NCBI RefSeq assembly: GCF_013315695.1
Contig: NZ_CP054353.1
Length of the DNA stretch: 64,000 nucleotides
Reading direction: 5' to 3' (one strand)
Source of the DNA: Escherichia coli
Lineage (GTDB): Bacteria > Pseudomonadota > Gammaproteobacteria > Enterobacterales > Enterobacteriaceae
In this document: piece by piece, positions 1-64,000 of the stretch
How positions within the stretch are numbered: position 1 is the first letter of the stretch
Layout: every line of letters begins with the position of its first letter
Translations under genes and position numbers: made by a program
The notes under the pieces: model-generated
The model's database searches: none
Seen by the model: only the letters and a program-made list of their open reading frames with translations
Told to the model about the DNA's origin: nothing

Positions 1-10698: not shown

Positions 10699-10730
10699 GC
10701 AGGGGGCGGCGGCGATTGGCCGCCCCCTGC
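10699..10730. repeat. perfect 12-bp GC-rich hairpin
   Basis: GCAGGGGGCGGC (10699-10710), loop GGCGATTG, GCCGCCCCCTGC (10719-10730). The three overlapping ORFs here (10532-10771) look like GC-composition artefacts. Confidence 0.6.
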
Positions 10731-10839
10731 GCGCTCCTTGCGCCAGTGATTATATGAAGCAATGCACATGACAGGAGCGCAACAGGATGAGAGACTGAAC
10801 TATTCTCGTTATTTTCGGACCTGATGACATTAATTAATT

Positions 10840-10923
10840 TTAAAATATCATCTTAAATACGCCAGTCACCACCAGTAGCCCAATCAGGAAAATAATCAAT
10901 ACAGCCCAGAGTATAATTTTCAT
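10840..10923 (-). CDS. yohP: small membrane protein YohP (27 aa)
   Basis: Below the ORF-track cutoff. Reverse complement reads MKIILWAVLIIFLIGLLVVTGVFKMIF*, which I recognise as YohP. It lies next to mdtQ as in K-12. Confidence 0.85.
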   Translation of the reverse strand: MKIILWAVLIIFLIGLLVVTGVFKMIF

Positions 10924-11146
10924 TGGCGTTCCTTTATTTGTGAGTGCTGAATAAGTATAGGAAAAAACGAAGCCCTTTGCCGCTATTCATAAACGATTAA
11001 GATAAATCGGAAGATATCATTCGCTTAGTGTATATTTTTCTGGATATGTCGTTTTATTGCCACTGATGTATTGCCACGCGAAACTAAAAAATATATCGCA
11101 ACACACGGTAATCTCCGCGCACCTTTTCTTACCTGATTATTCCCCC

Positions 11147-12583
11147 ATGAATCGTGATTCTTTTTATCCAGCCATCGCCTGTTTTCCGCTGTTACTGATG
11201 CTAGCCGGGTGTGCGCCTATGCATGAAACCCGCCAGGCGTTAAGCCAGCAAACACCCGCGGCACAAGTTGACACCGCATTACCCACGGCGCTGAAAAATG
11301 GTTGGCCAGACAGCCAATGGTGGCTGGAGTATCACGATAATCAACTCACCTCATTAATTAATAACGCACTACAGAACGCACCGGATATGCAGGTGGCTGA
11401 ACAGCGCATTCAGCTGGCTGAAGCCCAGGCGAAGGCAGTTGCCACTCAGGATGGTCCACAGCTCGACTTTTCTGCGGATATGGAGCGGCAAAAAATGTCG
11501 GCAGAAGGGTTAATGGGGCCGTTTGCTTTGAACGATCCTGCCGCAGGTACGACCGGTCCGTGGTACACCAACGATACTTTTGGCTTAACGGCGGGCTGGC
11601 ATCTCGATATCTGGGGAAAGACTCGGGCGGAGGTTACTGCTCGCCTCGGTACGGTTAAAGCACGGGCGGCGGAACGCGAGCAAACCCGCCAATTGCTGGC
11701 TGGCAGCGTAGCCCGCCTGTACTGGGAGTGGCAAACCCAGGCGGCGTTAAACACGGTCTTACAGCAAATCGAAAAAGAGCAGAACACCATTATCGCCACC
11801 GATCGCCAGCTATATCAGAACGGGATTACTTCTGCAGTTGAAGGTGTGGAAACCGATATTAATGCCAGCAAAACCCGGCAGCAGCTCAACGATGTCGCGG
11901 GGAAAATGAAAATTATTGAGGCACGGTTAAGTGCGCTCACCAACCACCAGACAAAGTCATTGAAGCTTAAACCGGTCGCGTTGCCGAAAGTGGCAAGTCA
12001 GCTTCCTGATGAACTCGGGTACTCCTTACTGGCCCGGCGGGCAGATTTGCAGGCGGCGCACTGGTACGTTGAGTCATCGTTAAGCACTATTGATGCGGCA
12101 AAAGCGGCATTTTATCCTGACATCAACCTGATGGCCTTTCTGCAACAGGATGCGTTGCACTTAAGCGATCTGTTCCGTCATTCCGCGCAGCAAATGGGCG
12201 TTACGGCAGGCCTGACGCTACCCATTTTCGATAGTGGTCGTCTTAACGCCAATCTCGATATCGCAAAAGCCGAAAGCAACTTGTCTATCGCCAGCTACAA
12301 CAAAGCGGTGGTTGAAGCGGTAAATGACGTGGCGCGGGCGGCCAGCCAGGTTCAGACACTGGCGGAGAAAAACCAGCATCAGGCGCAAATTGAGCACGAT
12401 GCCTTGCGTGTGGTAGGTCTTGCGCAGGCGCGCTTTAACGCGGGCATCATTGCTGGTTCCCGCGTCAGCGAAGCCAGAATCCCCGCGCTGCGTGAGCGGG
12501 CCAATGGCCTGTTATTGCAAGGGCAGTGGCTGGATGCCTCCATTCAACTCACCGGTGCGCTGGGCGGGGGTTACAAACGCTGA
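11147..12583 (+). CDS. mdtQ: outer-membrane efflux lipoprotein (NodT/OprM family) MdtQ, apparently intact
   Basis: ORF 11057-12583. Start taken at MNRDSFYPAIACFPLLLMLAGC (lipobox LAGC), 478 aa, with TolC-like repeat structure. K-12 carries this gene as a pseudogene (from memory). Confidence 0.85.
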   Translation: MNRDSFYPAIACFPLLLMLAGCAPMHETRQALSQQTPAAQVDTALPTALKNGWPDSQWWLEYHDNQLTSLINNALQNAPDMQVAEQRIQLAEAQAKAVATQDGPQLDFSADMERQKMSAEGLMGPFALNDPAAGTTGPWYTNDTFGLTAGWHLDIWGKTRAEVTARLGTVKARAAEREQTRQLLAGSVARLYWEWQTQAALNTVLQQIEKEQNTIIATDRQLYQNGITSAVEGVETDINASKTRQQLNDVAGKMKIIEARLSALTNHQTKSLKLKPVALPKVASQLPDELGYSLLARRADLQAAHWYVESSLSTIDAAKAAFYPDINLMAFLQQDALHLSDLFRHSAQQMGVTAGLTLPIFDSGRLNANLDIAKAESNLSIASYNKAVVEAVNDVARAASQVQTLAEKNQHQAQIEHDALRVVGLAQARFNAGIIAGSRVSEARIPALRERANGLLLQGQWLDASIQLTGALGGGYKR

Positions 12584-12635
12584 TGATATGCGCCTTCTAT
12601 ACTTAACATTTATTCAGCGTTAAGTGGAGAACTCG

Positions 12636-13397
12636 ATGGCACAGGTCGCGATAATTACCGCCTCCGATTCGGGGATCGGCAAAGAGTGCGCGTTATTACT
12701 GGCGCAGCAGGGGTTTGATATTGGCATTACCTGGCACTCAGATGAAGAAGGGGCAAAAGATACCGCGCGTGAGGTAGTTAGCCACGGCGTACGTGCGGAG
12801 ATCGTGCAACTGGATCTCGGCAATCTACCAGAAGGGGCACTGGCGCTGGAGAAACTTATTCATCGGCTGGGGCGTATTGATGTGCTGGTGAATAATGCGG
12901 GCGCAATGACCAAAGCGCCGTTTCTTGATATGGCTTTCGATGAGTGGCGCAAGATTTTTACCGTTGATGTCGATGGTGCATTTTTATGCTCGCAAATTGC
13001 TGCCCGCCAGATGGTGAAGCAAGGGCAGGGCGGTCGCATCATCAACATTACATCGGTACATGAACATACGCCGCTGCCGGATGCCAGCGCCTACACAGCC
13101 GCTAAACATGCGCTCGGCGGGTTAACCAAAGCAATGGCGTTGGAGTTGGTCAGGCATAAAATTTTGGTGAACGCAGTCGCACCTGGGGCGATCGCCACGC
13201 CAATGAACGGCATGGATGACGGCGATGTGAAGCCCGACGCGGAGCCTTCGATTCCCTTGCGACGTTTTGGCACAACGCATGAGATTGCCAGTCTGGTGGT
13301 ATGGCTTTGTTCGGAGGGCGCAAATTACACCACCGGGCGGTCGTTGATAGTGGATGGCGGCTTTATGTTGGCGAATCCGCAGTTCAACCCAGAATAG
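12636..13397 (+). CDS. yohF: short-chain dehydrogenase/reductase YohF
   Basis: ORF 12624-13397. Start taken at MAQVAIITASDSGIGKECA (TGxxxGIG motif). YxxxK present (YTAAKHA). 253 aa. Confidence 0.9.
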   Translation: MAQVAIITASDSGIGKECALLLAQQGFDIGITWHSDEEGAKDTAREVVSHGVRAEIVQLDLGNLPEGALALEKLIHRLGRIDVLVNNAGAMTKAPFLDMAFDEWRKIFTVDVDGAFLCSQIAARQMVKQGQGGRIINITSVHEHTPLPDASAYTAAKHALGGLTKAMALELVRHKILVNAVAPGAIATPMNGMDDGDVKPDAEPSIPLRRFGTTHEIASLVVWLCSEGANYTTGRSLIVDGGFMLANPQFNPE

Positions 13398-13431
13398 CGC
13401 AGTGAGGTGCGTGGTTATTTCATTGGGTTAG

Positions 13432-13509
13432 GCCAGATAAGACACGCCAGCGTCGCATCAGGCATGGTGCACCGGATGTCGGATGCGGCGCGAACACCTT
13501 ATCCAGGGC
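13432..13509. repeat. REP/BIME element (two REP units)
   Basis: GCCAGATAAGACACGCCAGCGTCGCATCAGGC and CGGATGTCGGATGCGGCGCGAACACCTTATCCAGGGC match the E. coli REP pattern (GCCGGATGCGGCG...). Located in the intergenic gap between the 3' ends of convergent yohF and yohD. Confidence 0.7.
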
Positions 13510-13516
13510 AATAGTT

Positions 13517-14095
13517 TTACGCCTGATGATCCGGCTTTTTCTTCCCGCGCCGTTTCAGCCACCAGCGCACGCCTACCACCAGAACCACGACCAGAATCAA
13601 CCAGACCCAGTGCTTCAAATGCTGGTCGAGATTGTGCAACCACGGCGCAATCACCTGCCCACCAGCGTAACCGATAGTGGTAAAAATCAGCGACCAGGCA
13701 AATGCGCCGAGAATATTCAGCGGCAGAAAGATTTTCGGCGGCAGCTGGCTGGCACCAATCAGCGTCGGGCCAATGACCCGAAAGCCATACATAAAACGCG
13801 TACCAATGACAAACAGATACGGATGGCGTTGGATAAGTTTCTGCGCCCGCTCAATTTTATCCTGATGTTTCGAGAAACGGCGTAACAGCTTGCCGCCAAA
13901 CCGCCGCCCGCACAGATAAAGCACCTGGTCGCCAATCATGCCGCCAAGCGCCACAGAAAGTACCACCAGCGGGAACTTTAATAGCCCCTGATGTGCCGCA
14001 ACGCCTCCCAGCAAAGTCACGGTTTCACCTTCCGCCAGGCTACCGATCACCAGCGCGGCATAACCATATTGTGAGATGAGTGTATTGAGATCCAT
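13517..14095 (-). CDS. yohD: DedA-family inner membrane protein YohD
   Basis: ORF 13517-14131. Start taken at MDLNTLISQYGYAALVIGSLAEGETV (192 aa). DedA/SNARE-associated motif. Confidence 0.9.
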   Translation of the reverse strand: MDLNTLISQYGYAALVIGSLAEGETVTLLGGVAAHQGLLKFPLVVLSVALGGMIGDQVLYLCGRRFGGKLLRRFSKHQDKIERAQKLIQRHPYLFVIGTRFMYGFRVIGPTLIGASQLPPKIFLPLNILGAFAWSLIFTTIGYAGGQVIAPWLHNLDQHLKHWVWLILVVVLVVGVRWWLKRRGKKKPDHQA

Positions 14096-14264
14096 AGGAC
14101 AGTCTGTCTCCCTTTGCTTGCCTGTAAGCATACACCCTGTGAATCATTCACGCTGAAAAAGGACGTACATCAGACGGTGCAAATTACATGAGCGAACAAA
14201 AAATAATCACAAGCTGACTTATACTTGAACTGTCAGGTTCATGAACTCACAACAAGGGGGCGGT

Positions 14265-14852
14265 ATGAGCCATGTCTGGGGACTGTTTTCCCATCCCGAT
14301 CGTGAAATGCAGGTGATTAATCGCGAAAACGAAACGATTTCTCACCATTACACCCACCACGTTTTGCTGATGGCGGCGATTCCGGTGATTTGCGCCTTCA
14401 TTGGCACTACACAGATTGGCTGGAATTTTGGCGATGGCACTATCCTGAAGTTATCCTGGTTTACCGGACTGGCGCTGGCTGTCTTGTTTTACGGCGTTAT
14501 GCTGGCTGGGGTTGCGGTGATGGGGCGGGTCATCTGGTGGATGGCGCGTAATTATCCGCAGCGTCCGTCACTTGCGCACTGCATGGTCTTCGCGGGCTAC
14601 GTTGCAACTCCGCTGTTTTTAAGCGGTCTGGTGGCGCTTTACCCGCTGGTCTGGTTGTGTGCGCTGGTCGGCACGGTGGCGCTGTTTTACACCGGCTACC
14701 TGCTGTATCTCGGTATTCCGAGCTTCCTGAATATCAACAAAGAGGAAGGACTTAGCTTCTCCAGTTCGACACTGGCGATAGGCGTGCTGGTGCTGGAAGT
14801 GCTGCTCGCCCTTACCGTTATACTATGGGGCTACGGTTATCGTTTGTTCTAG
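14265..14852 (+). CDS. yohC: Yip1-family inner membrane protein YohC
   Basis: ORF 14241-14852. Start taken at MSHVWGLFSHPDREMQ (195 aa). Multiple transmembrane segments. Confidence 0.9.
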   Translation: MSHVWGLFSHPDREMQVINRENETISHHYTHHVLLMAAIPVICAFIGTTQIGWNFGDGTILKLSWFTGLALAVLFYGVMLAGVAVMGRVIWWMARNYPQRPSLAHCMVFAGYVATPLFLSGLVALYPLVWLCALVGTVALFYTGYLLYLGIPSFLNINKEEGLSFSSSTLAIGVLVLEVLLALTVILWGYGYRLF

Positions 14853-15025
14853 AAAGTTCTTTTGCGCTGCATTGCTGGCGTAAATGTCAGCAATGCAGCA
14901 TTTCCTCACGATTCTTCTTTGACGATCGCACTTTTTGCTCGTTATGATGGCGTCGCTAGCCTCAGTAAATCCTTACTCCGGCGGTGCGCAACCCGTGCGC
15001 GTGAACCACTATCTGAATGCTCATC

Positions 15026-15958
15026 ATGCCGAAATTTCGAGTTTCTTTATTTAGCCTGGCCCTGATGCTGGCTGTGCCTTTTGCACCGCAGGCCGTTGCG
15101 AAAACGGCAGCCGCTACCACCGCGTCACAACCGGAAATTGCCTCCGGTAGCGCGATGATTGTTGATCTGAATACCAACAAAGTGATCTATTCGAACCACC
15201 CGGATCTGGTGCGTCCGATTGCGTCTATCAGCAAATTAATGACCGCGATGGTTGTGCTGGATGCACGACTGCCGCTGGATGAAAAACTAAAAGTGGATAT
15301 CAGCCAGACGCCGGAGATGAAAGGGGTCTATTCGCGCGTACGACTGAACAGCGAAATCAGCCGTAAAGATATGCTGTTGCTGGCGCTGATGTCTTCAGAA
15401 AACCGCGCGGCGGCAAGCCTTGCGCACCATTATCCCGGTGGTTACAAAGCCTTTATTAAGGCGATGAACGCGAAAGCGAAATCGCTCGGAATGAACAACA
15501 CGCGCTTTGTTGAACCAACCGGATTGTCGGTGCATAACGTTTCAACCGCCCGTGACTTAACCAAACTGCTCATTGCCAGCAAACAATATCCGCTGATCGG
15601 GCAGTTAAGTACCACCCGGGAAGATATGGCAACCTTCTCTAACCCGACGTATACGCTGCCGTTCCGCAATACTAACCATCTGGTGTATCGCGATAACTGG
15701 AATATTCAGTTAACTAAAACCGGCTTTACCAATGCGGCGGGCCATTGTCTGGTGATGCGTACGGTTATCAATAATAAACCGGTGGCGCTGGTAGTGATGG
15801 ACGCGTTTGGCAAATATACCCATTTTGCCGATGCCAGCCGCCTGCGTACCTGGATTGAGACCGGTAAAGTGATGCCTGTTCCGGCAGCAGCGTTGAGCTA
15901 TAAAAAACAAAAAGCCGCCCAGATGGCGGCGGCGGGGCAGACGGCACAGAACGATTAA
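15026..15958 (+). CDS. pbpG: D-alanyl-D-alanine endopeptidase PBP7
   Basis: ORF 15017-15958. Start taken at [25 protein letters not shown] (signal peptide). SxxK (SISK), SxN (SEN) and KTG motifs present. Confidence 0.95.
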
Positions 15959-15965
15959 ATGAATG

Positions 15966-15998
15966 ACGGATGGCGATACTCTGCCATCCGTAATTTTT
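15966..15998. terminator. bidirectional intrinsic terminator between convergent pbpG and dld
   Basis: ACGGATGGC-GATACTCT-GCCATCCGT 9-bp stem followed by AATTTTTA. Sits between the two stop codons. Confidence 0.7.
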
Positions 15999-17712
15999 AC
16001 TCCACTTCCTGCCAGTTTTTCCGCTTACTGGTTTTACCGATCCCCGGATTCATACTGTTGGTCGGATCGTTCTCGCGATAGAACTTCTGCAACGTCTCCG
16101 GTGCTTTATACAAATGACCGACGTTATGCTCGGCAGGGTATTGCGCGCCGCGCTGCTGCAGCAGTTCCAGCATCTGTTCTTTCAACGCATGCACATCCAC
16201 GCCTTTTTTCACGATGTAATCCTGATGGAAGACATAGCACATAAAATGGCCGTAATAGAGCTTGTGCACCAGCTGGCTGTCGATCTCCGGCGGTAAATGC
16301 TCATACCATTCGGTGTCGTTACGCCGCAGAGCGATATCCAGCGCCAGAATGTCTTCGACTTCATCGGAATGCACAGCCTGATAACGAATTGCTGCGCCCG
16401 CAGCGGCGAAACGGTGTAAAAACGCTTTGCTGCCTTCCTCCGGCGTACAGACAAAGAAATCGCCCTCGGCCTGTTTGAAATAATCCACCAGCCACGATTT
16501 GGCTTCACCGACGCCATCGCCCGCCATTTTTAACAGCAGATGATGCTCGTATTTATCGCGCCAGTTTTTCATGCGTGGCGGTAAATGGCTGGGGAACAGG
16601 TGACCGAATTTTTGCATTGCACGGTCGGTAAAATGCGGACGGAAGAATTTCACTTTCTCCAGCATCGCATCGGTGCGTCCCTTGAGATTAAAGAAGAACG
16701 GCATCTTGTCGGTGCCTAACTTATCAATCATCAGGAAGGTGTCTTTGCCGTATTTTTCCGCAATATCGTAGATATCCCGGTGCATATATTCCCCGGCAAC
16801 CGGCAAATTTTCGAAATTAGCCAGAATATGACGGCGGATTTCGGTCAGCACTTCCGGCTGGTTGGTGCCGATATAAAACACCTGCTGATTTTTTTCCGCT
16901 TCGAAGGTATCAAGACGTACCGCAAAGACGGCCAGCTTACCTGCGCAACCAGAAGATTCAAATAACCGATCCGGATCAGCGTTATAACGTGCGGGCGTGT
17001 CGGCTTCAATATCACGAACGCGGTGGACATAGTCATAATCGTGGGCGTGACGACCATCGTGGCGCACATCGTCATCTTTGATGCGATCGTCATCCAGCTT
17101 GCTAAGGATCTGCTCCGGCGTTTCGCCCAGATCAATCCCCAGATGGTTAACCAGCGTCAGCTTGCCATCTTCATTTATACGCGCGAATAACGACATTTCG
17201 GTATACGCCGGGCCACGTTGCACCAGCGAACCACCAGAGTTATTACAGATACCGCCGATGACCGATGCGCCTATACACGATGATCCAATCACCGAGTGCG
17301 GTTCGCGTCCCAGCGGTTTGAGGGCTTTTTCCAGTGAATAGAGCGTGGTGCCCGGATAGGCCAGCACCTGTTCGCCCTTGCCGAGAACGTGTAGCTTGTC
17401 GAGACGCAGGGTGCTGATGATCACGATATCGCGATCATAGTCGTTACCGTTTGGCGTAGATCCTTCGGTCAGACCTGTATTGGCGGCCTGCATGAGAATA
17501 ATTTTGTCGGCGGTGACGCAGGCTTTCAGCACCCGCCACAATTCCAGTAGTGAGCCAGGGAAAACGACAGCCAGCGCGTCGCCCTGACCAGAACGGAAGC
17601 CCTTGCGATAGCGGGCCGTTTTTGCGGGATCGGTGAGCAGGTGTGAATGACCGACCAGACGGGCAAGTTCATTCAAAAAGGCTTTATTATCAGTTGTTGT
17701 CATGGAAGACAT
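15997..17712 (-). CDS. dld: FAD-dependent D-lactate dehydrogenase (quinone)
   Basis: ORF 15997-17745. Start taken at MSSMTTTDNKAFLNELARLVG (571 aa). Confidence 0.95.
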   Translation of the reverse strand: MSSMTTTDNKAFLNELARLVGHSHLLTDPAKTARYRKGFRSGQGDALAVVFPGSLLELWRVLKACVTADKIILMQAANTGLTEGSTPNGNDYDRDIVIISTLRLDKLHVLGKGEQVLAYPGTTLYSLEKALKPLGREPHSVIGSSCIGASVIGGICNNSGGSLVQRGPAYTEMSLFARINEDGKLTLVNHLGIDLGETPEQILSKLDDDRIKDDDVRHDGRHAHDYDYVHRVRDIEADTPARYNADPDRLFESSGCAGKLAVFAVRLDTFEAEKNQQVFYIGTNQPEVLTEIRRHILANFENLPVAGEYMHRDIYDIAEKYGKDTFLMIDKLGTDKMPFFFNLKGRTDAMLEKVKFFRPHFTDRAMQKFGHLFPSHLPPRMKNWRDKYEHHLLLKMAGDGVGEAKSWLVDYFKQAEGDFFVCTPEEGSKAFLHRFAAAGAAIRYQAVHSDEVEDILALDIALRRNDTEWYEHLPPEIDSQLVHKLYYGHFMCYVFHQDYIVKKGVDVHALKEQMLELLQQRGAQYPAEHNVGHLYKAPETLQKFYRENDPTNSMNPGIGKTSKRKNWQEVE

Positions 17713-17907
17713 TTTCCACTCCTTGTGGTGGCGAAAAAATATCACAAACTAGAATAGCGCCTTGTATGACAATTCAGCGAGTGAATATTTTGAAAATTCA
17801 GACAATAAACTGAGCATTCTTTTTCTCTCTCTATCATGCTTATGGCAAACTACGGTTTTTGCACCATTTTCGCTGCCTCGTCGGGCAACAGAGGAAGAAA
17901 AATCCAT

Positions 17908-20205
17908 ATGAAATGGCTATGTTCAGTAGGAATCGCGGTGAGTCTGGCCCTGCAGCCAGCACTGGCGGATGATTTATTCGGCAACCATCCATTAACGCCC
18001 GAAGCGCGGGATGCGTTCGTCACCGAACTGCTTAAGAAAATGACAGTTGATGAGAAAATTGGTCAGCTGCGTTTAATCAGCGTCGGCCCGGATAATCCGA
18101 AAGAGGCGATCCGCGAGATGATCAAAGACGGGCAGGTTGGGGCGATTTTCAACACCGTAACCCGTCAGGATATCCGCGCCATGCAGGATCAGGTGATGGA
18201 ATTAAGCCGCCTGAAAATTCCTCTTTTCTTTGCTTACGACGTGCTGCACGGTCAGCGCACGGTGTTCCCGATTAGCCTCGGTCTGGCCTCGTCTTTTAAC
18301 CTCGATGCGGTGAAAACAGTCGGGCGTGTCTCTGCTTATGAAGCGGCAGATGATGGCCTGAATATGACCTGGGCACCGATGGTCGATGTTTCGCGCGATC
18401 CGCGCTGGGGACGTGCTTCCGAAGGTTTTGGCGAAGATACGTATCTCACCTCAATAATGGGTAAAACCATGGTGCAAGCGATGCAGGGTAAAAGTCCGGC
18501 AGATCGCTACTCGGTGATGACCAGCGTCAAACACTTTGCCGCTTACGGCGCGGTAGAAGGCGGTAAAGAGTACAACACCGTCGATATGAGTCCGCAGCGC
18601 CTGTTTAATGATTATATGCCGCCGTACAAAGCGGGGCTGGACGCAGGCAGCGGCGCGGTGATGGTGGCGCTGAACTCGCTGAACGGCACGCCAGCCACCT
18701 CCGACTCCTGGCTGCTGAAAGATGTTCTGCGCGACCAGTGGGGCTTTAAAGGCATCACCGTTTCCGATCACGGCGCAATCAAAGAGCTGATTAAACATGG
18801 CACAGCGGCAGACCCGGAAGATGCGGTGCGCGTGGCGCTGAAATCCGGCATCAACATGAGTATGAGCGACGAGTATTACTCGAAGTATCTGCCTGGGTTG
18901 ATCAAATCCGGCAAAGTGACGATGGAAGAGCTGGATGACGCTGCCCGTCATGTACTGAACGTTAAATATGATATGGGGTTGTTTAACGACCCGTACAGCC
19001 ATCTCGGTCCGAAAGAGTCTGACCCGGTGGATACCAATGCCGAAAGCCGCCTGCACCGCAAAGAAGCGCGTGAAGTGGCACGCGAAAGCCTGGTGTTGCT
19101 GAAAAACCGTCTCGAAACGTTACCGCTGAAAAAATCAGCCACCATTGCGGTGGTTGGGCCATTGGCGGACAGCAAACGTGACGTGATGGGCAGCTGGTCC
19201 GCAGCCGGTGTTGCCGATCAATCTGTTACTGTGCTAACAGGGATTAAAAACGCCGTCGGTGAAAACGGTAAAGTGCTGTACGCCAAAGGGGCGAACGTCA
19301 CCAGTGACAAAGGCATTATCGATTTCCTGAATCAGTATGAAGAGGCGGTCAAAGTCGACCCGCGCTCGCCGCAAGAGATGATTGATGAAGCGGTGCAAAC
19401 CGCGAAGCAATCTGATGTGGTGGTGGCTGTGGTCGGTGAAGCTCAGGGGATGGCGCACGAGGCCTCCAGCCGTACCGATATCACTATTCCGCAAAGCCAA
19501 CGTGACTTGATTGCGGCGCTGAAAGCCACCGGTAAACCACTGGTGCTGGTGCTGATGAACGGACGTCCGCTGGCGCTGGTGAAAGAAGATCAGCAGGCTG
19601 ATGCGATTCTGGAAACCTGGTTTGCGGGGACTGAAGGCGGTAATGCAATTGCCGATGTATTGTTTGGCGATTATAACCCGTCCGGCAAGCTGCCGATGTC
19701 CTTCCCGCGTTCTGTCGGGCAGATCCCGGTGTACTACAGCCATCTGAATACCGGTCGCCCGTATAATGCCGACAAGCCGAACAAATACACTTCGCGTTAT
19801 TTTGATGAAGCTAACGGGGCGCTTTATCCGTTCGGCTATGGTCTGAGCTATACCACTTTCACCGTCTCTGATGTGAAACTTTCTGCGCCGACCATGAAGC
19901 GTGACGGCAAAGTGACCGCCAGCGTGCAGGTGACGAACACCGGTAAGCGCGAAGGGGTGACGGTAGTTCAGATGTACCTGCAGGATGTGACGGCTTCCAT
20001 GAGTCGCCCGGTAAAACAGCTGAAAGGCTTTGAGAAAATCACCCTGAAACCGGGCGAAACCCAGACTGTCAGCTTCCCGATTGATATCGAGGCGCTGAAG
20101 TTCTGGAATCAACAGATGAAATATGACGCCGAGCCTGGCAAGTTCAATGTCTTTATCGGCACTGATTCCGCACGCGTTAAGAAAGGCGAGTTTGAGTTGC
20201 TGTAA
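17908..20205 (+). CDS. bglX: periplasmic beta-glucosidase, GH3
   Basis: ORF 17836-20205. Start taken at MKWLCSVGIAVSLALQPALA (signal peptide), 765 aa, GH3 motifs. Confidence 0.95.
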   Translation: MKWLCSVGIAVSLALQPALADDLFGNHPLTPEARDAFVTELLKKMTVDEKIGQLRLISVGPDNPKEAIREMIKDGQVGAIFNTVTRQDIRAMQDQVMELSRLKIPLFFAYDVLHGQRTVFPISLGLASSFNLDAVKTVGRVSAYEAADDGLNMTWAPMVDVSRDPRWGRASEGFGEDTYLTSIMGKTMVQAMQGKSPADRYSVMTSVKHFAAYGAVEGGKEYNTVDMSPQRLFNDYMPPYKAGLDAGSGAVMVALNSLNGTPATSDSWLLKDVLRDQWGFKGITVSDHGAIKELIKHGTAADPEDAVRVALKSGINMSMSDEYYSKYLPGLIKSGKVTMEELDDAARHVLNVKYDMGLFNDPYSHLGPKESDPVDTNAESRLHRKEAREVARESLVLLKNRLETLPLKKSATIAVVGPLADSKRDVMGSWSAAGVADQSVTVLTGIKNAVGENGKVLYAKGANVTSDKGIIDFLNQYEEAVKVDPRSPQEMIDEAVQTAKQSDVVVAVVGEAQGMAHEASSRTDITIPQSQRDLIAALKATGKPLVLVLMNGRPLALVKEDQQADAILETWFAGTEGGNAIADVLFGDYNPSGKLPMSFPRSVGQIPVYYSHLNTGRPYNADKPNKYTSRYFDEANGALYPFGYGLSYTTFTVSDVKLSAPTMKRDGKVTASVQVTNTGKREGVTVVQMYLQDVTASMSRPVKQLKGFEKITLKPGETQTVSFPIDIEALKFWNQQMKYDAEPGKFNVFIGTDSARVKKGEFELL

Positions 20206-20214
20206 TGCTTTAGC

Positions 20215-20238
20215 AAGGGCGCGACGTTTGCGCCCTTT
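20215..20238 (+). terminator. probable intrinsic terminator after bglX
   Basis: AAGGGCGC-GACGTTT-GCGCCCTT 8-bp stem followed by only a short T run. Confidence 0.5.
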
Positions 20239-20279
20239 GCCTGATGTTCATATCTTAACTTGCTGAATTTTCGCCCTTT

Positions 20280-20314
20280 GTAGGCCGGATAAGGCGCTCG
20301 CGCCGCATCCGGCA
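20280..20314. repeat. REP element
   Basis: GTAGGCCGGATAAGGCGCTCGCGCCGCATCCGGCA is the classical REP consensus. Confidence 0.65.
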
Positions 20315-20456
20315 GGAAACGCCGGACCGAATATGCCTCTTAAGTATTTATCTGATTCTGTAACTGAATCCGTCCGCTCAGGCTAACCCTGTCATTATCA
20401 ACTATGCTTTTCTCTTAATTCGCTGAAAACAACAGTAAAAGAATGAGGAAAGCATC

Positions 20457-21374
20457 ATGCCACTCTCAAAGGTCTGGGCAGGTTCACTGGTTTTGTTGGC
20501 AGCCGTGAGCCTGCCGCTGCACGCGGCTTCCCCAGTTAAAGTCGGTTCAAAAATCGATACCGAAGGCGCGCTGCTCGGCAATATCATTTTGCAGGTGCTG
20601 GAAAGCCACGGCGTACCAACGGTCAATAAAGTGCAACTTGGAACGACTCCTGTGGTGCGCGGGGCGATTACTTCCGGTGAACTGGATATCTATCCGGAAT
20701 ATACCGGCAATGGCGCGTTTTTCTTTAAAGATGAAAACGATGCGGCATGGAAAAATGCCGGGCAGGGCTACGAGAAAGTCAAAAAGCTCGATGCAGAGCA
20801 AAACAAGTTAATCTGGCTGACGCCCGCACCTGCGAATAACACCTGGACCATCGCCGTGCGTCAGGATGTGGCAGAGAAAAATAAACTCACTTCGCTTGCT
20901 GACCTGAGTCGTTACCTGAAAGAGGGCGGCACCTTCAAACTGGCTGCCTCAGCAGAGTTTATCGAACGCGCCGATGCGTTACCCGCGTTTGAAAAAGCCT
21001 ATGGCTTTAAGCTCGGTCAGGATCAGTTGCTGTCACTGGCTGGTGGCGATACGGCAGTGACGATCAAAGCCGCTGCTCAGCAAACCTCTGGCGTTAATGC
21101 CGCAATGGCTTACGGTACCGACGGTCCGGTCGCGGCGCTGGGGCTGCAAACCTTAAGCGATCCGCAAGGCGTGCAACCTATCTACGCACCTGCACCAGTG
21201 GTGCGTGAATCGGTGTTGAAGGAGTATCCGCAAATGGCACAGTGGCTACAGCCAGTCTTCGCCAGCCTCGATGCAAAAACATTGCAGCAACTGAATGCCA
21301 GCATTGCTGTGGAAGGACTGGATGCCAAAAAAGTGGCTGCCGACTACCTGAAACAAAAAGGGTGGACGAAGTAA
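20457..21374 (+). CDS. osmF: glycine betaine ABC transporter periplasmic binding protein OsmF (YehZ)
   Basis: 305-aa ORF with signal peptide (MPLSKVWAGSLVLLAAVSLPLHA). First gene of the yehZYXW operon order. Confidence 0.9.
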   Translation: MPLSKVWAGSLVLLAAVSLPLHAASPVKVGSKIDTEGALLGNIILQVLESHGVPTVNKVQLGTTPVVRGAITSGELDIYPEYTGNGAFFFKDENDAAWKNAGQGYEKVKKLDAEQNKLIWLTPAPANNTWTIAVRQDVAEKNKLTSLADLSRYLKEGGTFKLAASAEFIERADALPAFEKAYGFKLGQDQLLSLAGGDTAVTIKAAAQQTSGVNAAMAYGTDGPVAALGLQTLSDPQGVQPIYAPAPVVRESVLKEYPQMAQWLQPVFASLDAKTLQQLNASIAVEGLDAKKVAADYLKQKGWTK

Positions 21375-21380
21375 TTTCCC

Positions 21381-22538
21381 GTGACTTATCTACGTATTAA
21401 TCCTGTTCTGGCGCTGTTGCTGTTGCTGACGGCAATCGCAGCGGCGCTGCCGTTTATCAGTTACGCGCCTAATCGTTTAGTTTCGGGTGAGGGGCGTCAT
21501 CTCTGGCAGCTGTGGCCGCAAACGATCTGGATGCTGGTGGGCGTTGGTTGCGCCTGGATGACAGCCTGTTTTATTCCCGCTAAAAAAGGCAGCATTTTTG
21601 CACTCATTCTGGCGCAATTCGTCTTCGTATTGCTGGTGTGGGGAGCAGGAAAGGCGGCGACACAACTGGCACAAAATGGCAGTGCGCTGGCGCGTACCAG
21701 CCTCGGCAGTGGTTTCTGGCTGGCTGCGGCGCTGGCATTGCTGGCCTGTAGCGATGCCATCCGCCGAATCTCCACGCATCCGCTGTGGCGCTGGTTGTTG
21801 CATATGCAGATTGCCATTATTCCGCTGTGGTTGCTGTACTCCGGCACGCTTAACGATCTCTCGCTAATGAAAGAATACGCCAACCGTCAGGATGTGTTTG
21901 ACGACGCGCTGGCACAACATCTGACGTTGCTGTTTGGTGCGGTGCTGCCTGCGTTAGTGATTGGTGTGCCGTTGGGCGTCTGGTGCTACTTTTCCACTGC
22001 GCGGCAGGGGGCGATTTTTTCGCTACTCAATGTCATTCAGACCGTGCCTTCGGTGGCGCTCTTTGGCCTGTTGATTGCGCCGCTTGCCGCGCTGGTTACG
22101 GCCTTTCCGTGGCTGGGTAAGCTCGGCATAGCAGGAACCGGAATGACACCCGCACTGATTGCGCTGGTGCTCTATGCCTTGCTGCCGCTGGTGCGCGGCG
22201 TGGTAGTCGGCTTGAACCAGATCCCGCGCGATGTGCTGGAGAGCGCCAGAGCGATGGGCATGAGCGGGGCGCAGCGATTCCTGCATGTTCAGTTACCGCT
22301 GGCGTTACCGGTATTTCTGCGTAGCCTGCGGGTGGTGATGGTGCAAACCGTCGGCATGGCGGTGATTGCGGCGTTAATCGGCGCAGGCGGTTTTGGTGCG
22401 CTGGTTTTCCAGGGGCTGCTAAGCAGTGCCATTGATTTAGTGTTGCTGGGGGTGATCCCGGTAATTGTTCTGGCGGTGCTGATCGATGCGCTGTTCGATT
22501 TGCTTATCGCACTGCTGAAGGTGAAACGTAATGATTGA
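21381..22538 (+). CDS. yehY: ABC transporter permease YehY
   Basis: 385-aa polytopic ORF with binding-protein-dependent transport permease signature. Operon context. Confidence 0.9.
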
Positions 22539-23457
22539 ATTTAGCCATGTCAGCAAACTGTTCGGCGCACAAAAAGCCGTTAACGATCTCAATCTCAATT
22601 TTCAGGAAGGGAGTTTTTCGGTGCTGATTGGCACTTCTGGCTCCGGCAAATCCACCACCCTGAAAATGATTAACCGCCTGGTGGAGCATGACAGCGGCGT
22701 GATCCGCTTTGCCGGAGAAGAAATTCGCTCGCTGCGAGTACTGGAGTTGCGCCGCCGGATGGGCTATGCCATTCAATCTATTGGCCTGTTTCCCCACTGG
22801 AGCGTGGCGCAAAATATTGCCACCGTGCCGCAATTACAAAAATGGTCACGGGCGCGGATCGACGATCGTATCGACGAATTAATGGCGCTACTGGGGCTGG
22901 AGCCAAATTTGCGTGAGCGTTATCCGCATCAGCTTTCCGGTGGTCAGCAGCAACGTGTGGGAGTGGCGCGCGCACTGGCTGCCGATCCGCAAGTCTTACT
23001 GATGGATGAACCTTTTGGCGCGCTGGACCCGGTAACGCGCGGCGCGTTGCAACAAGAGATGACGCGCATACACCGTTTGCTGGGGCGTACCATTGTGCTG
23101 GTCACTCATGATATTGATGAGGCGCTACGGCTGGCAGAACATCTGGTATTGATGGATCACGGTGAAGTGGTGCAGCAGGGCAATCCGCTGACGATGCTGA
23201 CTCGTCCGGCGAATGATTTTGTTCGCCAGTTTTTTGGACGTAGTGAACTGGGTGTGCGCCTGCTTTCGTTACGTAGTGTGGCGGATTACGTGCGTCGCGA
23301 AGAACGTGCAGAAGGTGAGGCACTGGCAGAAGAGATGACGCTACGCGATGCGCTCTCCCTGTTTGTCGCGCGGGGATGCGAGGTGCTGCCGGTGATGAAC
23401 ACGCAGGGCCAGCCTTGCGGCACGCTGCATTTTCAGGATCTGCTGGTGGAGGCGTAA
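22531..23457 (+). CDS. yehX: ABC transporter ATP-binding protein YehX
   Basis: 308 aa. Walker [10 protein letters not shown], signature LSGGQQQRV, Walker B LLMDEP. C-terminal CBS-like part. Confidence 0.9.
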
Positions 23458-23461
23458 ACGT

Positions 23462-24193
23462 ATGAAGATGTTGCGCGATCCGCTGTTCTGGCTCATTGCT
23501 CTGTTTGTGGCACTGATTTTCTGGCTGCCTTACAGCCAGCCGCTGTTTGCTGCCTTGTTCCCACAACTGCCACGCCCCGTTTATCAGCAAGAGAGTTTTG
23601 CAGCTCTGGCACTGGCTCATTTCTGGCTGGTGGGAATTTCGAGTTTGTTTGCGGTGATCATTGGTACTGGTGCCGGAATTGCTGTCACTCGCCCTTGGGG
23701 CGCGGAATTTCGTCCACTGGTGGAAACTATTGCCGCCGTTGGACAGACTTTTCCGCCCGTTGCAGTGCTGGCGATTGCCGTTCCGGTGATCGGCTTTGGC
23801 CTGCAACCGGCGATTATCGCCTTGATCCTTTACGGTGTGCTACCCGTCCTGCAGGCGACACTTGCCGGGCTGGGATCGATTGATGCCAGCGTGACCGAAG
23901 TTGCCAAAGGCATGGGAATGAGTCGTGGTCAGCGACTGCGTAAGGTCGAGCTACCGCTGGCGGCTCCGGTGATTCTGGCGGGCGTGCGAACTTCGGTGAT
24001 TATCAACATTGGTACGGCGACGATCGCCTCAACGGTAGGGGCCAGCACGCTGGGTACGCCCATCATCATCGGGCTTAGCGGATTTAATACCGCGTATGTG
24101 ATCCAGGGGGCGTTACTGGTGGCACTGGCGGCGATCATCGCAGACCGCCTGTTTGAAAGGCTGGTGCAGGCGTTCAGCCAGCACGCAAAATAA
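23462..24193 (+). CDS. yehW: ABC transporter permease YehW
   Basis: 243-aa polytopic ORF. Last gene of the operon. Confidence 0.9.
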
Positions 24194-24281
24194 AGGTATA
24201 ACCTGCGAGCATGACGCCACCAATTCCGCCTAACGCCATAAACAGGAACAGGGCGATGACTCCAATTTTAGCTATGCGCAT
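24174..24281 (-). CDS. yohO: small membrane protein YohO (35 aa)
   Basis: Below the ORF-track cutoff. Reverse complement reads [35 protein letters not shown], recognised as YohO. Its 3' end overlaps the yehW 3' end by 20 nt (convergent). Confidence 0.8.
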
Positions 24282-24340
24282 AATGCACTCCTTATGTTAA
24301 CGAAAGGATTGTACAGTAAAGCGCATTTGTTAACGAATCA

Positions 24341-25028
24341 TTAAATGCCGAGTGGGAAAATATCATGGCCTTGTTCCTGCCAACTGGTGAGTTGCTGCTG
24401 TTGGGCGGAGGTTCGATTTTCACCGCACCACACCAGCAATGTACGGCCTTCGAACAGTTCAGGGCGTAGTTGATTGAGCGAGTGGGCGAGGACATCAATG
24501 CGCCATCCTTGTTGACTGGCAATCCAGCCCTCCAGCCACAGACGGGTGGTATCCTGAATATTCCAGCCAACCACCAGCGCATCTTTACCCTGTTTTTTAC
24601 GTGCCGAAGCCAGACAAATGGCAATGTAGTTGATCAGTACGCCGTCGAGGATCGCCAGCAGCGCCTGGAGAGTCGGTTGTTGGCACTGAAGCCGTCGGCG
24701 CAGTGGAATGAACAGATGTGTGGTGAGTGTCTGGGCGGGGTAATCCTGACCGCGCTCTTTGATCCACGTTCGCAGGCTATGCAGATTGCCGCTTTGCAGG
24801 TAAGTCAGTAATGTTTCTTGCTGATCGCGCCAGCCGTTCTGCACATCAACATTTTCATTACTGAGCAGCATTTTTACTTTGCTGACCTGCACGCCATTGT
24901 CGATCCAGCGTTTGATCTCGCGGATCCGGTCAATATCGGCATCGTTGAACAGCCGATGACCGCCGTCTGTCCGTTGCGGTTTCAGCAATCCGTAACGCCT
25001 CTGCCACGCGCGTAACGTGACAGGGATT
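24341..25028 (-). pseudogene. mlrA: mlrA (yehV) MerR-family curli regulator, 5'-truncated by prophage integration
   Basis: The frame reads ...PVTLRAWQRRYGLLKPQRTDGGHRLFNDADIDRIREIKRWIDNG... to the native C-terminus ...GHDIFPLGI. The first ~17 codons (MALYTIGEVALLCDIN, most of HTH helix 1-2) are missing and replaced by phage DNA. The M of the 215-aa ORF in the track is a non-ATG artefact. Confidence 0.85.
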
Positions 25029-25062
25029 AAGGGTAAACTAACTGATTTTACAAGTTTTTATT
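25029..25062. other. approximate attL junction (bacterial/phage boundary)
   Basis: mlrA homology ends near 25028 and the integrase stop is at 25063. The core sequence cannot be defined without attR or attB. Confidence 0.4.
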
Positions 25063-26349
25063 TTACCCCACTTTCTTATGGGGCATACATGGGACACTTT
25101 CAGATAGTCTTTTGTTAAGGAGTTCTATCTGTTCGTGATTGTTGTCTTTCATCCATGCTCCGTAAACATTGAATACCATTTGTGCGTTTGTGTGGCCCAT
25201 CTGGCTTGCGATAAAACTAGGATTAGCTCCAGCGGCAAGTGACCAGCATGCATAAGTATGCCTGGATTGGTACGATTTTCTGTGTCTCAGACCTGCGTGT
25301 TTTAAGATACTTGTCCATGACTCCCTGATGGAGTCAACCTTATAGTGCGGTCCGGAAAACTGCCGCTGTTTTATTACCTGAGGACTAAAAACAAAAGTGC
25401 ATTTATGCACAGTACTTCTCCCATATTCCCTCTGCTTTACCTCTACAGAATGTTGCTTTCCAAGCATGGTCATTTCCGCCTGACTTTTAAGAGCATCAAT
25501 AGCTGGTTGAACCAGATGAATTGTCCTTCCGGTGCCAGCATCGGTTTTTGGTGGAGTGAATTCGCCAAGTTTTGTATAATTCCTACGGATGGTTATAGTC
25601 CTTGCTTTAAGATCTATATCTTCCCATGCCAGCGATACCAGCTCCCCGTGACGAATACCCGTGTATACAGCGAGAATCCACAGGTTTTTTGTTTGTTGAT
25701 GACGGCAAGCCTCAATAAAACGAATAAATTCGTCACGGGTGAGAGGATCTGGTTTTACCTTGGACTTTTTTAAGGGAGCCAGACCGTTAAATGGGTTTCC
25801 TGAGGTATAACCATTATCTGTTGCAAATTGAAACATTCCAGCTATGGTTGTCATATAGTAGTTTACCGTGACCACTGAGCGCCCTTTTATGGAAGAAGTC
25901 TTTCCATTAGAAAGTTTTTGGTAACCGGTCAACAAATCTCTCCTTACGAAAAGTAAATCCTCTTTTGTTATGGATGAAACCAGTTTTTTTTCACCTAACA
26001 TTGGTAACATGTTTTTAATTACTGACTGGTAACGGTTAAGTGCATTCGCACAAATCTCAATTTTCTTAAGGTCCAACCATTTTTCCGAAAGTGCCTTAAC
26101 GGTTATCTCTCTTTTTCCCAGACCAAAGTGTTTCAGGTTAGGGGAATTAGGGAACTGCGCGGAGTAGTCGAAACTCCCCATTCTGATTGCAAAACAAACG
26201 GAAGTGCGAAGTTCACCAGCGATCTTCCGGTTTTTGGCTGTGTCAGGAACACCGAGGTTTTCTCTGACACGTTTGCCATTATAGTGAAACCATATACGGA
26301 GTGATCCTCCATGGTTTTCAACGCCTGTCGGGTATGATGCGTTACTCAT
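25063..26349 (-). CDS. int: tyrosine integrase (428 aa)
   Basis: N-terminal arm-binding domain (SLRIWFHYNGKRVRE). C-terminal catalytic residues in ...YTGIRHGEL...HSRHTYACW...MGHTNAQMVFNVYG (R, H-x-x-R, Y). Adjacent to the attachment junction. Confidence 0.95.
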   Translation of the reverse strand: MSNASYPTGVENHGGSLRIWFHYNGKRVRENLGVPDTAKNRKIAGELRTSVCFAIRMGSFDYSAQFPNSPNLKHFGLGKREITVKALSEKWLDLKKIEICANALNRYQSVIKNMLPMLGEKKLVSSITKEDLLFVRRDLLTGYQKLSNGKTSSIKGRSVVTVNYYMTTIAGMFQFATDNGYTSGNPFNGLAPLKKSKVKPDPLTRDEFIRFIEACRHQQTKNLWILAVYTGIRHGELVSLAWEDIDLKARTITIRRNYTKLGEFTPPKTDAGTGRTIHLVQPAIDALKSQAEMTMLGKQHSVEVKQREYGRSTVHKCTFVFSPQVIKQRQFSGPHYKVDSIRESWTSILKHAGLRHRKSYQSRHTYACWSLAAGANPSFIASQMGHTNAQMVFNVYGAWMKDNNHEQIELLNKRLSESVPCMPHKKVG

Positions 26350-26382
26350 TAAACCTCCCAGACGTCCAGGAGCATTAACAGG

Positions 26383-26637
26383 TTAACCGGAACTTGCATT
26401 TTTGGCACCTGGTTGTTTCTGGTTTTCGATCCATCGCATAATTTCTTCGATGTTGTACAGGCATTCACTGTAGTGCCTCGGATCACCTTCTACAGCGTAA
26501 TGGCGGTATTCTTTTCCCTGCATCCATGACTTTCTTCTTGCCCGCTCAATGGTGCCAGGCTTTAGCCCTGTTGATGCAATGAGGACTCTCTCCGTACACC
26601 ATTTGCTGGGGGTTATCTGATAGATGATTGTCTGCAT
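26383..26637 (-). CDS. xis: putative excisionase / small DNA-binding protein (84 aa)
   Basis: Small basic ORF directly upstream of int in the same operon. Function assigned by position. No strong sequence recognition. Confidence 0.55.
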   Translation of the reverse strand: MQTIIYQITPSKWCTERVLIASTGLKPGTIERARRKSWMQGKEYRHYAVEGDPRHYSECLYNIEEIMRWIENQKQPGAKNASSG

Positions 26638-26655
26638 GCCAACCTCATAAAATTT

Positions 26656-26790
26656 TCATCCACGGCAGTGGCACCACACGTCAAACATTCGCTTCACAAC
26701 TTCACGACAGTAGAAGCCGTCAACATCTCGCGTCAGGTCATAGCGATTGCCGTAACGCTGGTGGACCCATCGTTCAAATGCTTTATTCAT
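26656..26790 (-). CDS. hypothetical small Cys-rich protein (44 aa)
   Basis: Below the cutoff. Reads MNKAFERWVHQRYGNRYDLTRDVDGFYCREVVKRMFDVWCHCRG*. Tightly packed between neighbours (3-nt gap to the upstream gene's stop). Confidence 0.45.
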   Translation of the reverse strand: MNKAFERWVHQRYGNRYDLTRDVDGFYCREVVKRMFDVWCHCRG

Positions 26791-26793
26791 TCT

Positions 26794-27036
26794 TTACTTC
26801 CTTTTTATGGCTCGTAATTTTTTCAGGTGCTTTTCCTGCTCAGTGTCCGCGAGAATTTTGCGGTACTCCTGGTGGTCAATATGTTCGAACAGGCAGTTTA
26901 ACTCACCAATGCGTACCCGCCCGGATCGTCCGTCCATCCGTCGAAAGAACACTGAGTGCTCAGTGATGCGAGTAATCACCACGGGGTATCCGGCTCTGTC
27001 CGTGTATATCTGACCGCGTTGAATCAAAGCGAACAT
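26794..27036 (-). CDS. DUF4222-like small phage protein
   Basis: ORF 26794-27072. Likely start MFALIQRGQIYTDRAGYPVVITRITEHSVFFRRMDG... The pattern resembles DUF4222 family members (from memory). Confidence 0.55.
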   Translation of the reverse strand: MFALIQRGQIYTDRAGYPVVITRITEHSVFFRRMDGRSGRVRIGELNCLFEHIDHQEYRKILADTEQEKHLKKLRAIKRK

Positions 27037-27120
27037 GTGGTTATCCCCATCGACAAATCGAGAACACAACAAACGCTGCTGCGAATACCACCCCCAGAGT
27101 TACGATTGCATCAGGCCAGC

Positions 27121-27639
27121 TCATTGATTCACCTCCTGCCTGTCGTCCGGCATTCGCTCACTACAGCTTATCCAACCATCCGGAGTTACCGGAGAGCTGG
27201 TTGACGCTTCCGGGATTTTCCGAAAATTATTGGTTGACGAATCTTTATTTTCCCGAAAGTTTCCGGACTGAAGCATGGCTTCGCGGCAATCGTTCCAGCC
27301 TGTAGCGTATGCAGCCGCTTTGCTGCTGCCTTCAACTGGCGCATCCTGCCAATACATTTCTTCCGGCACTACCGGCGCTGGAGGGGCGGCGTAAATGCCC
27401 TCTATCACTAAATGTTTGCGCTCAAAATCATCTGGCTCTCGATGATATACGTAACTCCAATCACCAAGGTTATCATTGCGCCTGCAACGGAAACCTATCG
27501 GCTCTGCTTCCAGCGATGCCAGAGCAATTCGTGCCAGTTCTTCCGCTTCTTCTGCTGGCAGTACAACGTTGCTACCCGGTCCGTATGTTTCGCGCCACTG
27601 CTTGATTGTCAGCAGTCGCTCTTTGGTAATAGTGATCAT
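27121..27639 (-). CDS. hypothetical early-left protein; C-terminus looks like a truncated DUF551 motif
   Basis: 172-aa ORF with an ATGA overlap to the upstream gene. Ends ...PDGWISCSERMPDDRQEVNQ*, the start of a DUF551-like W-I-S-x-x-x-x-P motif without the rest of the domain. Confidence 0.5.
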   Translation of the reverse strand: MITITKERLLTIKQWRETYGPGSNVVLPAEEAEELARIALASLEAEPIGFRCRRNDNLGDWSYVYHREPDDFERKHLVIEGIYAAPPAPVVPEEMYWQDAPVEGSSKAAAYATGWNDCREAMLQSGNFRENKDSSTNNFRKIPEASTSSPVTPDGWISCSERMPDDRQEVNQ

Positions 27640-28151
27640 GCCGCGTTTCCTTCTTTCTTATTAACAATTACACCGTCATATATTTCATTAAGGTGCCCTC
27701 TCAACTCCATGCGCCTTAATGCAGATAACATGTAATCGCATTCAACCTGCTTATTCCCGGTAAATGGCTTATCGTCAGGATTACCCCAACAGCAATTACC
27801 CCTGGGCCATCCATGTACTTTCCGTACTCTTCCGTTAACAACGTGAAGTAATCCCCAGCCGGGAGGTAAATCCTCAACTGAAATAATTTCCGGCTCACTA
27901 ATAAAGAATCGCCAGTCGCCCATGCCAAGTGAGGGATTTTTACGGAAACGCTTTTTTCTATCTGCCAACAAGTCAGCACGAGAACACTTCGCCTCTATCA
28001 GGCATGATGCTGAATTTCTGAATCCCATAGCATCTGGCTGTTCTCCGGTACTGGTTACAGCAACAAAGCGGTCATGAAAGCAAACCTTGAACCCGTTGCG
28101 CTTAAGGAACTTGTACGCAATCTGACAGAGTTCGTGGTGTGTTAACGCCAT
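27636..28151 (-). CDS. PD-(D/E)XK-fold nuclease-like protein (MmcB-like)
   Basis: 171 aa. The motif ...EQPDAMGF...CLIEAKCSRADL... fits D...E-x-K. Family name is from memory only. Confidence 0.55.
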   Translation of the reverse strand: MALTHHELCQIAYKFLKRNGFKVCFHDRFVAVTSTGEQPDAMGFRNSASCLIEAKCSRADLLADRKKRFRKNPSLGMGDWRFFISEPEIISVEDLPPGWGLLHVVNGRVRKVHGWPRGNCCWGNPDDKPFTGNKQVECDYMLSALRRMELRGHLNEIYDGVIVNKKEGNAA

Positions 28152-28152
28152 A

Positions 28153-28752
28153 TCACTCTCCTTTGATGCGAATGTCAGCGACGCGTAATGCGTGTTCTAG
28201 GTCAATCAGGTAAAGCCAACTGCCATTTTCTTTAGGTATCATGACTTGTCGCTCATCTGCATTTATGGGGTGTCCATATCGAAGGTCGTAGCGAGTCGGT
28301 AATTGAACTTCCCGCGCTTCCAGTTCAGCAATACGCTTGCACCCATCAGAGATAACTCCCTCATAATACTCGCGCTGCTCGTTGAGTTTTGATTTTGTCT
28401 CCTCAAGCTCAACGCGCAGCTTCCCTACCGTTAGCGCAATATCCTCGTTCTCCTGGTCGCGGCGTTTGATGTATTGCTGGTTTCTTTCCTGTTCATCCAG
28501 CAGTGCCAGCACGGTAGCCGGGTTAGCCTCTGCTATGAATTCAGCGTTTGCATAAGCCTGAGCATCTGTTTCAACCAGGCAGTTAACGTGACATTCTGCA
28601 ATTACGCCACCGGGTTCTCCTTTCCATTTTTGACAAACAAAAACTCCTGTTAAATTGCCGTGTTGGTTAACAGATGTATGCCCTACGATGTAGCTTCCTT
28701 TAGTTGCTTTCTCTGCCTTTTCACGCAGTACCTGATAGTTAATGTTGCTCAC
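28153..28752 (-). CDS. ead/Ea22-like protein with central coiled coil
   Basis: 199 aa. N-terminal part and heptad-rich centre (LLDEQERNQQYIKRRDQENEDIALTVGKLRVELEETKSKLNEQREYYE) resemble the Ea22-like family of lambdoid b-region/early-left genes. Confidence 0.5.
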   Translation of the reverse strand: MSNINYQVLREKAEKATKGSYIVGHTSVNQHGNLTGVFVCQKWKGEPGGVIAECHVNCLVETDAQAYANAEFIAEANPATVLALLDEQERNQQYIKRRDQENEDIALTVGKLRVELEETKSKLNEQREYYEGVISDGCKRIAELEAREVQLPTRYDLRYGHPINADERQVMIPKENGSWLYLIDLEHALRVADIRIKGE

Positions 28753-28988
28753 TGGTTGCCTCCTTTACGGATCTGCGCTGCGATGCACGAAAAAAAAGAC
28801 TTTCGCGTATGACTGTTAAGAGCTGGCGCGAACGCCGCGTTAAGAACGGCGGCATCACAGCCGTCATCGATATAGAGCGCAATTTTTTTCTCCAGGCGTG
28901 CTTTGGCTTCCTGCAACTGCATATCCCGGCACGCACGCGGGATATACTCAGCAATTTGAGCGATAGATTTTTCGTTCTGTTTAAACAT
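28749..28988 (-). CDS. hypothetical protein (79 aa)
   Basis: ORF with a 4-nt overlap to the downstream gene. Operon packing is the only evidence. Confidence 0.45.
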   Translation of the reverse strand: MFKQNEKSIAQIAEYIPRACRDMQLQEAKARLEKKIALYIDDGCDAAVLNAAFAPALNSHTRKSFFSCIAAQIRKGGNQ

Positions 28989-29184
28989 GCTTCACCTCGA
29001 TAGGCTTGATGGTATCGATCAGCAGTCGGCGGCGAGTATTTTCTGCAAAGTGGCGGCGTCCGGTTTCTTTGTGGTAAAACTCGTTTTTTCCGACGACCCA
29101 CATCCGCTTTGTCTGGTGCAGTTTTTTTACCTGCGGACCGTCTCGGGTGATAACAATTCCTGTATGAGTTTTTATCACGCTCAT
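28981..29184 (-). CDS. hypothetical basic protein (67 aa)
   Basis: ORF overlapping both neighbours by a few nt. Operon packing is the only evidence. Confidence 0.45.
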   Translation of the reverse strand: MSVIKTHTGIVITRDGPQVKKLHQTKRMWVVGKNEFYHKETGRRHFAENTRRRLLIDTIKPIEVKHV

Positions 29185-29543
29185 TTTTTATTCTTCGGTG
29201 CTTTCGGCATTACTGCCCAGTGAGTGATATTGACGTTTTCAAGGTCCCCGACCTGAAATGTCCACAGCCATTCTCCGGTTTCTTTTTGTCCCCAGGTGTA
29301 CCAGAGAGAACGCCAGCCAATTAGCCAGCCTTCTCCGTTAGCATCAAATAACAGAACACTTTCATTTGCTGGTGGCAGTTCAGCTGACACTGGTATTATT
29401 TTGTTTTCCAGTGCCGCACATTTAGCTTCAAGCGCGTCGAATTTACGTAACAGGTACTCAGCATTTGTTTCATTCACTTTCAGATCTCGCGGTACACATT
29501 TCCCGCGAAGAAACCCTTCCATTTCGAAAACATTCATGCGCAT
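29181..29543 (-). CDS. DUF551-domain protein (120 aa)
   Basis: C-terminal ...VLLFDANGEGWLIGWRSLWYTWGQKETGEWLW...ITHWAVMPKAP resembles the DUF551 pattern common in lambdoid early-left regions. Confidence 0.5.
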   Translation of the reverse strand: MRMNVFEMEGFLRGKCVPRDLKVNETNAEYLLRKFDALEAKCAALENKIIPVSAELPPANESVLLFDANGEGWLIGWRSLWYTWGQKETGEWLWTFQVGDLENVNITHWAVMPKAPKNKK

Positions 29544-30070
29544 TTGCGTAACTCCGATAAATCGTTAAAACGTTCCATAAACATCCCGTAGGCATGACCC
29601 GGTGCCAGTGGAATCACGTTGAACATCTCTGTTGCCGGGATGCCTTCCAGTACTGGCCAGAAAGAGCCATCATCAAGCCCGAGATCGCGGCGTTCGGTTG
29701 CCAGCATGATGAGATCGGCATATTTCACAGGCGTGCGCATAACCGGGGGTAACCCGTATTTCTCACGGATTACGGCGTCTATTTTTTCTTCCATCCGTTT
29801 ATAGTCAGGAAGAAGGCGTTTCAGTGGAGCGGGAATATCCTGGCAATACGCTTCTGTTGCATCATGCATTAACGCTTCAAAAGCAAATTCCTGCGGCACC
29901 AGCTGGCTGCAAAGCACCGCATGCTGGGCGACACTGTAGAAGTGTGAAAGATGTCCTGCAAAGCGACAGATATTTGAAAGGGAAACCGCGATATCGTTAA
30001 TCACGATGTCGTCTTTATTTATCTTGTCATAATAAAAATGCTTCCCGGAAAAAGTTTTAATAAATGACAT
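29534..30070 (-). CDS. HD-domain phosphohydrolase (YfbR-like 5'-deoxynucleotidase family)
   Basis: ORF 29534-30139. Likely start MSFIKTFSGKHFYY. Motifs RFAGH...SVAQHAV...ALMHDATEAY (H, HD, D). Confidence 0.7.
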   Translation of the reverse strand: MSFIKTFSGKHFYYDKINKDDIVINDIAVSLSNICRFAGHLSHFYSVAQHAVLCSQLVPQEFAFEALMHDATEAYCQDIPAPLKRLLPDYKRMEEKIDAVIREKYGLPPVMRTPVKYADLIMLATERRDLGLDDGSFWPVLEGIPATEMFNVIPLAPGHAYGMFMERFNDLSELRKCA

Positions 30071-30160
30071 TTCGTTCTCCACTTTATATGCGCTGCACCG
30101 CTCTGAATTTTGATTGCAGCAATCCAGCCCATTTGACATGGGATGATTGCTGCAATTTTT

Positions 30161-31078
30161 TTAAGTTGTTGGATTTTGGCTTTTATCTTCTTTGTAAGAA
30201 AGAAGGTCACACATCAAATTAACTACCTTGCTGAATTGGAAAAGGTCAGCGCCAGTCTGATGACGCCACTGGAATGCTTTATCATCTTCATCATTAAATG
30301 TCTGAGATTGAGTATTGATGCGCGAAAAATGGAAATTTTCGGTAAGAATGAAGGTCACACCGCAACCGGATAACTCCATTTTATCAGCAGTGAAACTACT
30401 ACTAAGGCTATCGGCCAGTTCGCTTTGAATTGACTCATGCTCAGCTGAGTAGCGAATAATTTCCTTTTGATCTGCGTAGCGTGATAGCTGAATATAATTT
30501 CCGACAGTGAATCCTTCAAATGCATTGGCTGCACCATTGATGTAGTTATTCAGGCGTGTAGTCAGTCCATTCTTGATATCACTGATGTTGATTGTTTCTG
30601 TTTTCACTGAACCGACAACCTTAATCAGCATTGCGCATACCATACCGGCTATTATTTTATTGGTTGTGTTGATTACCAATAATTTCTCATCAGTGCTGTA
30701 CAATGCAAGAATCAGAGTAGACTTAACAAATGCCTGTTTGCATAGATCTACTCGTACGTTATCAATAATGGCCAGTCGTTCGGCACGCTTTAATTTATTC
30801 CCGGACATATTTTCGGTTGTTTGGATTCGAGAATTAGCTTCTTTCATGACGACATGTCGGGGAATTATTTTCTGATCATGACGGATTACCATTGCGTACC
30901 CACCAGATATCGGAGTTACCAGTTCACCAGTGACAGGATTCTCTACAAAAGAGGACCGTGAAAATTCTGTTTCCCCGATTTCAGAATAAGGGAGTTCGAG
31001 AAGATGACCTTCAATAGCCTGTATACTAGGTAATGTTGCTCGGTACACAATTGCGTTACGAAATTTTGGTAATTTCAT
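30161..31078 (-). CDS. RdgC-like recombination-associated protein (305 aa)
   Basis: ORF 30161-31279. Start taken at MKLPKFRNAIVYRATLP preceded by GAGGAAAATAGA. Size and N-terminal motif are typical of RdgC. The upstream 67 codons of the ORF lie in the structured leader. Confidence 0.7.
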   Translation of the reverse strand: MKLPKFRNAIVYRATLPSIQAIEGHLLELPYSEIGETEFSRSSFVENPVTGELVTPISGGYAMVIRHDQKIIPRHVVMKEANSRIQTTENMSGNKLKRAERLAIIDNVRVDLCKQAFVKSTLILALYSTDEKLLVINTTNKIIAGMVCAMLIKVVGSVKTETINISDIKNGLTTRLNNYINGAANAFEGFTVGNYIQLSRYADQKEIIRYSAEHESIQSELADSLSSSFTADKMELSGCGVTFILTENFHFSRINTQSQTFNDEDDKAFQWRHQTGADLFQFSKVVNLMCDLLSYKEDKSQNPTT

Positions 31079-31113
31079 TCTATTTTCCTCTGCACAATGT
31101 ATTAGTTTCTCCA

Positions 31114-31200
31114 CAAAACAGAGAAGAACACCTGCGGTGGCAGCCGCCCGGATGGATTGGGTTATGAGCCCGTCGTCCGGTGATGCTCTTCTCTGTTTTG
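31114..31200. repeat. 14-bp perfect inverted repeat with 59-nt spacer
   Basis: CAAAACAGAGAAGA (31114-31127) and TCTTCTCTGTTTTG (31187-31200). Lies between the DicF-like terminator and the rdgC-like start. Confidence 0.6.
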
Positions 31201-31247
31201 TAAAAAGAGCGGTACCAGCCGGAAGCAAGTGTACAAACTGGTACCGC
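31201..31247 (-). terminator. intrinsic terminator at the end of the PL leader
   Basis: Minus strand reads GCGGTACCAG-(19 nt)-CTGGTACCGC followed by TCTTTTTA. 10-bp perfect stem. Confidence 0.7.
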
Positions 31248-31265
31248 CAAAGCAGTGGCTGTTGT
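31202..31265 (-). ncRNA. dicF: DicF-like small RNA (5' end approximate)
   Basis: Minus strand ...CTGCTTTGGCGGTACCAGTTTGTACACTTGCTTCCGGCTGGTACCGCTCTTTTT. The core TTTGGCGGTACCAGTTTGTAC closely matches K-12 DicF TTTGGCGGTATCAGTTTTAC (sequence from memory). Same context as Qin dicA - leader - dicF - terminator. Confidence 0.5.
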
Positions 31266-31658
31266 GGTGGGGTTGTCACTCAGGCGTATGGTCAACCTGA
31301 CAACCCGGTGTCCTCAACGGGGAAAGAGTAACCCCGCCATACTTACCGCCGCGCCATTTCGCGGATTACCACAACGCTGAGAGCACTTAGCCAGTTACGG
31401 CACCACACTTTGTCGCGGTTCCATAAATGCCCTCATCGTTGCACCCTGGTCTCTTCCCAGGCGTCAAACCGAATCGCCACGCTGGTTAGGCGTCTTATCA
31501 GCATCCTCATTGACTTGCACATTCCGGCTATCTGGTTTGTTTGCCCGAGCAAGGAGTGGATTGTCCCCTTTAACGTCCCCAGACCGCTAACGACGCATGT
31601 GCCATACGCCGTGTTACAACCAAATTTTGTTAGTACCTTGTTTGTAGGTCTGGAGAGA

Positions 31659-31687
31659 AAGATAAAATGAAGTTGCGCATTATGCAA
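31659..31687 (-). promoter_or_regulatory. putative PL promoter
   Basis: Minus strand TTGCAT (31682-31687), 17-nt spacer, TATCTT (31659-31664). The -35 lies inside operator OL1. Confidence 0.45.
31673..31687. promoter_or_regulatory. operator OL1 (TTGC-N7-GCAA)
   Basis: TTGCGCATTATGCAA. Same 15-bp palindromic pattern as 31696-31710 and 32480-32494. Confidence 0.55.
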
Positions 31688-31695
31688 GTGTTTTA

Positions 31696-31710
31696 TTGCG
31701 AGATAAGCAA
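31696..31710. promoter_or_regulatory. operator OL2 (TTGC-N7-GCAA)
   Basis: TTGCGAGATAAGCAA. Confidence 0.55.
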
Positions 31711-31722
31711 TTTGGTGGGTAA

Positions 31723-31745
31723 TGAAAAGCCACCTTCTGGTGGCT
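31723..31745 (-). terminator. intrinsic terminator after the repressor gene
   Basis: Minus strand AGCCACC-AGAA-GGTGGCT followed by TTTTC, 21 nt after the cI stop. Confidence 0.65.
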
Positions 31746-31766
31746 AATTGATGTTGAGGTAGGGGG

Positions 31767-32459
31767 TTAATTGTGTCGCTTAAGGGTCTGTGACTGACTG
31801 ATTAAGACCTTTCCAAAGACCATAAACCGGTGTTCGTTTTCGCTGGTAATTCCCCATTCGCGGTAAATCTGATTATCAGAAATTACCAGCAGTTTATCAG
31901 GTATCATTTGCAGTCGTTTGACGTAAATTTTATCATCAAAACCAAATACATATATACCATCCCCATCAAACTGATTGATACTGATATCAACGAAGATGAG
32001 ATCTCCTGGCTCAATGGTTGGACACATACTGTCCCCACGAACGTTGATAACTTTAATGTGATTTGCTGGTCGTCCACCAAACATCGATACAGCATTATCA
32101 GTTCTGTATTCAATGGCATGAATCACATCAATGACATCACCGCCCTGGATAAGGCCATTTCCCGCACTGGCACTGACATCCAGCATTTCAATACGGAATA
32201 CATCCTTCACCTGCGTAACATCCTCACTAATACTGTTTTTACATACAGTATTACTTTTGAGGTCTGAGGTAAAGAGATCAGCAATATCAACACCTAAGCT
32301 CCTGGCAATATTACTCAGGGCTTGTTCAGTGAATTGTTTCTGCTTACCTGTTTCGAGGCGCGAGATATTCGCCGCATCCACTCCTATTGCTTCAGCGAGA
32401 TCGGCGATTTTCATGTTCTTCGCCTGGCGAAGTTGTCTGACTCGATTTCCTATGTTCAT
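31767..32459 (-). CDS. cI: CI-type prophage repressor (HTH_XRE + S24 LexA-like peptidase), 230 aa
   Basis: N-terminal HTH (NMKIADLAEAIGVDAANISRLETGKQ). Possible Ala-Gly site (SASAGNG). Catalytic Ser (GDSMCPTI) and Lys (VKRL). Divergent from the cro-like gene. Resembles e14 YmfK/CohE as I remember it. Confidence 0.85.
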   Translation of the reverse strand: MNIGNRVRQLRQAKNMKIADLAEAIGVDAANISRLETGKQKQFTEQALSNIARSLGVDIADLFTSDLKSNTVCKNSISEDVTQVKDVFRIEMLDVSASAGNGLIQGGDVIDVIHAIEYRTDNAVSMFGGRPANHIKVINVRGDSMCPTIEPGDLIFVDISINQFDGDGIYVFGFDDKIYVKRLQMIPDKLLVISDNQIYREWGITSENEHRFMVFGKVLISQSQTLKRHN

Positions 32460-32465
32460 GCGTTT

Positions 32466-32494
32466 ATTACATTTCTTTATTGCGCGTTAAGCAA
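32466..32494 (-). promoter_or_regulatory. putative PRM producing a leaderless repressor mRNA
   Basis: Minus strand TTGCTT (32489-32494), 17-nt spacer, TGTAAT (32466-32471), then 6 nt to the cI ATG (32457-32459). No Shine-Dalgarno. Confidence 0.45.
32480..32494. promoter_or_regulatory. operator OR (TTGC-N7-GCAA) plus neighbouring related half-sites to 32542
   Basis: TTGCGCGTTAAGCAA. Further TTGCG/CGCAA half-sites lie at 32501-32518 and in the inverted repeat TTGCGTGA...TCACGCAA (32514-32542). Confidence 0.5.
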
Positions 32495-32500
32495 ATCAAC

Positions 32501-32529
32501 TTGCGCAAAATATTTGCGTGAAATAATAT
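32501..32529 (+). promoter_or_regulatory. putative PR promoter
   Basis: TTGCGC (32501-32506), 17-nt spacer, TAATAT (32524-32529). The cro-like ATG at 32557 is preceded by GGAGG. Confidence 0.5.
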
Positions 32530-32556
32530 GCTCATCACGCAATATGTGGAGGTTAT

Positions 32557-32817
32557 ATGCAATCACCATTACGGAATGTGCGTAAGGCGCACGGATTTAC
32601 TTTGCAGCATGTTGCTGCGGGCGTTCAGGTCAATCCAGCGACGCTGAGTCGTATTGAAAGACTGGAACAAATTCCATCTATCGATCTTGCAGAACGTCTG
32701 GCCAATTTTTTTAAGGGTGAAATCAGCGAAATGCAGATTCTTTATCCGGCACGTTTTCAATCTAGCCAAAACCAGAATGGGTTTAAACCACAGGAACAGG
32801 AGGTAAGCCGTGGGTAA
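32557..32817 (+). CDS. cro: Cro-like HTH_XRE regulator (86 aa)
   Basis: HTH (GFTLQHVAAGVQVNPATLSRIERLEQ). Divergent to the repressor across the operator region. Confidence 0.75.
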   Translation: MQSPLRNVRKAHGFTLQHVAAGVQVNPATLSRIERLEQIPSIDLAERLANFFKGEISEMQILYPARFQSSQNQNGFKPQEQEVSRG

Positions 32818-33367
32818 GCATCATTGGAAAGTGGAAAAACAGCCTGAGTGGTACGTGAAAGCTGTCAGAAAAACTATCGCGGCGTTGCCGGGGGGTTACG
32901 CTGAAGCTGCTGAGTGGCTGGATGTAACAGAGAACGCATTATTCAACCGCCTTCGTGCAGATGGCGATCAGATTTTCCCGCTGGGATGGGCAATGGTTTT
33001 ACAGCGTGCGGCTGGCACTCACTACATTGCGGATGCTGTCGCACAGTCTGCTGGTGGGGTGTTCGTATCGCTTCCTGAAATTGAGGCAGTAGAGAACGCC
33101 GATATAAACCAGCGCCTGCTGGAAGTCATTGAACAGATCGGCAGTTATTCCAGACAGATTCGTTCAGCAATCGAAGACGGTGTAGTGGAACCGCATGAGA
33201 AGACAGCAATTAACGACGAACTGTATCTTTCAATTTCGAAGCTCCAGGAGCATGCAGCACTGGTCTACAAAATCTTCTGCGCTCCAGAAAAGAGTAACGC
33301 CCGCGAGTGTGCAGCTCCGGGCGTCGTGGCGTCGATTGCTTCTGGTTGTGGAGAAACTAACGCATGA
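32810..33367 (+). CDS. YmfL-family putative regulatory protein (185 aa, GTG start)
   Basis: ...ALPGGYAEAAEWLDVTENALFNRLRADGDQIFPLGWAMVLQRAAGTHYIADAVA...INDELYLSISKLQEHAALVYKIF...CAAPGVVASIASGCGETNA closely matches e14 YmfL as I remember it. Confidence 0.75.
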   Translation: MGKHHWKVEKQPEWYVKAVRKTIAALPGGYAEAAEWLDVTENALFNRLRADGDQIFPLGWAMVLQRAAGTHYIADAVAQSAGGVFVSLPEIEAVENADINQRLLEVIEQIGSYSRQIRSAIEDGVVEPHEKTAINDELYLSISKLQEHAALVYKIFCAPEKSNARECAAPGVVASIASGCGETNA

Positions 33368-33692
33368 ATAGTTTAACGGCAAATAACCGTTTGTCGCAAC
33401 AGCTGGTGGTCAGCGTCGCTGAACACCTGTTGTTACGGCATGAATGCAGATTACCAAATCACCTGGCTGTAAGTAACCACAGAGAACTTTACCTGACTGT
33501 GGGGGGCGAGTTGTGCAGGAACTTAACCGCTGGTTTCGTGACGGAAGAGGGCTTTATGTCCATGTTATTCGTTGGGAGCCAGAAACACAGCGCGTTATCT
33601 ATCTTCGCAAAGACTACCCGCATGAGTGCTTTAGTCCTTTGTGGAAATTCAGGCGTGATTTTGTTGAGTGTGAAGGACCACCAGCATATTGA
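33364..33692 (+). pseudogene. ymfM-position gene split by a frameshift at a G6 run (or a 59-aa GTG-initiated ORF 33513-33692)
   Basis: ATG 33364 overlaps the upstream stop (ATGA). After 48 codons the run GGGGGG (33501-33506) is reached. With one extra G the frame continues RVVQELNRWFRDGRGLYVHVIRWEPETQRVIYLRKDYPHECFSPLWKFRRDFVECEGPPAY* (109 aa in total). That continuation looks protein-like (DUF4222-like) and is not in the ORF track. Confidence 0.4.
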
Positions 33693-33764
33693 TTCTGCAA
33701 TTCCGGGACGTTACACTGTTCAGGCACCTTATAAAGCGGGTGCCGGGATTGGCGTCCTGAAATT
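33678..33764 (+). repeat. 87-bp block, copy A (identical to 34541-34627); start of rha leader A
   Basis: Direct comparison of the two stretches gives 87/87 identity. Contains hairpin GGCACC-TTATAAAGCG-GGTGCC and site a1 ATTGGCGT. Confidence 0.9.
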
Positions 33765-33778
33765 CGCACATGCGCATA

Positions 33779-33800
33779 ACCGCGCTTCAGCGGTTTTTTT
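33779..33800 (+). terminator. hairpin plus T-run inside leader A
   Basis: ACCGC-GCTTCA-GCGGT followed by TTTTTT. Positional equivalent in copy B has a different stem sequence. Confidence 0.5.
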
Positions 33801-33827
33801 GCGCACGTTTCCTCACATCCAAATTAT

Positions 33828-33906
33828 GGTGGGGCGTGCAGGGGCATCGAAAGATGCGCCGGGGTCATGTGCGACCGGTTACGCCAACCCTGTACGTCTC
33901 ACCACC
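33828..33906 (+). ncRNA. c4-type antisense RNA candidate, copy A (ends approximate)
   Basis: Closing helix 33833-33843/33888-33898. GAAA-tetraloop hairpin 33844-33857. b' TCATGTGCGA (33865-33874) is complementary to 33944-33953 over the rha SD. a' ACGCCAA (33881-33887) is complementary to ATTGGCGT at 33748 and 33913. Helices co-vary with copy B. Confidence 0.55.
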
Positions 33907-33963
33907 TCTGTGATTGGCGTCCCATGTGGTGAGTTTTCAAAATTCGCACATGAGGATGTCACT

Positions 33964-34509
33964 ATGGCAACCACCCCTACCCAAACTCACCCTAAAATTG
34001 ATGTTATCCATGGGAAGGCTGTTACCTCTTCTTTGGCCGTTGCCGAATATTTCTGCAAGCAGCACAAAAACGTTATTCAAAAAATCCAGACGCTTGAGTG
34101 CTCTGTTGAATTCACTGAGCTGAATTTTCAGCCCAGTGATTACACCGATTGCACAGGCCGCAAACTCCCTTGTTACCAAATCACCCGCGACGGTTTTGCG
34201 TTTCTTGCCATGGGCTTCACGGGGAAACGTGCTGCCCGGTTCAAAGAGGCATACATCAATGCCTTTAACCAGATGGAGAAACAGCTTTCAAATCCCTCTG
34301 TACTGAGCGACGTTGCACATAACGCCAGCGTTCTCTATTCCTACATTTCATCAATTCATCAGGTCTGGCTGCAGCAGCTTTATCCTATGTTGGCAAAAGC
34401 CGAATCTCCGCTGGCTGTTAGCTTGTATGACTATATTAATGATGCTTCGGCGCTGGCCTGCCTCATAAATTTGTCGCTGAATCCTTCAGAGGTAAGGGGG
34501 CGTAAATGA
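33964..34509 (+). CDS. Rha-family phage regulatory protein, copy A (181 aa)
   Basis: Start taken at ATG 33964 (MATTPTQTHPKIDVIHGKAVTSSLAVAEYFCKQHKNVIQKI...) behind GAGGA. The Phage_pRha motif sits at the N-terminus as usual, with ...YQITRDGFAFLAMGFTGKRAARFKEAYINAFNQME. The 381-aa ORF in the track extends upstream through the structured leader. Confidence 0.75.
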   Translation: MATTPTQTHPKIDVIHGKAVTSSLAVAEYFCKQHKNVIQKIQTLECSVEFTELNFQPSDYTDCTGRKLPCYQITRDGFAFLAMGFTGKRAARFKEAYINAFNQMEKQLSNPSVLSDVAHNASVLYSYISSIHQVWLQQLYPMLAKAESPLAVSLYDYINDASALACLINLSLNPSEVRGRK

Positions 34510-34540
34510 TCCGGAATATTTTCAAACTGTTTACCAATCG

Positions 34541-34627
34541 CCACCAGCATATTGATTCTGCAATTCCGGGACGTTACACTGTTCAGGCACCTTATAAAGC
34601 GGGTGCCGGGATTGGCGTCCTGAAATT
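34541..34627 (+). repeat. 87-bp block, copy B (identical to 33678-33764); start of rha leader B
   Basis: 87/87 identity to copy A. It is preceded by the first 11 codons (MIRNIFKLFTN) of a duplicate of the 35384 gene start. Confidence 0.9.
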
Positions 34628-34643
34628 GTCAACGGCGATGTAT

Positions 34644-34663
34644 GACGCGCCAGCGTCTTTTTT
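34644..34663 (+). terminator. hairpin plus T-run inside leader B
   Basis: GACGC-GCCA-GCGTC followed by TTTTTT. Confidence 0.5.
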
Positions 34664-34693
34664 ATCGTCCGCATTTGCTCACATCCAGATTAT

Positions 34694-34772
34694 GGTGGGC
34701 TGGGCGGGGGCACCGAAAGGTGCGCCGGTCTCCGTTGACGCCGGTTACGCCAACCCCGTCCAGTTCACCACC
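34694..34772 (+). ncRNA. c4-type antisense RNA candidate, copy B (ends approximate)
   Basis: Closing helix 34700-34709/34754-34763. GCACC-GAAA-GGTGC hairpin 34710-34723. b' CTCCGTTGAC (34730-34739) is complementary to GTCAACGGAG (34811-34820) inside the rha SD. a' ACGCCAA is at 34747-34753. Confidence 0.55.
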
Positions 34773-34829
34773 AGTGAAATTGGCGTTTCCGGTGGTGGAA
34801 GTTTTTCACTGTCAACGGAGGCTGCCATC

Positions 34830-35387
34830 ATGGCTACGATCCCAGCCCTCACTCAACCTGAAATCACCATTGACAACGGCCAGGCCGTTACCACTTCTTT
34901 GGCTGTTGCCAACTTCTTCTCCAAGCGTCACGACGATGTGCTGAAAAAGATCCGCACTCTGGATTGTTCCCCTGAGTTTTGTGCCCGCAATTTTGCGGAG
35001 ACATCGATTTCGGTAAATCAACCGAACGGTGGTACACGCAAGCTCCTTTGCTATCAAATCACACGAGACGGTTTTGCGTTTCTTGCTATGGGTTTCACGG
35101 GTAAACGTGCTGCCCGGTTCAAAGAGGCATACATCAATGCCTTTAACCAGATGGAAAAACTGCTTTCAAAGCCATCCACGCTGAGCGATGCCGCAGATAA
35201 CGCCAGCGTGCTTTACTCCCACCTGTCGGTAATCCACAAGGTCTGGCTGCAGCAGCTTTATCCCATGTTGGCAAAAGCCGAATCCCCGCTGGCTGTAAGT
35301 CTGTATGACCGCATCAACGACGCGGCGCTACTGGCCAGTCTCATAAATTTGTCGCTGAACCCTTCAGAGGTAAGGGGGCGTAAATGA
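34830..35387 (+). CDS. Rha-family phage regulatory protein, copy B (185 aa)
   Basis: Start taken at ATG 34830 (MATIPALTQPEITIDNGQAVTTSLAVANFFSKRHDDVLKKI...) behind GGAGG. The C-terminal two thirds are nearly identical to copy A. Confidence 0.75.
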   Translation: MATIPALTQPEITIDNGQAVTTSLAVANFFSKRHDDVLKKIRTLDCSPEFCARNFAETSISVNQPNGGTRKLLCYQITRDGFAFLAMGFTGKRAARFKEAYINAFNQMEKLLSKPSTLSDAADNASVLYSHLSVIHKVWLQQLYPMLAKAESPLAVSLYDRINDAALLASLINLSLNPSEVRGRK

Positions 35388-35608
35388 TCCGGAATATTTT
35401 CAAACGGTTTACCAATCATACTTTCCGTTGTCCTCGTCCGGGTCAGTGGTACACCACGCCTGCAGGGCATGTTCTACGTGTTAGCCTGGTTGACCGTGAA
35501 TGTCAGAAGGTGATTTGTGAACCGCTGGGCCGTAATTACCGCGTCAGTATGCCGCTTATAGCCTTTCGCTCCGGAAAAAACATGAAGCATCTCGGAGGTG
35601 CTGCATGA
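35384..35608 (+). CDS. hypothetical small protein (74 aa), possibly DUF4222-like
   Basis: MIRNIFKRFTNHTFRCPRPGQWYTTPAGHVLRVSLVDRECQKVICEPLGRNYRVSMPLIAF... ATGA overlaps with both neighbours. Confidence 0.5.
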   Translation: MIRNIFKRFTNHTFRCPRPGQWYTTPAGHVLRVSLVDRECQKVICEPLGRNYRVSMPLIAFRSGKNMKHLGGAA

Positions 35609-42980: not shown

Positions 42981-43433
42981 AAATGTCTCACAATTCAGAC
43001 GGTTGACAGTTGTCTGTTTTGCGGGGAGTTTGTTAAAAGAAACTGGCATGGTGAATCCCCCTGTGCGGAGGGGCAATCAGCAACTGGTGTTTTGTCACCG
43101 ACCCTTATCCTTTCTGTGCGGGTTCAGGTGCTGATACTGAACTCACCGGGAGGCACCCGGCATCATGTGCATGATGATACAGATACGCGGCTTTAGCCCC
43201 TCTCCGGAGGGGCTTTCTTGTGGGCAAAAAAAAGCCCGAGTGGGTTCGGGCAACAGCATGAGATATACATTTTTATAATCGAATGGATTTTAACCAGAAT
43301 TCATAAGGCTGCGCAACTGCGCGGTCTTTTTCGAATTGCGGGCTGTCGTCTCTCTTCTGCCATTGTCCTGTAACTTCCGGACTTCAGCCCGCTCCTTATT
43401 TTACTCACAATATTATCCCGGCCGGGAGGATTC

Positions 43434-45395
43434 ATGGCATTTAAACACTATGACGTGGTCAGGGCGGCATCGCCGTCAGACCTTGCGAAACGACTGACAC
43501 AAAAACTGAAGGAGGGGTGGCAGCCATTTGGCAGTCCGGTGGCCATCACGCCTTATACCCTGATGCAGGCCATTGCGGCGGAAGGTGATGTCACCACACC
43601 TGTGGTGGTGAAGCCGTCGGATGGAGAAGGCGCAGTTATCAGCAACACCAGCAACCCGGAGTATTACTTTGTTGTTGCCCTGGCCGGGCAGTCAAACGGT
43701 ATGGCGTATGGTGAAGGGCTTCCGCTGCCGGAGACATATGACCGTCCGGACCCGCGTATTAAACAGCTGGCGCGTCGCAGCACTGTCACGCCGGGTGGTG
43801 CGTCCTGTAACTACAATGACATTATTCCTGCGGACCACTGCCTGCATGATGTTCAGGATTTGAGTAAGTTTTCACACCCGAAAGCCAGCGCAGCTCAGTA
43901 TGGATGCGTGGGGCAGGGATTACATATCGCGAAGAAATTGTTGCCGTTTATTCCGGCGAATGCCGGTATTCTTCTGGTTCCGTGCTGCCGTGGTGGTTCT
44001 GCATTTTTGGCGGGCGATGAAGGTACCTTCAGCGAATCCACCGGCGCAAGCGAGACCTCGGCACGCTGGGGTGTAGATAAGCCACTGTACAAGGACCTGC
44101 TTACCCGTACTCAGGCCGCACTGAAGGCCAACCCTAAAAATATTCTGCTTGCAGTGGTCTGGATGCAGGGCGAGTTTGATTTGAAACAGGGTGCATACGC
44201 CACTCAGCCGGGGCTGTTTGATTCCATGGTGGAAAAATATCGTTCTGACCTGTCGGAATTCGGAGGTCAGTGTCTCGGGGGCTCTCCGTCATCAGTTCCC
44301 TGGATTTGTGGCGACACGACCTACTACTGGAAGCAGACTTATTCTTCGCAATACGATGCGGTGTATGGTGCATATAAGACGAAATCCGCAAAAAAAATCT
44401 TCTTTGTGCCGTTTATGACGGATGAAAACGGGCGAAATGTGGGTACCAACGAGCCGTCAGAAGATCCGGATGTTGCGGATATTGGGTATTACGGAGCCGG
44501 TGGTCGAACGGACGCCAAAACCTGGACGACGGCTGACCGTAAAACGCATTTTGGATCATGGGCACGTCGTGGGATTATTTCCGACCGTCTGGCAACGGCG
44601 ATTCTTGTGCATGCCGGGAGAACCGCTGAATTCATTACCGGAAAACAGCCTGATACGGTGAAGCCCACCGGACCTTCCGGTGAAGGTACGGAGAGAGAGC
44701 CGGAAGGTCCGGTCAGTAACCGAACCCTGATGAGTCTGCTGGCGTCCGGCGAAGACCTGGCATCACAGGGCTGGCGCTATTATCACAAACCGGCGAGCGG
44801 AGACAATGTTAACAAAAACATTGCTGAAGCGGTGGTCAGTGATGCGGGGGCTACGGGAGGTAAGGCCCTGCAACTGAATAAACCGGAAAACCACATCTGG
44901 TTTCTGGAGCATGATGCAGCCGGGCAGGGGGCAGAGTTGCTGAAGAAAGGAGGACGTGTGAGCGTACGGTTTAAGTTGCCGGGTTCACTGGTGCCGAATC
45001 AGTTTGCCCTGGGCATTTACTGGCAGTTGTCGTCCCTGCCGGAGGGAGTGACGCTGGCAGAGGAAGGCAACGACATGCTGATGTCCTTCTTTCTGCAGAC
45101 GGATGCGACGAACCTGAACGCGATGCACCACAAGAAGCCGAATGCGAAGCTGGAAACGTTCGGGGTCTTTGATAACGGATGGCACACACTGGCTTTTGAG
45201 TTTGCCGGAAACAACAGCATTCAGGTGACGCCGGTACTGGATGAGAAACGGGGGACGCCGTTCACACTGGTGAAATCTCCGGCATCAGGGGCGGCGGACA
45301 AACTGCAACTGACAGGCATATCAAAGGCGGCGACATATACGCTGCTGATTGACAGTGTGAAGGTGGAAGTGAACAACGCGGATGCCGCGGCATGA
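43434..45395 (+). CDS. nanS-p: prophage sialate O-acetylesterase NanS-p (DUF1737 + SASA/SGNH-type esterase + C-terminal domain), 653 aa
   Basis: N-terminus MAFKHYDVVRAASPSDLAKRLTQKLKEGWQPFGSPVAI (DUF1737). Esterase motif VALAGQSNGMAYGEG. Same position as the gene downstream of stx in Stx phages. Confidence 0.85.
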   Translation: MAFKHYDVVRAASPSDLAKRLTQKLKEGWQPFGSPVAITPYTLMQAIAAEGDVTTPVVVKPSDGEGAVISNTSNPEYYFVVALAGQSNGMAYGEGLPLPETYDRPDPRIKQLARRSTVTPGGASCNYNDIIPADHCLHDVQDLSKFSHPKASAAQYGCVGQGLHIAKKLLPFIPANAGILLVPCCRGGSAFLAGDEGTFSESTGASETSARWGVDKPLYKDLLTRTQAALKANPKNILLAVVWMQGEFDLKQGAYATQPGLFDSMVEKYRSDLSEFGGQCLGGSPSSVPWICGDTTYYWKQTYSSQYDAVYGAYKTKSAKKIFFVPFMTDENGRNVGTNEPSEDPDVADIGYYGAGGRTDAKTWTTADRKTHFGSWARRGIISDRLATAILVHAGRTAEFITGKQPDTVKPTGPSGEGTEREPEGPVSNRTLMSLLASGEDLASQGWRYYHKPASGDNVNKNIAEAVVSDAGATGGKALQLNKPENHIWFLEHDAAGQGAELLKKGGRVSVRFKLPGSLVPNQFALGIYWQLSSLPEGVTLAEEGNDMLMSFFLQTDATNLNAMHHKKPNAKLETFGVFDNGWHTLAFEFAGNNSIQVTPVLDEKRGTPFTLVKSPASGAADKLQLTGISKAATYTLLIDSVKVEVNNADAAA

Positions 45396-45546
45396 TAAAA
45401 AAAGGCCGCCAGCAATGAAGGAAAGGGATGAACTGTGTCCACTACATGAATGCTGGCGGCTGGTAAAACGACCACGATGACACCGAAGTTTGCGATATTT
45501 TTCTACAAAAATAAGTAAATCATGTCAACTATCACGGTGAGAAACC

Positions 45547-45729
45547 ATGACATTTCTGAACCAGTTAATGCTGTACTTCTGTACGGCAGTCTGTGTTATG
45601 TATCTTCTTTCGGGTGGGTACAGGGCAGTGCGCGATTTCTGGCGCAGGCAGATTGATAAAAGGGCCGCTGAGAGAATCAGCGCCAGTCAGTCAGCCGGAA
45701 GCAAACCCGAAGATCCGCTCATTCCGTAG
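45547..45729 (+). CDS. hypothetical small membrane protein (60 aa)
   Basis: One transmembrane segment (LMLYFCTAVCVMYLLSGG) and a basic tail. Confidence 0.5.
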   Translation: MTFLNQLMLYFCTAVCVMYLLSGGYRAVRDFWRRQIDKRAAERISASQSAGSKPEDPLIP

Positions 45730-45766
45730 TCACTTTCTTGACAACACCTTTCAACGAGAAAATCCC

Positions 45767-46036
45767 ATGTCAGAAATCACATCCCTGGTCACTGCTGAGG
45801 CAGTGAAGGAAGTCCTGCGCTCTGAAGAAGTCCTGAGCGCACTGAAACAGAAACTCCGCCAGAACCTTGAGGCGCGTCTTGATGCAGAAGTGGATGCCAT
45901 TCTGGATGAGCTGCTGGGCGTACCAGCGGTTCCGGAGCCGGAAGGCATTGCGGATGACAGTACTGTTTCAGATGGCGTCGGGTCTCAGCCTGACGGTAGT
46001 GAAGAGCCTCAGCCTGACGGCGAAATGATGATGTAA
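45767..46036 (+). CDS. hypothetical acidic protein (89 aa)
   Basis: Within ORF 45593-46036. Start taken at MSEITSLVTAEAVKEVL. Coiled-coil-like N-terminal half and an acidic tail. Confidence 0.5.
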   Translation: MSEITSLVTAEAVKEVLRSEEVLSALKQKLRQNLEARLDAEVDAILDELLGVPAVPEPEGIADDSTVSDGVGSQPDGSEEPQPDGEMMM

Positions 46037-46111
46037 CCATGCGCAGGGGGTGTCGGTGTGAGCTGATGCCCCACTTGTTGTTGTGAGCTTCCGGATTGCG
46101 GGAGACGGGGT

Positions 46112-46327
46112 ATGTACCAGATGGAAAAAATCACAACAGGTGTGTCATACACCACGTCAGCGGTGGGAACGGGCTACTGGTTCCTGCAGTTGCTGGACAG
46201 GGTTTCCCCGTCTCAGTGGGCGGCAATAGGCGTGCTGGGGAGTCTGCTGTTTGGGCTGCTGACATATCTGACTAACCTGTATTTCAAAATCAGAGAGGAC
46301 CGGCGTAAGGCGGCGCGGGGAGAGTAA
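46112..46327 (+). CDS. S: holin, phage 21 S-type (pinholin-like), 71 aa with dual-start motif
   Basis: [10 protein letters not shown]...[51 protein letters not shown] closely resembles S21/Stx-phage holins (from memory). Met1 and Met4 give the dual start. Confidence 0.85.
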
Positions 46328-46331
46328 AGTG

Positions 46332-46682
46332 ATGAATAAAAAATATGAACTGGTTGTTAAGGGGATAAATAATTACGGGGATAAGGTTACTGTTACTGTG
46401 AAGCCGGAAGGTGACGGGCAAGCGTCGCTGTTGTTGCCAGATGTGGCGATTAGTCTTGACCGTACTGAAGGTGCCACGCTGGAGTTTTACGAAGCTGAGG
46501 CGAAAAAGCAGGCGAAGCAGTTTTTCATGGATGTTGCTGCCGGGTTATGTGAAGGGGATGGTCCGTTGCCGGAAAAGCGCCCCGTAATTTTAGAGGCGCA
46601 GGATGTGTTGATAACCTACAAAGGAAAGCTACCGGGAAGAATTACTGGTTCTCTGAAGACTCCACCGGAATCACAACCTTAA
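46332..46682 (+). CDS. hypothetical 116-aa protein inserted between holin and endolysin
   Basis: ORF 46329-46682 (GTG ATG). No recognisable family. Starts 5 nt after the holin stop. Confidence 0.5.
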   Translation: MNKKYELVVKGINNYGDKVTVTVKPEGDGQASLLLPDVAISLDRTEGATLEFYEAEAKKQAKQFFMDVAAGLCEGDGPLPEKRPVILEAQDVLITYKGKLPGRITGSLKTPPESQP

Positions 46683-46745
46683 TTCACTGACCGGAACAGA
46701 TAAACCTGTCCGTGGGCAGAAACCGATAAATCCTGATAAATATCC

Positions 46746-47279
46746 ATGAACGCAAAAATCAGATACGGCCTGTCGGCTGCCGTTCTGGCGCTGATTGCCG
46801 CAGGTGCGCCTGCGCCTGACATTCTCGACCAGTTTCTGGATGAAAAGGAAGGTAACCACACCACGGCATACCGTGATGGTGCGGGTATCTGGACTATCTG
46901 CCGCGGTGCCATCCTGGTGGATGGCAAACCTGTCGTTCCGGGCATGAAGTTGTCGAAGGAAAAATGCGACCAGGTTAACGCCATTGAGCGTGATAAAGCG
47001 CTGGCGTGGGTGGAGAAAAACATCAGAGTGCCGCTGACCGAACCCCAGAAAGCGGGGATCGCGTCATTCTGTCCGTACAACATTGGTCCCGGTAAGTGTT
47101 TCCCGTCGACGTTTTATAAACGAATTAATGCAGGTGATCGCAGGGGAGCGTGTGAGGCGATTCGCTGGTGGATTAAGGACGGTGGCAGAGACTGCCGTAT
47201 CCGCTCAAACAACTGTTATGGTCAGGTATCCCGTCGTGACCAGGAGAGCGCGCTGGCGTGCTGGGGAATCGACAGATAA
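46746..47279 (+). CDS. R: SAR endolysin, GH24 lysozyme
   Basis: Weakly hydrophobic Ala/Gly-rich N-terminus (YGLSAAVLALIAAGAPAP) typical of signal-anchor-release domains. Catalytic E-x8-D-x5-T (EGNHTTAYRDGAGIWT). Confidence 0.85.
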   Translation: MNAKIRYGLSAAVLALIAAGAPAPDILDQFLDEKEGNHTTAYRDGAGIWTICRGAILVDGKPVVPGMKLSKEKCDQVNAIERDKALAWVEKNIRVPLTEPQKAGIASFCPYNIGPGKCFPSTFYKRINAGDRRGACEAIRWWIKDGGRDCRIRSNNCYGQVSRRDQESALACWGIDR

Positions 47280-47369
47280 GCAGAATATTTTGCTGAAAAA
47301 TAAGGCATGGCCACGCGGGCGGATAACACGAAATCCTGCGAACTGGCGAAACGTAAGTGAATAAAAGTA

Positions 47370-47408
47370 AAAACCCCGTTTGTTGGCACCAAGCGGGGTT
47401 TTGTGTTT
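47370..47408 (+). terminator. strong hairpin plus T-rich tail between R and Rz
   Basis: AAAACCCCG...(TTGG-CA-CCAA inner stem)...CGGGGTTTT followed by GTGTTT. Confidence 0.5.
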
Positions 47409-47477
47409 CCTGACTCCGGAAAAGTCAAAGGAGAAAGTGTGTTTGATTTTAGCAAACTGATTCGGGAGATTCGAGTG

Positions 47478-47576
47478 ATGGCTGAAAAATTATCCACCTG
47501 GAAGTTCATTCTTATCTGGCTGGTGTTTGTGATTATGGCCTCCGGTTATTTCATCGGTCAGATACGCTGGTGGTGA
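47478..47576 (+). CDS. possible 32-aa single-pass membrane peptide (45 aa if GTG 47439 is used)
   Basis: Below the cutoff. MAEKLSTWKFILIWLVFVIMASGYFIGQIRWW*. AAGGAG lies upstream of the GTG alternative. The stop TGA is 1 nt before the Rz ATG. Confidence 0.35.
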   Translation: MAEKLSTWKFILIWLVFVIMASGYFIGQIRWW

Positions 47577-47577
47577 A

Positions 47578-48015
47578 ATGAACCGCGTACTGTGCGTGGT
47601 CATCATTGCCCTGCTGGTGGCCTGTGGTGCGCTTAGTCTGGGGCTGAATCATTACCGTGATAACGCCATGACCTACAAAGAGCAGCGCGATAAAGCCACA
47701 TCCATCATCGCTGATATGCAGAAGCGTCAACGTGATGTAGCAGAACTCGACGCCAGATACACAAAGGAGCTTGCTGATGCTAACGCGACTATCGAAAGTC
47801 TCCGTGCTGATGTTTCTGCTGGTCGTAAGCGCCTGCAAGTCGCCGCCACCTGTGCAAAGTCAACGACCGGAGCCAGCAGCATGGGCGATGGAGAAAGCCC
47901 AAGACTTACAGCAGATGCTGAACTCAATTATTACCGTCTCCGAAGTGGAATCGACAAGATAACCGCGCAGGTTAACTACCTGCAGGAATACATCAGGACG
48001 CAATGCCTGAAATAA
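47578..48015 (+). CDS. Rz: i-spanin Rz
   Basis: N-terminal transmembrane segment (VLCVVIIALLVACGALSL) and a periplasmic coiled coil. Contains the embedded Rz1 frame. Confidence 0.8.
   Translation: MNRVLCVVIIALLVACGALSLGLNHYRDNAMTYKEQRDKATSIIADMQKRQRDVAELDARYTKELADANATIESLRADVSAGRKRLQVAATCAKSTTGASSMGDGESPRLTADAELNYYRLRSGIDKITAQVNYLQEYIRTQCLK
47771..47962 (+). CDS. Rz1: o-spanin Rz1 lipoprotein, embedded in the +1 frame of Rz
   Basis: Lipobox LLVVSAC followed by the proline-rich CKSPPPVQSQRPEPAAW. Exact start (47771 or 47777) is uncertain. Confidence 0.7.
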   Translation: MLMLTRLSKVSVLMFLLVVSACKSPPPVQSQRPEPAAWAMEKAQDLQQMLNSIITVSEVESTR

Positions 48016-48047
48016 TTTTTTTGCAAATCACAAAGTCAATTTAATGA

Positions 48048-48070
48048 GCCTCGCGATGCGGGGCTTTTTG
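48048..48070 (+). terminator. intrinsic terminator after the lysis cassette
   Basis: GCCTCGC-GAT-GCGGGGC followed by TTTTT. Confidence 0.65.
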
Positions 48071-48076
48071 CAATAA

Positions 48077-48101
48077 ATGCGTACCGCAACGCATGTTTTT
48101 T
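48077..48101 (+). terminator. second tandem terminator
   Basis: ATGCGT-ACCGCA-ACGCAT followed by GTTTTTT. Confidence 0.6.
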
Positions 48102-48216
48102 ACACCGAACCTGCCCCTTTGGAATGGGCCTTTGAGGATACCAGTTAGTGCTGGCGAGCCTCGGTGGGCTGGTTTCCTATGCGGCAAAGGTTCATTTCAA
48201 ATGGTAGGTAAACGTT

Positions 48217-48738
48217 ATGAATATCGTGCCACTTAATTACAAAGGTGAAATTGTCAGTTTCAACACTGATGGTTGGATCAACGTCACAGGTGTTGCTGAG
48301 AGATTTGGAAAACGCATTGATAACTGGATGCGTTTGGCAGAAACGCTTGAATACGTTCGTGCTTTAGACGAAGCGTTGACCGGGAAAGAATCTCAAATTT
48401 TACATCCCTCACAATCGAGGTATGTAAAAACCAGCAAGGCACGAAAGGACAGGGGTGGTGGTACGTGGCTACATCCAAAACTTTCAGTTGCATTTGCCCG
48501 TTGGTGTGATGCTCGTTTTGCTGTGTGGTGCGACCTGCACATTGATAGTCTGCTTCGCGGTGAACTGACTGAGCAGCAGAAATATGAGCAAGCATGTCGC
48601 ATTCGCGATGACCGGAAATCAAAAGCCAGCAATGGGGCAAGAGAGATGGCTCGCTGGCGATGGGATAAGCCGGTTATTGAAGCAAATGTTGAGTACTGGC
48701 GCGAGCAACTGCAGTTGACTCTCGATATCGCGTGCTGA
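48217..48738 (+). CDS. KilA-N domain protein (173 aa)
   Basis: ...FNTDGWINVTGVAERFGKRIDNWMRLAETLEYVRAL...GGGTWLHPKLSVAFARWCDARFAVWCDLHI is the KilA-N pattern. Confidence 0.7.
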   Translation: MNIVPLNYKGEIVSFNTDGWINVTGVAERFGKRIDNWMRLAETLEYVRALDEALTGKESQILHPSQSRYVKTSKARKDRGGGTWLHPKLSVAFARWCDARFAVWCDLHIDSLLRGELTEQQKYEQACRIRDDRKSKASNGAREMARWRWDKPVIEANVEYWREQLQLTLDIAC

Positions 48739-49719
48739 TGGCAAACGCAAAACTGCGTTATCGGAAAAATCAAAGCATTACGAGAACTGAGCAACGGCTA
48801 TCCATTACAAAGCCCATCTACGGGTGGGCTTGATAATGAAACCGGAATTTATTCTTGGCAACCAGTTACGGCAGTACCACGAAACAACCCAAGCCAGTAA
48901 GTGGGGAAATAACACTGGCAGCCACTGAAAGATGAAGCTCCTGCCTTAAGGCAAAAAAGATTCTTTGTGGTGGCGGACTGATGGAAAGACATCGGTTATT
49001 GCAGAGGCCATTCAATGAGTGGTCTCGACAATGGCTTATACCCTACACGGGATAACTTAACTGATATCCCTTTTAAAGGATAAAGGTATTCAAGCCTGAC
49101 ACATCATGCGCTGTATCGTCGCCGTATTCCTGCATTAACAGAGACCGCAGCCCGACAGGGAGACTCCTCTGCGCGAGTGTGCGGGGATAATCAAAAACGA
49201 TACACACCGGGGTTTACCGCGTTAACGGAGCGCGGCGTTGTCCCCTCATAGTCGCCTGTCCGGTGCGATGGTGGAAGAAACCGGATGTTTATCACTATTA
49301 ATTGATGACACAGAAATGGATTCATTGAATTTCAGCACGTTTTTGTATTCGTGTTATTGAACATCTGTTTATTTTACTTTTAACATATTGATAATAAAAA
49401 GAGCTGTAAATCTTTAGATGAGTCGATTTTGTCCGGGGAAGTTCAAATGGATTTTATGCTGACGGTTTCTGGTGTGGTTATCCTGTCCATTGCTTATACT
49501 GCAGATAAATATGGCTGCCATTTGTTATCACGTATTGGCGCTTATTGTTCGTTGATGCTGATTTTCTCGTCGCTTTTTTTTGAGTAAGTTATATTAATTA
49601 TAACAAATAATTTTCTGTGTTATTTTTTCAGGCTATCCCGTCAGAGGGGAAGCCTGTACTGCCGGGGAGCGAATGGAAAACTGATGTGTCCGGTAACTGC
49701 GTGTTCTGTGAACACCATG

Positions 49720-49905
49720 TTACTTAATTATGTAATTCATACCCGAACTCTCTGTTGACAGCCTTCTTCTGCAGGCTTCAATAACCCACGCTGAAAAGTT
49801 TCCTGAACCTTTCAGATCAAGAGCGATGTTAATTTGTTCAATCATCTGGTTTGGAAATCGGATGTTGCGGGTTGTTGTTCTGCGGGTTCTGTTCTTTGAT
49901 GACAT
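49720..49905 (-). CDS. YlcI/YnfO-family small protein (DUF3950-like)
   Basis: MSSKNRTRRTTTRNIRFPNQMIEQINIALDLKGSGNFSAWVIEACRRRL is very close to Qin YnfO / DLP12 YlcI as I remember them. Typical location just before cos. Confidence 0.6.
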   Translation of the reverse strand: MSSKNRTRRTTTRNIRFPNQMIEQINIALDLKGSGNFSAWVIEACRRRLSTESSGMNYIIK

Positions 49906-50112
49906 AATGTTTCCCCATATTCAGTGTTGCTGATTTGTATTATCTGAAGTTGCTTTTACGTTAATTTGATGCAGATCAATTAATACGATACCTGCGTCAT
50001 AATTGATTATTTCTCGTGGTTTGATGGCGTACACACATGTTGTGATAAACCTTATATAGATGATAATCATTATCATTTTCGTGGGTCCTTTCCGGCGATC
50101 CGACCGGTTACG

Positions 50113-50124
50113 GGGCGGCGACCT
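50113..50124 (+). other. cosN, 12-nt cohesive-end sequence identical to lambda
   Basis: ...GGTTACG GGGCGGCGACCT CGCGGATTTTCACTATTTATGAAAATTTTCCGG... matches lambda cos (GGGCGGCGACCTCGCGGGTTTTCGCTATTTATGAAAATTTTCCGG). The cosB region follows up to nu1. Confidence 0.8.
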
Positions 50125-50308
50125 CGCGGATTTTCACTATTTATGAAAATTTTCCGGGATCCATGTCCGGTTTCTCTGCAAGTTAACCATATGAAAAATA
50201 TAAAAACATGCTTTCCATGAACCGGGCATGCGCAAAAAATAGACACTAAAACCGGACATGACCGGTTTTGTTGTGATTGTGAGGTGAGAGTTTTTTGCGA
50301 GGTGAGGA

Positions 50309-50818
50309 GTGGCTACGCAGACTGAAGTTGCCAGGCATTTAAGTCTGACCGATCGCCAGCTTCGCAGATTGCAGAAATTGCCGGGTGCCCCGATATCGAA
50401 TAAGCGAGGGCAACTGGATCTGGATGCCTGGCGCGATTTTTACATATCGTATCTGAGAAGAAGTAAAAACGATGTGCCTGATGGCGATAGCGAAGACGAC
50501 TATGAGGAGAAATTGCTTATTGCCAGATGGGAACTGACAGCAGAACAGGCTGTTACACAGCAGTTAAAAAATGAGGTGTCAAAAGGAAAACTTATTGACA
50601 CCGGGTTCTGTATTTTTGCCCTCAGCAAGCTGGCAATGGCGTTATCCAGTACGCTTGATTCCATCCCTTTATCCATGCAGCGACAGTTTCCTGATTTAAC
50701 ACCGCGCCATCTTGACCATCTGAAAACCCTTATTGCGAAGGGGGCAAATCAGTGTGCGCGGGCGGGGGATAAATTACCGGATTTACTCGATGAATATATC
50801 AGAGCAACAACTGAATAA
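50309..50818 (+). CDS. nu1: terminase small subunit Nu1 (GTG start)
   Basis: The C-terminal half ...FCIFALSKLAMALSSTLDSIPLSMQRQFPDLTPRHLDHLK...LPDLLDEYI parallels lambda Nu1 ...FCTFVLSRIAGEIASILDGLPLSVQRRFPELENRHVDFLK...IPGLLSEYI. Confidence 0.8.
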   Translation: MATQTEVARHLSLTDRQLRRLQKLPGAPISNKRGQLDLDAWRDFYISYLRRSKNDVPDGDSEDDYEEKLLIARWELTAEQAVTQQLKNEVSKGKLIDTGFCIFALSKLAMALSSTLDSIPLSMQRQFPDLTPRHLDHLKTLIAKGANQCARAGDKLPDLLDEYIRATTE

Positions 50819-52707
50819 TATGATGAGTGCTGTCACAACAGCATTACAGCCCCTGATAAGGGCATTGCCGGTGACGCCAGTTGAATGGGCTGATCAAAAT
50901 TATTATCTGCCTAAAGAATCTTCATATGGTGAGGGAGAATGGAAAACGCTGCCGTTCCAGATCGCCATCATGAACAGCATGGGGAATGATCAGATCCGGA
51001 CTGTTAATCTGATTAAATCTGCCCGTGTTGGCTATACAAAGATGTTGCTGGGGGTGGTCGGGTATTTTATTGAGCATAAATCCCGAAACAGTCTGCTTTT
51101 TCAGCCCACGGATTCTGCCGCTGAAGATTTTATGAAGTCTCACGTGGAGGCGACGATTCGGGATGTGCCATGTCTGAAAGACCTTTCTCCATGGCTGGGG
51201 CGTAAACATCGTGACAATACTCTCACGCTGAAACGCTTTTCATCGGGTGTGGGCTTCTGGTGCCTGGGCGGCGCTGCCGCCAAAAACTACCGTGAAAAAT
51301 CCGTGGACGTGGTCTGCTATGACGAACTTTCCTCGTTCGAACCGGATGTCGAAAAAGAGGGTTCGCCAACCCTGCTTGGGGATAAACGTATTGAGGGCTC
51401 TGTATGGCCCAAATCCATTCGCGGCTCGACGCCTAAAATCAAAGGCACCTGCCAGATCGAAAAAGCGGCCAACGAGTCGGCGCATTTCATGCGTTTTTAT
51501 GTGCCCTGCCCGCACTGTGGGGAGGCGCAGTATCTGAAATTTGGCGATGAGTCCACGCCTTTTGGCCTTAAATGGGAGAAGGACAGCCCCGAAAGCGTTT
51601 TCTACCTCTGTGAACATCATGGCTGCGTGATCCATCAGTCTGAGCTTGACCAGAGCAACGGGCGGTGGATCTGTGAAAACACGGGGATGTGGACCCGCGA
51701 CGGTCTGACGTTTTTCAGCGCTGCGGATAATGAAATTCCGCCGCCGCGCTCCATCACATTCCATATCTGGACGGCGTACAGTCCGTTCACCACCTGGGTA
51801 CAGATTGTCTATGACTGGCTGGATGCACTGAAAGATCCCAACGGCCTGAAAACCTTTGTGAACACCACGCTGGGCGAGACCTGGGAAGAGGCCGTGGGCG
51901 AAAAACTCGATCACCAGGTGCTGATGGATAAGGTTGTGCGTTACACGGCTGCGGTGCCTTCCCGGGTGGTTTATCTGACGGCGGGCATTGACTCGCAGCG
52001 AAACCGTTTTGAGATGTATGTCTGGGGATGGGCTCCGGGAGAGGAAGCCTTTCTGGTGGATAAAATCATCATTATGGGGCGTCCCGATGAGGAAGAGACG
52101 CTGTTACGTGTGGATGTGGCGATCAACAAAAAATACCGCCATGCAGACGGAACCGAAATGACCATTTCCCGTGTCTGCTGGGACACCGGGGGGAATTGTC
52201 TATCAGAGGTCAAAAAAACACGGTGTTTTCCGGGTGCTGCCGGTAAAAGGTGCATCTGTTTATGGCAAGCCGGTGATCACCATGCCAAAAACCCGCAATC
52301 AGCGGGGCGTGTATCTGTGCGAAGTGGGGACGGACACCGCAAAAGAAATTCTCTATGCCCGTATGAAAGCCGATCCCACGCCTGCGGATGAAGCCACGTC
52401 GTATGCCATCCGTTTTCCTGATGATCCGGAGATTTTTTCGCAGACAGAGGCGCAGCAACTGGTGGCGGAAGAGCTTGTGGAGAAGTGGGAAAAAGGAAAG
52501 ATGCGTCTGCTGTGGGATAACAAAAAGCGGCGTAACGAAGCGCTGGACTGCCTGGTGTATGCCTACGCGGCATTACGTGTGTCCGTGCAACGCTGGCAGC
52601 TTGATCTGGCTGTACTGGCAAAATCCCGGGAAGAAGAGACGACCCGGCCAACCCTTAAAGAACTGGCAGCGAAGCTGTCCGGAGGAGTGAATGGTTACAG
52701 TCGCTGA
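50790..52707 (+). pseudogene. A: terminase large subunit gpA, interrupted by a frameshift at a G6 run (52188-52193)
   Basis: MNISEQQLNN... is colinear with lambda gpA up to ...ISRVCWDTGG. The homologous continuation IVYQRSKKHGVFRVLPVKGASVYGKP...RRNEALDCLVYAYAALRVSVQRWQLDL is in the -1 frame (ORF 52171-52707). Five G instead of six would give TGGIVYQ in frame. Confidence 0.8.
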
Positions 52708-52897
52708 ACTGCAGGCGCTGCGTCAGGCGCGCCTTGATTTATTAACCGGTAAACGGGTGGTGTCTGTCCAGAAAGATGGTCGCAGAATTGAATATACGGC
52801 AGCTTCTCTGGATGAGCTTAACCGGGCGATCAATGATGCGGAGTCGGTACTGGGGACAACCCGCCGTCGCCGTCGTCCGCTGGGAGTGAGGTTATGA
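52691..52897 (+). CDS. W: head-tail joining protein gpW
   Basis: 68 aa. ...LTGKRVVSVQKDGRRIEYTAASL... parallels lambda W ...[23 protein letters not shown]... Confidence 0.85.
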   Translation: MVTVAELQALRQARLDLLTGKRVVSVQKDGRRIEYTAASLDELNRAINDAESVLGTTRRRRRPLGVRL

Positions 52898-54486
52898 AAC
52901 GAACGCCTGTCCTGATTGATGTGAACGGCGTTCCGCTTCGGGAGAGCCTCAGCTACAACGGTGGCGGTGCAGGATTTGGCGGGCAAATGGCAGAGTGGTT
53001 GCCACCCTCGCAGAGTGCCGATGCGGCCCTGCTGCCCGCGTTGCGTCTGGGGAATGCCCGTGCAGATGATCTGGTGCGCAATAACGGAATAGCGGCCAAT
53101 GCGGTGGCCCTGCATAAGGATCACATTGTCGGGCATATGTTTCTGATCAGTTACCGTCCGAACTGGCGCTGGCTGGGGATGCGGGAGACCGCGGCAAAAA
53201 GTTTTGTCGATGAGGTGGAGGCGGCCTGGTCAGAATACGCAGAAGGGATGTTTGGTGAGATCGACATGGAAGGGAAACGCACGTTCACGGAATTTATCCG
53301 TGAAGGTGTGGGCGTTCATGCGTTTAACGGCGAAATCTTTGTGCAGCCGGTCTGGGATACGGAGAGCACGCAACTGTTTCGTACGCGTTTTAAAGCCGTG
53401 AGTCCGAAACGGGTGGACACGCCAGGACACGGTATGGGGAACCGTTTTCTGCGGGCCGGTGTGGAGGTCGATCGATATGGTCGTGCCGTTGCGTACCATA
53501 TCTGTGAGGATGATTTTCCTCGCTCCGGGAGTGGACGATGGGAACGGATCCCGCGTGAACTTCCCACCGGGCGTCCGGCCATGCTGCATATTTTCGAGCC
53601 GGTGGAGGACGGGCAGACCCGTGGGGCCAATCAGTTTTACAGCGTAATGGAACGGCTGAAGATGCTCGATTCCCTGCAGGCAACACAGCTTCAGTCGGCC
53701 ATAGTGAAGGCGATGTATGCAGCGACGATTGAAAGTGAACTTGATACCGAAAAGGCCTTTGAATATATCGCCGGTGCGCCGCAGGGGCAGAAGGATAATC
53801 CGCTTATTAATATTCTGGAGAAGTTCTCCACCTGGTATGACACGAATAGCGTGACGCTGGGCGGTGTCAAAATTCCGCACCTTTTCCCCGGTGATGATCT
53901 GAAACTTCAGACCGCGCAGGATTCAGACAATGGATTTTCGGCGCTTGAACAGGCGCTGCTGCGGTATATCGCCGCCGGTCTTGGCGTTTCCTACGAACAG
54001 TTGTCCCGTGATTACTCGAAGGTCAGTTATTCAAGTGCCCGCGCATCCGCCAATGAGTCGTGGCGCTATTTTATGGGGCGGCGAAAATTTATTGCGTCCC
54101 GGCTGGCCACGCAGATGTTTTCCTGCTGGCTGGAAGAGGCACTTCTTCGGGGGATTATTCGTCCGCCACGGGCGCGTTTTGATTTTTATCAGGCGCGATC
54201 AGCCTGGTCACGGGCTGAGTGGATTGGAGCCGGAAGAATGGCCATTGACGGGCTCAAGGAGGTTCAGGAATCAGTGATGCGCATTGAGGCCGGACTGAGC
54301 ACGTATGAGAAAGAGCTGGCGCTGATGGGCGAGGATTATCAGGACATTTTCCGCCAGCAGGTCAGGGAATCTGCAGAGCGGGAAAAAGCCGGACTCTCAC
54401 GTCCGGTGTGGATAGCGCAGGCGTATCAGCAGCAGATAGCGGAGAGTCGCAGGCCGGAAGAGGAGACAACACCACGTGAGACGTAA
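52894..54486 (+). CDS. B: portal protein gpB
   Basis: 530 aa. Lambda-portal family by order and size. Confidence 0.9.
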   Translation: MKRTPVLIDVNGVPLRESLSYNGGGAGFGGQMAEWLPPSQSADAALLPALRLGNARADDLVRNNGIAANAVALHKDHIVGHMFLISYRPNWRWLGMRETAAKSFVDEVEAAWSEYAEGMFGEIDMEGKRTFTEFIREGVGVHAFNGEIFVQPVWDTESTQLFRTRFKAVSPKRVDTPGHGMGNRFLRAGVEVDRYGRAVAYHICEDDFPRSGSGRWERIPRELPTGRPAMLHIFEPVEDGQTRGANQFYSVMERLKMLDSLQATQLQSAIVKAMYAATIESELDTEKAFEYIAGAPQGQKDNPLINILEKFSTWYDTNSVTLGGVKIPHLFPGDDLKLQTAQDSDNGFSALEQALLRYIAAGLGVSYEQLSRDYSKVSYSSARASANESWRYFMGRRKFIASRLATQMFSCWLEEALLRGIIRPPRARFDFYQARSAWSRAEWIGAGRMAIDGLKEVQESVMRIEAGLSTYEKELALMGEDYQDIFRQQVRESAEREKAGLSRPVWIAQAYQQQIAESRRPEEETTPRET

Positions 54487-55981
54487 TCTTTCACACATTA
54501 TTGCCGCAGCATTCAATGAACCGCTGCTTCTGGAGCCCGCCTATGCGCGGGTTTTCTTTTGCGCGCTCGGGCGCGAGATGGGGGCAGCAAGTCTTTCGGT
54601 ACCGCAACAGCAGGTACAGCTTGATGCTCCCGGGATGCTGGCTGAAACGGACGAGTACATGGCCGGAGGTAAACGACCGGCCCGTGTTTACCGGGTGGTG
54701 AACGGTATTGCGGTACTGCCGGTGACCGGCACGCTGGTGCACCGGCTGGGGGGGATGCGGCCATTTTCCGGAATGACTGGCTATGACGGCATTGTCGCCT
54801 GTCTTCAGCAGGCAATGGCAGATAGCCAGGTGCGGGGCATACTGCTGGACATTGACAGTCCGGGCGGGCAGGCCGCCGGCGCGTTTGACTGCGCTGACAT
54901 GATTTACCGCCTCCGGCAGCAGAAGCCGGTCTGGGCACTGTGTAATGACACGGCCTGTTCTGCAGCCATGCTGCTGGCGTCGGCCTGCTCCCGACGGCTG
55001 GTTACCCAGACATCCCGTATCGGCTCCATTGGCGTGATGATGAGCCATGTCAGCTATGCCGGTCATCTGGCGCAGGCCGGTGTGGATATCACGCTGATTT
55101 ACTCAGGAGCGCACAAGGTGGATGGCAATCAGTTTGAAGCGTTGCCGGCAGAGGTTCGCCAGGACATGCAGCAGCGGATTGATGCGGCGCGCCGGATGTT
55201 TGCCGAAAAAGTGGCGATGTATACCGGTCTGTCTGTTGATGCGGTCACGGGAACAGAGGCTGCCGTTTTTGAAGGTCAGTCCGGCATTGAGGCCGGGCTG
55301 GCGGATGAATTAATCAATGCGTCGGATGCCATCAGTGTGATGGCCACGGCGCTGAACAGTAATGTCAGAGGAGGCACTATGCCGCAATTAACTGCAACGG
55401 AAGCCGCCGTGCAGGAGAACCAGCGAGTGATGGGGATCCTGACATGCCAGGAAGCGAAAGGACGTGAACAGCTTGCCACGATGCTGGCAGGGCAACAGGG
55501 CATGAGCGTTGAACAGGCCCGGGCGATTCTGGCCGCGGCGGCACCGCAGCAGCCGGTGGCATCCGCACAGAGTGAAGCCGATCGCATTATGGCGTGTGAA
55601 GAAGCGAACGGTCGTGAACAACTGGCGGCAACGCTGGCGGCGATGCCGGAGATGACGGTGGAAAAAGCCCGCCCGATCCTGGCTGCTTCACCGCAGGCGA
55701 ATGCCGGACCATCACTCCGTGATCAGATCATGGCACTGGATGAGGCAAAAGGGGCTGAGGCGCAGGCTGAACAGCTGGCTGCCTGCCCGGGAATGACTGT
55801 GGAGAGCGCCCGGGCTGTGCTGGCTGCGGGATCAGGTAAGGCAGAACCGGTCTCTGCATCCACAACCGCCCTGTTTGAACATTTCATGGCGAACCATTCA
55901 CCGGCTGCGGTCCAGGGGGGCGTGTCACAGGCGTCAGAAGACGGTGATGCGGACGTGAAAATGCTCATGGCCATGCCATGA
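54476..55981 (+). CDS. C: head maturation protease (S49/ClpP-like) with scaffold-like C-terminal part (gpC/Nu3 equivalent)
   Basis: S49 core (...GILLDIDSPGGQAAGAFD...CSAAMLLASACS...). The C-terminal third carries three tandem ~40-aa repeats. Gene order B-C-D-E. Confidence 0.85.
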   Translation: MRRNLSHIIAAAFNEPLLLEPAYARVFFCALGREMGAASLSVPQQQVQLDAPGMLAETDEYMAGGKRPARVYRVVNGIAVLPVTGTLVHRLGGMRPFSGMTGYDGIVACLQQAMADSQVRGILLDIDSPGGQAAGAFDCADMIYRLRQQKPVWALCNDTACSAAMLLASACSRRLVTQTSRIGSIGVMMSHVSYAGHLAQAGVDITLIYSGAHKVDGNQFEALPAEVRQDMQQRIDAARRMFAEKVAMYTGLSVDAVTGTEAAVFEGQSGIEAGLADELINASDAISVMATALNSNVRGGTMPQLTATEAAVQENQRVMGILTCQEAKGREQLATMLAGQQGMSVEQARAILAAAAPQQPVASAQSEADRIMACEEANGREQLAATLAAMPEMTVEKARPILAASPQANAGPSLRDQIMALDEAKGAEAQAEQLAACPGMTVESARAVLAAGSGKAEPVSASTTALFEHFMANHSPAAVQGGVSQASEDGDADVKMLMAMP

Positions 55982-56017
55982 AGTCAGTGCTGAACATCAA
56001 TACGAGGTTTTTACAAT

Positions 56018-56365
56018 ATGGTGACGAAAACCATCACTGAACAGCGTGCGGAAGTACGTATTTTTGCCGGTAATGATCCGGCTCACACCGCCACAGGCAG
56101 CAGCGGGATTTCCTCGGCAACACCGGCACTGACACCCCTGATGCTGGATGGGGCCACCGGGAAACTGGTGGTCTGGGACGGACAGAAAGCCGGTAGTGCG
56201 GTTGGCATACTGGTACTGCCGCTTGAAGGCACAGAGGAGGTGCTGACCTATTACAAGTCGGGGACCTTTGCGACGGAGGCAATCCGCTGGCCTGAAAGTG
56301 TGGATGAACACAAAAAGGCCAACGCCTTTACCGGCAGTGCCCTGAGTCACGCGGCGCTGCCGTAA
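56018..56365 (+). CDS. D: head decoration protein gpD
   Basis: ...GNDPAHTATGSSGISSATPALTPLMLDGATGKLVVWDG...YYKSGTF... parallels lambda D ...[39 protein letters not shown]...FYKSGTF. Confidence 0.85.
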   Translation: MVTKTITEQRAEVRIFAGNDPAHTATGSSGISSATPALTPLMLDGATGKLVVWDGQKAGSAVGILVLPLEGTEEVLTYYKSGTFATEAIRWPESVDEHKKANAFTGSALSHAALP

Positions 56366-56422
56366 CACGTTATCAGGCCACCGCGTTGGCCTGACTGATT
56401 TCTTAATGAAAGGAACTGATTT

Positions 56423-57451
56423 ATGGGATTGTTTACGACCCGCCAGTTACTCGGTTATACCGAACAAAAAGTTAAATTCCGTGCGCTGTTTCTGGAGCTG
56501 TTTTTCCGCCGTACGGTGAATTTCCACACCGAAGAGGTGATGCTGGACAAAATTACCGGAAAAACGCCGGTGGCGGCCTATGTCTCCCCGATCGTTGAAG
56601 GAAAAGTGCTTCGCCATCGCGGTGGTGAAACCCGCGTGTTACGTCCGGGCTACGTCAAGCCCAAACACGAATTTAATTACCAGCAGGCGGTTGAGCGCCT
56701 TCCTGGTGAAGATCCGGCTCAGCTGAACGACCCGGCCTACCGTCGTCTGCGTATCATTACCGATAACCTCAAACAGGAAGAGCACGCCATTGTCCAGGTG
56801 GAAGAAATGCAGGCGGTGAATGCCGTGCTGTATGGCAAATACACCATGGAAGGGGATCAGTTTGATACTGTCGAGGTGGATTTCGGGCGCTCTGAAGGAA
56901 ATAACATTGAGCAGGCTGACGGTAAAAAATGGTCTGAGCAGGACCGTGATACGTTTGATCCGACGCATGATATTGACCTCTACTGCGATCAGGCCAGCGG
57001 CCTTGTGAATATCGCCATTATGGACGGTACGGTCTGGCGTCTGCTGAATGGCTTTAAGCTGTTCCGCGAAAAACTGGATACCCGTCGCGGCTCAAATTCA
57101 CAACTCGAAACGGCAGTGAAAGATCTGGGGGCGGTGGTGTCCTTCAAGGGGTATTACGGCGATCTGGCCATTGTGGTGGCGAAAACGTCTTATGTGGCAG
57201 AGGACGGTACCGAAAAACGTTATCTGCCGGAGGGCATGCTGGTGCTGGGGAATACGGCAGCAGAGGGCATTCGTTGCTATGGTGCCATTCAGGATGCGCA
57301 GGCGTTGTCCGAAGGTGTGGTGGCCTCTTCCCGTTACCCGAAACACTGGCTGACCGTGGGCGATCCGGCCCGTGAATTCACCATGACGCAGTCCGCACCG
57401 CTGATGGTGCTGCCGGATCCGGATGAGTTTGTGGTGGTACAGGTGAAATAA
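56423..57451 (+). CDS. E: major capsid protein gpE
   Basis: 342 aa. ...YVSPIVEGKVLRHRGGETRVLRPGYVKPKHEFN...VQVEEMQAVNAVLYGKYTMEG...TRRGSNSQLETAVKDLG... is colinear with lambda E. Confidence 0.9.
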   Translation: MGLFTTRQLLGYTEQKVKFRALFLELFFRRTVNFHTEEVMLDKITGKTPVAAYVSPIVEGKVLRHRGGETRVLRPGYVKPKHEFNYQQAVERLPGEDPAQLNDPAYRRLRIITDNLKQEEHAIVQVEEMQAVNAVLYGKYTMEGDQFDTVEVDFGRSEGNNIEQADGKKWSEQDRDTFDPTHDIDLYCDQASGLVNIAIMDGTVWRLLNGFKLFREKLDTRRGSNSQLETAVKDLGAVVSFKGYYGDLAIVVAKTSYVAEDGTEKRYLPEGMLVLGNTAAEGIRCYGAIQDAQALSEGVVASSRYPKHWLTVGDPAREFTMTQSAPLMVLPDPDEFVVVQVK

Positions 57452-57502
57452 TCCGTGAGCGGGGGCGAAATGCCCCCGTGTCTTTTTTCACAGGAGGCTG
57501 AG

Positions 57503-57886
57503 ATGGCAACAAAAGAAGAAAATCTGAATCGTCTTCGTCAACTGGCTGGCCTGCTGGGGCGCGAGGCGGATATGTCGGGGAGTGCTGCGGATATTGCTCA
57601 ACGTGTGTCTGAGTGGGAAGAGGAGCTTGCTGTTTCCCCGGAGGGCATTATGCACTCTGATGAGAGCGGGGCTGATCAAAATCACACAGACGATGGTGAG
57701 CAGTTGCACAACACTGATGCTCCGGATGATGTTAAAGCGGTCCGTGTGCGGAAATGCCTGCATGTGATGGGGTATTGCCCGGAGACAGGCCGTCCCGTTG
57801 AACTGACGTACCGGGGCATGCGTGTTATGGTGCCATCACCACTGGCGACAGCCATGATACAGCACGGAACGGCTGAGCATGCGTGA
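57503..57886 (+). CDS. FI: DNA-packaging/head completion protein FI
   Basis: Within ORF 57455-57886. Start taken at MATKEENLNRLRQLAGLLGREADMSGSAADIAQRVSEWEEEL, parallel to lambda FI MTKDELIARLRSLGEQLNRDVSLTG...ELKEEL. Confidence 0.7.
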   Translation: MATKEENLNRLRQLAGLLGREADMSGSAADIAQRVSEWEEELAVSPEGIMHSDESGADQNHTDDGEQLHNTDAPDDVKAVRVRKCLHVMGYCPETGRPVELTYRGMRVMVPSPLATAMIQHGTAEHA

Positions 57887-58232
57887 TTTTCAGAATGCCT
57901 TTGATGCTGCCCTCGCCGGGGTGGACAGTACGATCGTTGAAGTGATGGGGATCCGTGCGCAGTTCACCTCCGGAGCACAACGTGGCGGCGAAGTTCAGGG
58001 GGTTTTTGACGATCCGGAGTCGCTGGGTTTTGCCGGTGGCGGGGTCCGTATTGAAGGAAGCAGCCCGTCATTATTTGTGCGGACGGATACGGTGCGTGCC
58101 GTGCGGCGTGGTGACACGCTGACCATTAACGGCGAGATGTTCTGGGTGGATCGTGTTTCTCCGGATGACGGGGGAAGCTGTTATCTCTGGCTCAACCGTG
58201 GGCAACCACCCGCTGTTAACCGGCGACGATAA
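57879..58232 (+). CDS. FII: head-tail connector protein FII
   Basis: 117 aa. ...GVFDDPESLGFAGGGVRIEGSSPSLFVRTD...FWVDRVSPDDGGSCYLWL.RGQPPAVNRRR is nearly colinear with lambda FII. Confidence 0.85.
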   Translation: MRDFQNAFDAALAGVDSTIVEVMGIRAQFTSGAQRGGEVQGVFDDPESLGFAGGGVRIEGSSPSLFVRTDTVRAVRRGDTLTINGEMFWVDRVSPDDGGSCYLWLNRGQPPAVNRRR

Positions 58233-58247
58233 ACGCAGGGTGAAATT

Positions 58248-58823
58248 ATGGCGATAAAAGGGCTTGATCAGGCGATTGATAATCTGAGCCGGGTTCGTAA
58301 AAACGCCATTCCGGCGGCTTCAGCAATGACGATTAACCGCGTGGCCACAACGGCGATTAATCAGTCTTCATCACAGGTTGCCCGGGAGACAAAGGTACGC
58401 CGGAAACTGGTTAAGGAACGGTCCAGACTGAAACGGGCCACGGTCAGAAATCCGAATGCAAAAATTATCGTTAACCGCGGTGATCTCCCTGTGATTAAGC
58501 TGGGGATCAGAATGCTGGGGCGTCGTCCGGACAGCATACTCAAAGCCGGTCAGCATCGTTATCAGCGGGCATTTATCCAGCGATTAAATAATGGGCGCTG
58601 GCATGTTATGCAACGTCTTCCCCAGGCCAGATATGAGGAGGGCAATGACGACAAGGGAAGGAAAAAGCGTAATCGCCTTCCCATTCAGGTGGTGAAAATC
58701 CCGATGGCGGCCCCACTGAAACAGGCATTTGATGAGAATGTTGACCGTATCCGGCGTGAACGCCTGCCTAAAGAACTGGCATACGCGCTGAAACAACAAC
58801 TGAGGATTGCGATAAAACGATGA
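58248..58823 (+). CDS. Z: tail completion protein gpZ
   Basis: 191 aa. Position and size match lambda Z. N-terminus MAIKGLDQAIDNLSR. Confidence 0.85.
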   Translation: MAIKGLDQAIDNLSRVRKNAIPAASAMTINRVATTAINQSSSQVARETKVRRKLVKERSRLKRATVRNPNAKIIVNRGDLPVIKLGIRMLGRRPDSILKAGQHRYQRAFIQRLNNGRWHVMQRLPQARYEEGNDDKGRKKRNRLPIQVVKIPMAAPLKQAFDENVDRIRRERLPKELAYALKQQLRIAIKR

Positions 58824-59215
58824 AACACACTGACATTCGTGCCGCAGTGCTGGATGCACTCGAGCAGCATGAACACGGGGCGACGCTGTTTGATGGTCGC
58901 CCCGTTGTTTTTGACGAAGAGGATTTTCCTGCGATCGCGGTTTATCTGACGGATGCAGAGTATACCGGTGAAGAGCTGGATGCAGATACCTGGCGGGCCA
59001 CGCTGCATATTGAGGTGTTTTTACCGGCACAGGTACCGGATTCAGAGCTTGATCAGTGGATGGAAAGCCGGATTTACCCGGCGATGACTGCGATCCCGGC
59101 ACTGGCAGGACTGATTACCACGATGGTTACGCAGGGCTATGAGTATCGTCGTGATGACGATATGGCGTTATGGAGCTCTGCGGATCTGACTTATTCCATT
59201 ACATACGAGATGTGA
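58820..59215 (+). CDS. U: tail terminator protein gpU
   Basis: 131 aa. [54 protein letters not shown]... is highly similar to lambda U. Confidence 0.9.
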
Positions 59216-59222
59216 GGACGAT

Positions 59223-59969
59223 ATGGCAACACCAAATCCCCTGGAGCCGGTAAAAGGTGCCGGTACCACTCTGTGGGTTTACAACGGCAAGGCTGATGCT
59301 TATGCAAACCCGTTGTCAGACGATGACTGGCAGCGACTGGCTAAGGTGAAGGATCTGACGCCGGGCGAGATGACGGCTGAATCCTACGATGATAACTACC
59401 TGGATGATGAAGACGCGGACTGGAGCGCGACCGGGCAGGGGCAGAAATCTGCAGGTGATACCAGTTTTACGCTGGCCTGGAAACCGGGAGAGGAAGGTCA
59501 GAAAGGGCTTATAGGCTGGTTTGAAAGCGGCGATGTCCGGGCCTATAAAATCCGTTTTCCGAATGGCACGGTGGATGTGTTTCGTGGCTGGGTCAGCAGT
59601 ATCGGTAAGGCCGTGACGGCGAAAGAAGTGATCACCCGCACGGTGAAAGTCACTAACGTGGGTAAACCTTCTGTAGCGGAAGAACGCAGCAAAATTACGC
59701 CGGTCACTGCGATTAAGGTAACGCCGACAGGTACGGTTGAAAAAGGGAAAACAACCACCCTGACCGTTACTGTGGAACCGGAAAATGCAACGGATAAGAC
59801 ATTCAGGGCGATTTCCGCCGATCCATCAAAAGCCACCATTAGCGTGAAAGATATGACGATTACTGTGACGGGGGTTAAGGATGGAAAAGTCAGCATCCCT
59901 GTGATTTCCGGTAATGGTCAGTTTGCTGCGGTGGCTGAAATTACCGTTAATAATGTGCCGGGTGGCTAA
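59223..59969 (+). CDS. V: major tail protein gpV with C-terminal Ig-like (Big_2) domain
   Basis: 248 aa. The C-terminal ...[48 protein letters not shown]... is a Big_2 pattern. Confidence 0.9.
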
Positions 59970-59987
59970 AGAGCTGAGAGATAAGCG

Positions 59988-60419
59988 ATGTTCCTGAAAA
60001 CAGAACAATTTGAATATAACGGTGTATCCGTCACGCTTTCTGAGCTGTCTGCGCTGCAGCGTATTGAGCATCTTGCCCTCCTGAAACGGCGGGCAGAAGA
60101 GGCTGAAGCCAGCGGCAACCTGCAGGTGAGTGTGGAAGATCTTGTCAGAACCGGCGCGTTTCTGGTGGCGATGTCCCTGTGGCATAACCATCCACAGAAA
60201 ACGCAGTCACCGTCAATGAATGAGGCCGTGATGAAGATAGAGCAGGAAGTGCTCACCACCTGGCCTGCCGATGCCATTGCCCGGGCGGAAGACGTGGTGT
60301 TGTGCCTGTCCGGGATGATCGAAGCTGTTCGTCCGGATACTGATATTACTGAAGTGGCGAAAAATAACACGCTGACTGATGATGATTTTTCTGCGGGAAA
60401 GTCTTCGACGGCGAGCTGA
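59988..60419 (+). CDS. G: tail assembly chaperone gpG
   Basis: 143 aa. MFLKTEQFEYNGVSVTLSELSALQRIEHLALLKRR... Ends 18 nt after the slippery site. Confidence 0.85.
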   Translation: MFLKTEQFEYNGVSVTLSELSALQRIEHLALLKRRAEEAEASGNLQVSVEDLVRTGAFLVAMSLWHNHPQKTQSPSMNEAVMKIEQEVLTTWPADAIARAEDVVLCLSGMIEAVRPDTDITEVAKNNTLTDDDFSAGKSSTAS

Positions 60420-60859
60420 ACTTTGCCCTCAGACTGGCGCGTGAGATGGGGAGACCCGACTGGCGCGCCATGCTTGCCGGGATGACATCCACCGAATATG
60501 CCGACTGGCACCGTTTTTACCGCACGCATTATTTTCAGGATACCCAGCTGGATATGCATTTTTCCGGGCTGACGTACGCTGTACTCAGCCTGTTTTTTTG
60601 CGATCCGGATATGCATCCCTCTGATTTCAGTCTGCTTGTCCCCCGGCATGAGGAAGAGCAGGTGGAGAGGCCGGATGAGGACAAAATGCTGATGCAGAAA
60701 GCGGCAGGACTTGCCGGAGGCGTCCGGTTCGGTGGGGACGGAGGGCGCGATATTTTATCGTCTGCGGATGTGGCGGATGTCATGGTGGATGATGCCGCAT
60801 TAATGATGGCTTCAGCGGGGATTCCGGGAGGTGTGAGATATGTCCCAGCCGGTTGGTGA
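59988..60859 (+). CDS. G-T: tail assembly chaperone fusion gpGT (via -1 frameshift at 60395-60401)
   Basis: The T-frame segment 60401-60859 (...MGRPDWRAMLAGMTSTEYADWHRFYRTHYFQDTQLDMHFSGLTY...GGVRYVPAGW*) is colinear with lambda T. It has no independent ribosome-binding site. Confidence 0.75.
60395..60401 (+). promoter_or_regulatory. -1 programmed ribosomal frameshift site G GGA AAG (G to GT)
   Basis: This heptamer is identical to the lambda G/GT slippery sequence. Zero-frame codons GGA AAG were verified from the gpG start. The -1 frame continues VFDGELNFALRLAREMGRPDWRAMLAGMTSTEYADWHRFY... Confidence 0.8.

Positions 60860-64000: not shown

Follow-up and report, generated by a model that had tools for sequence, protein, structure and literature searches.

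The early-left leader of this Escherichia coli prophage runs for about 580 nt on the minus strand, from a candidate PL promoter to the ATG of an rdgC gene; we found no protein encoded in it, and it is made up of a chain of conserved structured RNAs. This leader is a mosaic of four RNA modules: a long non-coding RNA that we call M1, a four-way-junction RNA that we call element A, a small RNA ending in a terminator, and a 24-bp stem. M1 and element A are widespread and lie outside Rfam, and the third module sits where DicF sits in K-12, yet is not DicF. The initial annotation of the window (the whole stretch of 64,000 nt analysed here) had noted helices in this leader and overlooked that they are parts of discrete, widely conserved RNA modules. 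Four observations are set out below: the anatomy of the leader, its homology to other loci, the covariation of its helices and the interchange of the elements that occupy one of its positions. Our preferred reading, in which we have even confidence, is that the PL leader consists of clustered RNA genes, with a build and handling like those of the dicF locus, rather than being a regulatory 5' UTR.

The candidate PL (31659..31710, minus strand) was read directly as TTGCAT (31687-31682), a 17-nt spacer and TATCTT (31664-31659), as the initial annotation had it. Its hexamers agree with the consensus at only 3/6 and 4/6 positions, and a consensus scan did not list it. Two operator-like repeats overlap it, again as proposed, and both recur between cI and cro (31692-31710 versus 32476-32494, 89%; 31665-31679 versus 32493-32507, 87%). 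Transcription would start near 31652, and similarity to prophages of other immunity types starts at about 31640, just downstream of PL. The first protein-coding gene of the early-left operon, rdgC, opens with the Shine-Dalgarno sequence GAGGAAAA and an ATG at 31078 (31076..31090, minus strand), in the RefSeq annotation of the identical genome; this ATG had been placed correctly, and its distance from PL, previously given as about 570 nt, measures about 580 nt. The proposed layout of a repressor, a repressor-controlled promoter, a long untranslated leader, an sRNA with terminator and downstream genes is indeed present and truly homologous to Qin dicBF. Taken as a whole, the leader folds only modestly above chance (z=-2.1). 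The prophage itself looks defective, with int truncated beside an IS element.

In lambda, N is the first gene, a small arginine-rich one directly after PL. Its absence here, noted from the start, is borne out: no N-like gene is annotated, and none was detected by comparison of the 71- and 84-codon leader ORFs with PHROG and Pfam, neither of which gave a match, or by frame conservation. The accompanying statement that the leader holds no ORF longer than about 30 codons is true for ATG starts (at most 29 codons) and fails strictly, as three minus-strand ORFs of 67-84 codons are listed: one of 71 codons with a TTG start (31295-31080), one of 67 codons with a GTG start (from 31279) that is an in-frame extension of rdgC, and one of 84 codons whose TTG start lies within the -35 hexamer. 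The 71- and 67-codon frames both begin inside conserved RNA helices, and we rejected a coding role for them, as relatives open other frames over the same nucleotides. Small leader ORFs do occur in relatives (a ClpX-type zinc-finger 61-mer in F1055, phrog_3195 in CPS-53-like prophages, YdfA/B/C in Qin). They are mutually unrelated and absent from the window, and we rejected them as candidates for a common leader protein.

A lambda nut site consists of a boxA (CGCUCUUA / UGCUCUUUA) followed by a boxB hairpin. The leader holds a boxA-like octamer, UGCUCUCA, at 31378..31385 (minus strand), directly 5' of element A; the rrn boxA is UGCUCUUUAACAA, and we confirmed the rrnB copy in K-12. The octamer is kept beside element A in many relatives, and other forms of the site are UGCUCUUUCC (at the Trabulsiella A element and a P1 B element) and UGCGCUUCC (in Qin). 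Alone, such an octamer occurs at chance frequency (6 found versus 7.3 expected), and we regard it as a weak lead only to a possible antitermination signal.

The first module, M1, is a conserved non-coding RNA of about 187 nt (31438..31624, minus strand; UUUGGUUGUAACACGGCGU...UAGCCGGAAUGUGCAAG...CCUGGGAAGAGACCAGG). Of 5426 E. coli genomes, 1834 carry it, as do at least 120 viral contigs, and it has no match in Rfam. Its peripheral hairpins covary, with double changes in 11 of 47 predicted pairs. In P1 it follows directly after a tRNA(CAU) (tRNA-Ile), upstream of ban, and in phiV10-like phages it lies upstream of a tRNA-Arg.

Element A (31261..31375, minus strand) is a real structured RNA of 115 nt, whose minimum free energy fold and covariation define a four-way junction with a pseudoknot. 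Its helices are P1 (31375-31368 / 31268-31261), P2 (31364-31360 / 31353-31349), P3 (31336-31332 / 31322-31318) and P4 (31306-31296 / 31284-31283 and 31278-31270), all on the minus strand like the pseudoknot, which pairs GUAUGG (31342-31337) with CCAUAC (31291-31286). A perfect helix reported earlier as an example of the leader's richness in such structures, GGGTTGTCA/TGACAACCC, is real; it lies at 31306-31270, 4 nt off the 31274-31310 first given for it. In the alignment of element A, 96.4% of cells are paired, and both sides have changed in 13 pairs, against 5.3+/-1.3 in shuffled alignments, none of which (0/500) reached the observed value; controls with slid partners gave at most 3 pairs with double changes. 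The compensatory changes fall in five helices and extend across Escherichia, Citrobacter, Trabulsiella, Erwinia, Izhakiella and P1/P7.

The covariance model of element A scores 161 bits at the locus and, with filters off, finds no second copy in the window, the PR side included. Elsewhere the element is common: 4416 of 5426 E. coli genomes (about 80%) have it, Qin of K-12 included, and so do 61 phage records, among them P1 and P7, and 611 P1-like plasmids. Viable phages carry it (cdtI, Stx2c phages, P1, F1055). In thousands of genomes it forms an island of 92-94% identity between unalignable flanks, and degraded copies (L013, L068) are seen in Shigella and elsewhere. No Rfam family matches element A, and scans of the whole window, and of the region at permissive thresholds, gave the leader no match to DicF, tRNA, STnc100 or any other family. 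A literature search that left aside the P1 genome paper returned nothing on the structured element upstream of dicF, on its tRNA-like link or on the P1 dicF-like region.

Immediately after element A lies the sRNA candidate (31202..31260, minus strand). It begins with a short single-stranded part, AGCCACUGCUUU, that holds a CCA at 31258-31256, followed by a GC-rich hairpin (31248-31236 / 31220-31208; 13-bp stem, -22 kcal/mol, z=-3.2) and the U-tract UCUUUUU, as in an intrinsic terminator or the 3' end of an Hfq-type sRNA. Our terminator scan overlooked this hairpin because its loop exceeds 8 nt. The terminator string given by the initial annotation is exact at 31255-31202, with a stem of 13 bp where 10 bp had been counted. 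The annotation had also given the DicF core correctly (K-12 dicF, UUUGGCGGUAUCAGUUUUAC; window, UUUGGCGGUACCAGUUUGUAC) and took the whole unit for DicF, an identification that fails by the very test the annotation had proposed: the Rfam DicF model (RF00039, gathering threshold 48 bits) has no match at that threshold in the whole window, nor at E<=10 in 1 kb or 151 nt around the unit, and gives an authentic dicF (locus L002, 5134-5185) 77 bits. Alignment with authentic dicF locates the difference. The segment UUUGGCGGUAyCAGUUU, which includes part of the DicF loop-proximal pairing region, is common to both at 16 of 17 nt, and the U-tract aligns as well; the 5' part, the loop and the 3' arm do not. 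The 5' 19 nt of DicF (UUAUCAAUUUUCUGGUGAC), with the seed UUUCUGGUGAC, are missing, the loop reads UUUGUACACUUGCUUCC instead of UUUUACUCCGUGA, and the 3' arm is replaced.

DicF inhibits ftsZ translation, causing filamentation, and in EHEC it affects pchA and the LEE; its single-stranded 5' seed and its loop are the parts used for target pairing. We consider it improbable that the window unit works as DicF, shutting off ftsZ translation (and acting on pchA in EHEC) when the prophage is induced. The position of dicF and the shared core would fit this idea, but with the model failing, the seed absent and the loop replaced, neither effect can be inferred as the initial annotation had suggested. 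Against the ftsZ start region, the best duplex falls upstream of both the Shine-Dalgarno sequence and the AUG; its energy is equalled by 9% of shuffles, in a comparison that fails to separate even authentic DicF from shuffles. Inside the window, the sRNA loop matches only itself.

The position, on the other hand, is that of DicF: the unit lies in a prophage operon under repressor control, with element A ahead of it and a long stem of the RNase III type behind it. Authentic dicF is directly preceded by 107-115 nt that are 92-94% identical to 31375-31261 of the window. Across 141 loci, every copy of element A precedes a variable seed and a UUUGGCGG...CCGCCCUUUUU terminator, 12-100 nt downstream. 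The terminator stem covaries among these alleles while seed and loop vary, a CCA follows the closing helix of element A in the window and most alleles, and four distant alleles carry GGAGG-N7-9-AUG within the terminator loop. The DicF model grades the alleles at 77, 58.9, 43.5, 38.8 and 37.8 bits, then none. Because the flanks are homologous while seed, loop and 3' arm are replaced, these sequence comparisons make DicF appear as one among several alleles that can fill a variable slot.

The last module (31109..31207, minus strand) has a closing stem of about 24 bp (CUUUUUACAAAACAGAGAAGAGCAUCACC / GGUGUUCUUCUCUGUUUUGUGGAG), with 24 predicted pairs and z=-6.5; 10 diverged relatives retain this stem, which shows an AU->CG double change. 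RNase III cuts nearly perfect duplexes of at least about 20 bp, and the stem is a candidate substrate. In K-12, a 21-bp stem stands at the equivalent place downstream of DicF and contains nt 72, the published RNase III end. The 72-nt form of DicF arises by RNase III cleavage of full-length read-through dicBF RNA (PMC9438474), whereas the 53-nt form arises by termination and the 5' end is RNase E-dependent (PMC9438474, PMC6582626).

The place of element A between the same flanks can be taken by other RNAs. In E. coli E7 (locus L154) and in at least 120 phiV10-like contigs it is occupied by a genuine tRNA-Arg(UCU), and in CPS-53-like prophages by an STnc100-like element with the same closing helix (GUUGUGGUG/CACCACAAC) and the same terminator; CPS-53 of K-12 could not serve as a second K-12 copy, this region being deleted there. 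Module boundaries coincide with recombination joints. Such an exchange points to positional, not functional, equivalence. Element A is tRNA-like in position and shape only (tRNA slot, four-way junction, pseudoknot contact, CCA at 31258-31256). ARAGORN found no tRNA in it, the Rfam tRNA model had no match even on 151 nt, and its alignment to the slot tRNA-Arg is at chance level (z=0.7); sequence gives no support to a tRNA ancestry.

How might such a cluster be expressed? Once the repressor is inactivated, RNA polymerase would start near 31652 and transcribe M1, element A, the seed and the 13-bp terminator hairpin, where many transcripts would stop. A cut by RNase E, as at DicF, in the U-rich stretch just 3' of the closing helix of element A would release an Hfq-type sRNA of about 50-60 nt, whose targets, given its different seed and loop, are probably unlike those of DicF. 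Element A would form the processing boundary. Since it is a stable cloverleaf-shaped fold standing in place of the tRNA-Arg of phiV10-like phages or of the STnc100-like element, it probably behaves as a tRNA does in a precursor, with tRNA-processing nucleases cutting around the fold. Some polymerases would pass the terminator, as at dicF, and RNase III would then cut the 24-bp stem, leaving the sRNA with an alternative 3' end and the rdgC...xis-int mRNA with a defined 5' end. All these processing steps, and the fraction of read-through, we infer by analogy from the published DicF work. The scheme would need no N protein, and the boxA-like motif may help against Rho. It also gives a partial answer, by homology, to the question raised in the initial annotation of how the terminator is passed without N, as polymerase is known to pass the DicF terminator (PMC9438474). 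A consensus scan found no internal promoter after the terminator, and no further strong terminators above chance lie within the early-left operon.

Several lines of evidence argue for this RNA-gene cluster. The locus is homologous to dicF on both sides of the variable sRNA, and element A is followed by a variable seed and terminator at 141/141 loci. The slot alleles score in a graded manner with the DicF model, element A is a real structured RNA, and a tRNA-Arg and an STnc100-like element can occupy the same slot, with a CCA after the closing helix. The RNase E and RNase III ends of DicF are published and a conserved 24-bp stem stands at the same place, and the leader has no protein family match or conserved reading frame. 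Against it, element A fails every tRNA test, and RNase P measures 12 bp, while the P1+P4 stack of element A is longer. A mere boundary marker has no obvious need of a pseudoknot at more than 90% identity. Terminator efficiency is not readable from sequence, and in P1, where element A is followed by a strong terminator and then, 2.4 kb further on, by ban, annotated with Pban as its promoter, active antitermination could be required.

That last point leads to a possible, if unlikely, alternative, in which element A works in cis as an antiterminator RNA, comparable in function to HK022 put or Bacillus EAR and perhaps assisted by the boxA-like motif and Nus factors. While still being made, the RNA would alter polymerase, which would then run past the sRNA terminator and withstand Rho over about 580 nt without translation; this would explain why phages bearing element A need no N. 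Indeed, no A-bearing phage examined has an N-like gene, and classical N phages number 0 among the 40 listed of 61 A-bearing phage records. In three settings unrelated to one another, namely this PL, the Qin dicB operon and P1 Pban, element A lies between a repressor-controlled early promoter and a strong terminator. The boxA-like motif stands directly 5' of it in the window, and the high conservation and pseudoknot of element A would suit a macromolecular binding surface. However, it is present in single copy in the window, with none on the PR side, unlike put, and shows no likeness to putL/putR; we compared the HK022 sequences and found no similarity, and model R1 has no match at the HK022 locus, so that identity with put was rejected. 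An ordinary tRNA can fill the slot, again followed by this kind of terminator and by a cargo gene on the same strand. The boxA-like octamer, at chance frequency, is absent or altered in the Qin and P1 copies, and rrn-type boxA complexes target Rho, not intrinsic terminators.

Could the leader be an attenuator after all? An aptamer-like junction with a pseudoknot immediately before an intrinsic terminator is the classic riboswitch layout, and a ligand or a protein might set termination versus read-through, as might a translating ribosome in some alleles; the GGAGG-N7-9-AUG in the loop of four distant alleles could allow ribosome-dependent melting of the hairpin. We find this quite improbable: no conserved alternative pairing is seen between element A and the terminator arms, the spacer varies in sequence and from 12 to about 100 nt in length, the loop of the window allele has no Shine-Dalgarno sequence or AUG, and P1 pairs element A with a different terminator. 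It is very improbable that the modules serve no function today and are only inert remnants in the mosaic, such as decayed tRNA or sRNA genes that recombination has brought along. The defective look of the prophage with its truncated int, the degraded copies in Shigella and elsewhere, and the recombination joints at module boundaries are what one would expect of remnants; compensatory changes in five helices from Escherichia to P1/P7, an island of 92-94% identity amid unalignable flanks in thousands of genomes, and carriage by viable phages are not. A broader and speculative idea, which we advance tentatively, is that element A and its STnc100-type relative form a new class of pseudoknotted cloverleaf cis-RNAs, placed in tRNA slots of untranslated early transcripts and doing more than marking processing. 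They could act either as a protein-independent antiterminator or anti-Rho device that stands in for N across a large group of phages, lambdoid and P1-like, or as a tRNA mimic engaging tRNA-processing or tRNA-targeting defence enzymes. As K-12 has a copy of element A upstream of dicF, the antiterminator and tRNA-mimic ideas are directly testable there.

DicF is among the oldest known bacterial sRNAs and has so far been treated as a single conserved gene. Our comparison suggests instead a fast-evolving sRNA slot, in which phages exchange seed and loop and keep the RNA modules on either side constant. If so, the host targets affected on induction would differ by prophage, and model-based annotation would miss most alleles. 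Upstream of dicF, in K-12 as in about 80% of E. coli genomes, lies a covarying pseudoknotted RNA outside Rfam, and its positional exchange with a real tRNA and with an STnc100/PasD-type element links several 'orphan' prophage sRNAs into one modular system. An internal terminator and a long untranslated leader confront the early operons of N-less lambdoid phages and of P1, and the region described here is a concrete candidate for how they deal with both.

How does this leader compare with known systems? HK022 putL/putR, which let polymerase read through terminators in cis without the help of a protein, are likewise structured cis RNAs after an early promoter in a lambdoid phage without N-type antitermination of its own operons. 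They consist of two stem-loops of about 70 nt and lie after both PL and PR, whereas element A is a single 115-nt four-way junction with no sequence or structural likeness to them, and antitermination by it is only putative. STnc100 (RF02076)/PasD has, like element A, a multi-hairpin domain with an 8-11 bp closing helix (GUUGyGGUG...CACCrCAAC), an 'AAU' and a 5-bp GC hairpin after the 5' strand, and a 'CACCGGG' that opens the last hairpin. The STnc100-like copy of P1 is recognized by both models, weakly by that of element A (16.5 bits, E=0.03) and at 33.4 bits by that of STnc100. However, the STnc100 model has no match on element A, nor does the element A model on the window's own STnc100 (43017-43225). 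STnc100 and PasD are treated as base-pairing sRNAs in work that does not describe the slot relationship (bioRxiv 10.64898/2026.05.13.724894).

In P1/P7, the 'dicF-like region' of the ban operon leader (NC_005856), as annotated in P1, spans only the 3' half of element A and the terminator, and the annotation gives it no function. The complete element begins about 30 nt past the start of the C1-controlled Pban, with a terminator at once after it, and two further modules lie in this operon, an STnc100-like element upstream of tciA and M1 between tRNA-Ile and ban. Module order and spacing differ from those in the window, tRNAs are interspersed and the sRNA part is degenerate. The dicF locus of Qin in K-12 (ydfABC-dicF-dicB, under DicA) differs from the window upstream, where the small genes ydfA, ydfB and ydfC stand in place of M1; in DicF itself, whose seed, loop and 3' arm make the window unit another allele with no Rfam DicF match; and downstream, where an STnc100-like post-terminator module and dicB stand in place of another module and rdgC. 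Both are repressor-controlled leftward operons without N, with element A directly upstream of the sRNA (92% identity), a terminator that opens with UUUGGCGGUAyCAG and closes with CCGC(C)-U5, a stem of more than 20 bp that begins no further than 8 nt from the U-tract (in Qin, a known RNase III site), and the first protein gene just past that stem.

The leader, a minus-strand stretch of about 580 nucleotides between the predicted leftward early promoter PL and rdgC, belongs to a lambdoid prophage and falls in its immunity and early-left region. E. coli MSB1_4I (NZ_LR898874) is 100% identical to the window over 31080-31760 (681 nucleotides queried). To the right of the S24-type repressor gene (31767-32459, minus strand) lie a cro-like gene, ymfL and a pair of Rha antirepressor genes; on the left side of the leader, rdgC, yfdR and small genes are followed by xis, a truncated int and an IS element. 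A Q-family antiterminator is located at 40275-40646, and no N gene is annotated in the prophage. For the identical genome, RefSeq places the truncated integrase (25969-26349), at the end of the early-left operon, beside an IS5-like ISKpn26 (24868-25848), so that the prophage is probably incapable of excision. Each of two tandem isrK and C4 antisense RNA modules (33724-33909 and 34587-34775, plus strand; 62 and 75-81 bits) precedes a Rha-family gene, and together they make up a P1/P7-type, immI-like unit for antirepressor control, here duplicated and in a lambdoid prophage. A Peptidase-S11 RNA motif (72.8 bits) occurs outside the early region, at 14941-15021 (plus strand).

The initial annotation, which proposed a DicF-like sRNA and terminator in an N-less, ORF-free leader, was largely correct in what it read from the sequence. 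Its PL, TTGCAT-17-TATCTT, is present at 31687-31659 (read on the minus strand); this weak consensus match, absent from the list of our promoter scan, overlaps two operator-like repeats, each with a further copy in the repressor-cro intergenic region, and homology to prophages of other immunity types begins just downstream. The terminator string is found at 31255-31202 (minus strand), and its stem measures 13 bp (-22 kcal/mol, z=-3.2). The rdgC gene starts with ATG at 31078, and the early-left operon has no further predicted strong terminator. The helix GGGTTGTCA/TGACAACCC exists, 4 nucleotides from where it had been placed, at 31306-31270. The leader is free of ORFs as far as ATG starts are concerned, but a 71-codon TTG ORF and a 67-codon GTG extension of rdgC are present, both with start codons within RNA helices. 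The 71-codon ORF matches no protein family, and the open frames are not preserved among relatives.

Is the sRNA a DicF? The Rfam DicF model, whose silence the initial annotation itself had listed among its grounds for dropping the label, gave no match at the gathering score, and with E<=10 it matched neither in a 1 kb nor in a 151-nucleotide query; as family membership the label is wrong. As a statement on the locus it is right. Window 31375-31269 is about 94% identical (megablast) to a stretch that most E. coli genomes carry. In K-12 MG1655 this stretch lies directly 5' of dicF, and in a Qin-like prophage it sits between ydfC and dicB, ending 25 nucleotides before authentic DicF (77 bits). 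Past this block, the window lacks the 5' 19 nucleotides of DicF, retains UUUGGCGGUAyCAGUUU, then differs in loop and 3' arm. A pattern search gathered 141 loci; in all of them a single-stranded stretch of variable sequence and a hairpin UUUGGCGG...CCGCCCUUUUU come 12-100 nucleotides after the block. The sRNA bodies are of many kinds, and DicF-model scores of these alleles are graded (77, 58.9, 43.5, 38.8 and 37.8 bits, then no match). On these grounds DicF appears to be a single allele of a variable slot, of which the window holds a different one. Four distant alleles (L007 3690-3700, L021, L019 and L022, from Salmonella phage F1055, Erwinia, Trabulsiella and Izhakiella) carry GGAGG-N7-9-AUG/GUG in the terminator loop; from there a mini-ORF, 'MF(C/Y)R...', extends across the 3' arm and U-tract. 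This mini-ORF, whose length and frame are unconserved past four codons, may be a ribosome-dependent attenuator; it is absent from the window allele.

More interesting than the DicF label is the modular, all-RNA architecture, with two widespread RNA modules lacking an Rfam family. Element A (31375-31261), for which we found no description in Rfam or the searchable literature, folds as a four-way junction, with a closing helix GUUGUGGU/ACCACAAC, three hairpins and a pseudoknot in which GUAUGG, between hairpins 1 and 2, is complementary to CCAUAC in the last hairpin's loop. In an alignment of 34 distinct sequences (Escherichia, Citrobacter, Trabulsiella, Erwinia, Izhakiella, Salmonella phage F1055 and P1/P7), paired cells amount to 96.4%, and 13 pairs show two-sided changes; shuffles give 5.3+/-1.3, none of the 500 attaining 13, and a slid-partner control gives at most 3. 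A MAFFT alignment likewise supports covariation. The pseudoknot has a UA->CG change in P1. Element A is carried by 4416 of 5426 complete E. coli genomes, 61 phage records and 611 P1-like plasmids. In P1 it begins about 30 nucleotides past the C1-controlled Pban start, and the annotation there gives its 3' half and the next terminator as a 'dicF-like region', nothing more. Natural truncations, usable as comparison material, occur in L013 (Shigella flexneri) and L068, where the closing helix and first hairpin are swapped for unrelated sequence; in L013 the terminator is degraded as well.

M1 (31624-31438), a conserved non-coding module in the upstream part of the leader, shows covariation in several hairpins; 1834 E. 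coli genomes carry it, as do at least 120 viral contigs, and in P1 it directly follows tRNA(CAU), ahead of ban. A 32-nucleotide stretch in a CRISPR array of E. coli 2012C-4502, 96.9% identical to window ~31565-31596, was apparently acquired as a spacer from M1.

Next after M1, about 55 loci have A and about 35 have B, an STnc100-like element. In a CPS-53-like prophage, B precedes the very terminator found in the window, with an identical closing-helix sequence. The A model weakly matches the B copy of the P1 ban operon (E=0.03), which shares with A an upstream AUGCUCUUUCC, the closing helix, 'AAU' plus a GC hairpin, and GGACACCGGG. That operon (L005) holds all three module types among tRNA genes, A after Pban (3481-3613), the STnc100-like element before tciA (4827-4974) and M1 between tRNA-Ile and ban (5770-5990), with no RNA annotation save the partial 'dicF-like region'. 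A genuine tRNA-Arg(UCU) also occupies the slot, exactly between the same left flank, AAGUGCUCUCAGCGUU, and a DicF-slot terminator; this holds for E. coli E7 and for at least 120 phiV10-like contigs (phiV10, TL-2011b, O157 typing phages 9 and 10), and the right-hand spacer shares homology with the one in an A-bearing locus. The order at locus L154 (3001-3510) and in at least 120 IMG/VR contigs is M1, tRNA-Arg(UCU), DicF-slot terminator and a variable same-strand cargo ORF. In phiV10-like podophages this unit sits between opposite-strand portal and terminase genes and resembles a mobile RNA cassette of the moron kind. Element A itself has a cloverleaf-like outline and CCA 3' of its closing helix, yet by ARAGORN, by Rfam and by sequence it does not qualify as a tRNA. 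Elsewhere in the window (42692-43281), about 2.4 kb past Q and upstream of a SASA/nanS-type esterase, there is an array of three tRNAs; STnc100 (43017-43225, 132 bits, own terminator) lies 78 nucleotides beyond it, with AsxR on the opposite strand (43229-43281). An STnc100-type element as last member of a tRNA array fits the idea of a tRNA slot.

How does transcription pass the terminator without N? The homologous DicF terminator is leaky (PMC9438474, PMC6582626), which partly answers the question. Element A could instead be a put- or EAR-like antiterminator: it follows early promoters and precedes terminators in three phage types, N is absent, and a boxA-like motif is present (the rrnB boxA was verified). 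However, the boxA octamer occurs at chance frequency, A is single-copy in the window and bears no resemblance to put, and a tRNA can occupy its position; we regard this function as the less likely one. A is more probably a folded unit with processing around it, like the tRNA in the same slot.

By homology with dicF, we infer that many PL transcripts would stop at 31202, that cleavage of the RNase E type on the 3' side of A would free an sRNA of about 50-60 nucleotides, and that read-through RNA would be cut by RNase III in a 24-bp stem to yield rdgC mRNA. This stem, after the U-tract, closes a further conserved module (z=-6.5) and is retained in 10 diverged relatives. At the K-12 dicF locus, a 21-bp stem begins 8 nucleotides past DicF, and its 5' strand contains nucleotide 72, the end of the published 72-nucleotide DicF, an RNase III product of read-through RNA (PMC9438474). 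Given this match to the 24-bp stem, the window parallels the dicF locus module by module.

Follow-up and report, generated by a model that had tools for sequence, protein, structure and literature searches.

The bacteriophage P1/P7 immI operon, c4-icd-ant, was reportedly described by Citron and Schuster in 1990. In the Gifsy-1 prophage of Salmonella Typhimurium, IsrK supplied in trans raises the translation of anrP and of orf45, which is itself translated, more than 100-fold (PMC4825925, Hershko-Shalev et al. 2016), and IsrK G28/G31 pair with C162/C159, an a1:a' pairing proven by compensatory mutants (PMC4825925). By position, G28/G31 and C162/C159 fall in a1 and a'. For IsrK and STnc1160, the P4 immunity RNAs have been named as structural homologues (PMC4825925). 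The published models for these homologues differ, with repression in trans by a processed c4 proposed for P1 and trans activation by IsrK acting on orf45 for Gifsy-1.

In the 64-kb stretch of Escherichia coli DNA analysed here (the window), two leader-rha cassettes, A and B, stand in tandem in a lambdoid prophage, inserted between cII(ymfL)/DUF4222 and the replication genes. The cassettes are further members of the described RNA-switch family (P1 c4 / Salmonella IsrK type) and not a novel kind of system; Rfam already lists it under C4, c4-a1b1 and isrK, and experiments have been published on the Gifsy-1 IsrK-orf45-anrP locus, its closest homologue (PMC4825925). Very probably each is a copy of one portable phage cassette for regulation, of the P1 immI / Gifsy-1 isrK type; we call it portable since the downstream genes differ from locus to locus (Rha, ORF6N (AnrP), Bro-N or Icd-like).

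Architecture of the two leader-rha cassettes

Each module runs from a promoter through an IsrK-like RNA (a1, b1, terminator), a C4 segment (b', a'), the a2 hairpin and b2/Shine-Dalgarno into rha, and this architecture, the family membership and the homology are established by the present analysis. An 87-bp block at 33678-33764 is repeated identically at 34541-34627 and the copies diverge 3' of it, as a preliminary description of the locus, made from the sequence alone, had correctly reported. A re-check of the sequence placed every feature listed in that description at the coordinates it gives. The promoters and IsrK-like RNAs are:

33689-33717, + strand: module A promoter, -35 TTGATT 33689-33694, 17-nt spacer, -10 TACACT 33712-33717, within the identical 87-bp block
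33724-33800, + strand: IsrK-like small RNA A, Rfam isrK RF01394 62.3 bits, full length 1-77
33748-33755, + strand: a1 of A, ATTGGCGT, loop of the second of two hairpins in IsrK-like RNA A
33764-33772, + strand: b1 of A, TCGCACATG, single-stranded part of IsrK-like RNA A
33778-33795, + strand: intrinsic terminator A, terminator-like scan site with U-run after, the terminator of the Rfam isrK model
34552-34580, + strand: module B promoter, -35 34552-34557, -10 34575-34580, identical to that of A and within the identical 87-bp block
34587-34663, + strand: IsrK-like small RNA B, Rfam isrK 62.2 bits, model 1-77
34611-34618, + strand: a1 of B, same sequence as a1 of A
34628-34635, + strand: b1 of B, GTCAACGG, complementary to b' of B
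34644-34657, + strand: intrinsic terminator B, terminator-like scan site, then U-run

In the alignment the window promoters fall on the same columns as the curated P1 promoter P1c4/P51b (-35 48195-48200, -10 48218-48223) and the Gifsy-1 isrK (PisrK) promoter region. The module A promoter (8/12 matches) falls below the threshold of a generic promoter scan, which counts against our main reading, and the module promoters are proposed by homology alone. Both small-RNA elements exceed the gathering score of 50 of Rfam isrK RF01394, a model whose third and final hairpin is an intrinsic terminator, and the terminators were called independently by the scan; the internal hairpin and T-run of the preliminary description are these intrinsic-terminator-like sites. 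The a1-b1 part reads as a terminated small RNA of its own, of the IsrK type, which in Gifsy-1 activates rather than represses. By analogy, the IsrK-like RNAs are predicted to have their own promoter, to activate in trans and to associate with Hfq. The two hairpins of Rfam c4-a1b1 (RF03163) are present in the window elements, yet the isrK model fits better: c4-a1b1 matches at 33711-33763 and 34574-34626 reach 21.6 bits (E=0.009), below its gathering score of 46.7, which the Gifsy-1 and P1 elements do reach.

The C4 segments and the target regions that follow them are:

33822-33909, + strand: C4 antisense RNA A, Rfam C4 RF01695 75.1 bits, model 1-87 of 87
33826-33828, + strand: conserved C4 AUG A, at the 5' end of C4 A
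33865-33874, + strand: b' of A, TCATGTGCGA, P3 loop of C4 A
33881-33887, + strand: a' of A, ACGCCAA, 3' junction of C4 A
33900-33956, + strand: target region A, with a2 hairpin, U-run, b2 and Shine-Dalgarno, homologous in position to the curated P1 a2 and b2
33900-33931, + strand: a2 hairpin A, CACCAC (33900-33905) / GTGGTG (33926-33931), T-run after
33913-33920, + strand: a2 of A, ATTGGCGT, loop of a2 hairpin A
33944-33953, + strand: b2 of A, TCGCACATGA, overlapping the Shine-Dalgarno GAGGA 33952-33956
34688-34775, + strand: C4 antisense RNA B, Rfam C4 81.4 bits, model 1-87 of 87
34692-34694, + strand: conserved C4 AUG B, at the 5' end of C4 B
34730-34739, + strand: b' of B, CTCCGTTGAC, in C4 B
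34747-34753, + strand: a' of B, ACGCCAA, in C4 B
34766-34821, + strand: target region B, with a2 hairpin, b2 and Shine-Dalgarno
34779-34786, + strand: a2 of B, ATTGGCGT, in a2 hairpin B
34811-34820, + strand: b2 of B, GTCAACGGAG, inside the Shine-Dalgarno GGAGG 34817-34821

The protein-coding genes and the junction between the copies are:

33513-33692, + strand: DUF4222 gene, 59 aa, Pfam DUF4222 E=9.4e-14, PHROG 1343 1.9e-36
33964-34509, + strand: rhaA, 181 aa from ATG 33964, 227 aa if started at C4 AUG 33826, Pfam Phage_pRha E=1e-32
34506-34548, + strand: tandem junction, ...ACCAATCG joined to CCACCAGC..., the duplicated stretch running into the start of the repeat unit
34830-35387, + strand: rhaB, 185 aa from ATG 34830, 231 aa from C4 AUG 34692, Pfam Phage_pRha E=4e-27

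The DUF4222 gene is hidden beneath the annotated 381-aa ORF and has its stop codon inside the module A -35 hexamer. In 24 distinct homologues substitutions are highest at the third position of its own frame (0.153 vs 0.060 and 0.049) and not in that of ORF381; DUF4222 is a genuine gene upstream of module A. Both Rha proteins carry a Phage_pRha domain (Rha family, Pfam PF09669) above the gathering score and are 71% identical by BLASTP, the C-terminal halves near-identical and the N-terminal halves divergent. RhaA matches PHROGs 821 and 518 as well as the anti-repressor profiles 373 and 63, and these matches to antirepressor-like profiles agree with the antirepressor class suggested in the preliminary description, Rha being putatively an antirepressor-like regulator. 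At the junction, a second copy of the initial 35 nt of the downstream 74-aa ORF (ATGATCCGGAATATTTTCAAAC...) stands 3' of rhaA. E. coli CEA212U and N53 have another tandem type (C joined to A) with exactly this junction. Among complete E. coli genomes the tandem arrangement of the window is rare (5/5,426).

Fold, covariation and specificity of the C4 segments

Against an Rfam C4 gathering score of 45, both segments match the model over its full length, directly supporting the c4-type identity that had been suggested for them. The fold comprises a closing helix (P1), a tetraloop hairpin (P2), a hairpin (P3) with b' in its loop, and an unpaired a' separating P3 from the 3' strand of P1. P1 and P2 of the Rfam model correspond to the closing helix and GAAA-tetraloop hairpin of the preliminary description (both P2 loops being GAAA), and its claim that they persist with changed sequence is upheld: every one of the 27 pairs in the model is canonical in A and in B alike, with five changed on both sides between A and B, one changed from GC to GU and none broken. 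The closing helix itself is 17 bp, so the 10-11 bp quoted for it was too short. Nine of the 11 unpaired differences lie within the b' loop. In 50 distinct relatives the paired cells amount to 99.6%, vs at most 51% in slid controls, and 12/27 pairs show double changes. Full-leader folds have z-scores of -4.9 and -4.7, and in the minimum-free-energy fold of full leader B, b' pairs with b2/Shine-Dalgarno in cis. The predicted mature C4 A is 33828-33906 (79 nt) and the predicted mature C4 B 34694-34772, the ends having been transferred by alignment from the curated P1 c4 (48343-48419) and P7 c4 coordinates; by analogy, a stable ~77-nt C4, released by RNase P and repressing the downstream gene, is predicted for the window.

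In both copies b' and b2 are exact 10-nt reverse complements and a' matches a2 over 7-8 nt, while b1 complements b' over 9 nt in A and 8-9 nt in B; that b1, b' and b2 had changed together, and that a' complements both a1 and an a2 lying in the loop of a hairpin with T-run, had been stated beforehand and proved right. Besides the sites themselves, the 64-kb window holds no perfect match to either b2 sequence. The covariation extends to homologous leaders: for 41/71 distinct b' loops from other loci the sequence at the fixed b2 offset contains an exact complement of 8 nt or more, vs 1.0% of mismatched locus pairs, and a b1 complement exists for 31/71 vs about 1% in controls. Complementarity of b' and b2 is thus far above chance.

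The b'/b2 duplex is -16.6 kcal/mol in module A, where a'/a2 is -10.3 kcal/mol, and -23.8 kcal/mol over 14 bp in module B. Cognate b duplexes (-16.6 to -23.8 kcal/mol) are well separated from cross duplexes (-4.5 to -10.2 kcal/mol) and the a duplexes are identical, so by duplex energies A and B share their a sites and are orthogonal at b, in line with the two specificities of the preliminary description. Two further results count against our main reading. In module A just 2 nt of the Shine-Dalgarno, the first two, fall within the perfect b2 duplex, and a simple cofold of the whole C4 with the whole target gains only 0 to -2.2 kcal/mol net, so that loop-loop kinetics or the help of a protein (Hfq) would be needed.

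Open frame, proposed mechanism and alternatives

PGAP annotates two long 'Rha' ORFs here, of 381 aa (33364-34509) and 293 aa (34506-35387), which we consider largely artefacts. Within them, the frame opened by the C4 AUG continues without a stop into rha in both cassettes, the AUG lying 138 nt ahead of the rha ATG. This frame is open in 91/92 leaders with a 12-nt loop, and over 33 distinct loops 0/22 stop triplets lie in it; the frame is kept stop-free (P about 1e-4), for which we propose selection. It is fused to the downstream gene in 55/103 distinct leaders, both window copies included, and only 4/103 have an AUGA-type orf45 overlap. Substitutions in the leader have no coding periodicity (0.44/0.50/0.56 vs 0.65/0.49/0.97 in rha), and the b' loop varies from 8 to 15 nt, with the frame relation to the downstream gene changing by locus. 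The Ash protein family HMM (Pfam PF10554, Phage_ASH) matches the translated leaders (E=1.9e-11 and 1.2e-17); examined as coding sequence, the Ash-family/long-ORF region has neither a third-position excess nor a conserved frame, only its freedom from stops in one frame being kept. On the refuting outcome that the preliminary description named for its reading, translated long frames under codon constraint, the evidence is split: substitutions follow helix and not codon constraints, but stops are kept out of one frame through C4. This open frame parallels the translated orf45 of Gifsy-1. The isrK identity of a1-b1, the promoter in the identical block, the conserved C4 AUG and the 17-bp helix length were absent from that description.

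We infer the following course for RNA production, processing and the direction of regulation. Each cassette would have its own sigma-70 promoter, most transcripts from which would end at the intrinsic terminator as a ~77-nt IsrK-like RNA whose b1 is unpaired and whose a1 is displayed in a hairpin loop, and read-through would produce C4 (17-bp closing helix, tetraloop hairpin, b' hairpin, single-stranded a') followed by rha mRNA, in which the a2 loop and b2/Shine-Dalgarno would act as copies of a1 and b1. Pairing of the C4 a'/b' with a2/b2 would block the rha ribosome-binding site; C4 could do so in cis while still part of the leader, or in trans once RNase P has excised it as in P1. The IsrK-like RNA, bearing the same two sites, could compete for C4 and free the ribosome-binding site, amounting to activation as for Gifsy-1 IsrK. 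The C4 AUG would open an orf45-like frame whose translation through C4 would give an N-terminally extended Rha, and RNase P processing would remove this AUG. Since the promoter and a sites are shared and the b sites unrelated, each C4/IsrK pair should address mainly its own rha.

We regard as possible, if on balance doubtful, that control is of the Gifsy-1 type only, in which case the C4 segment would be no separate antisense regulator but a folded stretch at the 5' end of an orf45-rha mRNA. The inactive fold would then have a1b1 paired in cis to a'b', the sole trans RNA would be the short IsrK-like RNA, and once this had opened the structure ribosomes would start at the C4 AUG (33826 / 34692), in frame into Rha. 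Direct experiments on the closest homologue (PMC4825925) argue for this, as does the conserved AUG frame, which stays open and is fused to the downstream gene in the 55/103 leaders mentioned. However, a canonical Shine-Dalgarno and start (GAGGA or GGAGG, 7-8 nt, ATG) lies exactly at b2, the C4 AUG has no recognisable Shine-Dalgarno ahead of it, and covariation of b2 with b' in more than 40 specificities is left unexplained if only the upstream AUG matters. A stable species from the C4 segment, STnc1160, exists in Salmonella (PMC4825925), and P1 c4 is a proven processed trans repressor whose RNase P cut removes the AUG, both of which fit a separate C4 RNA better.

Control mainly of premature termination upstream of rha, as with P4 CI RNA, and not of ribosome binding seems unlikely to us, whether by C4 pairing with a2 and b2 or by the a2 hairpin and its U-run competing with the C4 closing helix. 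The overlap that such competition would use does exist, CACCAC being both the 3' strand of the C4 closing helix and the 5' strand of the a2 hairpin, with the U-run next to it. Biere et al. reportedly found in 1992 that P1 c4 represses ant transcription indirectly via Rho, which would favour attenuation, and so would the observation of Weinberg et al., who noted the same overlap of C4 with predicted terminators and raised a cis-regulatory role. The IsrK paper likens its system to P4 SeqA/CI termination control (PMC4825925). However, the a2 hairpin is weak (6-7 bp stem, 18-20-nt loop, U-run broken by AG or GAAG) and is not called by the terminator scan; the overlap of b2 with the Shine-Dalgarno, seen at nearly all loci, suggests that control acts first on translation. 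It is very improbable that the long ORFs are real 'Ash-Rha' fusions made by ATGA-coupled translation within the early right operon, with the RNA features secondary. PGAP annotation and the open frame suggest such fusions, Phage_ASH and PHROGs 821 and 995 match the translated leader, and ATGA overlaps link ymfL, both long ORFs, the 74-aa ORF and the O-like gene. But the first third of ORF381 overlaps the genuine DUF4222 gene, whose frame the substitutions follow; the N-termini of the two ORFs are unrelated; the lack of periodicity and the variable loop length and frame relation described above speak against them as well; and stop depletion upstream of the C4 AUG is, with due caution, inflated by conserved stops in other frames.

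Comparison with described systems

In the curated P1 immI region (NC_005856) a1 lies at 48255-61, b1 at 48269-76, c4 at 48343-48419, a2 at 48423-29 and b2 at 48452-59, the same order as in the window, and the immI design (a1 b1 - RNA(b' a') - a2 b2/SD) put forward in the preliminary description therefore stands. P1 C4 has the same fold as the window's and scores 68.8 bits with Rfam C4. P1 and P7 differ, as had also been stated, by concerted changes, of 2 nt at all six a/b sites, whereas window A and B have a in common and differ at 8/10 b positions. The P1 a sites are TTGACAG and those of the window TTGGCGT; in P1 a C1 operator governs the promoter, and the a1b1 element is recognised by Rfam c4-a1b1 instead of isrK, in contrast to the window elements; and the P1 frame from the C4 AUG stops within the b' loop, whereas the window frame runs on into rha. 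P1 has a small icd ORF between b2 and ant. Neither window module has an icd-like ORF, b2/Shine-Dalgarno being followed at once by the 181-aa or 185-aa rha, although Icd-like genes do follow a C4-type leader in other loci. Nor does either have a Gifsy-1-type orf45 ending in an AUGA overlap, the frame being without a stop; the absence of both icd and a separate orf45 between b2 and rha, unlike P1 and Gifsy-1, counts against our main reading.

The P4 satellite phage region seqA - CI RNA - seqC, compared by description, likewise has a small RNA processed from a leader that pairs with sites up- and downstream of it, but in P4 the result is that transcription of the replication operon ends prematurely, and no ribosome-binding site is targeted. 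In the APSE phages of Hamiltonella, isrK and c4 lie upstream of an antirepressor-like BRO-N gene according to the published annotation (PMC7313666); host and phage type are different and the copy single, and a' and b' are reported to match additional sites (PMC7313666).

The locus isrK-orf45(STnc1160)-anrP of Gifsy-1 differs from the window in several respects. It is a single copy beside the Q antiterminator, whereas the window cassettes are in tandem between cII and the replication genes; its b sites differ, with a b' loop of 8 nt vs 12 nt; its orf45 stop overlaps the anrP start (AUGA), whereas the window frame is stop-less and fused to rha; and its downstream gene is ORF6N (AnrP), which is not alignable with Rha by BLASTP. 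Both lie in lambdoid enterobacterial prophages, and the order of isrK then C4, with the same spacing, before an antirepressor-like gene is common to the two; matches to isrK and C4 precede anrP in Gifsy-1 as matches to Rfam C4 and c4-a1b1 precede icd in P1. The Gifsy-1 a1 (ATTGGCGT) and a' (ACGCCAA) are those of the window, and orf45 has as its first AUG the one conserved at the 5' end of C4. Gifsy-1, P1 and both window leaders align end to end in a four-way alignment, from promoter to start codon.

IsrK-like and C4 RNAs in front of the two rha genes

The preliminary description proposed that c4-type antisense RNAs, arranged as in the immI region of phages P1 and P7, gate two Rha genes, rhaA (ATG 33964) and rhaB (ATG 34830), and this interpretation is borne out by full-length matches to the Rfam C4 antisense RNA (RF01695) in both copies, above the gathering score of 45 and with no non-canonical pair. 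The part of each leader that carries the upstream sites a1 and b1 had not been recognised as a known RNA, and was found with Rfam to be a full-length isrK match (RF01394, gathering score 50). The c4-a1b1 family (RF03163) was also considered for this upstream element but reached just 21.6 bits, below its gathering score, and the element was therefore filed under isrK.

33724-33800, + strand: isrK-like RNA of module A (RF01394, 62 bits)
33822-33909, + strand: C4 RNA of module A (RF01695, 75.1 bits)
34587-34663, + strand: isrK-like RNA of module B (RF01394, 62 bits)
34688-34775, + strand: C4 RNA of module B (RF01695, 81.4 bits)

All of the sequence elements described earlier were recovered from the sequence, a repeat finder and an alignment of the two leaders. 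An 87-bp block is identical in both copies (33678-33764 and 34541-34627), and beyond it they diverge to 75-87% identity (repeat finder, pairwise alignment). The C4 segment b' and the site b2 at the Shine-Dalgarno (SD) of rha are exact 10-nt reverse complements in module A (33865-33874 with 33944-33953) and in module B (34730-34739 with 34811-34820), with b1 repeating 9 nt of b2 in copy A and 8-9 nt of it in copy B. In both copies the sites a1 and a2 (ATTGGCGT) face the C4 segment a' (ACGCCAA). In the isrK model a1 lies in the loop of the second hairpin, b1 in the single-stranded stretch after it, and the intrinsic terminator corresponds to the internal hairpin plus T-run noted previously, which is terminator-like at 33778-33795 (A) and 34644-34657 (B). 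Between the two C4 copies five pairs are changed on both sides, one on one side and none is broken, and 9 of the 11 unpaired differences fall in the b' loop.

Neither b2 sequence has a perfect match elsewhere in the 64-kb window, and no trans targets of b' A or b' B besides b1 and b2 were found within it. A generic sigma-70 scan of 33300-35700 called no promoter; TTGATT-17-TACACT was kept as the putative module promoter on its homology to curated P1 and Gifsy-1 promoters. An ATG at 33950, inside b2 in module-A-type loci (L010 and L090 among the C4-bearing loci compared), was rejected as a gene start, being an artefact of automated start choice.

In local loop duplexes, b' pairs with the b1 or b2 of its own module at -16.6 to -23.8 kcal/mol and with those of the other module at -4.5 to -10.2 kcal/mol. 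For a' the energy is -11.9 kcal/mol on a1 and -10.3 kcal/mol on a2, whichever modules are combined.

From these energies, modules A and B are orthogonal at b and common at a. Only local loop duplexes separated cognate from cross pairs, as whole-molecule cofolding of C4 with its target or with IsrK gave gains of 0 to -2.2 kcal/mol and no useful discrimination. The full leaders fold much better than shuffled sequences (z -4.9 and -4.7), and in the minimum-free-energy structure of leader B b' is paired in cis with b2/SD.

Reading frames across the leaders

Both leaders lie beneath annotated long frames of 381 aa (ORF381, 33364-34509) and 293 aa (34506-35387), which PGAP labels 'Rha family' proteins. 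Start and stop codons overlap as ATGA in a chain from ymfL through both long ORFs and a 74-aa ORF to an O-like replication gene (33364, 34506, 35384, 35605). The cassettes look to be embedded in a translationally coupled early right operon, which must also read through two IsrK terminators. The translated leader matches Pfam Phage_ASH and PHROG 821, 995 and 3960, families that appear to have been built in part on over-long ORFs across RNA genes. Phage_ASH (PF10554) positions 1-94 and the three PHROG segments map precisely onto the translated IsrK-C4-a2-b2 leader (33712-33963 and 34575-34829).

33513-33692, + strand: DUF4222 gene, 59 aa (Pfam 9.4e-14; PHROG 1343), in another frame beneath the first third of ORF381

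That the long frames are real proteins had been set out as the alternative to an RNA reading, and the evidence divides. Among 24 homologues of the DUF4222 region, substitutions are highest at the third codon position of DUF4222 (0.153 vs 0.06 and 0.049), with no peak in the ORF381 frame, and this periodicity identifies DUF4222 as the real coding frame there; its stop codon lies within the -35 hexamer of module A. Between the C4 AUG and b2, entropy at the three codon positions (0.44/0.50/0.56) lacks the periodicity expected of a protein, the first 80 rha codons giving 0.65/0.49/0.97, and the b' loop ranges from 8 to 15 nt in length. The overlap with DUF4222, the aperiodic leader and the variable loops all argue against the long frames, but the frame of the conserved AUG near the C4 5' end is kept open. 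Of 92 distinct leaders whose loop is 12 nt long, 91 have no stop in this frame through C4 to b2, with 46 and 18 open in the other two frames, and the 22 stop triplets present in 33 distinct 12-nt loops of independent origin all fall outside it (P ~6e-5 naively, ~1e-4 with variable positions only). Depletion of in-frame stops 5' of the C4 AUG (27 vs 106 and 115) was not relied on as evidence for the long ORFs, since it is inflated by conserved stops in the other two frames (e.g. CCTGAAATT).

In Gifsy-1, the translated orf45 begins at nt 107 and ends in an AUGA overlap with anrP; its nucleotide rather than its amino-acid sequence is conserved, and its translation is required (PMC4825925). This start corresponds in position to the conserved AUG (C4 model positions 5-7), found in the window at 33826-33828 (A) and 34692-34694 (B), and the open frame across the family generalises the orf45 finding.

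Ends of the orf45-like frame over 103 distinct leaders
Fused in frame to the downstream gene (including window A and B, 138 nt from AUG to ATG): 55
Ending at an AUGA overlap (Gifsy-1 type): 4
Ending before the start codon: 19
Ending inside C4 (P1 type): 6
Entering the next gene out of frame: 19

In both P1 (AUG at 48341-48343) and P7 (AUG at 253-255), mature c4 as curated begins at the G of this same AUG, so processing would destroy the start codon. RNase P is reportedly the processing enzyme (Hartmann et al., 1995), and its cut and orf45-type initiation would therefore be mutually exclusive on any one transcript.

Loop covariation, downstream genes and tandem arrays

When the conserved C4 core was used to scan collections of viral sequences and genomes, ~210 loci with 71-72 distinct b' loops were found. 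An exactly complementary stretch of 8 nt or more is present at b2 for 41 of 71 loops, at a fixed offset ~53 nt past GCCAACCC, and upstream at b1 for 31 of 71, at one of two fixed offsets; pairing loops with the flanks of other loci gave 1.0% and 1.2%. Loops without a complement come mostly from GC-rich non-proteobacterial genomes, where the scaffold matches by chance. Such chance matches, with neither a b2 nor a b1 complement, made up ~25 of 90 genome-contig matches and were later left out by demanding ATGG at the C4 5' end. When the Rfam structure was laid on 50 distinct C4 copies, 99.6% of cells were paired, with double changes in 12 of 27 pairs (slid controls, 33-51% paired); P3 is invariant among these copies because of locus selection.

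The same leader precedes genes for Rha (181-187 aa), Icd-like (62-81 aa), Bro-N/Ant-like (~230 aa) and ORF6N (AnrP) proteins, and other small genes. Downstream genes of the lambdoid class have a common N-terminus, MAT[IVT]P[AT], so that the boundary of the mobile cassette seemingly lies ~10 codons into the gene. This N-terminus is seen on the unrelated genes for Rha, Icd-like, 77-aa and 120-aa proteins (loci L002-L211). RhaA shares 71% identity with RhaB, the divergence lying in the N-terminal half. Rha and AnrP both match PHROG anti-repressor profiles 373 and 63, over the same part of the profiles; because BLASTP found no similarity between the two, which are not alignable, the label 'antirepressor' for Rha derives only from these common PHROG/Ant profile matches.

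Modules also occur singly, as with the A leader in phage Lys8385Vzw (99.7% identity) and the B loop. Among 5,426 complete E. coli genomes, 5 contain the exact A-B junction, as does one viral contig (L081). E. coli 582, N1, N10, 23CRST038 and CEA601S are lysogens of this prophage. In a second tandem, C-A, a module of specificity GCATACGG precedes module A (strains CEA212U and N53, with N62 as a third strain from the search table), so module A can be either first or second unit. The two b specificities differ in both tandem types, and the junction sequence is identical (...TTTACCAATCG joined to CCACCAGCATATTGATT...), implying exchange of cassette cores around a common junction. The junction sites are at 34506-34548 in the window, 2710-2760 in locus L214 and 2607-2657 in L216. 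A non-adjacent double occurs in a viral contig (L035), whose two C4 cores share a strand and are separated by 3.2 kb (4113-4128 and 7372-7387). Outside the tandem, the host genome NZ_CP120568.1 (E. coli 582) matches the junction/leader query a third time; E. coli 582 probably carries at least one further cassette in another prophage, which would have common a sites.

Elsewhere in the window, a resident CI-like repressor is encoded at 31767-32459. The prophage late region (42692-43281) contains three tRNA genes, STnc100 (131.7 bits) and, on the minus strand, the anti-sRNA AsxR (63 bits), an arrangement that is that of Stx-type lambdoid phages; the host strain, E. coli 582 from human faeces, carries no STEC label. 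An Rfam Peptidase-S11 RNA match (14941-15021, + strand, 72.8 bits) lies in the host part and is unrelated to the cassettes.

A three-site cassette common to P1, P7 and Gifsy-1

The elements are real, the original proposal of two c4-type RNAs is right, and they belong to RNA families already catalogued, in which a close homologue has been studied by experiment. By homology and complementarity, C4 would block b2/SD of rha, the IsrK-like RNA may titrate C4 or remodel the leader, and the b sites would confer specificity. New here are the rare natural tandem of heterospecific cassettes, the orf45-like frame fused in frame to rha, the family-wide evidence that such a frame is stop-free, and the finding that CDS and protein-family annotation in public databases is drawn over these RNAs. 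Each cassette has two small-RNA genes that public records hide under over-long 'Rha family' CDSs, the correction of which would affect thousands of enterobacterial prophage annotations. The tandem, in which a sites are common and only b differs, would allow antisense specificity and the contributions of a versus b sites to be tested cleanly, and the in-frame AUG offers a test of protein isoforms arising by translation through a structured regulatory RNA.

A tentative joint reading, which we consider possible but rather doubtful, is that the co-varying b1/b'/b2 triplets, of which a single conserved scaffold bears at least 40, form an address code, by which each cassette or co-resident prophage would switch its own antirepressor-like gene without cross-talk. 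The common a site and promoter would then be a shared input, and the A-B and C-A arrays natural two-channel versions produced by cassette exchange at a fixed junction. The leader would be bifunctional, comprising two RNAs and an obligatorily open frame giving long Rha isoforms of 227 and 231 aa and short ones of 181 and 185 aa, with the RNase P cut inside the AUG choosing between RNA regulator and translated mRNA.

C4 and c4-a1b1 have been described in many proteobacterial prophages, with tetraloops on P2, a terminator-like hairpin overlapping the 3' strand of helix P1 and a proposed competition of a1b1 with a2b2 (Weinberg et al., 2010), and isrK and c4 occur together upstream of a Bro-N gene in APSE phages (PMC7313666). 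Gifsy-1 (NC_010392) has the same RNA pair as the window, isrK (79.3 bits) and C4 (69 bits), before STM2616 (anrP), and P1 has c4-a1b1 and C4 before icd. The leaders of modules A and B, Gifsy-1 and P1 can be aligned from the -35 hexamer to the start codon; the curated P1 features a1, b1, c4, a2 and b2 coincide with the window sites, and the P1 promoter P1c4/P51b aligns with TTGATT-17-TACACT. Every one of the sites a1, b1, b', a', a2 and b2 has 2 nt changed between P1 and P7, in line with the preliminary description; unlike modules A and B, these phages thus show modest differences at both a and b. In Gifsy-1 the isrK promoter drives anrP transcription, IsrK in trans raises anrP translation >100-fold, and IsrK G28/G31 pair with C162/C159 (PMC4825925), which by position are a1 and a'. 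Its authors likened the system to P4 seqA/CI, not to P1 c4 (PMC4825925), and a 2025 review still gives IsrK and c4 as separate systems. The annotation, tandem, isoform and unification points leave the known principle unchanged, and one alignment unites P1 c4, an antisense repressor, and Gifsy-1 IsrK, a small RNA that activates its own mRNA, as the same three-site cassette.

Follow-up and report, generated by a model that had tools for sequence, protein, structure and literature searches.

In a lambdoid prophage of Escherichia coli the gene for the terminase large subunit is broken into two reading frames. On the alignments we attribute this break to an adjacent deletion of 11 nt and not to the length of the run of six Gs beside it; the run appears to be a neighbour of the lesion and not its cause. 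We consider it highly probable that the deletion, which was seen in one sequence only, is real and strain-specific and leaves the prophage unable to package its own DNA. Throughout the text the window denotes the whole stretch of 64,000 nucleotides that was analysed. Its first part, from ybjS to yehW, is E. coli chromosome. The prophage comes next; it runs past the end of the window, and its integrase gene adjoins mlrA (yehV). The coordinates of the features are listed in Table 1.

Table 1. Features of the terminase region and of other parts of the prophage, in window coordinates.
Feature	Position	Strand	Basis or remark
isrK / C4 antisense RNA, first pair	33724-33800 / 33822-33909		
isrK / C4 antisense RNA, second pair	34587-34663 / 34688-34775		
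Three tRNA genes	42692-42938		
STnc100	43017-43225		after the tRNA genes
AsxR-like sRNA	43229-43281	-	
SASA-family esterase gene	43434-45395		downstream of the tRNAs, STnc100 and the AsxR-like sRNA
Nu1-type terminase small subunit gene, uninterrupted	50309-50818	+	169-aa ORF; offset coordinates match WP_000235436.1 in UPEC129 and MSB1_4I
Terminase large subunit 5' part, codons 1-468: ATPase domain and first half of nuclease domain	50790-52193	+	Pfam
GGGGGG run, usual length for the gene family	52188-52193	+	G6 in 23/27 relatives read
Deletion junction, 11 nt missing relative to every relative	52193-52194	+	alignments to six relatives
Out-of-frame tail, 65 aberrant codons and TGA stop	52194-52391	+	translation ...TGGNCLSEVKKTRCFPG...SHACG*
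Terminase large subunit 3' part, codons 473-642: second nuclease half and C-terminus	52195-52707	+	+1 frame; Pfam; identical to relatives once repaired
Head-tail joining protein W gene, which begins within the last bases of the terminase 3' part	52691-52897	+	68-aa ORF; WP_000259002.1 in relatives
Portal protein gene, uninterrupted	52894-54486	+	530-aa ORF

Structure of the split terminase gene

Homology to gpA starts with the ATG at 50790, which is the start annotated in relatives, and runs in one frame up to codons G467 and G468, which are formed by the GGGGGG run. Upon translation it was found to continue in the +1 frame from 52195 onwards. Within 52170-52210 the window reads cgt gtc tgc tgg gac acc ggg ggg aat tgt cta. 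The upstream frame ends its native reading at ...ISRVCWDTGG and passes through 65 unrelated codons to a stop at 52389-52391; downstream of the split the +1 frame reads IVYQRSKKHGVFRVLPVKGASVYGKP... and ends at 52707. The truncated product thus has 533 aa, made up of 468 native and 65 aberrant residues, and 174 native residues are lost. The initial annotation of this DNA had placed the split in the G run and had followed the homology from ISRVCWDTGG into a second frame ending at 52707, which our translation bore out. It had given the downstream frame as −1. The frame is +1 (50790 mod 3 = 0, 52195 mod 3 = 1) and the removal of one base restores it.

The gene is preceded by that for the Nu1-type small subunit and followed by those for W and the portal protein, in the order annotated in UPEC129, MSB1_4I and phage 21. 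The wider order of Nu1, A, W, portal, S49 protease, decoration and capsid genes is the one known for phage 21 gp2 and lambda gpA (PF05876 plus PF20454). At the nucleotide level identity to phage 21 is 91.9%, and PhiR12_1, a phage that has been propagated, reaches 97.8%.

Alignment to the relatives identified the bases that are missing. These are the 11 nt ATCGATGGCGA directly 3' of the G6 run or, given 1 nt of A microhomology, just as well TCGATGGCGAA. The relatives read ACC GGG GGG ATC GAT GGC GAA ATT GTC (TGGIDGEIVYQ) where the window reads ACC GGG GGG AAT TGT C, and the junction sequence of the deletion allele is TGGGACACCGGGGGGAATTGTCTATCAGAGG. The 11-nt gap is the sole indel in the terminase gene in comparison with UPEC129, PhiR12_1, phage 21, MSB1_4I, N1 and the isolate AF3. 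When the 11 nt were put back we obtained a protein of 642 aa without a stop that is identical at every residue to WP_001530580.1, the nearest protein and the one annotated as terminase in UPEC129, N1 and MSB1_4I. As the gene shows no other change relative to this protein, the comparison suggests that the deletion is recent. We also folded the site of an intact relative (61 nt, as single-stranded DNA) and detected no hairpin beyond shuffled controls that would explain the deletion (z = −1.31).

Length of the G run and alternative readings of the site

We searched a 1975-base query (50733-52707) against 5426 complete RefSeq E. coli genomes, a set that lies apart from the window's own genome. The query matched 1973 E. 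coli complete-genome records, and the best match was 99.4% identical over 1986 bases, that is 11 bases more than the query. The site was then read in 27 related loci. In 23 of them, all uninterrupted and including phage 21, PhiR12_1, UPEC129 and MSB1_4I, we found G6 together with the 11 bases. The other four (strains 95-3192, ExPEC XM, BEC1-S17-ESBL-09 and RM10809-3) have G5 together with the 11 bases and are given as frameshifted in RefSeq; these loci were chosen because they are one base shorter, they come from complete genomes and none belongs to a close relative of the window. As G5 with the 11 bases is annotated as frameshifted and the uninterrupted relatives have G6, we take G6 to be the working state of the gene and G5 the broken one. 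G5 occurs in 4 of ~1707 records, which is too rare to separate real variation from sequencing error.

These observations bear on the view that the length of the run has changed, either by phase variation or by a sequencing error, and that G5 is the true or ON state. Taking out one G does restore the frame arithmetically, and the initial annotation had seen the lesion in the G6 homopolymer and had regarded five Gs as the intact gene. However, with G5 the window's gene would regain its frame and still miss the four codons for IDGE (residues 469-472), a gap of four residues that was already visible in that annotation's own lambda comparison (TGGIDPTIVYE against TGGIVYQ). Every uninterrupted relative read has G6 as well, the loci that have G5 and retain the 11 nt are the ones annotated as frameshifted, and the window differs from its closest relatives by a gap of 11 nt and not by a gain of 1 nt. 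The comparison with terminase genes of related prophages that had been recommended as a check thus pointed away from the run, as G6 is common to intact genes and the cause is the 11-nt deletion. A phase-variable tract was considered as a candidate and rejected: G6 is present both in the window and in the uninterrupted relatives, so there is no difference in length between an ON and an OFF state, and the run has its normal length. We regard a change in run length as hardly credible at all. Across the gene family the G6 run is a minor hotspot of indels and miscalls, and noisy assemblies in the protein database shift there and at a run of seven As (window 52213-52219).

Recoding or a reversible switch would make use of the same run. 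If the ribosome slipped by +1 on GGG GGG A, or if the run mutated from G6 to G5, the frame would be restored and the terminase would lack residues 469-472 (IDGE). The tRNA-Gly on GGG 52188-52190 can re-pair perfectly one base downstream, where the shifted reading is TGGIVYQ, and the G5 variants in 4 of ~1700 records indicate that the run length changes now and then. However, the interrupted arrangement was found in no relative. Every complete terminase in the loci fetched with the portal or protease, as well as in phage 21, PhiR12_1, UPEC129, MSB1_4I and N1, is one continuous ORF of 642 aa, and nothing conserved marks a programmed site. The 0 frame has neither a stop nor a rare codon at the site and stays open for 65 codons. 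The product would furthermore be four residues short in the nuclease domain, three positions past the WDTGG motif, in a segment that has the same length in lambda (IDPT, according to the initial annotation) and in phage 21 (IDGE). The frameshift of the G/GT tail assembly chaperone is alike in that two frames of a late-operon gene overlap and the shift occurs beside a homopolymer, but it is conserved across relatives, whereas the terminase split is present in one sequence only and the relatives have one ORF. Taken together, we find recoding or switching at this site very improbable. A single slip from G6 to G5 would turn the lesion into an in-frame deletion of 12 nt and four residues; if a terminase without residues 469-472 were active, this would amount to a reversible packaging switch that has arisen by accident.

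Uniqueness of the junction and quality of the assembly

In order to establish how widespread the deletion is we searched an 80-base query centred on the junction. It matched 1707 records, all of them at 80-90% identity, a band that is given by the 11-base gap, and in none of these 1707 E. coli complete-genome records carrying the gene was the junction found at 99% identity or above. The intact 91-base version of the query matched 1715 records at 95% or above. The exact 31-nt junction had no matches in the contig collections (genome, viral and metagenome), and no public assembly has the 533-aa truncated product on record as an exact match. We also searched a database of 5.8 billion proteins with the out-of-frame tail. 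The junction TGGNCLSEV was absent; apart from one larger, unrelated deletion (P0005), the matches all came from noisy assemblies that shift by one base several times, at G6 and A7. In contigs whose portal or protease is exactly that of the window the terminase has 642 aa as long as the gene is complete, and shorter versions were seen only at contig ends.

A junction that occurs in no other public sequence searched, and a protein with the same junction that is missing from 5.8 billion entries, are also consistent with an artefact of the assembly or consensus, in which assembly or polishing dropped the 11 bases from a gene that is intact in the strain. The unchanged remainder of the gene fits this view as well, and the missing bases begin inside a GATC/ATCGAT palindrome beside a homopolymer, a kind of context in which some long-read consensus callers err. 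However, a loss of 11 bases is unlike the usual homopolymer error of a single base, and the assembly is otherwise clean. Over 24,274 chromosomal bases the window differs from MSB1_4I by 8 mismatches and has no indel. Over the 38 kb of prophage there were no single-base homopolymer indels, and the other G6 and G7 runs were free of indels; what remains besides the 11-nt gap is an alignment artefact at the junction of an insertion sequence (IS) and, in a diverged mosaic stretch (55805-56115), indels that compensate one another. Truly noisy assemblies of this gene show a different pattern, with several 1-base shifts at G6 and A7. We consider an artefact unlikely and continue to favour a real deletion.

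The initial annotation had treated a homopolymer sequencing error as a serious possibility. This is at odds with the normal G6 and with the lack of single-base indels over ~62 kb relative to the nearest relative, MSB1_4I. The support given was a second G6-associated frameshift at 33501-33506. We did find a G6 run at these positions, but the site shows no difference from MSB1_4I, and in 521 records the 261 surrounding bases match with an identity of 99% or more. The argument fails because the sequence is common to hundreds of independent assemblies. In RefSeq the stretch is part of either a 381-aa Rha-family ORF or a 59-aa DUF4222 ORF in another frame (33513-33692), and the site is an ambiguity of annotation and not a sequencing error. 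The call of the 381-aa ORF is probably over-extended at its 5' end. In the same part of the window (33364-34775) Rfam reported two pairs of isrK sRNA and C4 antisense RNA inside two tandem Rha-family ORFs with Ash and Rha domains.

With regard to base runs in general, all runs of six or more Gs in the window lie on the + strand inside the prophage (32890-63067), and no runs of six or more Cs were found on the + strand of the window, nor any in its 24 kb of chromosome. The total of 11 run matches in the window is well below the shuffled expectation of 30.8.

In the chromosomal part we observed an IS110-family transposase (9313-10338) between yohP/mdtQ and lysO-hcp-hcr-poxB-ltaE, two groups of genes that we take to be far apart on the K-12 map. 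As only 85 of the 5426 genomes matched the first 24 kb of the window as one piece, this region appears to have been rearranged in one lineage, with the IS marking the joint.

Consequences for packaging and state of the prophage

The domain content of the two ORFs was determined with Pfam. The GpA_ATPase domain (PF05876) covers aa 48-293 of the first ORF over the full length of the profile (E = 1.2e-55). The GpA_nuclease profile (PF20454) has 294 positions, of which 3-159 were found in the first ORF and 158-287 in the second; in the intact relative a single chain covers positions 3-286. The break therefore cuts the nuclease domain about halfway, near position 158 of the 294, and leaves the ATPase domain whole in the first ORF. 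The earlier description of an ATPase part and a nuclease part on separate ORFs needs to be corrected in this respect. In contrast to phage 21 gp2 and lambda gpA, the frame is broken after codon 468 and no single polypeptide carries a complete nuclease domain. Likewise, the C-terminal end, to which lambda genetics assigns prohead binding, is not joined to the motor, as codons 473-642 are found only in the +1 frame. A search of solved structures with the intact relative gave no match.

The second ORF had been described as having no start context of its own. This holds for the GTG at 52171, which has no Shine-Dalgarno sequence, and a scan around the second terminase ORF detected no promoter. The in-frame ATG at 52282 is preceded by GGTGATC (52272-52278), a motif that could pair with the 3' end of the 16S rRNA. 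The motif is also present in intact relatives and we do not claim that it is used. The C-terminal piece of 140 residues that would start at this ATG would not restore the enzyme.

The best explanation is that a lambdoid prophage with phage-21-type head genes has lost 11 bases right after terminase codon 468. The resulting +1 shift leads through 65 wrong codons to the stop. The 533-aa product keeps its N-terminal end and a complete ATPase domain but only the first half of the nuclease, whose second half is stranded in the other frame along with the C-terminus. In lambda it is the C-terminal end of gpA that touches the portal; the mutant Aam42, lacking just the last 5 residues, binds proheads defectively and yields very little virus (PMC4856287). 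The truncation in the window is similar in that the prohead-binding end is lost, but it is far larger (174 native residues) and removes half of the nuclease as well. In contrast to Aam42, the cutting of cos is expected to be lost along with the docking on the prohead. From the domain content and lambda genetics we infer that the truncated terminase would be unable to cut cos or to dock on the portal, and that the prophage's own DNA would not be packaged.

The prophage could still excise, replicate and lyse the cell, and terminase might reach it in trans from a compatible prophage in the same cell. Genomes with a gpA-family gene have a median of 2 matching places per genome. As a second gene of the family is thus common, the failure to package may be masked by complementation. 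The retained N-terminus and ATPase domain also invite the thought that the truncated protein acts as a dominant-negative inhibitor of packaging in related superinfecting phages. We give very little credence to this, as to the accidental reversible packaging switch between G6 and G5. Of the three explanations offered by the initial annotation, the sequence evidence favours a defective, non-packaging prophage.

Related strains were compared to see how the same prophage has fared elsewhere. The flanks of the closest relatives are ~100% identical to those of the window and each relative has a different lesion in the same prophage. In MSB1_4I an IS5-family element (ISKpn26) splits the integrase gene (locus L004, 38227-40712), which is an uninterrupted ORF of 428 aa in the window (25063-26349). 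The isolate AF3 has a nonsense mutation (E190*) in the terminase gene (locus L007, 10791-12719). It also shows G8 for G7 in the S49 protease gene (L007, ~14760; window run 54748-54754), where the gene is annotated as frameshifted; this may be a homopolymer sequencing error. The prophage in the window is at an early stage of decay, since its integrase, Nu1, portal, protease, capsid and tail ORFs are still uninterrupted. The cryptic lambdoid prophages of E. coli, which decay by point lesions and IS insertions, are comparable in that the window has a strain-specific inactivating lesion in a late gene. The best reading is that the strain-specific inactivating deletion is a known kind of event, and it would be one step of ordinary prophage decay.

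Two further features of the prophage were noted. The stretch 53000-56300 (portal, protease and decoration) is dense in substitutions relative to MSB1_4I, N1 and AF3, and the flanking prophage DNA is nearly identical. We found no prophage that is identical to the window across this mosaic, the best matches reaching 99.4-99.5%. Other genomes are closer to the window here (99.4%) than these three, and by its sequence the stretch seems to be a patch acquired by recombination with a different lambdoid prophage. The layout of tRNA genes, STnc100, AsxR-like sRNA and esterase gene is typical of the late regions of Stx phages; no toxin gene was seen in this tRNA-esterase region of the window.

As a point of method, a frameshift beside a homopolymer is not necessarily an error in homopolymer length, and close relatives settle the question. 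The terminase gene should be annotated as a pseudogene through an 11-bp deletion, and prophage-prediction tools should score the prophage as packaging-defective and not as intact. Beyond annotation the deletion has little significance. Together with the lesions in MSB1_4I and AF3 it makes three lesions of one prophage in three near-identical strains, and thus a small example of rapid and independent prophage decay within a clone.
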